A stretch of 38,136 nucleotides of DNA from an uncultured Ardenticatenaceae bacterium (GTDB lineage Bacteria > Chloroflexota > Anaerolineae > Promineifilales > Promineifilaceae), in assembly GCA_964421605.1 (NCBI GenBank), contig CAYQYJ010000005.1, positions 1-38,136 on the forward strand, written 5' to 3'. Below, piece after piece: positions 1 through 38,136 of the stretch; the stretch's first letter is position 1; each line of letters begins with the position of its first letter. The notes under the pieces were generated by a model. The model did not search any database. It saw only the letters and a list, made by a program, of their open reading frames with translations, and was not told the DNA's origin. The position numbers and the translations under genes were made by a program.

Positions 1-99
1 CCCCCCTGGACGGCCTGCCCACCATCCTCTGGCTGTTCAAATGCCGCTTCTGGCAACCACCTACTGCCCCGTAGCCAGGAAAGGACAACTATAGTTAGC

Positions 100-1044
100 A
101 TGATTACCAAAACCGCTGCCGCGCTGCGCCAAAATATCCAGAAAGTTATCGTCGGCAAAGACGACGTGATTGACCTGGCCCTGATCGCCTTGCTGTGCGA
201 AGGCCACTTACTGCTGGAAGACGTGCCGGGCACAGGTAAAACGATGCTGGCGAAAACAATCGCCGCCTCCGTTGGCTGCCGCTTCCGCCGTATCCAGTTC
301 ACCCCCGATCTGCTACCTTCGGACGTAACCGGTATTTACTACTACAACCAGAAAGCGCAGGAGTTTGAATTTCGCCCTGGGCCCATCTTCGCCGAAATTC
401 TGCTGGCGGACGAAATCAATCGCGCCACGCCGCGCACCCAGTCCGCCCTACTCGAAGCGATGCAAGAACGGCAAGTAACGGTAGACATCGCCACCCACCC
501 CCTACCCCGCCCCTTCCTGGTGCTGGCAACGCAAAATCCCATTGAATTGGAAGGCACCTTCCCCCTACCCGAAGCCCAGCTAGACCGATTCTTAATGAAA
601 GTGTACCTGGGATACCCCAGCGCTGCCCAAGAAAACGAGATTGTGCTCCGTTTTGAGCGCAGCGATCCGCTAGAAACGCTGGCCAGCGTGGTCACGCCTG
701 CCGAAATCCTGGCGATGCAGACAGAAGTGCGCGCCGTCCGTGTAGAAACGTCGGTGCGCAACTACCTGGTCAACATCTGCCGCGCCACTCGCGCCCATGC
801 CGACATTGAACTTGGCGCCAGCCCGCGCGCCACCATGGCCCTTTATCGCACCTGCCAGGCGCGCGCCGCCATTGAAGGGCGCGATTTCGTCATTCCCGAT
901 GACGTCAAACACCTGGCCCCCTTTGTCCTCACCCACCGCCTCATGGTCAATCCCCAGACACGTCTGCGCGGTCGCCAGCCGCAAGAGATTATTTTGGACG
1001 TGGTAAACAGTGTGCCCGTGCCCGTAGAAAGCCGGTATGAATAA
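100..1044 (+). CDS. MoxR-family AAA+ ATPase
   Basis: 314-aa ORF. Walker A is DVPGTGKT and Walker B is ILLADEINRA. The overall N-terminal layout (VIVGKDDVIDLALIALL) is typical of MoxR/AAA_3. An AGGAAAGGA SD-like sequence lies upstream of the ATG. Confidence 0.9.
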   Translation: MITKTAAALRQNIQKVIVGKDDVIDLALIALLCEGHLLLEDVPGTGKTMLAKTIAASVGCRFRRIQFTPDLLPSDVTGIYYYNQKAQEFEFRPGPIFAEILLADEINRATPRTQSALLEAMQERQVTVDIATHPLPRPFLVLATQNPIELEGTFPLPEAQLDRFLMKVYLGYPSAAQENEIVLRFERSDPLETLASVVTPAEILAMQTEVRAVRVETSVRNYLVNICRATRAHADIELGASPRATMALYRTCQARAAIEGRDFVIPDDVKHLAPFVLTHRLMVNPQTRLRGRQPQEIILDVVNSVPVPVESRYE

Positions 1045-2500
1045 CCTGGAAAACGTGCAACTGGTGGTGCAGGAAAAGCAGCCAGACCGCAGCAAAGAAG
1101 CGCGTCAGCGTCGGGCCCGCGCCCTGCTGCAAGGGAAGTTGCCCACGTTAGAAGAGACAGCGGAAGCGCGCGGATTGGTCGTGCGAGAGCGGGATAACAG
1201 CATTTTTAGCGACGCCTGGGTGCCCCTGGCGGTTGTTTTTCTGGCGGCGGGGTTTGCTCTAGGACGAAATACGGCGGCGCTGGCCCTGGGGGCGGCGCTG
1301 CTGTTGGTGGTAGCCGTCAGCACATGGTGGAAAAACAACGCACTGGTGAATGTGTCATATGAACGGCATTTTGACCGCACTCACGTCTTCCCAGGGGAGC
1401 CGCTGCACATGACGCTGCACATCTTGAACCTGAAGCCGCTGCCGCTGACCTGGCTGCAATTTCAAGATGAAATACCGATTGCCCCCGAAGAGGCCAGTTC
1501 GCTCTCCAAAGTGCAGGGCGAAACGACCGGACGCTATGTGCTGCAAAATACGTTTTCGATGGCCGGGCATGAGCGCAAGCAACGCACGTTTACGCTGACG
1601 TTTGGGCAGCGCGGCTTTAAGCAGTTGGGCCCCGTCCGCTATAATTCGGGCGATATTTTCACCCTGTTTACCACGCAGCAGATGCGAGATTATCGGGACA
1701 CACTGGTCGTTTACCCGCGCATCTGGCCGTTGGTGGAGTTGGGGCTGCCGGCAAAAGAGCCTTTCGGCCCCCTTACCACTCGTCAAAGCCTGTTTACCGA
1801 CCCGATCAAAACCCAGGGCATCCGCGACTACCATCCCCACGATCGCTTCCGCGACGTCCACTGGAAAGCCACGGCGCGGCGCGGCAGCCTGCAAACCAAA
1901 ATATATGACCCCTCCACAGGCATGAGCCTGGCTATTTTCCTCAACGTTGCCACCATGCCTAAACATTGGCAGGGACACTTCCCCGAACTGCTGGAGCGCG
2001 CCGTCAGCGTGGCTGGCTCCATCGCCAGCTACGCCGCTGAGCAGAAATGGGGCATTGGCCTGTACGCCAACGGCTCTGTGCCCCGCTCTGATCAGCCCAT
2101 TCGCGTGCCGCCGGGGCGCGCCCCAGACCAACTGATGCACATCCTGGAAGCGTTAGCCGCTGTGACCGAGTTTGCCACAGGGGCCATCGAACTGCTGATG
2201 CAGCGGGAAAGCCCGCGCCTGCCCTGGGCCGCCACGCTGGTATTGGTGACGGCTGTGCTGACAGAAGAAATGGCGATTGGCGTGCTGCGCTTAAAGGAAG
2301 CCGGACGGCGCATAGCGCTGCTTTATCTGGGTGAGACCGCGCCGCGATTCCGGCTGGACGGGATCACGCTGTATCATTTGCCGGGGAGCCTGCCGGCATT
2401 CCACACACCCCAACAACCCGCCACCCTGGACGCCATCCCCGCGCCTGCCACCCCCAGCAGCGCCGGCAGCATCCAGTATGCGCAGGAGCCGCCAGGCTAA
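1037..2500 (+). CDS. DUF58 domain-containing protein (MoxR partner)
   Basis: The ATG overlaps the MoxR stop by 8 nt (ATGAATAA). It has an N-terminal TM segment. The DUF58 signature region is GIRDYHPHDRFRDVHWKATARRGSLQTKIYD. Confidence 0.85.
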   Translation: MNNLENVQLVVQEKQPDRSKEARQRRARALLQGKLPTLEETAEARGLVVRERDNSIFSDAWVPLAVVFLAAGFALGRNTAALALGAALLLVVAVSTWWKNNALVNVSYERHFDRTHVFPGEPLHMTLHILNLKPLPLTWLQFQDEIPIAPEEASSLSKVQGETTGRYVLQNTFSMAGHERKQRTFTLTFGQRGFKQLGPVRYNSGDIFTLFTTQQMRDYRDTLVVYPRIWPLVELGLPAKEPFGPLTTRQSLFTDPIKTQGIRDYHPHDRFRDVHWKATARRGSLQTKIYDPSTGMSLAIFLNVATMPKHWQGHFPELLERAVSVAGSIASYAAEQKWGIGLYANGSVPRSDQPIRVPPGRAPDQLMHILEALAAVTEFATGAIELLMQRESPRLPWAATLVLVTAVLTEEMAIGVLRLKEAGRRIALLYLGETAPRFRLDGITLYHLPGSLPAFHTPQQPATLDAIPAPATPSSAGSIQYAQEPPG

Positions 2501-2512
2501 AGGAGCGGCGCC

Positions 2513-4012
2513 GTGAACGTCAGCCTCAGTTCAGCCCCTCCCAAGAGCCTGTGGCGCGGAGCCTGGCGCTACCTGCGCCACGAACTGCTCTATCTAGCCT
2601 GGGCTCTGTCCGAAACGGCCCTCATTGGCTGCCTGGCCGTCGCCGTGACGCCCTGGGCGCGTTACTGGCCCGTTTACCAGCTTGGCTTACTTCTCTTCGT
2701 TTTGATCCTAATCCCGTTTAATGTTGGCCGCCTGCTCGACCTGGGGCAGGTATCCCATTGGCGACAGCAGGCGATTCTGGCTGGCTCCCTGCTGCCCGTG
2801 TTGTTTGTCACCCTGAACCAACTGCTGTACGCGCACAATCCTCAGCCCGGCTTTGCCTGGCTGTCCGCCTTTTATGCCCGGCTAACCCAGTCAGGTAATC
2901 CGTTTTGGATTCGGGACGTCACTGTGGCCGTTCTGGTAACGTTGTGCTGGTCCAGAGGAATCTCGCTGCTGAATCGAGAGGTGGACGTTGACCGCCTGGG
3001 GCTGCGGCTGCGGGTAGGCGCTTTGATCCTGACGCCGCTGTTGATTGTGTTGGCTGGCAATCAGCAGGCTGTACGGGTAGCCCCATTTGTCCTGCTCTTT
3101 TTCCTCTCTAGCCTGGTCGCTGTAGCCCTGACCCGCGCCGAACAAAATGAACAGGTGGATGCGCGTTACAGCCATGCCATGAGTGGGCGCTGGTTTGCGG
3201 TTGTAGCCGCCGCCAGCCTGACGATCACGGTCGTTGCCGGCATTTTTGCCGCCGCCACAGGCAGCAACCCGCTGCTTTTTCTGAACACCTGGTTGGGCCC
3301 GTTGTGGTTGGGTCTCTACTTTGCCATCACCACCGCTATCGCCGCCTTCACGTACGTAGCCCAACCGTTCCTGCTCATCGTTGACTTCCTCATCAACGCC
3401 CTCATCAGCCTGGTGCAGGCCATTCGCGCCTTAATTGCCGGCAACACCGCCCCTCCACCTCCTACAGACAGCGGTACAGAGTTGGGCGGCGGCGTTTTTG
3501 ACGCCCTCGTCGAGTTTTTGTCCGGCGGGAACGTGCCGCGCAGCTTTGGCAACCTGCGCCTCGTGCTGCTCATCCTCATCATCCTGGTCATTCTGGTCGC
3601 CGCCATTGGCTTAAGCAGCATCTTTGCCCGTCGTCGCCTGAACCAGGCCGAAGATGGCGAGTTCTGGCTGGAACAAAACGATACCCAGCCAGAAGCCAAC
3701 CGTTTGCGCCGCCTGTGGCAGCGCTTGAGCGGTAGCAGCCGCCGCCGCGTCGCCGCCTCCATCCGCCGCGTTTACCAACAAATGTGCGACGCTGCCGACG
3801 CCTATGGCTACCCCCGTCTGGAGGCGGAAACCCCTTACGAATACCTGGCTTCATTAAGTCACGTCTGGCCCCAGGGCGTACCGCAAACGACCCTCATCAC
3901 CCAGGCATACGTGCGCGCCCGTTACGGTGAAATCCCGGAAACGCGGCAGGAACTGGCGCAAATCATGGCTGCCTGGCAGCATTTGCTGGCGACGCTGCCC
4001 CAAAAGGAATGA
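2513..4012 (+). CDS. Polytopic membrane protein with C-terminal DUF4129-like domain
   Basis: GTG start 7 nt after AGGAG. There are many hydrophobic helices. The C-terminal segment IRRVYQQMCDAADAYGYPRLEAETPYEYL...AYVRARYGE resembles DUF4129. I could not recognise a transglutaminase Cys-His-Asp core. Confidence 0.7.
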   Translation: MNVSLSSAPPKSLWRGAWRYLRHELLYLAWALSETALIGCLAVAVTPWARYWPVYQLGLLLFVLILIPFNVGRLLDLGQVSHWRQQAILAGSLLPVLFVTLNQLLYAHNPQPGFAWLSAFYARLTQSGNPFWIRDVTVAVLVTLCWSRGISLLNREVDVDRLGLRLRVGALILTPLLIVLAGNQQAVRVAPFVLLFFLSSLVAVALTRAEQNEQVDARYSHAMSGRWFAVVAAASLTITVVAGIFAAATGSNPLLFLNTWLGPLWLGLYFAITTAIAAFTYVAQPFLLIVDFLINALISLVQAIRALIAGNTAPPPPTDSGTELGGGVFDALVEFLSGGNVPRSFGNLRLVLLILIILVILVAAIGLSSIFARRRLNQAEDGEFWLEQNDTQPEANRLRRLWQRLSGSSRRRVAASIRRVYQQMCDAADAYGYPRLEAETPYEYLASLSHVWPQGVPQTTLITQAYVRARYGEIPETRQELAQIMAAWQHLLATLPQKE

Positions 4013-4032
4013 ATGGGGTCCTGGCATCCCGT

Positions 4033-4061
4033 TTGACAGTCAAAAATCGTTATGATAATAT
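4033..4061 (+). promoter_or_regulatory. Sigma-70-type promoter for the Roadblock gene
   Basis: TTGACA (4033-4038), a 17-nt spacer, then an extended -10 TGaTAATAT (TAATAT 4056-4061). A GGCTAAC/GTTAGCC leader hairpin (4074-4106) and a GGAG SD lie before the ATG at 4135. Confidence 0.55.
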
Positions 4062-4134
4062 CCCCTGGCAACGGGCTAACATAATATGACTCTCTGGACG
4101 TTAGCCTGATTCACTCTACCACGAGGAGTTCTAC

Positions 4135-6293
<2,159 letters not shown>

Positions 6294-6313
6294 AAAGATA
6301 CAGGAACGGTTTC

Positions 6314-7288
6314 ATGGAAATTATTCTGGGTCTTTTTTCAGTTGGGACCATCATTCTCCTGGCAAATTGGGTAGAGAAACAGGCAAACGACTGGTTCCAT
6401 CGGTTTTATGAATGGATGCTGCTGGCTTTTAACGTGCCGGCATTCCTCCTCGGCGTCACCCTCTCAATCGTGCCGAACCAGCGCCTGACAGACGTCATGC
6501 AGCTCGATCTCGACTTTACCTCCCTGGGAGCCTGGCTCATTGTCATGGCGATTTGGGGCAGTCTGGCCGCCCTGCCTGGCTTCCGCCGCTTTCTCAGCCG
6601 CTGGAGCAAAACGTTTAACCCCAACTCCGCCGTCCATGCCACCGCCCTGGCGCTGACAGGCTACCTGATTGGCAACACCCTGGCTACGCTCAGTCAAGGC
6701 GGCCTGGAAGGGTTAGCCATGACCGCGGAAGAAGCCTCGCTGCTGGATGTTCTCGCTTCGCAGTTCCTTTTTGCTGCCCTGGCCTTAATGGGCGTGGGTA
6801 TCTTTATCCGTCGGGGGGGCAGCAGCCTGCGTCAGCGGTTAGGTTTGGAACGTCCCACCCGCGCCCAGCTTTTCCTGGGACTCTCCGCCATTCTGGTGTT
6901 GGTCGTAGCCCAGGCAGTTGCCGGCTACGCCTGGACCCTTATTGACCCACAGCAAGCAGAACTGCTAGATGAGATCAGCGCCACCTTGTTGGGCGACATT
7001 GACAGCGTATGGGAATGGTTCCTGCTGGCTCTGGCTACAGGCTTTGGCGAAGAACTACTTTTTCGCGGCGCCCTACAGCCAATTTTCGGCCTCACCGCTA
7101 CTTCCCTCATTTTTGCCATTGCCCACGTGCAATATGGCCTCACCCCTGTTACTGTTTTTGTCTTCTTCCTGGCCCTCGTGCTCGGCCTCATCCGCCACCG
7201 CACCAACACCACCGTCGCCATCTTCGTCCACTTTGGCTACAACTTCACCCTCGGCCTCCTGGCACTCCTGGCTGTGGCTCTGCAATAA
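6314..7288 (+). CDS. CPBP-family intramembrane glutamic endopeptidase (CAAX protease-like)
   Basis: Multi-TM protein carrying the three family motifs: GFGEELLFRG, FAIAHVQY and HFGYNF. Confidence 0.85.
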   Translation: MEIILGLFSVGTIILLANWVEKQANDWFHRFYEWMLLAFNVPAFLLGVTLSIVPNQRLTDVMQLDLDFTSLGAWLIVMAIWGSLAALPGFRRFLSRWSKTFNPNSAVHATALALTGYLIGNTLATLSQGGLEGLAMTAEEASLLDVLASQFLFAALALMGVGIFIRRGGSSLRQRLGLERPTRAQLFLGLSAILVLVVAQAVAGYAWTLIDPQQAELLDEISATLLGDIDSVWEWFLLALATGFGEELLFRGALQPIFGLTATSLIFAIAHVQYGLTPVTVFVFFLALVLGLIRHRTNTTVAIFVHFGYNFTLGLLALLAVALQ

Positions 7289-7289
7289 T

Positions 7290-8975
7290 CTAGTTTTTTC
7301 TCTCTCCCTCCAGACGTCCGTTGGGTTGGGGGCGAGTTTCGGTGTTAATCAGTTGGCCGTCTTTCAGTTCAAACACCTGGTCTACGGCCTCCATTACTTT
7401 GGGGTCATGACTGGCAATGACGACGGTGATACCTGTTTCTTGCACAATGCGGCGCAGCAGGGCAATGATATTAGTCCCCGTAATGGTATCTAGCTGACCA
7501 GTCGGCTCATCCGCCAGGATGAGAGAGGGCTGGTTCACCAGCGCCCGCGCAAGGGCGACGCGCTGCTGCTCTCCGCCAGAGAGTTCATAAGTGCGGTGGC
7601 GGGCGCGTTCGGCTAATCCCACCAGTTTCAACGCATTCTGGACACGCTCGCGTCGCTCTTTGCGCCCCACGCGCAGCAAGCGCAGCGGCACTTCCACGTT
7701 TTCCTGGGCTGAAAGATAAGGCAGCAGCCCAAAAGTCTGGAACACGAAGCCTATCTGGCGACGGCGCAAGTCAACGCGCTCCGCCGCCGACAGTTCGCTT
7801 AATTTTTGCCCGGCCACGATGACTTCCCCTTCCGTGGGCTCATCCAGACCAGCTATCAGGTTTAACAGCGTGGTTTTGCCAGAACCAGAGGGGCCTTTCA
7901 CCACGACCATTTTACCGCTGGCAATTTCCATAGTGACGCCGTCTACCGCATGTACCTCTTCTACGCCTAAATGGAAGACCCGCCGCAGGTCGTGCGTGGC
8001 GACTGCCGGCATATCATCCCCCCGTTTCGTCGTTTGCAGCGTAACCGGACCATCTTTGCGCTGCCAGAACATCGTCTCCTCTGGTTCTACCTCCAGACGG
8101 GCAATTTTGGACAGTTCATCCGGCCAAACCGAGACGTGATCCTTTTCCAGCCGCACCTTTACCCGCCCGCGTATCCCCAAAGATTCCACATACACTTTGG
8201 GCAACTGCAAGCGCCCCGCCTGATCCATAATCACCCACTCTTCATGTTCCAGTTCCCCATTTTCCATGCGCCGGACGCGGCGTAGTTCGGTGCTGGTACG
8301 ACCATCTCGAATGCCCACCACACGATTGACGTGATTGGACACCTTGGGATCATGCGTCACCACAATGATAGTTGTCTGGTACGCTTCGTTCAGGCGACGC
8401 AGCGCCAGAAAGATACTCTCCGCCGAAACGGAATCCACCTGACCCGTGGGTTCATCCGCCAGCAGCAATGGCGGATTGTTAGCCAGGGCAATCGCCAGGG
8501 CCACCCGCTGCTGCTGCCCGCCAGAGAGACGATCGGGGCGAAAACTGGCGCGATCCGACAGCCCTACCATTTCCAGCAGTTCCAGCGCCCGCTCGCGCCG
8601 CCGCCGCCCATCCTGTTCGCCCAACATCATGGGCATCTCTACATTCTCTTGCGCCGTCAGATAAGGCAGCAGGTTGCGAGCAGGCTGCTGCCAGACAAAA
8701 CCGACTACTTGCCGCTGATATTGGGTGCGTTCGTTCTGATTCAGGTTGAGCAAATCGTGACCATCAACCGTAATAGACCCGGCGCTGGGCGTATCCAGGC
8801 CGCCGATAATGTTTAGCAGGGTAGATTTACCCGATCCCGACGCGCCTACCAGAGCCATCATGTCGCCGCGGGCAATTTGCAGATCCAGCCCTTGCAGCGC
8901 CACGACTTCCAGGTCGGCTACTTTGTAGATTTTTACCAGATTGTCACAGTGGATAAACAGATTGTCCTGTTCCAT
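7290..8975 (-). CDS. Tandem (fused double) ABC transporter ATP-binding protein, MacB/LolD/FtsE-type
   Basis: It contains two complete NBDs. NBD1 has [21 protein letters not shown] and [15 protein letters not shown]2 has [21 protein letters not shown] and [13 protein letters not shown] linker of about 95 aa joins them. Start chosen at the ATG at 8975 ([13 protein letters not shown]), which has AGGAA upstream; the ORF-track start at 9062 would overlap the upstream gene. Confidence 0.9.
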
Positions 8976-9021
8976 TACGGTTGTTCCTGAAAAACCAAGC
9001 GGAGCGACAAACCCGCTGCCG

Positions 9022-11733
9022 CTATTCATCCCCAATGCGCATGACGCGGTGGATGCCGGCATGTAACAAAGCCAACAGCATCAACGCCAACGCCAGCGCA
9101 TAAACCAACAGCAACCCGCCATACAGGGTAAAAACGCTGCGCCAGTTAATAATAATTGCGTGGACAAAGCCGCCGCCAATGGCATCCTGCAAAACCAGCA
9201 GCATAAAAGGGCGCATCACGTAAGCCAGACCCAGCCCAATAGCTGTGCCGCTCAACACCCCCAGCAACAAAGTAATAACGCCTTCCAACGTCAGCAAAGC
9301 CAGCAGTTGCCCGGTAGCCATGCCCGCTGCCCGCAGCACGCCAAACTCAAAAAGACGGGCATGGGCGGCAAAATAATGCACCAACAAGAAAATAAGGACG
9401 CTGAGGATGCCCAAAGTCAGCGCGTTCAAGTTAAAGGCGCCAATGGTCTCCTGTGCTACCAGGCCCGACTGAAACGCCTGAAGCCGCGCCTGCGACGTAC
9501 CTAACAAGGTGACGCCAGCAGGCAGCGCCGTCGCCACCTCAGCCTGCTGTTCTGCCGGCACGTCCAGCCACAGTTCGCGCGCGCCGCCATCCGGCCCCTG
9601 TAGCTGCACAATGTCTACCTGGCTGGCTAATGCCGGCAAACTCGCCACAAAAAACGGCAGCGGTTGGCTGCCCGTAGACAGCCGCGGGAAATTGCGAATA
9701 ATCCCCCGAACCTCAAACGTCAAATTTTGCTCGCCAATACGGTACACCACCAGGTCCCCAATTTGCCTGTCCTGCGGCGGGAAGTTCTCCGACACCACGG
9801 CGGGAATCGTGCGGCCAATCGGCTGCTGCAGCACCTCCATAATGTCGGGAATGCGCAGGCGGGTGACGGCTGGCGGGAAACTGGTCACCTGCGGCAGCGT
9901 CTCTGGATCCACAAACAGACCCGTAACGCTGACGCCAGCCGACGTACTCAGCCGCGCCCGGCTGCGATAGACAGGCGATGCAAAGCGTACTCCCTCCAGG
10001 CTGCTGATTGTCTCTGTTTGCGCGGCGGCTACTTCAGGGGATAACGCCAACTGCACGCGCATATCGGCCCCGTTGAAATAGAGGGCAAACTCCTCCTGCC
10101 GCTGCGTAACCGAGTAGGCAAAAGCGCTGGCAAATAAAGTCAGCGCGGCGGAGATGCTGACCAACAATACCACCCGCCCTGGACCAACAGGCGAACGTGC
10201 CAGGCGGGTAAATCCCAACGGCAGCACCAGATCGCGCCGCCCGCGCGTCAGCCAGGCTGCCAGGCGAATCAGAATAGGGAACAGGCGCAGCAAAATAAGA
10301 GCCACCGAAATCAACAACACCGACGGGCCCAACAGCAGCAGCGGATCAGCCACCTGCTCCTGGCCTGTGCCTAAGACAAAGCTGCCGCGCTGGCTAAGCT
10401 GCCAGTATGCCACGCCGCCCAACGCCAACAGGAACAGGTCTACGCCCGCCCGCTGCCAGCCGGTACGACCAGGCGGTCGAGCGACGCTCTGCTGCCAGAT
10501 CAGCAAATTGCGCTGCGACGCCCAATAGACAGACCCGGTAATCACCAGCCAGCCCACCGCTGCCCCGGCTATAGTCAATTGCCAGGACGCCGCGGGAATG
10601 ATCTGGGGCGGCGGGGCAGCCACCGTCTGCGCCCACAATCCCACCAACCAGCGGGCCAACAGCGGTCCCAACGCCAGCGCGGTCAGGCTCATCAAGACGG
10701 CTTCTATGGCAAAAACAGCCGTTATTTGACGGCTGGCAAAACCGCGTCCAGCCAGTATAGCCAGTTCCGCCCGCGATTGATCCAGCATGAAGCCCGTCAT
10801 CGTCATCAGGGTGTACACTACAAATAAGAAGGATTGCGCCGTCAACAGGAAGAGCGACAGGCGGGCGGTAGCCAGTTGAACCTGATAATTGTCAATAATG
10901 GGAACCAACCCGGTAGCCAGGCGCACATTGGCTTGTGAAGCCAGCAAGTTGTTCAGCGCCATCTGCACTTCCGTGGCGTTGGCTAACGTAATCAACTCCC
11001 AATTGATGAAAATGCGCCACGTTTCGGTAAAAGAGAAGTATGCATTCATGGATTCCAGCGGCAGAATCATAGACAGAATGACAGTGTCCTCCCGGTTGCC
11101 GCCAGGAATGCGTTCCAGTTCAAAGGGGAGAAGGTCCTCAAACCAGTAATCGGCGGTCGGGTCAGTCGGGGCGATAATGCCCACAATTTCGGCTTTAACT
11201 TGCTGGTCTGGACTGGCGACGCTATCGCCTACATTCAAGCCATAGGCAGCAGCAGCCGTTTGCCCGATGACGACTTCCATCGTCGGCAGACGCAGCGGGT
11301 TTGTTTGGGCCACAAACTCAGGCAATCGCCCGCTGACTAACTCGACGTGATTGTGGTATTCATCCAGCGAGAAAAAGCGCATAAAGAAAAATTCAGGGAC
11401 CGCCCGCTGATTGCCATCGGGTAGATTAATCCTTTGCGCCAGTTCAATGGGGTCTACCACGCGCAGGCGTACCCGTCGATCATATAAGGGCCCCAGAATG
11501 TCGCGCAACTCCTGGAACAGACGGCCGCTCAAGTCACCGTCTACCTGCAGGTGACGAGCCAGCGGCGCAGCCTCTGTTAAGGTCTGGCGCAAACTGCGGT
11601 CGGCAATGGCGGACGTGTACATGGGCAGCCCGGCTAACAGGCTAACTGTCAGCAGCAAAATAAGCAGCACAAACAGGTTGAGCCGCCAGTGGCGCATGAG
11701 ATGGCGCAGGGCAAACTTGAGCAGCATAGTCAC
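9022..11733 (-). CDS. ABC transporter permease with two FtsX domains and large extracytoplasmic regions
   Basis: 903 aa. The N-terminus MLLKFALRHLMRHWRLN is typical of FtsX/MacB permeases. Two FtsX-type modules are present (RAELAILAGRGFASRQI... and FEFGVLRAAGMATGQL...). Start is GTG at 11733 or ATG at 11727. Confidence 0.85.
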   Translation of the reverse strand: MTMLLKFALRHLMRHWRLNLFVLLILLLTVSLLAGLPMYTSAIADRSLRQTLTEAAPLARHLQVDGDLSGRLFQELRDILGPLYDRRVRLRVVDPIELAQRINLPDGNQRAVPEFFFMRFFSLDEYHNHVELVSGRLPEFVAQTNPLRLPTMEVVIGQTAAAAYGLNVGDSVASPDQQVKAEIVGIIAPTDPTADYWFEDLLPFELERIPGGNREDTVILSMILPLESMNAYFSFTETWRIFINWELITLANATEVQMALNNLLASQANVRLATGLVPIIDNYQVQLATARLSLFLLTAQSFLFVVYTLMTMTGFMLDQSRAELAILAGRGFASRQITAVFAIEAVLMSLTALALGPLLARWLVGLWAQTVAAPPPQIIPAASWQLTIAGAAVGWLVITGSVYWASQRNLLIWQQSVARPPGRTGWQRAGVDLFLLALGGVAYWQLSQRGSFVLGTGQEQVADPLLLLGPSVLLISVALILLRLFPILIRLAAWLTRGRRDLVLPLGFTRLARSPVGPGRVVLLVSISAALTLFASAFAYSVTQRQEEFALYFNGADMRVQLALSPEVAAAQTETISSLEGVRFASPVYRSRARLSTSAGVSVTGLFVDPETLPQVTSFPPAVTRLRIPDIMEVLQQPIGRTIPAVVSENFPPQDRQIGDLVVYRIGEQNLTFEVRGIIRNFPRLSTGSQPLPFFVASLPALASQVDIVQLQGPDGGARELWLDVPAEQQAEVATALPAGVTLLGTSQARLQAFQSGLVAQETIGAFNLNALTLGILSVLIFLLVHYFAAHARLFEFGVLRAAGMATGQLLALLTLEGVITLLLGVLSGTAIGLGLAYVMRPFMLLVLQDAIGGGFVHAIIINWRSVFTLYGGLLLVYALALALMLLALLHAGIHRVMRIGDE

Positions 11734-14700
11734 TTATTCTTCCCCTATGCGCAAGATACGGTGCAATTTGCGCCGCCATAGCAGCCAGGTAGCCAGGCCC
11801 AACGCCGTGAGGAAGCCAATCGTTAAGAAGAGGTAGATGCGCCCCACAGCCAGCCAGTCGCTGCGCGGGATGAAGGGTGGTATAGGCAGGGTGTCGCCCA
11901 ACGTAATTGGCAAACCGGGCAGCGTTATCTGGTTGAGAACCAGCCCCAGCAATGTGCCCAGTCCCAAACCAAATAGGACGAGGACAATCTGTTCCAGCAT
12001 CAACATGCCATACAACTGCCGTGATGACATGCCAATGGAGCGCAGCACAGCGTACACGGTCTCGCGTTGGCGGGCGCTGAGGTAAAAATGGGTGGCAAAA
12101 CCGACCAGACTGAGGGCGGTGGTAATCACATAGCCAAAGTAAGTGACGCTGCGCAAACCGAGGGCCATGGGATCTGCCTTAATAATGGCTCGTGTGGCCT
12201 CCACGCTGTTCACGGTGGATATGTCGGGGGCGATTTCCAGAACCTGAGCCGCCATGGCGTCTGTATCCGTCCGCGGTTCCAGTTCGAGCAGAAGTTCATT
12301 GGCGTTGAGGGGGCGATTCTTGATGTCGTTGAAGTAGTTGAGCAGTTGATCCCGCTGTGTGATCAGGAAACCTGCTTCCAGGTTGTCATAGAGGGTGGGA
12401 AAGTAGTTGACAATACCCTTAATCTCAAATTCGACCGGCTCGGAAGCGATGGTGGTGCGCACAATGTCGCCCACCTGAATGTCGGTCAGGTCTTGAAAGG
12501 CTTGATTGATTAATGCCGGCATTGCCCCCTGCCTTTCCTCCCCGCCAATCAACGAAACCCGCGCCGCCACGCCTGGCTCAGTGAAAATCAGGCGCAGCCC
12601 TAAGCGTCCGCGCCCCGAACGCGCCTGCGTCAGGCTGTATGCCGTGTACGAGTCGCCCGAAGCAAACCATACCTGCCGAATGTCATCGAAGTCGTTTGCC
12701 GTTAGCTCTTCACCGCTGACTCGATCCAGGACGGTCAAATCATCCAGCGCCAGGTCTATCGTGGTGGGCACAAATCCGCCAAAGTTGCCAAACTGTCGCC
12801 GCGCGCGGTTGGCAATCCAAAAAGAGTGGAGGGACAGGGGATAAGCCTGGTCAAATTGGGCAGGCACGCCGCCCGAAAAATAACGCCAGCCATCTGGAGG
12901 ATAACCGCCCGTTTCTGCCGGCAACAATTTAACCTGAATCATCTGCCCAGACGCCGTCTGCAAACGGGCTTCCAGACCAATACGGTCCAGATTGCTGTCG
13001 CCGCTCAAAGCGTTAAAATCCGTCGCGCCGCTCTCTTCTGGCCCCGCCCACACCCATACCCCCAACCGCTGCGGTTGTCCGGGCAGCGGCAGCACGGGAT
13101 GCGGTTGCGGCCCGCCAACAGCCAGGGCGTCTAACAGTTGGGGTATCGGCTGCGCGGCAAAATCAGAGCGGAAAGTCGTCAATTCCGCGTAAACCAGCGG
13201 ATCAATGGCCCACAGTTCAAACCGTCCCAAGCCGCGCCCTTGAGCCACCGACCCGGTTGTGCGGAAAGCGGCGCTGCTGCCCGTTACGCCAGACAGCACT
13301 TGCAACGTTTCCACGGGCAGGGGGAATGAAGATTCCAGACGCAGGTCGCTGCCCGTGGCGTAGGCGGCGCGCTCCAATTCGCTCAAATCCAGCGTGGCAT
13401 TGATGCCCGTGGACAACAAGCCCAACGACATAGCCAGCGTCAGCAGCAGCACCAGGCGGGCCACGTGGGTGGGGTTGCGCGAAGTCTGCCACATAGCCAG
13501 GGCTGTGGGCAAACCGCGCCCCCGCGCCGCCAGCGCTGCACCCGCCCGCAACGCCAGGGGAAAGATGCGCAGTAAAATTGTGCCCGTACCCAGCAGCAGG
13601 GCCAGCGGCGACAGCAGCAGCAGCCAGTCAATTTGCGCACCGCCGTTGCTGCCCAGAATGCCGCCGTAAAGGCGCAGCCGCCATAACAAAATAAGCCCGC
13701 CCACCAGCAGAAAAACGTCCAGATAGAGCCTCTGCCACAGCGGTAGACGAGTGTCGCGGGTGAGCGACTGGGTATGGGTGACGATACTGCGGCGCAGCGC
13801 CGGGCCAACAGGCAGCAACAGACCGCCCAGGCAAGCCAGCGCGCCAATGCCGGCAGCCAGCCACGCTGCCTGGCTCAGATTCAGGTTCCAACTTCCCTGG
13901 CTGACGTCGCGCAGCGGCCCCCATACGCCCAGACCACGCACCAGCGCCGCCCCCAGGACAGGGCCGCTGAAGAAGGCTACCAGGCTGATCAACAAGGCTT
14001 CGCCCGCCTGCACCCGAAAAATCTGGCTGCCCGACGCGCCGCGGCTGCGCAAAACGGCAAACTCCCGTTCCACCTGTTTCACCGACAGCGCTGCCACCAT
14101 AATGACGTAATAGAGAGCCAGCAGCACAACCTCTGCTGTCAACAGCAGCAGGGGGGCGCGCACGGCCTCCGATTGGGCGGCAAAACTGGCTAAGACTTCT
14201 CCCAGCCGCGTGGTGATCACCGGGCGCGTAGGCATTATGTCCAGCAAATCGAAAATGAGGCCATCCAGGCGCGCCCGCAGCAGGGGAATGTCCGTCACAG
14301 AAACGGCAGTGGGGTCAAGCAACACATTCCAATAAAGCTCCGCCCGTCCGCCTGTAAAATAGGCTTCGGCCACCGGAAAAAATTGGTCGGCAGGCACAAA
14401 GGCATTAAATTGAGCGCGCCAGCGTTCGTCTGATTGGGTGCGCAGTGGATTAAGGGAGCCAGACCAATACGTATCGCGGGGGTTTTGCGGGCGGAGGATG
14501 CCGGCAATTTCCAACCACAAATCAGGCGCGTCGGCGCTGCGGTTGCGGCTCAAGGGCAGCCGATCCCCCACCTGTAGATCGTAAGCGTTCGCCATCTCTT
14601 CGCCAATGGCCACGGCAATCGTTTCTTCTGCTACAAAAGGATTTTCGGGGAAAACGCCCTCAATCAGCTCCGTCTGGGTCACCAACACCTCATCAAAACT

Positions 14701-15066
14701 GATATTGACGCGGTCGGTCTCTACCACGTTACCCTCTACCCAGGGGAAAAGCCAGTTAGTACCCGCCTGGGAGATGACCTGCTGCAAATAAGGGCCAAAA
14801 CGGCGGGCAAACAGGTCGTCTACCTGGCTGTTTAACGCCGCGTAGGTGTCGGGCGCAGCGGAAACGGAAAAAGCGGTGACGCGCAAGGCGCGGTTTAAGG
14901 AGTCCCCCGTCACCAGAGTATTGCGCAGACCAAACTCCACCACCGTGTTGACCAGCAGAGGCCCGCTGGCTAAGAGCCCAGTGGACAACATAACGCCCAG
15001 GCTAAGTGTGAGCAGAATTTGCCAGTGAAATACGGCTCGCCGCAAAATGAAACGGAAAAAATTCAT
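11734..15066 (-). CDS. ABC transporter permease with two FtsX domains and large extracytoplasmic regions (paralog of the downstream gene)
   Basis: 1110 aa. Two FtsX modules are present (EREFAVLRSRGASGSQI... and RETVYAVLRSIGMSSRQL...). The C-terminus RILRIGEE parallels RVMRIGDE of the next gene. Its stop directly abuts the next start. Confidence 0.85.
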   Translation of the reverse strand: MNFFRFILRRAVFHWQILLTLSLGVMLSTGLLASGPLLVNTVVEFGLRNTLVTGDSLNRALRVTAFSVSAAPDTYAALNSQVDDLFARRFGPYLQQVISQAGTNWLFPWVEGNVVETDRVNISFDEVLVTQTELIEGVFPENPFVAEETIAVAIGEEMANAYDLQVGDRLPLSRNRSADAPDLWLEIAGILRPQNPRDTYWSGSLNPLRTQSDERWRAQFNAFVPADQFFPVAEAYFTGGRAELYWNVLLDPTAVSVTDIPLLRARLDGLIFDLLDIMPTRPVITTRLGEVLASFAAQSEAVRAPLLLLTAEVVLLALYYVIMVAALSVKQVEREFAVLRSRGASGSQIFRVQAGEALLISLVAFFSGPVLGAALVRGLGVWGPLRDVSQGSWNLNLSQAAWLAAGIGALACLGGLLLPVGPALRRSIVTHTQSLTRDTRLPLWQRLYLDVFLLVGGLILLWRLRLYGGILGSNGGAQIDWLLLLSPLALLLGTGTILLRIFPLALRAGAALAARGRGLPTALAMWQTSRNPTHVARLVLLLTLAMSLGLLSTGINATLDLSELERAAYATGSDLRLESSFPLPVETLQVLSGVTGSSAAFRTTGSVAQGRGLGRFELWAIDPLVYAELTTFRSDFAAQPIPQLLDALAVGGPQPHPVLPLPGQPQRLGVWVWAGPEESGATDFNALSGDSNLDRIGLEARLQTASGQMIQVKLLPAETGGYPPDGWRYFSGGVPAQFDQAYPLSLHSFWIANRARRQFGNFGGFVPTTIDLALDDLTVLDRVSGEELTANDFDDIRQVWFASGDSYTAYSLTQARSGRGRLGLRLIFTEPGVAARVSLIGGEERQGAMPALINQAFQDLTDIQVGDIVRTTIASEPVEFEIKGIVNYFPTLYDNLEAGFLITQRDQLLNYFNDIKNRPLNANELLLELEPRTDTDAMAAQVLEIAPDISTVNSVEATRAIIKADPMALGLRSVTYFGYVITTALSLVGFATHFYLSARQRETVYAVLRSIGMSSRQLYGMLMLEQIVLVLFGLGLGTLLGLVLNQITLPGLPITLGDTLPIPPFIPRSDWLAVGRIYLFLTIGFLTALGLATWLLWRRKLHRILRIGEE

Positions 15067-15078
15067 AGACCAGGACCG

Positions 15079-15111
15079 AGATTACAAAAGTCTGACAGAC
15101 TTTTGTAATCT
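15079..15111. repeat. 33-bp perfect AT-rich palindrome (family member A)
   Basis: AGATTACAAAAGTCTG-a-CAGACTTTTGTAATCT. It overlaps the anti-sigma stop codon and ends 12 nt before the permease ATG. A related copy lies at 36328-36360. Confidence 0.85.
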
Positions 15112-16009
15112 AGCGCACCCCATTAGTACAGCCGCCCAGGGCATAGGTGGTAGGGTAACGAGTAAAGAAGACGCGCCATTCATCCTCCTGAAAACGCATC
15201 TTCAGTTCACCCACGTTACGTCCATCTTTAATCAAATCAACCCGCACCAGGCCAGGCTGGCTCTTTGGGAATACTTCATACGACAGATCGGCGGCGGCAA
15301 TCAGGTCGGCGCAACGGGTCAAACTGCTCCACATGCGCACAACGGCGCTGCGGTGATTGCCGGCATTGGTATAAATGCGCGCCAGCGTGGCCTCATTTCC
15401 GCTCAAAGCCGCCTGCACAAGGGTTTCCGCCAGAGCATCGGGGGGCAGGTTCAAACCATGCGGCGCCACCATAGCCAGCGCGGCGGGAGGCGCAGCCAGA
15501 GTAGTAGATGGCGGCGCGTTAACAGCCGCCGCAGCAGCCATAGGGGCGATTTCTGACAGGCTGCCCGCGTCAGGCGTCGCCAGGAGATCGCCGCCGCGCG
15601 TGTAACTGGGCATCTGCTGCGCAAAAAGGAAAACGGTAATGGCTAACAGCAGCGTCAGCGAGACGCTGGCAAAGTGGTTGGTCATGCGCCAGGTGCGCTG
15701 CAAAAACAAAGCCCGCCGCATCCGGCGATAGACTGCCTGTTGAATGCGGGCAGACGCCTCTGGGGGCAGCAGGGGGCGGCTGCGGGCAGCTTCCCAGCGT
15801 AGCTCCTGCTCCAGGTTGCGGCTCTCACTGAGAGCTTGCTGGCAGGCGTCGCATTGATCCAGATGGCGGGTGATGCTTGCTTTGTGACGGGGAGAAAGAG
15901 CGCCGTACTGGTAGGCAATCAGGTTGGCGCGGACATGCCGGCATGTCCCCCCCTGTCCCCGCCGCATTATTAAACGAGTCAGCCCAAGCCACATGCGCTT
16001 AACCCACAT
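15110..16009 (-). CDS. Anti-sigma factor, zinc-binding (ZAS) type, single-pass membrane protein
   Basis: HLDQCDAC matches the H-x3-C-x2-C motif, with an upstream Cys. There is one TM (SVSLTLLLAITVFLFA). It lies immediately downstream of the ECF sigma gene. Alternative in-frame starts exist at codons 6 and 15. Confidence 0.75.
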   Translation of the reverse strand: MWVKRMWLGLTRLIMRRGQGGTCRHVRANLIAYQYGALSPRHKASITRHLDQCDACQQALSESRNLEQELRWEAARSRPLLPPEASARIQQAVYRRMRRALFLQRTWRMTNHFASVSLTLLLAITVFLFAQQMPSYTRGGDLLATPDAGSLSEIAPMAAAAAVNAPPSTTLAAPPAALAMVAPHGLNLPPDALAETLVQAALSGNEATLARIYTNAGNHRSAVVRMWSSLTRCADLIAAADLSYEVFPKSQPGLVRVDLIKDGRNVGELKMRFQEDEWRVFFTRYPTTYALGGCTNGVR

Positions 16010-16048
16010 AACCTTTCATTTCCGCCTTCATGCCGCTGCCGCGCCGTC

Positions 16049-16636
16049 TCAGCGTATCTGCCAGTTAGACAGTTCACTGGCAGGCGCGCCCATATCTGCC
16101 GTCTGCCCATCCCTGGCCATAGCCCGCAGCCGTTCGCGGGCGGTGTTCAAACGAGCATACACCACACTAATGCGCAAATGGAGCACTTCGGCAATTTCCT
16201 CGCAAGATAAATCCTCGTGATAACGCAAAATGACAGGCAGGCGATACTTGTCGTCTAACTGCTGCACCAGAGCCCATAAACGCTGCCGCTCCAACCGCTC
16301 ATCTACCTCGCGCGGCAAATTGTGGTCACTGGCGCGGCCGTACAGCCATTCCAACGACAAAGCCCGCCGTACTTTCAGCCGCCGCAGCTTATCGCGACAC
16401 AGGTTGACCACCAGGCGCGTCATCCACGTCTCAAAGGAAGACTCGCCGCGATAGCTCCTGATCCGCTCCAAAATTCGGATAAAGGCATCCTGTACCGCAT
16501 CCTCAGCGTCTTGTTCATTTTCCAGGATAACGATAGCCAGACGATAAATGCGCGCTTCCTGGGCGCGGAACAGTTCAGTAAATGCAGCCAATTCGCCTTC
16601 CTGGCAGCGGCGGATCAGGTTATCGTTATCACTCAT
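16049..16636 (-). CDS. ECF-family RNA polymerase sigma-70 factor
   Basis: 195 aa. Region 2 (DAEDAVQDAFIRILERI) and the region 4 HTH (LSCEEIAEVLHLRISVVYARLNTARERL) are both present. Confidence 0.9.
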   Translation of the reverse strand: MSDNDNLIRRCQEGELAAFTELFRAQEARIYRLAIVILENEQDAEDAVQDAFIRILERIRSYRGESSFETWMTRLVVNLCRDKLRRLKVRRALSLEWLYGRASDHNLPREVDERLERQRLWALVQQLDDKYRLPVILRYHEDLSCEEIAEVLHLRISVVYARLNTARERLRAMARDGQTADMGAPASELSNWQIR

Positions 16637-16800
16637 ACGGGCATTGCCATCGTTTTATTCCGTCCTGAACCATTAGACGCGCCAGCGCCCATGTTTTTGC
16701 AAAAGCAGCCAGACATCTTTATCCTGCGCCAGCCACCCATTTTCCCACTTTCCCCCAACCCCACAAATCTTAATGCAAATCCACCAAATAACCAACCCAA

Positions 16801-16844
16801 CCTTCTTCCTTCTGCCTTCTTCCTCCTCCCTTCTTCCTTCTGCT
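16801..16844. repeat. Polypyrimidine (CT) tract containing a perfect 15-nt direct repeat
   Basis: 44 nt with only two G. CCTTCTTCCTTCTGC occurs at 16801-16815 and again at 16829-16843. Confidence 0.9.
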
Positions 16845-16849
16845 ATAAT
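16841..16849 (+). promoter_or_regulatory. Extended -10 promoter element (TGcTATAAT)
   Basis: TGCTATAAT matches the TGnTATAAT consensus. There is no recognisable -35. GGAGG (16856-16860) and the ATG at 16869 follow, implying a very short leader. Confidence 0.4.
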
Positions 16850-16868
16850 GGACGCGGAGGTATCACTT

Positions 16869-19247
16869 ATGGCAGGCAGACCGTTACGCACCAAGACGCC
16901 CACTCTGGATATATACATTAAGCTGGCGCAGTATCCCATTCTGGCAGACCGCATCCGCGCCCGTATGCGCCAGGAAATGTTTACGCGCGGGGTTATCACG
17001 GAAGAAGCGTTTGAGGAAGAGGTTAAAGAAAAAGCTATTGATTCGCAGAAGACAGAGGGATTGCACGACCCTTTCCACCAGGAACCAGCCACCATCTGGG
17101 AGCAGCGCAAGAGCCGTATCCGCGACTTTCATACCGATTTTTACTTTGGACACAACCTGCCCCTCCAAATCTTTGAAGAGATCGTCTATGAAGTGTTGAC
17201 GCACCAGCATTCGGATGCTGGCGCGCGCGCCCTGCGTTTCAATCCCGAACTGGCGCCCTGGGAAATGTTGTTCCGCCAGGGCAAAATGTATGAAGAAATG
17301 GAACCCCAAGAGCGGGAACAATATAAACACCACCTGGAAGAGATCAAGGTTGTACTGCTCAAAGGAATGGTCAGCGACCAACTGCGCTACATTGGCATTG
17401 CCAAGAAAGTCTTTACAGTGCAAGACTTGCACCAGGTTTTTCAGCGGCGCATTGGCAGCGGCAAAATTGGCGGCAAAGCGGCCGGGATGCTGCTGGCCTG
17501 GAAAATCTTGCGCCAACAAGAGTCAGCCTTTGGCCCAGACATTAGCGAACATATTGATATTCCTGACTCCTATTTCCTGGGCACAGACGTTATTTATGAA
17601 TTCCGCACAGCCAATAATCTGGATCATTTGATGAACCAGAAATACCGCCCCATTGAGGAGATTCAGGCTGATTATGCCCAGGTGGTGCAGGCGCATCTGG
17701 ACGGCGATTTCCCTGACGCCATCATCAGCAGCCTGGAAGCCGTGCTAGAAACCATGGGCGATTCGCCCATCATTGTGCGTTCTTCCAGTTTATTGGAGGA
17801 TAATTTTGGCTACGCTTTTGCCGGCAAATACACCAGTTATTTCTGTCCCAACCAGGGCTCGCGTGAAGAAAATTTGCACGACCTGCTCACCAATATCAAG
17901 CGCGTCTATGCCAGCACCCTCAACCCCGACGCCATTCTCTACCGCCGTCGCCATGACTTGATTGATTACGACGAACGCATGGCGGTCTTGATCCAACAGG
18001 TGCGCGGCACACGGCACGGCAAATACTTTTTCCCCAGTCTGGCGGGAGTTGGGTTTAGCCAGAATCCGTTTCGCTGGAACAAGATGATCCGGCGCGAAGA
18101 TGGGTTTCTACGGCTGGTGCTGGGCATGGGAACCCGCGCCGTGGACCGCGTGGATCGCGACTACCCGCGTATGATTGCCCTTAGCCACCCCCGCCTGCGC
18201 CCTGAAACGACGCCCCAGGCTGTGCGCCAATATTCGCAGCATTACATGGACGTGATAGACCTGGAGAAAAACGACCTGCGCAGCCTCCCTATTGCTGACG
18301 TGTTAGCTACCGACTTTCCTGACCTGCGTTACGTGGCCTCTGTCTATAAAGATGGCTACTTACAAAACTTGCTATCCACCAATTCGCTCACGAATATCCA
18401 GGACGCAGTACTCACGTTTGATTACCTGACCAAAGACCAGAAGTTCATCCGCTTGATGCGCACCGCCCTCATCCGCCTGGAACAGACGTATAACGTGCCC
18501 GTAGATATCGAATTTACGGTGGACATTATCCCCCACTACCCGTACCCGGATTACAGATTACAAGTGCTGCAATGCCGCCCTCTGAGCCAGCGCACTGACG
18601 GCGGGGACGTCTCCATTCCGCAAAACATCCCAGAGAGCGACATTTTGTTCAGCACCTACAACCTGATCCCCGACGGTAAAGTAGAAGGCATTCGCTACAT
18701 TGTTTTTGTAGACCCCATCCTCTACCGCCAGATTCCCGATCAGACGATTAAACTGGAGCTAGGGCGGGCCATTGGCCGCCTGAACACGCTGTTGGAAAAG
18801 GATTTGTTCATTCTCATGGGGCCCGGACGCTGGGGCAGCGCCAACCTGGAACTGGGCGTGCGCGTCACCTATTCCGACGTACACAACACCAAAGTGCTGA
18901 TAGAAATGTCCGTCATAATGGAAGATGGCGTGCCCGACCTCTCCTATGGCACGCATTTTTTCCAGGACCTGGTAGAAGCCGGCATCCACGCTCTGCCCCT
19001 GCACCTGGAAAATCCACGCAGTACGTTCGACTGGACCTTCTTCCGTAATTCGCCCAACCGTCTGGCGGAATTGTCACCCGTAGATGCCAGGCTGGACCCG
19101 TATCTACGGGTGATAGACATCGCCCGCGAAACAGGCAACCGCCGCCTGAACATCTACATGGATGGCTCTCGTGATGAGGCAGTAGGGTTCCTGGCAGATG
19201 GCGACTGGCGACTGGGGGACAGGCAGGGAACTCTATCTACTTTCTAA
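16869..19247 (+). CDS. PEP/pyruvate-binding (PPDK_N ATP-grasp) domain protein
   Basis: GGKAAGMLLAWKIL, IIVRSSSLLEDNFGYAFAGKYTSYF and VPVDIEFTV...LQVLQCRPLS match the nucleotide-binding domain of PEP synthase and PPDK. Start chosen at the ATG 8 nt after GGAGG. Confidence 0.8.
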   Translation: MAGRPLRTKTPTLDIYIKLAQYPILADRIRARMRQEMFTRGVITEEAFEEEVKEKAIDSQKTEGLHDPFHQEPATIWEQRKSRIRDFHTDFYFGHNLPLQIFEEIVYEVLTHQHSDAGARALRFNPELAPWEMLFRQGKMYEEMEPQEREQYKHHLEEIKVVLLKGMVSDQLRYIGIAKKVFTVQDLHQVFQRRIGSGKIGGKAAGMLLAWKILRQQESAFGPDISEHIDIPDSYFLGTDVIYEFRTANNLDHLMNQKYRPIEEIQADYAQVVQAHLDGDFPDAIISSLEAVLETMGDSPIIVRSSSLLEDNFGYAFAGKYTSYFCPNQGSREENLHDLLTNIKRVYASTLNPDAILYRRRHDLIDYDERMAVLIQQVRGTRHGKYFFPSLAGVGFSQNPFRWNKMIRREDGFLRLVLGMGTRAVDRVDRDYPRMIALSHPRLRPETTPQAVRQYSQHYMDVIDLEKNDLRSLPIADVLATDFPDLRYVASVYKDGYLQNLLSTNSLTNIQDAVLTFDYLTKDQKFIRLMRTALIRLEQTYNVPVDIEFTVDIIPHYPYPDYRLQVLQCRPLSQRTDGGDVSIPQNIPESDILFSTYNLIPDGKVEGIRYIVFVDPILYRQIPDQTIKLELGRAIGRLNTLLEKDLFILMGPGRWGSANLELGVRVTYSDVHNTKVLIEMSVIMEDGVPDLSYGTHFFQDLVEAGIHALPLHLENPRSTFDWTFFRNSPNRLAELSPVDARLDPYLRVIDIARETGNRRLNIYMDGSRDEAVGFLADGDWRLGDRQGTLSTF

Positions 19248-19292
19248 ACCACACCCCTCGGAAAGCAACTACTAAGCCTCTTGTAAATTTCA

Positions 19293-19391
19293 CCGCCCAG
19301 GTAACTACTTAGCCCGTTGCCTGAGCTTGTCGCAGGCAACATGGGCTGCGACAGGCTCAGCCCACGAGAGGGTTAGTCGTTACCCGCCCAG
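19293..19391. mobile_element. MITE-like 83-bp hairpin element flanked by an 8-bp direct repeat
   Basis: CCGCCCAG (19293-19300) and CCGCCCAG (19384-19391) flank the element at 19301-19383. Imperfect terminal inverted repeats are GTAACTACTTAGCCC and GGGTTAGTCGTTAC. An inner 15-bp stem joins 19321-19335 to 19346-19360. Confidence 0.4.
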
Positions 19392-19604
19392 ACGCAAAGG
19401 CTTGTATCTTCGGTAAACTCAGGGCGGGCTCTGAGTATCACTGAAGGAACGCCAAGAAAAACCAGAGTATCTTGGCGTCTTTCTGGTAAGTGAAGACCTC
19501 GAAAATGAATAATCTCACGTGGGGATGCGGAGGACTTCGCGAAAATGAGCAGATGTTCTGATGGCAGACAAGCTGCCAGTTTGTTCCAAAAGTGTATTAT
19601 GCTA

Positions 19605-19633
19605 TTGACTCGTTAGAACTTATGTTCTAAACT
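19605..19633 (+). promoter_or_regulatory. Sigma-70-type promoter with an embedded LexA (Cheo-type) SOS box
   Basis: TTGACT (19605-19610), a 17-nt spacer, then TAAACT (19628-19633). The spacer contains the 18-bp palindrome TTAGAAC-TTAT-GTTCTAA (19613-19630), which fits GAAC-N4-GTTC. Confidence 0.6.
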
Positions 19634-19728
19634 TCTGCTGTTCATTATCTATCCTTACCCTGATCGGCGCTGTCAATCAGCGGTTGGTCTTGCCAAAAAT
19701 CTTCCCACCAAACAAGGAGAACCCCGCC

Positions 19729-20484
19729 ATGAAACTTGGATACCGCGTGCAAATTGCCATTGGCGTAGCTGATCTGGCGGAGTCATTAGATTTTTATCGC
19801 CGGCTGGGGTTTGTGGAGGTGGCTGCCAGCCACGAGCCGTATCCCTGGGCGCAGTTGACAGATGGACAGAATCTTATCTTGCTCAATCAGGATGGCATGA
19901 GCTATCGGGGCTTGATTTATTTCAGCGATGATGTGGCGGCGCGCGTGCGGCATATTGAAGATGCCGGCATCCCCTTCATCCACAAAACAGAACACAACGG
20001 TCAGGTAGTGCAGGCTATCCTCTACAACGACGCGCAGCAATTTGGCGTCAATCTGCTGGCTCATGACGCCAGCGACCTGTACCAACCCACAGGCGAACCC
20101 GTCACCCGCTGCGGTAAATTTGGCGAATTTGCCATTCCCGTCGCCAACATTAGAGACGCCTACGACTTCTGGCACACCCTCGGCTTTGCCAGGTTGGGCG
20201 GCAACTTTGACCCGGCTACGGGCGAAAGCGACGGCAGTTGGGGCCCTTACACCTGGGGTATCATTTCTGATGGGCTGATGGTGCTGGGCTTACACGAAAC
20301 GACTGATTTCAAAGAACCGACGTTGACCTATTTTGCCGGCAATCAAGCTGAAACCCTGGCGCAGCTCAAAAACGAAAACTTCACCTTTACCTTTAGCTCG
20401 CCTGATGAAAATGGCGTCGTGGCTAATGCCGGCCTGGCTGCCCCCGATGGGCAAAAACTCTTCCTGTTTCAGGGTGAAATATGA
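19729..20484 (+). CDS. VOC-family (glyoxalase/bleomycin-resistance/dioxygenase fold) protein, two-domain
   Basis: The ATG at 19729 lies 8 nt after AAGGAGA. The N-terminus KLGYRVQIAIGVADLAESLDFYRRLGF is typical of VOC proteins, and a second repeat has RDAYDFWHTLGF. Confidence 0.8.
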   Translation: MKLGYRVQIAIGVADLAESLDFYRRLGFVEVAASHEPYPWAQLTDGQNLILLNQDGMSYRGLIYFSDDVAARVRHIEDAGIPFIHKTEHNGQVVQAILYNDAQQFGVNLLAHDASDLYQPTGEPVTRCGKFGEFAIPVANIRDAYDFWHTLGFARLGGNFDPATGESDGSWGPYTWGIISDGLMVLGLHETTDFKEPTLTYFAGNQAETLAQLKNENFTFTFSSPDENGVVANAGLAAPDGQKLFLFQGEI

Positions 20485-21326
20485 CCACACTGCACGAAGC
20501 TGTACACCAACTCGCCCAGGTTACCCAATCATTCAGTGAAGCAGACCTTGACCGTGACTGGACGTGGCTTTATCACGATGAAGGCGTACGCTTCGCCCTT
20601 ATTGGAACCTACCACGAACTGCGCACCCTGGCTGTGACCGTGAGCAATATCTGGCAAACGCAGCCGCGCCCGCCAGCGCAGCACGCCCTGGCGCAATTCC
20701 ACGCCGCTTTCCGGGAATTGGAAGCCGTCCTCCTCAGCGCCAACACAACCCTGCTGGACACCCGCCCCGCCCCCGAAGAATGGCCGCTGCGCATCATTCT
20801 GGGACATATGCTCTTTGTAAATCGCGGCTTCTTCACCCAGATCCACTATGCGCTGCACCGTGACCCATCCGACCCGCGCGATGCCCCGCCCACATACAGT
20901 GAGCAACTGCTAGGCAGCGACGGCGACATGGAATCGCTGCTGGACAACACCGATCTGGACGGCATTATGGCCGCCTTCACCGCCCTGCACCACCGCATCC
21001 TGGACGAACTGGCTGGCCTGACGCCCGCGCAGTTAGCCGTCCATACCTGGTGGTGGGAAGAGGCGGACATTCCTGTCTCCTTCCGGCTACACCGCTTTGA
21101 CGCCCATTTGCGACAGCACACTATCCAGGCAGAGAAAACGTTGGCGCAGCTAGGCTACCCGCCTGGCGAAGCTCACCAATGGCTGCGGCTCGTCTATCAG
21201 GCGTTGGCAGAAGTGGAAGGCTGGCAAATTGGCGCGCCACACGTCGGTGTAACAGAATGCCAGGCGGCAGCGAGCTTAATTGCCGCACGGGCGCAGGAAA
21301 TCAGCCGCCTCGTAGCCGGCGGCTGA
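20481..21326 (+). CDS. DinB-family (DinB_2-like four-helix bundle) protein
   Basis: ATGA overlap with the VOC gene. The length and spaced His residues (ILGHMLF, LHRFDAHLRQH) resemble DinB/YfiT-like metalloproteins. Confidence 0.7.
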   Translation: MTTLHEAVHQLAQVTQSFSEADLDRDWTWLYHDEGVRFALIGTYHELRTLAVTVSNIWQTQPRPPAQHALAQFHAAFRELEAVLLSANTTLLDTRPAPEEWPLRIILGHMLFVNRGFFTQIHYALHRDPSDPRDAPPTYSEQLLGSDGDMESLLDNTDLDGIMAAFTALHHRILDELAGLTPAQLAVHTWWWEEADIPVSFRLHRFDAHLRQHTIQAEKTLAQLGYPPGEAHQWLRLVYQALAEVEGWQIGAPHVGVTECQAAASLIAARAQEISRLVAGG

Positions 21327-21350
21327 TTCGCTTATCAGGCAGTATAGCCT

Positions 21351-24008
21351 CTAATCGCGGCTCTCAGGCTCTGGCGTAGATTGGGCGACCAGAAATTGCT
21401 GCACCAGCGCCCGTTCGTCTGTCTCATCGTCAATAAAACCGTCCAACCGCCCCGCCAGCAAATGATCCAGCAAATCCCCTAATTCAGGCCCTCGCGCCAC
21501 ACCCATCGCCATTAAATCATATCCGTTCAGAGCAGGCGTAACGTGCCGCCACGCCTGCTGATACTGTTGTATCAGTTGGGCGGCAGCCACTTTGCCTTCA
21601 GCCAACAATTTGGCCTCGACGGTTACTAACACGCGGGCGCTGGCTGCATGGGCGCGCACCAACCGCACAACTTCGCTGGGGCGGCACGCTGGCGCAAGCT
21701 GCGCCAGACCGCGCAGCAGATTGTACGCCGCTTCCATATCTTGCTGCGTTGTCTTGCGCACGCGCAGGCGGCTCATGACGCCACTCTGCGCCGCTGCCGG
21801 CAGCGGCAGCAGCCACAAAATGAAGTAAACGACCACCAGGTCTTGGGGGCGCAAATGGGGCTGCCAGAGAGGATGGGCGAAAAGCGCAGCCGCCTGCGTA
21901 AAACTTTTCACCGTCTCTGGCTGCCAGCTTAACTGGGGGTGCAGCACATGCAGCACCCCCAACTGCCCCAGCCGCGCCAGTACGCGCTCTGGCTCCGCTT
22001 CTTGCAAAGCCAACTCAATCTCATGGCGAATCCGATCCCCGGTGATGCGCAGCAGCATGGGCAAGGCGTCCGCAATCAACTCCGCCGTCCGCTCCTCAAT
22101 CACAAACGCCAGCCGCTGCTCCAGCCGCGCCGCCCGCAAAATGCGCGTGGGATCGTCAATAAAGCTCAGGCTGTGCAGCACGCGAATCACGCCATGTTCC
22201 AGATCGCGCTGTCCCCCATAAAAGTCTAGCAACTGCCCCAGATGCGCCCCATCCAGGCGTACCGCCAGCGTGTTAATGGTAAAATCGCGGCGATGCAGGT
22301 CTAACTTAATAGAACTGCGGGCTACTTCGGGCAGGGCTGTGGGACGGGCGTAAAACTCCGTGCGGGCGGTGACAAAATCTATACTGTCGGGAACACCCTG
22401 CGGCGGTTGCTCTGGCGCAATGGCTTGCCACACCTGAGCAGACGTCAGCCATTTGGCTGTGCCAAACCGCGTATGGGTGCGCAAGTCGCCGCCATATCGG
22501 GCTTGCAACACCGATACCAGCACAATCGCATCCCCTTCCACCACCATGTCAATGTCCACAGATGGCTTGCCCAACAGCAAGTCGCGCACCAGCCCTCCCA
22601 CAAAGTACAAAGAAATGCCCTGATCGGCGGCAACCTGGCTGATCGCCTGCACCATTTGCCAGACGGCTGGCTCTAACATGCGGGACATGAGCTGGCGCAT
22701 ATTGGGCTGGCGCGCCGGCGGGCGGCTTGGCTGGGAGAGTAAAGCTAACAAATCGGTGCGCGTGACAATGCCCAACAGTTCCGGCGGTTGGGTCGGCGTC
22801 ACCACCGGAATCTGTCCCCATCCTTCTTCGATCATGAGCTGCTGCACCCGTTCTACGCTGTCATCGGGACAAACCATCACCTGACCCGCCTGCATCACCT
22901 GATGCACTGCCAGGTCACCCAATTTATGGCTCATGGCGCGATCCACGGCGCGCCGCGTCAGCAAACCAATAATCTGGTTTTGCTCGTCTATCACCGGATA
23001 CCCTTCGTGTCCCAGGCGCTGCATCTGCTCCGCCGCTGTGGCTACGGGGGTCGCGGCAGTGACCGTCTTGACGCCATGCGACATCAACTGCGCCACTTTG
23101 ACCATCGGCTTAATCACCTGCGGCAGCAAATCCAGCACCCGCTGCCGCGCCCCGTCCAGCGCAGTATCCATAATCATGGCGGCAGCGGCGCGGCTGTGCC
23201 CGCCGCCGCCCAACGCCGCCGCCAATGCGCCCACATCCACCTGCTCGGTGCTGCTGCGAGCCACCAACTGCACGTGTTGGGTCAGTTCTACCAGCACCAA
23301 TAAACTGTCCGGTACCAAAGCATCCCGCATCCGATGGGCCACGCTGGAGATTTCATCATCGAAACGGGGTGGGGCTTTGGCTGTGGCCAGCAAAATGCTC
23401 TGGCCCTCGATAGTCAACCACTCTGCGCCCGCCTGTAATTGGGCGTAAAGCGCTTGCTGCTCCTGGGTCAGCGGAATTTCCAAAAAGCGGCGCACGATGT
23501 TTAGCTGCGCGTCCTGAGCCATTAACCAGGCTGTGGCCTGGGCATCCCGCATGGTAGAAGTGTCGTAGGTAAGCGAACCCGTATCTTCATGGATACCCAA
23601 TAGAAGCAGCGTCGCTTCTTCGGGCGAGAGGGTGAGGCCAGCCGCCTGCAGCATTTCCACTAACATGGTGGTCGTGGCTCCCACAGGTTGGTAATGAACG
23701 GTCCAGGAGGCGGGCATCTCGCCTACCAGATGGTGGTCAAAAACGCGCACGTTTACGCCTGGCTTGACGCCGCGCACGTTAGGCAGCGACTGTGTGTCTA
23801 CCAACACAATGTCGTCCACTTTCTTGCGCCGCCACTCCTCCATGCGCACAAACCCTAACGAACCGCCATACAGAGCTAAAAACTGGTAGACGTTGCGATT
23901 GACTCGCCGCGGCAAAAGAGGTACGCCTTCCGGGTATAGTTTATGCGCCGCCAACTGCGAAGCAACCGCGTCAAAATCACCGTTTTCATGGGTCAGGATA
24001 AGTAACAT
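21351..24008 (-). CDS. DHH/DHHA1 phosphoesterase - CBS pair - tRNA nucleotidyltransferase (CCA-adding/poly(A) polymerase family) fusion protein
   Basis: N-terminal LILTHENGDFDAVAS matches DHH-family motif I; GGGGHSRAAAA is the DHHA1 motif. CBS-like repeats follow. YFVGGLVRDLLLGKPSVDIDMVVEG is the PolyA_pol head domain. Start chosen at MLLILTHEN (24008). Confidence 0.85.
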   Translation of the reverse strand: MLLILTHENGDFDAVASQLAAHKLYPEGVPLLPRRVNRNVYQFLALYGGSLGFVRMEEWRRKKVDDIVLVDTQSLPNVRGVKPGVNVRVFDHHLVGEMPASWTVHYQPVGATTTMLVEMLQAAGLTLSPEEATLLLLGIHEDTGSLTYDTSTMRDAQATAWLMAQDAQLNIVRRFLEIPLTQEQQALYAQLQAGAEWLTIEGQSILLATAKAPPRFDDEISSVAHRMRDALVPDSLLVLVELTQHVQLVARSSTEQVDVGALAAALGGGGHSRAAAAMIMDTALDGARQRVLDLLPQVIKPMVKVAQLMSHGVKTVTAATPVATAAEQMQRLGHEGYPVIDEQNQIIGLLTRRAVDRAMSHKLGDLAVHQVMQAGQVMVCPDDSVERVQQLMIEEGWGQIPVVTPTQPPELLGIVTRTDLLALLSQPSRPPARQPNMRQLMSRMLEPAVWQMVQAISQVAADQGISLYFVGGLVRDLLLGKPSVDIDMVVEGDAIVLVSVLQARYGGDLRTHTRFGTAKWLTSAQVWQAIAPEQPPQGVPDSIDFVTARTEFYARPTALPEVARSSIKLDLHRRDFTINTLAVRLDGAHLGQLLDFYGGQRDLEHGVIRVLHSLSFIDDPTRILRAARLEQRLAFVIEERTAELIADALPMLLRITGDRIRHEIELALQEAEPERVLARLGQLGVLHVLHPQLSWQPETVKSFTQAAALFAHPLWQPHLRPQDLVVVYFILWLLPLPAAAQSGVMSRLRVRKTTQQDMEAAYNLLRGLAQLAPACRPSEVVRLVRAHAASARVLVTVEAKLLAEGKVAAAQLIQQYQQAWRHVTPALNGYDLMAMGVARGPELGDLLDHLLAGRLDGFIDDETDERALVQQFLVAQSTPEPESRD

Positions 24009-24142
24009 GGCTCGATTATACTCTGTTACGGCAGGTGGGGCGCACATTTTGCCGGCATACCTACCAACCGCGCCCATTTTGCCATAGAATGGAGACGTCG
24101 TGTTGTTTTCTGTGTCATAGCGTTCAAAAGGAGAATAGAACC

Positions 24143-24634
24143 ATGGTGGAATTGTTGCACGCGGATGGGTTTCTGGGCACAGCGGCAAATTTTGCCGCTG
24201 ACATGACGTTGATTCTTTGCCTCCTGGTGGCCCTCATCTTCACTACAGGCGCATGGCTGGCGCGGCGGCGGCAGTATGAGATACACCGCTGGGTGCAAAC
24301 CAGCGGCGCACTATTGAACGTGATTTTGGTGTTGTGGCTCATGGTGCTGCCTTATCGTGATTTTGTAATACGCGACCTGGCGGCTCCGCGTCCCCGCCCG
24401 GATTTCTTTTATTGGGTGACGACGATACATGCCGGCATGGGCTTGCTCGCTTTTGTCTTTGGCAACTTTGTTATGCTGCGCGGCAACAACCTGATGATTG
24501 CCCGCTTGAAGTTCAACAACTACAAACCGTACATGCGCGCAGCTTACATCTTATACATGACCACTACACTGTTGGGCGTCCTGGTCTATCTTTCCTGGTT
24601 TGTTTTCATTCCCAATCCGCCCATCTACGAGTAG
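24143..24634 (+). CDS. Four-TM membrane protein (DUF420/DUF4079-like), function unknown
   Basis: The ATG at 24143 lies 9 nt after AAAGGAG. There are four hydrophobic helices with conserved-looking His residues. The family assignment is tentative. Confidence 0.65.
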   Translation: MVELLHADGFLGTAANFAADMTLILCLLVALIFTTGAWLARRRQYEIHRWVQTSGALLNVILVLWLMVLPYRDFVIRDLAAPRPRPDFFYWVTTIHAGMGLLAFVFGNFVMLRGNNLMIARLKFNNYKPYMRAAYILYMTTTLLGVLVYLSWFVFIPNPPIYE

Positions 24635-24762
24635 AGACGCCGTGTGCGCAATTTTGCTCAATTTTGGCCTGGTTTTACGAATTGAGCATTCCGCATTACA
24701 ATCAGGGTTGAAGTGAAGTAAGCTTCTGGCTTGTGATACAAGAGACGGGACAATAAACGAGC

Positions 24763-25953
24763 GTGAGAATTAACGAGCTAATTAGCCGCGACCCGGCTGC
24801 CTGGACAACCATACTGCAACAGCGCGCCGCTACCCAGGCTGTTTCCGTGACGCGCGTTGCGGCGACGGCGCTGAACCGCAGCCTGATCCGCTTTTCCCTG
24901 ACGCTGGCAGAGCATTCTGACCCCATCACGCTCATAGGCAAACGCACCAACGCCGCCGAAGCCGCCTTCTATCGCGATCTGGGCCCCCGCCTCAGCTTTC
25001 TAACGCCCCGCTGTTGGTACAGTTATGTCGGCGAAGAACGGGGATGGGTGGTCATCGAAGACGTTCCTGATAACCGCCCCCCCGAAAAATGGCGCGATCG
25101 GGACGTGGAGCGCGTGGTGAGCAATCTGGCAGCCTTACACATCGCCCACTGGAACCGCCCCACCGAACTGCAAACCTATTCCTGGCTGCCCTGGTTTTTA
25201 TGGTCCACTGCGCCTCATGAAACGTGGAGTCCGTTAGCGGAAAATATCCGGTTGTCTCGTTCAGCTTCCCGTCTGGTTTCACCTCATGCCATAGCCAGCG
25301 CCGGCCCGCTGACGCTAGAGTTTTACCGCGCCGCTGTTTGTCTGGCGACATTGCAGAAATTGGGGGGCTGGCCCGGCGTAATTGACCAACCATTCCTGGA
25401 CGCCCTGGCTGACTTGCTCGATGATCCTGTGCCCATGCTGTATCCGCTCCGTTCATTGCCCAGCACCTTGCTGCACGGCGAACCAGCGCCACGCCATTGG
25501 CGTTTAACCCTGTTTGGCGACTGCAATCTCCTGGATTGGCAGGGCGTCAGTATTGGGCCTTCAGTTTGCGACCTGGTCAGCTTTGTGGAAAACATTGAGC
25601 AGGTGAATACCCTGGCGGTGGGGGAGCAGCCGCGCGACGTAACGCAATTGCGCATGGAAACGCTGGTGGATTCTTATTTACTGCGCATGTATGAAGCGTT
25701 ATGGCCCCTCTTTAACCCCCGCGAGTTGCGCAAAGCCATGCCTGCCGCCCAATGTCTCTACGTGTTAACTCAGTGGCTGCCCCTGCTTTCTCATTGGTTC
25801 GATCCTCTGGTTGAAGACGATACAACTTTGCTGAAGTTTGGGCGTATTACTGATCAACATTTGCTGGAAGCGGGTTGCATTGATGCGGTACGTTACCGCC
25901 CGTATCTGGCTGACCTGGTGCAGCGGTTTATGCAAGCATTCAGGGCTTTGTAA
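24763..25953 (+). CDS. Phosphotransferase (APH/EcKL-like kinase fold) family protein
   Basis: GTG start. AAFYRDLGP, WVVIEDV, LLHGEPAPRHW and LLDWQGVSIGPSVCDLVSF align by eye with aminoglycoside and ecdysteroid-kinase-like phosphotransferases. Confidence 0.7.
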   Translation: MRINELISRDPAAWTTILQQRAATQAVSVTRVAATALNRSLIRFSLTLAEHSDPITLIGKRTNAAEAAFYRDLGPRLSFLTPRCWYSYVGEERGWVVIEDVPDNRPPEKWRDRDVERVVSNLAALHIAHWNRPTELQTYSWLPWFLWSTAPHETWSPLAENIRLSRSASRLVSPHAIASAGPLTLEFYRAAVCLATLQKLGGWPGVIDQPFLDALADLLDDPVPMLYPLRSLPSTLLHGEPAPRHWRLTLFGDCNLLDWQGVSIGPSVCDLVSFVENIEQVNTLAVGEQPRDVTQLRMETLVDSYLLRMYEALWPLFNPRELRKAMPAAQCLYVLTQWLPLLSHWFDPLVEDDTTLLKFGRITDQHLLEAGCIDAVRYRPYLADLVQRFMQAFRAL

Positions 25954-25995
25954 TATCTGCTAACGGCAACGGCGCGGCGCATACGCTACTGGAGC

Positions 25996-26502
25996 ATGAC
26001 GGTGTGGTCTTTCCTTCTTGAATCGCTATCTTTTGGGGTGACAGTCGCTTTTATGTTGGTTGGCGTGGTGGGCGTAGTTGTGCCGCTGTTTCCAGGGCTG
26101 TTGTTAGTATGGCTAAGCCTGACGCTCTACGCTGTCCTTGACGGCTTCACCGTGATTAACGGGGGCCTTTATGCGGGTCTGACTGCGTTCGCCTTGATCA
26201 CCAGCACGGCGGATTTGTGGCTGCCTTTGCTGGGGGCCAGGGCCACGGGCGCCTCGCGGCGGGGTATTGTCTATGGCACGGTGGGGGCGCTGCTGGGTTT
26301 TATTGTGTTGAACTTGATCGGCGCCGTGGTCGGATATGCCGCCGGGGTCGTCGTAGGCGAGTACCACCTTCATCAAGACTGGCAAAAAGCAATTAAAGCC
26401 AGTCTGGGCGGGTTAGCGGGCATTGGCGTGTCTACCTTAATTCAGTTAGGGGCGGCTATCATTATTGTGGTCATTTTTGTGTGGCGGGTGCTCACCTTTT
26501 AG
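25996..26502 (+). CDS. DUF456 domain-containing membrane protein
   Basis: PLFPGLLLVW, GARATGASRRG and GYAAGVVVGEY...AIKASLGGLAG follow the DUF456 pattern. Confidence 0.7.
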   Translation: MTVWSFLLESLSFGVTVAFMLVGVVGVVVPLFPGLLLVWLSLTLYAVLDGFTVINGGLYAGLTAFALITSTADLWLPLLGARATGASRRGIVYGTVGALLGFIVLNLIGAVVGYAAGVVVGEYHLHQDWQKAIKASLGGLAGIGVSTLIQLGAAIIIVVIFVWRVLTF

Positions 26503-26509
26503 GCAGCTT

Positions 26510-26869
26510 ATGACGACGGAACAACTGCGCTCAATTGGGTTGGTGGTTGCCGGCATTCTCGCCGTTAACCTCATCCTCTTCACCATTCTCATGACCCTGG
26601 CTTACCGCCGCCTCAGACACCTGGAGATCCCGCCGGACGCCACCCTGGTAGAAACCCTGCACATCGTCCCCCTATTTCTGGTGCTGGCTATTGACCTTCT
26701 CGACCTGACCTTAGACTTCCTGGCTTTCCCCATCGTCTGGGTCATGCTCAACCGCATGGGGCTTAACGCCCTGCGTAACGTCTCTGCTATCGAAGCCGTC
26801 ATCCCATTCACTCAACCTATCCCCACCCTCACCCTGGCCTGGATCGGCGTGCGTCTGTTCCGCCTCTAG
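26510..26869 (+). CDS. Small membrane protein, hypothetical
   Basis: The ATG at 26510 lies 5 nt after the DUF456 stop. 119 aa with about three hydrophobic helices. No family recognised. Confidence 0.55.
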   Translation: MTTEQLRSIGLVVAGILAVNLILFTILMTLAYRRLRHLEIPPDATLVETLHIVPLFLVLAIDLLDLTLDFLAFPIVWVMLNRMGLNALRNVSAIEAVIPFTQPIPTLTLAWIGVRLFRL

Positions 26870-26876
26870 TTTAGAG

Positions 26877-26907
26877 TGGAGCAGTCTTGGAGACTGCTCC
26901 AGTCTCC
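26877..26907. terminator. Hairpin between convergent genes (likely bidirectional terminator)
   Basis: 11-bp stem TGGAGCAGTCT/AGACTGCTCCA with a 3-nt loop (26877-26901). An overlapping alternative 8-bp stem GGAGACTG/CAGTCTCC spans 26889-26907. Confidence 0.55.
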
Positions 26908-27899
26908 TACAAATCAATCGGGTTCCGCAAAATTTCTACTAACAACTGAATACAATGCTCCACGTCATGGGCATCCACTGTCTCGCTGGGCGTATGCACA
27001 TAACGGCAAGGAATAGAAATGCAGCCGGCGGCGCAACCTGGGCCGGCAATCTGCATAGGACGGGCATCCGTTGTGCCGCCATCCAACACTTCCAGTTGAT
27101 ACGGGATATTGGCTGCCTCGGCGCGCTGGCGCATTAACCGCACCAGCCCCGTGTGGGCGATCATGCCGCTATCTTTCACCTTAATGGCAGCCCCTGCCCC
27201 CAATCGCACAGCCATAGGGCGGGCTTCAGGCACGTCCCCCGTCAGGGTCACATCCAGGGCAATGCCCACGTCGGGCATAATGGCATTGGCGGCTGTTTGC
27301 GCGCCGCGCGTCCCCACCTCTTCCTGCACGCTAAAAACAAAATAGACGTCATGGGGCGTCGTAGACAGCCGCTTCAGCGCCTCAATAGCCACCACACAGC
27401 CAATCCGGTCATCCATTGTTTTGGCTGATAGACGGCTGCCTTGCGCCAGCAGCGGACGATAAAAACCTGCCGGCGCGCCCACGGCGACAGGGCAGTTTTC
27501 ACGGCTGGAAGCGCCCACGTCAATGAAATATTTGGATAACGGGTGTACTTCATGGGCATTTTCAAAACGATCCGCATGAATGATCCCCATTGTGCCATCG
27601 CCAAACTGCACTCGCCCTCCCATCAGAGTGTGGGCGGACACGCCGCCAATGTTAGTGAAACGCAGGAACCCTTCCTCGGTCACATGAGTGATCATGACGC
27701 CTATTTCGTCCATGTGTGCGGCAATCATCACCTTCAAGCCGCTGCCATCCCCCTTCTTGCGGGCAATCAGGTTGCCCAACGCATCCACGCTGATTTCATC
27801 AGCATAGGGTTCTATTTCCGGGCGAATAAGCTGCCGCATCGTGTCTTCAAAGCCTGAAGGCCCAAAAGCTTCCACCAGTTTCTTGATCAGTTCGTTCAT
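26907..27899 (-). CDS. M42-family metallopeptidase (glutamyl aminopeptidase/FrvX-like)
   Basis: MNELIKKLVEAFGPSGFED N-terminus, AHMDEIG and QEEVGTRGA motifs. Start at the ATG at 27899, which follows AGGAAC. Confidence 0.9.
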   Translation of the reverse strand: MNELIKKLVEAFGPSGFEDTMRQLIRPEIEPYADEISVDALGNLIARKKGDGSGLKVMIAAHMDEIGVMITHVTEEGFLRFTNIGGVSAHTLMGGRVQFGDGTMGIIHADRFENAHEVHPLSKYFIDVGASSRENCPVAVGAPAGFYRPLLAQGSRLSAKTMDDRIGCVVAIEALKRLSTTPHDVYFVFSVQEEVGTRGAQTAANAIMPDVGIALDVTLTGDVPEARPMAVRLGAGAAIKVKDSGMIAHTGLVRLMRQRAEAANIPYQLEVLDGGTTDARPMQIAGPGCAAGCISIPCRYVHTPSETVDAHDVEHCIQLLVEILRNPIDL

Positions 27900-28036
27900 A
27901 TAGGTTCCTGTGTTCTGTTTACCATTGCGCGACTCTGGAGTCGGGGCTTTAGCCGGTTTGTTTCGAGTGAAGTCCCCACGCTCACCAGTTAAGACACATT
28001 GGGGTTGCGTGGGTTGCATCCACTGTACGGGAGGCG

Positions 28037-29515
28037 TCAGCGTCGCAGTTGGTAGTTGGGGGCGTCCTGAATAATGCGAATGCTGTGCGGATGGCTTTCC
28101 ATTAAACCCGCATTAGTGATGCGAATAAACTGTGCCTTTTGGCGCAGTTCCGCCAGATTGTTGGCGCCAACGTACCCCATGCCTGCCCGCACGCCGCCGA
28201 TCATTTGATATAACACGTCCGTCAATTTGCCTTTGTAAGGGACCTGTCCTTCTATGCCTTCGGGAACCAGCTTGCTGCGTTCGCTGGCGGATTGACCGCT
28301 GCCATAGCGATCGGCGCCATACCCTTGCATTGCGCCCAGACTGCCCATGCCGCGATACAGTTTGTAGCGGCGACCTTCGTAGTGAACGACCTCGCCAGGA
28401 CTTTCTTCCAGACCCGCCAACAGCGAGCCTAACATGACGGCGTCTGCCCCGGCTGCCAGCGCTTTGACGATGTCGCCGCTGTATTTAATGCCGCCATCAG
28501 CAATAGCCGGGATATTTTGGCTGTGGGCAGCGGCGGCGCATTCCAGCACGGCGTGTACCTGAGGCACGCCAACACCCGAAATTATGCGCGTGGTACAGAT
28601 GGAGCCGGCGCCAATGCCGATTTTAACGGCGTCTGCCCCCGCCGCAATTAAATCGCGGGTGCCTTGAGCGGTGGCGACGTTGCCGGCAATGATCGGCAAC
28701 TGCGCATACCGACGTTTAGCCTCAGCCAAGGTATCAATCACCGAACGGGCGTGCCCATGCGCCGTGTCAATCACCGCCACATCTACGCCCGCGTTAACCA
28801 GTTGCTCCAACCGCTCTAACCCTTGGCCGCCTACCCCCACGGCTGCCGCGCACAACAACCGCCCGTTGTCGTCTGTCACCGCCAGCGGGTAATCAATTTT
28901 CTTCAAAATGTCTTTGACGGTGATCAATCCTTTTAGGCGGCCTTCTTCGTCCACCAGCGGCAGCTTTTCGATACGGTGGCGGTGCAAAATCTCTTTGGCG
29001 TTTTCCAGGCTGGTGCCCACAGGCGCGGTCACCAGATGCCCCGCTGTCATATATTCGGCTACCAATTGGGGCCCAGGCGTGACAAAACGGATGTCGCGGT
29101 TGGTGAGAATACCCAGCAGCCGGCCCGTTTCATCGGTGATAGGTACGCCAGAAATGTGGTAGCGGCTCATAATGGCTTCCGCTTCTGCCAGGGTTGCTGT
29201 CGGCGGCAGGGTGATGGGATCCACAATCATGCCGGCTTCGGAACGTTTCACTTTGTCTACTTCGTCTGCCTGTTCCACAGCGGAGAGATTACGGTGAATG
29301 ACGCCGATGCCGCCCAGGCGAGCCAGGCTGATCGCCATTTTGCCTTCGGTAACGGTGTCCATGGCGGCAGAAAGAATTGGGATGTTCAGGCGCAAATTGC
29401 CGGCAAGTCGCGTACGCAAATCCACTTCTGCCGGCAGCACCGAGGATGGCCCTGGCGTTAATAGCACATCGTCAAACGTCAGCGCCAGCGTGCTAAATCT
29501 ATCTTCCATGTTCAT
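28037..29515 (-). CDS. guaB: IMP dehydrogenase
   Basis: [11 protein letters not shown], an internal CBS pair, the catalytic loop [11 protein letters not shown], and [17 protein letters not shown]. Start is ATG at 29515 or 29509. Confidence 0.95.
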
Positions 29516-29594
29516 GTCTTTCCCTAAAAATGGCTGCAAACGCCAGACAAGTTCAACTTCTGGGAGAAATTGAACTTCTAAATGCAGCGGCGGC

Positions 29595-30482
29595 TCAACC
29601 AGACTGTTGCCGCCGTGGTTTCGGCTTGCGCACGCGCTGTCTACGACGAACGCTCCCGCCTAGTTTGTCATACCGCCTTAAGATAAGGAGTACCCCGGCT
29701 ACCGCCAGAGCCAGAGCCAGCAGCATGGAATAGGTGATAGGGCTGCTGCCCACCGTAGGTTGGTCAGGACGGAAGAACTCCACCCAGGCGCGTCCCCCGC
29801 CCCACCAGATGAGAAAGGCGCCAAACAACGTACCCTTCCGCCATTGATCGCGGAAACGGCGGTTGAGATAGGTCAATAAAAAGAAGCCCGCCAATAACCA
29901 CAAGGATTCGTACAAAAAGGTGGGATGAAAACGGGTGTCTGGTGGATAAAGCGCCAGGTCGTTGTATGGCGCAATTCGGTTATCAATCAAAATACCCCAG
30001 GGCAGTTCGGTGGGGGGACCATACAGCTCTTGATTGATGAAGTTACCCCAGCGACCTACGGCTTGCGCCAGCAGCAGCGTGGGGCCAGCCACGTCGGCGT
30101 AATCCCAAAAGCTGAGTTTGCGCCATTTGACATAGAGCAAACCAACCAGGGCCGCGCCCACAAAGCCGCCCAGGATGTTGGCTCCGCCCGCGCGGATGTT
30201 GATAACGTCCAGGAAAGAGGTATAGGCGGCGCTGTTGCCGGCAATGACCGCATCCTGAAAGACGTACCACAACCGCGCAAACAAATAGCCAAACAAGACA
30301 ACCAACAGCAAGCCATTGTACAGGTCGTCTACGCTCTGGCCTCGTTTTTCGATCTCGCGCCCGGCCCACCAGGCCCCCAGCACAATCCCCACCGTGATGA
30401 TAATGCCATACCAATAGACAGGAAAGCCATCGCCAATGGGTATGGTAAACGCAACGGGATCAATCTGTAGAAAATCAAGCAT
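29595..30482 (-). CDS. lgt: Prolipoprotein diacylglyceryl transferase
   Basis: [16 protein letters not shown] and [13 protein letters not shown] motifs. The ATG at 30482 is preceded by AAGGAA. The ORF-track start at 30509 is a TTG that overlaps the upstream gene. Confidence 0.9.
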
Positions 30483-30501
30483 GAATCTATTCCTTACTTC
30501 C

Positions 30502-32064
30502 TCACTCAATGTAACCCAGACCGCGCAGCCGCTGCAGCAGGTTTTCGTCGTCTACTTCCAGCGTGGTTCCCACCGCCAGGTGGTCGCGTTGGTTCTCGAC
30601 GCGGCGAGCAATGCGCTGCAAGGTTTGGGTTAGTTGGATGGCTTCTGCCGGCATTTCCGCCAGGCGATTCTGCATCTCCAACGGATCGCGCCCTAAATGA
30701 AACAGTTCGTCAGGCTGCTGGTCAACCTGGACCAACTTCAAATCCCCCTGTACCACCGCCTGGCGTACTGCCAGACAACGAAACGGTTCCAGCAATTCCG
30801 GCTGGCGGCGCTCAATGGCGCGCACAAAGTTCAGCGGCGGATAAATCTCCGCATAAGCAGCCCCCTGCTCTGGGTCTTGACCGCGCACTGTTTGTTTCAA
30901 CGTCAGGTTGTGGATTTCGGATGGATCGAGGTGAGGCATATCGGGCAAAATGCCGGCAGCATCCAACAACGTGTGGTAAATGCGGCGTGTACTCACAGGC
31001 GTAGCCACGCGCATAGCAGAAAACTGCGCCGGCCAATTCAAGATCAACGGCACATGTACTAACTCCTGGTAAGCCACAAAAGCGTGCCCAAAATAGCCAT
31101 GCTCTCCCAGGCCATCCCCATGATCAGCCACAATAACCGTCAGCGTATTCTGCTGTTGGCGGCGTTCTGCCAGCGCCGTCCACAGTTCGCCCAAATAATC
31201 ATCCTGATACGCCACTTCAGCGTCATACATATCACTCAATACCTGCGCTTCCAGTTCGCCCAAGGGCTGCGGCAGCGGCGCGGCCCAACGGTACGCCTCA
31301 CGATTCCAATCGTGCAAAATGGCGCGCGCTTCCCGACTGTCGCGCATCTCAGGCGATATCCGGTCTACAAACTCAGCCGGAGGCCAGAACGGCAGATGGG
31401 TCTCCATCAAATTCAAAAACAGAAACAGCGGCTGCTCCCGCCGCTCCCTCTCCCGCTGGCGCAAGAACCAGACCACATCCTGCACCGAACGTTCATTTTG
31501 GCCCTTGAAACGCGCCAGGCGCGACCACAATGGCGTCAGCCAGGCGTTGAGCGAAACGCTAAAAGCCAGATCGGACTGGCCGAAAAAGTTCTGAATGGGA
31601 TAGGAAATGCGGCGCAAAAACTGGGTGTACTTTTCCGCCGCCACGTTTAGTGGCCAGGGAAAGCGGCTGGAACTGCGCGGCAAAGTCGGAATAGCTCCCC
31701 CATAATTATAGAAAGTCTGGAAACCGCGCTTAAAGCCGTTGTCCAGAATGCCTACCAGGGGATTGTTGCAGAACCCAATTGTCTGGTAACCCGCCGCGTG
31801 CAGCGCTTCCGCCAGGTGGGGGCGGTCTGGTCCCAGACTTTGGTTTGATTGCGTAACCTGGTGCGCCGTTGGGTAGAGACCCGTAAACAACGAGGCGTGG
31901 CTGGGTATCGTCCACTGCGCGGGCGATATCGCCTGTTCAAACAGAACGCCTTGCGCGGCAAAGGCGTCCAGAAAAGGCGTGGTCGGCTTATCATAACCAT
32001 AACACCCCAGGCGATCTGCCCTTTGGGTATCTAACACAATGAAGATAATGTCAGGTTGATTCAT
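30502..32064 (-). CDS. Sulfatase-fold (alkaline phosphatase superfamily) hydrolase/transferase
   Basis: IIFIVLDTQRADRLG is the metal-binding N-terminus. WTIPSHASLFTG occupies the position of the C/S-x-P-x-R motif. No signal peptide is visible. Start at MNQPDIIF (32064). Confidence 0.85.
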   Translation of the reverse strand: MNQPDIIFIVLDTQRADRLGCYGYDKPTTPFLDAFAAQGVLFEQAISPAQWTIPSHASLFTGLYPTAHQVTQSNQSLGPDRPHLAEALHAAGYQTIGFCNNPLVGILDNGFKRGFQTFYNYGGAIPTLPRSSSRFPWPLNVAAEKYTQFLRRISYPIQNFFGQSDLAFSVSLNAWLTPLWSRLARFKGQNERSVQDVVWFLRQRERERREQPLFLFLNLMETHLPFWPPAEFVDRISPEMRDSREARAILHDWNREAYRWAAPLPQPLGELEAQVLSDMYDAEVAYQDDYLGELWTALAERRQQQNTLTVIVADHGDGLGEHGYFGHAFVAYQELVHVPLILNWPAQFSAMRVATPVSTRRIYHTLLDAAGILPDMPHLDPSEIHNLTLKQTVRGQDPEQGAAYAEIYPPLNFVRAIERRQPELLEPFRCLAVRQAVVQGDLKLVQVDQQPDELFHLGRDPLEMQNRLAEMPAEAIQLTQTLQRIARRVENQRDHLAVGTTLEVDDENLLQRLRGLGYIE

Positions 32065-32272
32065 AGAGCCATTAGCATAACATGGAGATATAGGCGTCGC
32101 AAGCTTTACGTCGGCACAGATCAGTCCACATAGCATCTTGCGGCGCTTATGTTAAAATTGCCCCGCATCGTCATCCTTGCAAGCGCAATGCACTTTCCCA
32201 CTGTATTGTGCCCTACGAGGCGCCGTGCGTAATTGCGTCCGTCTCTGGTAGTTGTACAGTTGCTCTGATTTT

Positions 32273-33535
32273 ATGTATATTTCGCACCTCTCTTTGACCA
32301 ATTTTCGTAATTATGGCCGCCTGGAACTCGATTTCAAAACTGGCCCCGTTTTGTTATACGGCCATAACGCTCAGGGCAAAACAAACCTGCTGGAAGCGAT
32401 TTATTACCTGGCGACAACCCGCTCACCACACGCTGATACGGATCAGCAGTTGTTGAACTGGAACGCCAACGAATCAGATGAACCCATCGTTGTGGGCCGG
32501 CTGGTGGCTCAGGTGGTCACCAGCGATGGTTCCAAACTGCTTGAACTACGCCTCATCAAAGAACAAAAACTGCGCAACGGCCCCACTTTTCGCCGCGAAG
32601 CCCTGGTTAACCGCCGTCAGGTACGCCTGATGGACCTTATCGGACATCTACGCGCCACCCTTTTTCTGCCGGAAGATATTCAACTGATCACGGGACCGCC
32701 AGCCAATCGCCGCCGCTATGTAGACATCACCTTGTGCCAGGTTGATCCGACCTACTGCCGTAACCTGTCCAGCTATAACAAAGTGTTGGAACAGCGCAAC
32801 GCCCTGCTGCGCCAGATTAATGAGAGCGGTAGTGGGCGGGACGTGCTGCCCATTTTTACGGATAAACTGATCACGCTGGGGAGTTACATTTTTGCGCAGC
32901 GGGCTGCCCTGTTTGCCCATTTGGGACATACCGCTCAACGCATTCATTACGAAGACCTGACGAATCGCCAGGAGACAATCCGGCTGAATTACCTGCCCCG
33001 GCTGCAGGAGACGCAGGCGGGGCGCAGCCGCGAAGAAAATGAGGCGGTAACGGAAATGATGGCGTTGGCTGATTGGCTGCATGAGCAGCCGGCGGGGAAT
33101 CACAAAGCCATTGCGGCTCGCTTTCGTGAGGCTGTGGACGGCTGCGTGGATCAGGATATCGCTCGCAGCAGCACTACCCTGGGCCCCCATCGCGACGATT
33201 GGTTTTTCCAGGTTAACGGACGACCGCTGTCCAGCTATGGTTCACGCGGTCAGCAGCGCAGCGCCATGCTGGCTCTGAAACTGGCGGAAATCGCCTGGAT
33301 GAAAGCGGAAACAGGGGAGACGCCTATCTTGCTGCTGGATGAAGTGGTGGCGGAACTGGATGAACGCCGCCGGGCGCTCCTGCTGCAAGTCACCCAAAAC
33401 GCCAGCCAGGCCATTCTCACGACTACAGATCCTGGCATGTTTCCCCCTGGTTTTTTGCAGGGAGCGCAAACGCTGCGCGTGGATAAGGGGCGGGTCGCCA
33501 GCGATGTCCCATTTGCGGCGGCAGCCGAACCATAA
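32273..33535 (+). CDS. recF: DNA replication and repair protein RecF
   Basis: MYISHLSLTNFRNY...GHNAQGKTNLLEAIYYL carries the Walker A. The C-terminal part has SRGQQRSAMLALKLAE and ILLLDEV. Confidence 0.9.
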   Translation: MYISHLSLTNFRNYGRLELDFKTGPVLLYGHNAQGKTNLLEAIYYLATTRSPHADTDQQLLNWNANESDEPIVVGRLVAQVVTSDGSKLLELRLIKEQKLRNGPTFRREALVNRRQVRLMDLIGHLRATLFLPEDIQLITGPPANRRRYVDITLCQVDPTYCRNLSSYNKVLEQRNALLRQINESGSGRDVLPIFTDKLITLGSYIFAQRAALFAHLGHTAQRIHYEDLTNRQETIRLNYLPRLQETQAGRSREENEAVTEMMALADWLHEQPAGNHKAIAARFREAVDGCVDQDIARSSTTLGPHRDDWFFQVNGRPLSSYGSRGQQRSAMLALKLAEIAWMKAETGETPILLLDEVVAELDERRRALLLQVTQNASQAILTTTDPGMFPPGFLQGAQTLRVDKGRVASDVPFAAAAEP

Positions 33536-33554
33536 GTGGCTGGCAGTGGAATTA

Positions 33555-34271
33555 CTAGAGGGGCTTTTTTGCCGGCATTCCCACCCGGCGCGGATAAACA
33601 GCAGAAGTCGAACGCAGTTTAGGAATCCGCACCAGAAAGTGCGGCATCTCCCGCTGCGGCAAATGTACGGGTGTAAGCTGCGCCGCCCCCCCGCCCAAAA
33701 TGGTAATTGCCGTCGCCGCCGCAGCTACTTCTGGCGCGGCGCTCTCCCCTTTTTGCGCCAGCGCCGCCCCCCCAACACGACACAACGGCAGCAAATATTC
33801 CACCAACACGCGCAGTTCAGCCACGCTGCGCGCCACAGCCCAATCATATTGCTCTCGATGGCGGGGATGATGACCCAGCGTTTCCGCCCGTTCCGCCAGG
33901 ATAATCACCCTAGACAACTGCAAAGCCGCGACTACCGCTTCCAGAAAGCGCGTCTTTTTGGCTACACTGTCTACCAACGTCAACTGCATGTCTGGATAAA
34001 GGATCTTAAGCGGCAGCCCCGGAAATCCTGCGCCCGTGCCTACGTCTATCAGGCGACGCCCGTTCAGATCGCCTGTAACTACCGCACAGCTTAGCGCATC
34101 CAGGAAGTGGCGCACTTCAATCTCTGCTGGCGCTGTGATAGCTGTCAGATTCATGCGCTCGTTCCAGGCCAGCAGCAGCGCCTGATACTGGGCAAACTGC
34201 GCTAACTGCGCCGCTGTCAACGCCAATCCCCAGTGCGCCGCTCCCTCAGCCAGAAGTTGTAACCCGGCCAT
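33555..34271 (-). CDS. rsmG: 16S rRNA (guanine527-N7)-methyltransferase
   Basis: WNERMNLTAI, IDVGTGAGFPGLPLKI and the overall length match GidB/RsmG. Confidence 0.9.
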   Translation of the reverse strand: MAGLQLLAEGAAHWGLALTAAQLAQFAQYQALLLAWNERMNLTAITAPAEIEVRHFLDALSCAVVTGDLNGRRLIDVGTGAGFPGLPLKILYPDMQLTLVDSVAKKTRFLEAVVAALQLSRVIILAERAETLGHHPRHREQYDWAVARSVAELRVLVEYLLPLCRVGGAALAQKGESAAPEVAAAATAITILGGGAAQLTPVHLPQREMPHFLVRIPKLRSTSAVYPRRVGMPAKKPL

Positions 34272-34273
34272 GG

Positions 34274-36091
34274 CTACTGTGTCCGCTCCAACTGCTTTGC
34301 TGTCCAGTCCAGGCGATACCGATCATACTGCTCGCCGCCAAACGTGGCTGGCGCATATTGCAGCCAGGGATGCACCATGATTTGTCTGGCGCGGGCATAT
34401 AATGGCGTCAGCGGCTCAATGCCATCCTGTGCAAAAAAGGCTCGCTCCACTTCACGATATATCTCCCAGCGTTCATCGGGAGAGGCTGTCACCTCCGCCG
34501 CCTCTATCTGCTCATCTACCGCGCTGCATGGTCGCCGCTCCCGATTCTCGCTTTGCGTACAGTGCAGCACGTCGCCCAACCAGTTGTGGGCATCAGGATA
34601 ATAGGACGCCCAGCCTAAATGCCATACGTCCGGGCGCGCTGTGCCCGCGTCGGCGCGCGTTTGCGCCAGCAGCGTGCCAAACTGCACCTGTTCCAGTTGA
34701 ATCAGTTCTTGTGGGCATTTTAACTCGTCAGCCCACATTTGCCGGATGAGTTCCGCCTGCTGCAATTCAATGTCCGAGGCACTGACCAGATAACGGATGC
34801 GGGGCATCAGGCGGCAGTCGCGAAAGGGGCCGTCAGCTAACTGCTGCCGCGCATAGTCGGCATTGTACCCTGTGCCAATTTCATCTCGCCGCGGCGCGCC
34901 TACCACGCCCTCTGGCGTGAAATGGCGCAAGGGAACGCCCAATCCTCCATACACTTCTTCGATCAGGCGCGCGCGGTCAATAGCTGCGCCAAAGGCGCGC
35001 CGCATTTCTGGCAAACTGAACACGGGGCTGTCAAAGTTATACGCCAGGTAGAAAACCTGCTGTTCGGAAACCAGCGTAAAACGCTGGGAAATCTCGGACA
35101 TGACGGTTTCGCGCATAGCTGCCGGCACGGGGGCTACATCCAGCGCCTTTTCTCGCCACAGATCGTAAGCCGCGTCTTCGTCTATGTGGAAGATGTTTAC
35201 GACATCCACGTTGCCATCAAACGGCAGGGGCCAAAACGGATTACGCAGCAAGCTGGTTTGCCTGCCGCTGACCGAAGAGCGGCTGAGCACATATGGCCCG
35301 TTGGTCCAGATATTTGCCGGCATATCCCACTCCGCCTCAGTTTCCTCAACGATCTCCGCGGGCAGCGGACGCAGCGTCCAAAGCGTGGTCAAAGCCAGGA
35401 AATGGTTGGCGGGCCGCGTGAGGCGCACCACCACTGTCTGCGCATCTTCTGCCGACACCTGCAGCAGGGTCATATCCACTGCCGCCGCATCAGGGGCGCG
35501 ATTGACGGCTTCACAGCCGTCAATAACATACAGGATAAAGACGTAGGGCGTATTGGTGCGGCTGTCGCAGGCGCGTCGAAATGCGTAAACCACGTCAGCA
35601 GCCGTTACCTGACGTCTTCGTTCCACCTGCCCGTCCTCTGTGGCGTGAACCCAATACACGTCATCCCGCAGCCGGAACGTCCAGGTCCTTCTATCGCTGC
35701 TAACCTGCCAACTGGTGGCTAAGAACGGTTCAATGCGCGCGTTTTGATAATTCTGGCGCGTTAAGCCCACATAAAGATTCTCCACCAGGTCCAGCGCTTC
35801 TTCATCAAGGGTCAGTTGCGGGTCAAGCCGCGGTAGTTCCGCTTCAGACATGCTGATATCTAACACGACAGGTTCGGCGGCGGCCGCCGCCGGCGCCACC
35901 GGGATCGTTGTTACGGGCACCTCAACCGTTTGCTCCACCAGACGGGTCACAACCCGTGTTCCCCCTTCCACTTCTACAATTTCGGTCACGACAATGACGT
36001 TGCTGCTCGGATTGTCACAAGCCAGCAGCAGCACCACACTCAAAGCAGCCGCCGCCACCTGGCTAAACCGAGAAATGAGCTTTCGCGACAA
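34274..36091 (-). CDS. ABC transporter substrate-binding lipoprotein, family 5 (peptide/nickel/opine type)
   Basis: TTG start after GAGAGGTG. The signal peptide ends in the lipobox LLLAC. LDPQLTLDEEALDLVENLYVGLTR is typical of SBP_bac_5. Confidence 0.85.
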   Translation of the reverse strand: MSRKLISRFSQVAAAALSVVLLLACDNPSSNVIVVTEIVEVEGGTRVVTRLVEQTVEVPVTTIPVAPAAAAAEPVVLDISMSEAELPRLDPQLTLDEEALDLVENLYVGLTRQNYQNARIEPFLATSWQVSSDRRTWTFRLRDDVYWVHATEDGQVERRRQVTAADVVYAFRRACDSRTNTPYVFILYVIDGCEAVNRAPDAAAVDMTLLQVSAEDAQTVVVRLTRPANHFLALTTLWTLRPLPAEIVEETEAEWDMPANIWTNGPYVLSRSSVSGRQTSLLRNPFWPLPFDGNVDVVNIFHIDEDAAYDLWREKALDVAPVPAAMRETVMSEISQRFTLVSEQQVFYLAYNFDSPVFSLPEMRRAFGAAIDRARLIEEVYGGLGVPLRHFTPEGVVGAPRRDEIGTGYNADYARQQLADGPFRDCRLMPRIRYLVSASDIELQQAELIRQMWADELKCPQELIQLEQVQFGTLLAQTRADAGTARPDVWHLGWASYYPDAHNWLGDVLHCTQSENRERRPCSAVDEQIEAAEVTASPDERWEIYREVERAFFAQDGIEPLTPLYARARQIMVHPWLQYAPATFGGEQYDRYRLDWTAKQLERTQ

Positions 36092-36327
36092 GAAGCACCT
36101 CTCAATGGCCGGGAGATAGCCCCAAAGTTACGCGGCGACCAGATTCTCTCTGGCGGCGCGTCACTCCAGGCTAAACTAATCAGAAACGTATGGGAAATCC
36201 ATCACACAGTCAAGCCAGGTTGACCATGATCCTGCACAAATCTGGCAAAAAATATCCCCGCCATGCTACCCCATCCCGCAAAGCACGACAAATTTCAGCT
36301 CAGGCGCCCCACATTGGTAGTTCCCCT

Positions 36328-36360
36328 AGAGTACAAAACTCTTTGAGACTTTTGTACTCT
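36328..36360. repeat. 33-bp AT-rich palindrome (family member B)
   Basis: AGAGTACAAAACTCT-ttg-AGACTTTTGTACTCT has 15-bp arms with one mismatch. It begins 15 nt after the stop of the 73-aa ORF. On the minus strand its arm matches element A in 14 of 16 positions. Confidence 0.8.
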
Positions 36361-36375
36361 CTCCTGAAGGCAGGT

Positions 36376-36597
36376 CTAGGATTCACGCCCCACCCAGAAA
36401 TGATGCAGTATGACATTGCCGGCAGGCCGTACCTGAACCTGATCCACTTGCTGCGTTTCTGCCAGCATGGCTTTGTTCACCAGGCACAGTTCGGGCGACT
36501 GACCATACTTATCCCGGTAGTACGCCACAGCCCGCTTGACCTTTTCTTCCAAAGAGCGAGATTTGTCATCATCCAACCATAACATACCCGTAATCAT
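36376..36597 (-). CDS. Small hypothetical protein (73 aa), partner of the FtsK-like ATPase
   Basis: The ATG at 36597 lies 8 nt after GGAG. Codon usage is coding-like. It is on the same strand, 66 nt downstream of the ATPase stop. No family recognised. Confidence 0.6.
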   Translation of the reverse strand: MITGMLWLDDDKSRSLEEKVKRAVAYYRDKYGQSPELCLVNKAMLAETQQVDQVQVRPAGNVILHHFWVGRES

Positions 36598-36663
36598 GTT
36601 GCACACTCCAAATGATAGTTCAATTCCATCCGGCCTCTGGCTGCTGGAGCCGATTGCGGCCGG

Positions 36664-37782
36664 CTAATGCGACGGGCTTAATTCGTCCAGATGGGGTCGC
36701 GTAGACAACGGATAAGCTGTTAACCTGGTTGTTGGCTGCCGTAACAACCAGTGGAGACAGTTGTCCATGTCCTGGCGATTAAAAGCCGCCGCCTGGAATG
36801 GCGTCGGCTCATCGCCCACAATAGCCAGAAAATCGCCTCCGCCCAGCAGATACTCAGCCTGGGAATCAGCAATGGCCGCGGCGGCTTGCGCCTGGCGCGC
36901 ATCTTCCACCTGTCCCACCAACCGTAGCGTAAGGTTGGCGCGCAGCAGATTATGCAGGCTGTCGGCGCCGGGGCGGCGGGTGGCGGTGAGTAGATGAATG
37001 CCGGCATCCGCCCCCCGCTGCGCCAATCGGATCAGGGGATCAAGGACAGGCTGACCGCCATCCTCCAGCAATGACACCAGATGATCCACCACGACCACAA
37101 TAACGGGCGCCTCAATCTTTTGCCGCAGGCGGTATTCCATTTCCTGCGCCAGGAACGCCAGCGTATCCGCCGACTCGGTAACCTGGCGCATGACGGGGGC
37201 CAGCATGTGGGGCAGATAATTAAAGGAATCCCAGGCCGAGGCCCCGGCAGCCCAATCGCCAGGGACATAATCAATCACTAGCAGTTGTAGGCGCGCCTGG
37301 CGGTTGGTCAACGCCAGAGATAACGCCATCGTTTGTAAGAGCGTGGTTTTGCCGGCATTCTCCCGCCCACAGACCAACACGTGCGTCACATCCCCTTGCT
37401 GCAAATCCAGCACCACCGGCTGTCCTTCTGGCGTCAACCCCAAGACCGCCGTGGCTGGCGGCAGTTCAGGCACGTACTTCAACAGCGCCAACAGCGCCAC
37501 CGGATAATCCTCGGTGGCGTCTGGCCAATCCCATTCCTGGGTTGGCGCCGCTGCTGCCGCCTCTGCCCCGCCCAGCGATTGCAGCGCTTGCTGGCCCATT
37601 GCCCACAGCCGCTGCCATCCCAGTTTTACCTGTTGGGTTACGTCACGAGCAGTTAAGGGCTGAACGTCGCGATTAACTGGTTCCAGGGACGCGCCAGCCA
37701 CGTCCATGGCCCACGCATATTGCCCTGATTCTTCCGCTGTCGGCGGTTCTTTCCAATTTGATGGGGAGCGCTGCTTTGTCAT
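36664..37782 (-). CDS. Soluble FtsK/SpoIIIE-like P-loop ATPase
   Basis: Walker A is VCGRENAGKTT and Walker B-like is PVIVVVVDHL. GIHLLTATRRP and AEYLLGGGDFLAIVG follow the FtsK_SpoIIIE motor-domain pattern. No TM segments and no obvious gamma domain. Start is ATG at 37782, with an alternative GTG at 37845. Confidence 0.8.
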   Translation of the reverse strand: MTKQRSPSNWKEPPTAEESGQYAWAMDVAGASLEPVNRDVQPLTARDVTQQVKLGWQRLWAMGQQALQSLGGAEAAAAAPTQEWDWPDATEDYPVALLALLKYVPELPPATAVLGLTPEGQPVVLDLQQGDVTHVLVCGRENAGKTTLLQTMALSLALTNRQARLQLLVIDYVPGDWAAGASAWDSFNYLPHMLAPVMRQVTESADTLAFLAQEMEYRLRQKIEAPVIVVVVDHLVSLLEDGGQPVLDPLIRLAQRGADAGIHLLTATRRPGADSLHNLLRANLTLRLVGQVEDARQAQAAAAIADSQAEYLLGGGDFLAIVGDEPTPFQAAAFNRQDMDNCLHWLLRQPTTRLTAYPLSTRPHLDELSPSH

Positions 37783-37892
37783 GGCATCTGACCATATTCC
37801 TATTCCTTGAAGCCTATCAAAATTACCCTCTCTCTCCAGTGGCACAACAGGGAGTATGTGGCCGTGAGGATAACATCACGATATTCCGCAGA

Positions 37893-37921
37893 ATCATAGA
37901 ACATTTGTTCTCATTCGTCAA
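37893..37921 (-). promoter_or_regulatory. Sigma-70-type promoter with an embedded LexA (Cheo-type) SOS box
   Basis: The minus strand reads TTGACG (37921-37916), the 17-nt spacer AATGAGAACAAATGTTC, then TATGAT (37898-37893). The palindrome AGAACAAATGTTCT (37898-37911) fits GAAC-N4-GTTC. Confidence 0.6.
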
Positions 37922-37981
37922 GGGGGTAAGGCGCGTTTGCGCATGAAGGCAGCGCAAATTTCTGGGCAATGCAGCTCCTTC

Positions 37982-38018
37982 CCCCAAACAAAACAGGCGG
38001 TTGACGCACCGCCTGTTT
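37982..38018 (-). terminator. Rho-independent terminator
   Basis: The minus strand reads AAACAGGCGG-tgcgtcaa-CCGCCTGTTT followed by TGTTTGG. This gives a GC-rich stem core followed by a T-rich tract. Confidence 0.6.
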
Positions 38019-38085
38019 GACTCCAATCTATATTTGGCTGCGTTTTACAGCTTTACGTATGGGCGCAGCCCGCCCGTTGAATTTT

Positions 38086-38136
38086 TTATGAGGTCTGCCG
38101 CAGCACCATCACCACTTTGCCTTGTACTGTCACGTC
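38086..38136 (-). CDS. 3' end of a truncated gene; the tail resembles a LexA (S24 peptidase) C-terminus
   Basis: The open frame at the window edge reads ...DVTVQGKVVMVLRQTS-stop (TAA at 38086-38088). The pattern D-V-x-V-x-G-K-V-V-x-V-x-R resembles the last strand of Gram-positive and actinobacterial LexA proteins. Only 16 residues are visible. Confidence 0.3.
   Translation of the reverse strand, partial: DVTVQGKVVMVLRQTS

Follow-up and report, generated by a model that had tools for sequence, protein, structure and literature searches.

A probable LexA-repressed operon of Chloroflexota encoding an FtsK-derived pseudo-translocase and a conserved small protein

Described FtsK-family and SOS systems and the present locus

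The D2 and D3 ATPase domains of EccC and EssC in type VII secretion are degenerate members of the FtsK/SpoIIIE family. These FtsK-type P-loop domains have a regulatory or substrate-binding role in place of a motor function, and small partner proteins bind to them. They are part of membrane-anchored multi-ATPase chains encoded in secretion loci. Degenerate catalytic motifs are found too in ImuA and ImuA′ of the LexA-regulated imuA-imuB-dnaE2 system, RecA-fold proteins that serve as non-enzymatic accessories within an SOS cassette often located near lexA. The SOS division inhibitors YneA, SosA, DivS, ChiZ (Rv2719c), SidA and SulA are lineage-specific, LexA-controlled and lexA-adjacent, and are small membrane proteins or have the SulA fold. 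Lastly, the canonical division FtsK comprises an N-terminal membrane domain, a linker, a motor of α and RecA-like β domains and a C-terminal winged-helix γ domain (KOPS/XerD), and the E. coli ftsK gene is itself under SOS induction through the dinH promoter (PMC4080785).

We have analysed a stretch of 38,136 nt (the window) of contig CAYQYJ010000005.1 from an uncultured Ardenticatenaceae bacterium, in which genes for a 372-aa and a 73-aa protein follow lexA. The larger protein has a RecA-like β domain after an α domain like the FtsK motors of E. coli and P. aeruginosa (2IUS, 2IUU, 6T8B), with 26–27% identity and a P-loop in common. It differs in lacking the membrane domain, the linker and the γ domain, and in replacement of the catalytic Glu and of the equivalents of R620, K657 and R661; in contrast to the division FtsK it would be a dedicated SOS paralog. 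It is of the same family as the degenerate domains of EccC and EssC, but the window has no secretion genes, TM segment, FHA/DUF domain or WXG100-like partner. ImuA and ImuA′ are RecA/SulA-like whereas the window protein is of the FtsK αβ family, and neither the window nor any related locus examined carries imuB or dnaE2.

The likeness to the SOS division inhibitors is one of lineage-specificity, predicted LexA control and lexA adjacency, with the small protein as the candidate effector, and relatives with a four-gene cassette carry a small 2-TM protein that recalls these inhibitors. However, there is no sequence similarity to them, the small protein of the window is soluble, without TM or LysM, and an FtsK-derived partner is absent from all of those systems. 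As the original prediction had supposed for an SOS-induced cytoplasmic FtsK-like ATPase pair, no description of a lexA-linked unit of this kind was found in the literature searched (SOS, LexA, FtsK/SpoIIIE, Chloroflexi, DUF6504).

Layout of the unit and its predicted SOS box

The whole unit lies on the minus strand, in the order lexA 3′ end, hairpin, promoter with its box, gene for the 372-aa protein (36664..37782) and gene for the 73-aa protein (36376..36597). The last 16 codons of lexA and its TAA stop (38086..38136) are included, the remainder of the gene being cut off by the window edge. The 16 residues read DVTVQGKVVMVLRQTS, of which the final 12 (QGKVVMVLRQTS) are identical to the C-terminus (…APEDVLVQGKVVMVLRQTS) of the full LexA of the relative L001, a complete protein encoded at 3294–3971 of that locus with matches to Peptidase_S24 (7e-26) and LexA_DNA_bind (1.6e-14). 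This agrees with the assignment of a LexA-like ORF tail in the original prediction. The terminator that had been placed upstream of the unit is borne out in part. A terminator-like hairpin (CAAACAGGCGGT-loop-ACCGCCTGTTTTGTTTG, 37985..38019, minus strand; RNA fold −19.1 kcal/mol, z = −2.5) is followed by a short T-run, and in orthologous loci a clear terminator stands at this position after lexA, with a GC-rich stem and then T8, but the window hairpin was not called on the minus strand by a strict terminator scan. The small gene has a GGAG ribosome-binding site 8 nt before its ATG. The probable end of the transcription unit is a perfect 11-bp inverted repeat, read directly from the sequence (AGAGTACAAAA-11 nt-TTTTGTACTCT, 36328..36360, minus strand), that starts 16 nt past the small-gene stop and has no T-run.

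The promoter scan gave a −35 hexamer TTGACG (37916..37921) and a −10 hexamer TATGAT (37893..37898), both on the minus strand, matching the consensus at 10 of 12 positions with a 17-nt spacer. The palindrome GAACAAATGTTC (37899..37910), a predicted LexA operator (SOS box) that is conserved across loci, takes up the 12 nt at the downstream end of the spacer, immediately next to the −10 hexamer. The near-consensus promoter with GAAC-N4-GTTC in its spacer is therefore as originally predicted. There are two perfect GAAC-N4-GTTC sites in the 38-kb window where 0.45 are expected. Two or more are found in 7 of 100 shuffles, so that the site count alone is weak evidence, and it is the comparative data rather than the count that support the case for SOS control.

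In all 49 loci of related Chloroflexota in which lexA, the ATPase gene and the small gene are syntenic, the lexA stop is followed by a GAAC-N4-GT[TG]C box, kept both in position and in sequence. Allowing up to one mismatch, 17 of these boxes are perfect and 32 have a single mismatch, many of the latter having GTGC. Conservation of the box and of the synteny in relatives, which had been put forward as a check on the prediction, is thus found. Considering all assessable loci, a box is present in the scanned promoter region of 63 out of 72, compared with 11.5% of random 350-nt control windows. One or two boxes lie directly upstream in loci that are not linked to lexA (L060, L063, L064, L066, L068, L069, L074, L077, L078, L083, L085 and L086), and where the ATPase gene is missing (L010, L017 and L079) the box is directly upstream of the small gene. 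No canonical −35/−10 elements are visible around the box in many orthologous loci. The same motif is present upstream of every lexA gene found, which is consistent with autoregulation. Three sequence properties of a GAAC-N4-GTTC-type LexA regulon are seen, an operator that overlaps the promoter, its conservation in orthologues and the motif upstream of lexA, and LexA (SOS) control of the two-gene unit is supported by these sequence comparisons.

The two proteins

The 372-aa protein is a soluble FtsK αβ paralog. It matches PF01580 (E=2.9e-23; 82.9 bits, the cutoff being 24), as expected from the FtsK/SpoIIIE-type domain recognised in the original prediction. Against the FtsK motor 2IUS the family profile gives E=7e-58, with both α and β covered, and 2IUS and 6T8B are the best Foldseek matches (E=4e-20). 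There is no hydrophobic or TM segment in the protein, the maximum KD19 of 1.46 falling on the Walker B strand, in agreement with the lack of a membrane anchor that had been claimed. No Ftsk_gamma match is found, and the chain stops about 30 residues past the β domain. In the AF2 model the β domain has a pLDDT >90, while residues 1–43 and 71–89 are disordered. The N-terminal section of about 150 aa had been considered unique, but it aligns with the FtsK α domain in the 2IUS profile and is recognisable as such in relatives (PF17854), and this rules out a novel domain. The N-terminus is a decayed FtsK α domain, partly disordered in the window protein. The dN/dS of 0.135 indicates purifying selection on the protein.

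Some homologs of the ATPase have long acidic or proline-rich low-complexity C-terminal tails. Possible clamp-binding-like or SSB-tail-like motifs (such as QYDLF and DLDLF) were seen in them by eye; these are absent from the window protein.

The roles of the FtsK Arg finger and of the residues of pore loops I and II have been described (PMC7321959). The Walker A sequence of the window protein is GRENAGKT, conforming to GxxxxGK[ST], with a Lys that every one of the 120 listed homologs shares. Walker B is VVVVDH, extending the VVDH noted previously, so that in comparison with hhhhDE the Asp is kept and the catalytic Glu is converted to His. That Glu is replaced in about 90% of the 94 nearest relatives, mostly by Asn. 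A few members of the clade have Glu, and some others have Asp at this position, which might allow slow hydrolysis. The trans-acting Arg finger (R620 of PaFtsK) is Ala in the window protein and is not Arg in any of the nearest relatives (P0001–P0094), whereas the more distant homologs P0095–P0120 have Arg (His in a few) and retain almost all of the motor residues tested except K657. The loop I DNA contacts are gone from the window protein (K657 to Ala, R661 to Gln). Both loop II equivalents remain basic (R632 and K643, each Arg), and some DNA binding may therefore persist. Walker A is lost altogether in deeper two-gene branches.

Since the whole clade shows this pattern of residue loss, the protein is probably not a translocase. 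With the catalytic Glu, the trans-acting Arg finger and the DNA-gripping residues of loop I all lost, it is probably a nucleotide-binding pseudo-translocase and not a motor. These same substitutions make the damage-induced DNA translocase suggested by the original prediction unlikely.

The 73-aa protein belongs to an undescribed Chloroflexota family. It has 77 homologs of 48–93% identity with 12 invariant residues, among them W7, D9, K19, R22, C38 and H66, and the family extends to at least 2391 clusters at 50% identity (E<=1e-3). The dN/dS is 0.031, again indicating purifying selection. The AF2 model (pLDDT 91.3) has a β-α-β4 topology, with the conserved K19, R22, Y26 and K30 forming a stripe on its single helix. 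The protein is close to neutral (pI 6.7), without a basic tail, and no TM segment is found in it (maximum KD19 0.32). The claim that it is of no recognisable family holds for Pfam, NCBIfam, PHROG and PADLOC, in which the family has no match. Foldseek searches with the model gave nothing significant (best PDB E=1.0; best BFVD E=0.016, to an unnamed protein), and there is no LysM, SulA or structural match in the small protein that would place it with the small membrane proteins or the SulA fold of the SOS division inhibitors. Weak Foldseek matches to FtsA, FtsZ and the HK97 capsid were set aside, having probabilities of <=0.3.

Among the wider family some members have C-terminal tails that are Lys/Ala-rich, histone-H1-like or Arg-rich (P0298 and the homologs of L081 and L087). 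In one member a fusion to GIY-YIG is weakly indicated (E=0.006, short of the Pfam threshold).

Inheritance, proposed function and alternatives

The cassette exists in four-, three-, two- and one-gene forms, the window having the two-gene form. In distant relatives a LexA-boxed four-gene cassette encodes an intact motor, the 2-TM protein, a DUF6504 protein and the small protein, and in L081, L085 and L087 of the boxed group the DE, the Arg finger and the equivalents of R632, K643 and R661 are kept. A profile search with DUF6504 returned only Chloroflexota proteins named "hypothetical" or "DUF6504", giving no functional lead. In the one-gene form the small gene stands by itself with its box. Judged across these forms of the predicted SOS cassette, it is the small protein rather than the ATPase that is the constant conserved core. 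Retention of an active motor together with the 2-TM and DUF6504 proteins in the deeper lineages suggests descent from an auxiliary FtsK machine that was induced by damage and tethered to the membrane.

The neighbouring genes in the window and in related loci are of housekeeping type (ggt, lexA, an SBP gene, rsmG, recF, IMPDH and CTP synthase), and about 50 species-level genomes share this synteny. Genes for integrases, phage functions or transfer are absent from the window and from about 50 related loci. Spearman correlations of pairwise identity are 0.75 between ATPase and small protein and 0.55 between LexA and ATPase. Co-evolution of the two genes is strongly supported, as is vertical inheritance of the unit in Anaerolineae-type Chloroflexota.

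The best explanation of the locus is a LexA-repressed operon for an FtsK pseudo-translocase and a conserved small protein, and we regard this as probable. Because the operator sits in the promoter spacer, LexA bound there should occlude RNA polymerase. DNA damage would lead to RecA-stimulated self-cleavage of LexA, and so to derepression of both genes. The 372-aa protein would bind nucleotide via its Walker A Lys and Walker B Asp and become an ATP-bound, non-moving ring or adaptor, either on DNA or within assemblies of the native FtsK. Together with the small protein it would hold back or gate late chromosome segregation and division, or mark damaged DNA, until repair is complete. The functional part of this scheme, i.e. 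an adaptor or checkpoint role for the dead FtsK paralog and the small protein, is derived from the anatomy of the unit and is put forward tentatively. A more specific checkpoint version is rather doubtful; the hydrolysis-dead paralog would join or replace the native FtsK ring and stall it, and the 73-aa protein, as the effector or adaptor, would be a universal Chloroflexota SOS core with a new fold, the whole having arisen by decay of a damage-induced auxiliary motor cassette.

Could the 372-aa protein nevertheless be an active soluble dsDNA translocase, induced by damage to clear or move DNA, with the small protein standing in for γ as a subunit for specificity or regulation? Both fold and family point to the FtsK motor, the Walker A motif is preserved, the motor residues are kept by distant relatives with this LexA-boxed cassette (P0095–P0120; L081, L085 and L087), and the SOS induction of E. 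coli ftsK (PMC4080785) is a precedent. But in the window protein the Glu has become His, R620 and K657 Ala and R661 Gln, the Arg finger is gone in 94 of the 94 nearest relatives, deeper two-gene branches have lost Walker A and the α domain is partly disordered, and we consider this improbable. An SOS repair accessory unconnected with division or segregation is also unlikely, if a little less so. The small protein would be the active component, as a DinI/RecX-like modulator of RecA or LexA or as a binder of DNA ends or lesions, and the dead ATPase its loader or scaffold. The retention of the box by the small gene alone in three loci, the basic or histone-H1-like tails of some relatives, the GIY-YIG fusion and the stripe on the helix are in its favour, but neither sequence nor structure shows a resemblance to DinI, RecX or other known repair factors, the window protein has a pI of 6.7 and no basic tail, and the fusion evidence consists of single metagenomic proteins.

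The remaining alternatives concern the context of the unit. Conjugative elements, phages and defence systems are known to contain FtsK-like ATPases, partial matches are seen with FtsK-like families of PHROG and with SspH and mads8 of PADLOC, and TcpA and EccC are among the structural neighbours, as might be expected if a module of a mobile element, of anti-phage defence or of toxin-antitoxin-like type lay next to lexA by chance. However, the defence and phage matches are confined to the generic ATPase core, and the housekeeping synteny, the absence of mobility genes from the window, the co-variation of identities with LexA and the strong purifying selection make such a module highly improbable. 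The pair is not located in a conjugative element, plasmid or prophage, as would be the case for the FtsK-like proteins of such elements (TraB, TcpA, coupling and phage proteins). Genomic context and inheritance speak against the toxin-antitoxin, defence and mobile-element readings, and the prophage or ICE setting that had been considered at the outset is not seen. Finally, GAAC-N4-GTTC might be a chance match, or belong to lexA alone, the two genes not being SOS-regulated. The site count in the window, reached by 7 of 100 shuffles, and the GTGC mismatch at many orthologous sites would fit this, but preservation of the box at 49 of 49 syntenic loci, its frequency (63 of 72) over the 11.5% of controls and its presence where the operon is far from lexA leave a chance match scarcely credible.

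The SOS regulon of the Chloroflexota has been almost unstudied, and a conserved lexA-linked cassette is now defined there, the core of which is a large uncharacterised small-protein family absent from Pfam. Its forms make up a clear evolutionary series, with an intact motor of FtsK type at one end and at the other a nucleotide-binding pseudo-translocase, which remains under purifying selection. At minimum this provides a defined set of targets, comprising the operator, the two proteins and natural variants both active and inactive. If a segregation or division checkpoint is the true function, this would be a mechanistically new type among the SOS division inhibitors, in which a dead paralog of a hexameric motor serves as the regulator.

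The locus and its candidate LexA operator

The 3′ end of lexA (38086-38136, minus strand) is cut by the right edge of the window, and its translation ends DVTVQGKVVMVLRQTS before the stop codon. The final 12 residues (QGKVVMVLRQTS) are the same as the C-terminus of a full-length protein (…APEDVLVQGKVVMVLRQTS) on L001, the closest related contig, that has LexA_DNA_bind and Peptidase_S24 domains; the ORF tail was thus correctly described as LexA-like in the original prediction. On the same strand lexA is followed by a hairpin with a short T-run (37985-38019; −19.1 kcal/mol, z = −2.5) and a promoter, TTGACG-17-TATGAT (37921-37893), that matches the consensus at 10 of 12 positions. The last 12 bases of its spacer are the perfect palindrome GAACAAATGTTC (37899-37910), a candidate LexA operator of the form GAAC-N4-GTTC. 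The ORF of the 372-aa ATPase (36664-37782, minus strand) starts ~100 nt 3′ of the promoter, and is separated by a 66-nt gap containing a GGAG ribosome-binding site from the ORF of the 73-aa protein (36376-36597, minus strand). On re-reading the sequence this layout, including the near-consensus promoter with the palindrome in its spacer, was accurate as predicted. The small-gene stop is closely followed by two perfectly matched 11-bp inverted arms (AGAGTACAAAA and TTTTGTACTCT, with an 11-nt loop; 36328-36360, minus strand) and no T-run, a possible terminator or regulatory hairpin. LexA that sits in the spacer of a promoter blocks RNA polymerase; after damage RecA stimulates LexA to cleave itself, and the block is lifted.

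We note that the only other perfect GAAC-N4-GTTC site in the window (GAACTTATGTTC, 19616-19627) lies 56 nt upstream of two plus-strand genes, encoding a glyoxalase/bleomycin-resistance-fold protein (19684-20484; PF00903, 4e-7) and a member of the DinB_2 superfamily (20481-21326; PF12867, 3.5e-11). These probably form a second SOS operon.

One genome per species was scanned with an alignment of the small protein, giving 80 loci, all of them in Chloroflexota (Ardenticatenaceae, Promineifilaceae/Leptofilum, Anaerolineae and Anaerolineales). An FtsK-like gene lies upstream of the small gene in 60 loci by tblastn and 70 by HMM, and in 49 of the ATPase-small protein loci the gene immediately before the pair, on the same strand, is lexA. 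All 49 have a box between the lexA stop and the ATPase gene (perfect in 17, with one mismatch in 32, mostly GAACAnATGTGC), in most cases right behind the T-tract of the lexA terminator and ~60-75 nt from the stop. The motif is also present upstream of every lexA gene found. The box is kept at nine loci where lexA is not adjacent (L060, L063, L064, L066, L068, L069, L074, L077 and L078), often as two boxes, and before the small gene at three loci where the ATPase is absent (L010, L017 and L079). In two Ardenticatenaceae genomes (L010, 5097-6210; L017, 5130-6210) lexA is followed by a one-mismatch box and then the small gene, with no FtsK-like gene, so that loss of the ATPase can leave the small gene still under the box.

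In most Promineifilaceae/Leptofilum loci (L003-L054, e.g. L014 4700-4760) the box consistently has one mismatch (GAACAnATGTGC) and lies ~12 nt 3′ of the T-tract and 25-35 nt before the start codon, with no recognisable −35/−10 elements around it.

A box with at most one mismatch occurs in 11.5% of random 350-nt windows from the same loci, against 63 of 72 assessable promoters, and several of the nine promoters lacking it were missed through errors in ORF calling or because the contig is truncated; we find a chance box scarcely credible. It is very improbable that the pair is a mobile-element, defence or toxin-antitoxin module. The neighbourhood is conserved (ggt, lexA, ATPase, small gene, an SBP gene, rsmG), and elsewhere the window carries housekeeping genes (recF, rsmG, lgt, IMPDH, CTP synthase, ABC transporters, CCA-adding enzyme). 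Pairwise identities covary between LexA and ATPase (Spearman 0.55), LexA and small protein (0.48) and, most closely, ATPase and small protein (0.75), consistent with vertical co-inheritance. Since the box is conserved in orthologous promoters, and in the window and the related loci the pair does not lie in prophages or ICEs, the predicted SOS control of the two-gene unit is strongly supported. Sequence and comparison together point to an operator in the promoter of a lexA-linked, vertically inherited operon.

The FtsK-like ATPase

Pfam places the 372-aa protein in PF01580 (E = 2.9e-23), as was expected, and its family profile aligns with both the α and β domains of the E. coli FtsK motor 2IUS (E = 7e-58). 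In the AlphaFold model the β domain has pLDDT >90, and residues 1-43 and 71-89 are disordered. The closest structural matches are FtsK motors (E ~4e-20, 26-27% identity), followed by TcpA and EccC. Hydropathy over the whole sequence reveals no hydrophobic segment, in agreement with the predicted lack of a membrane anchor, and there is no γ domain. The ~150-aa N-terminus had been considered unique. This was ruled out; relatives at 40-45% identity still match PF17854 and align over the N-terminus, and by this and the alignment to 2IUS it is a decayed FtsK α domain.

Many homologs (e.g. P0041, P0078 and those of L027 and L063) have long acidic or proline-rich low-complexity C-terminal tails. These end in short motifs that combine aromatic and acidic residues, among them QYDLFDDD and DLDLFEDD, and look by eye like clamp-binding peptides or those of SSB tails. 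The window ATPase has no such tail.

In the cryo-EM structure of FtsK on DNA, R620 is the arginine finger, R632 and K643 belong to loop II, and K657 and R661 to loop I (PMC7321959). We aligned 120 homologs to an E. coli FtsK reference segment for their motif states. The window ATPase keeps the Walker A lysine and the Walker B aspartate, with the catalytic glutamate replaced by histidine (DH in place of DE, as originally read); R620 and K657 are replaced by alanine, R661 by glutamine and K643 by arginine, and R632 is retained. In the 94 nearest relatives the P-loop lysine is kept in all and the Walker B aspartate in almost all. The catalytic glutamate is changed in ~90% of them (mostly to Asn, also Asp, Lys, His, Arg, Gln or Gly), none of the 94 has kept the arginine finger, and the R661 equivalent is mostly Leu or Gln. 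In deeper two-gene branches Walker A is wholly gone (GQDDMVLAT / LHDLG).

Between the window and L001, dN/dS is 0.135 for the ATPase gene and 0.031 for the small gene; the small partner is strongly constrained. The catalytic glutamate and arginine finger are lost across the clade, yet by its sequence the ATPase gene is not decaying, suggesting that its conserved function needs nucleotide binding at most and no hydrolysis-driven translocation. The window protein, as in its clade, is thus read as a pseudo-translocase, a paralog of FtsK α-β without anchor or γ domain in which catalytic and loop I residues have been replaced. Its relatives go under "DNA translocase FtsK" in some database entries, a name under which the window ATPase should not be filed.

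The small protein and the wider cassette

The 73-aa protein had been assigned to no recognisable family, and indeed has no match in Pfam, NCBIfam, PHROGs or PADLOC. Its model is confident (pLDDT 91.3), with a strand-helix-four strands order, and nothing in the PDB or BFVD resembles it significantly. The family is nevertheless large, with 77 close homologs and at least 2391 clusters (50% identity, E ≤ 1e-3); the named members are all "hypothetical" and all from Chloroflexota. Twelve residues are invariant (M5, W7, D9, K19, R22, A23, Y27, Y31, G32, C38, H66 and G70).

Some members of the family are extended. Among those from metagenomes, P0298 has a Lys/Ala-rich, histone-H1-like C-terminal tail, P0330 ends in a weak GIY-YIG-like domain (E = 0.006, below threshold), and in P0338 part of the domain is repeated. 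Arg-rich C-terminal tails also occur among the homologs. The basic tails and the GIY-YIG-like extension hint at action on DNA. There is no basic C-terminal tail in the window protein.

In distant Chloroflexota a four-gene cassette (L081, 3009-6342; L087, 3048-6166; L085, 4001-6048) encodes an intact soluble FtsK α-β, a protein with two predicted TM segments (131-147 aa; 142-147 aa in L081 and L087), a DUF6504 protein and a small-protein homolog. In L081 and L087 these follow, in that order, lexA, a terminator and TTGAC-box-TATGAT with a second box, and the small homologs (84-89 aa) match the family HMM with E = 6e-28 and 2e-22. L085 has two boxes and lexA is not adjoining, and L086 has the cassette without the small gene, and its perfect box extends over the region of the start. 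A three-gene form (ATPase, DUF6504, small protein) is found in L060, L073, L074, L078 and L080. Catalytically intact relatives are thus also preceded by LexA boxes, and predicted to be under LexA control; in L083 a stand-alone intact FtsK α-β (P0108, 322 aa, 2728-3696) has two perfect boxes upstream (2649-2691) and no small-protein gene within 4 kb. Its neighbours are thyX, a β-CASP nuclease gene and BFN-domain genes. The series of four-, three-, two- (the window) and one-gene forms shows the small protein as the constant element, and the window lineage as a reduced form with a putatively dead motor.

Possible function and relation to known systems

We are highly confident of the regulatory and identity part of this explanation. 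The function is more tentative. The dead paralog could bind ATP and act as a static ring or adaptor, either on DNA or as part of native FtsK assemblies; the small protein would be the effector, and late segregation and division would be delayed or gated, or damaged DNA marked. This we regard as possible. A small protein that persists under the box where the ATPase has gone might instead be central to a repair accessory or a modulator of RecA/LexA, which seems rather unlikely. An active translocase is less likely still. Among the homologs, P0095-P0120 (320-400 aa) retain the Walker A lysine, DE, the equivalents of R632, K643 and R661, and the arginine finger, which is His in a few. Of the features that define a functional FtsK motor, the window protein lacks three: the catalytic glutamate, the arginine finger, and the anchor and γ domains.

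E. coli ftsK is itself SOS-induced, from dinH (PMC4080785). The unit resembles the lexA-adjacent, lineage-specific SOS effectors YneA, SosA, DivS and ChiZ in genomic logic only. As a non-catalytic P-loop accessory, the window ATPase is like the degenerate D2/D3 domains of EccC, and ImuA. Neither the two-gene unit nor DUF6504 was found described in the literature searched, and the original prediction that no SOS-induced cytoplasmic FtsK-like ATPase pair had been described held there. Carriers of the unit are mostly uncultured. Judged from sequence, the unit has its origin in FtsK and works like a member of the SOS regulon. The finding is solid; the unit is conserved, its evolutionary history is clear, and it lends itself to experiment.
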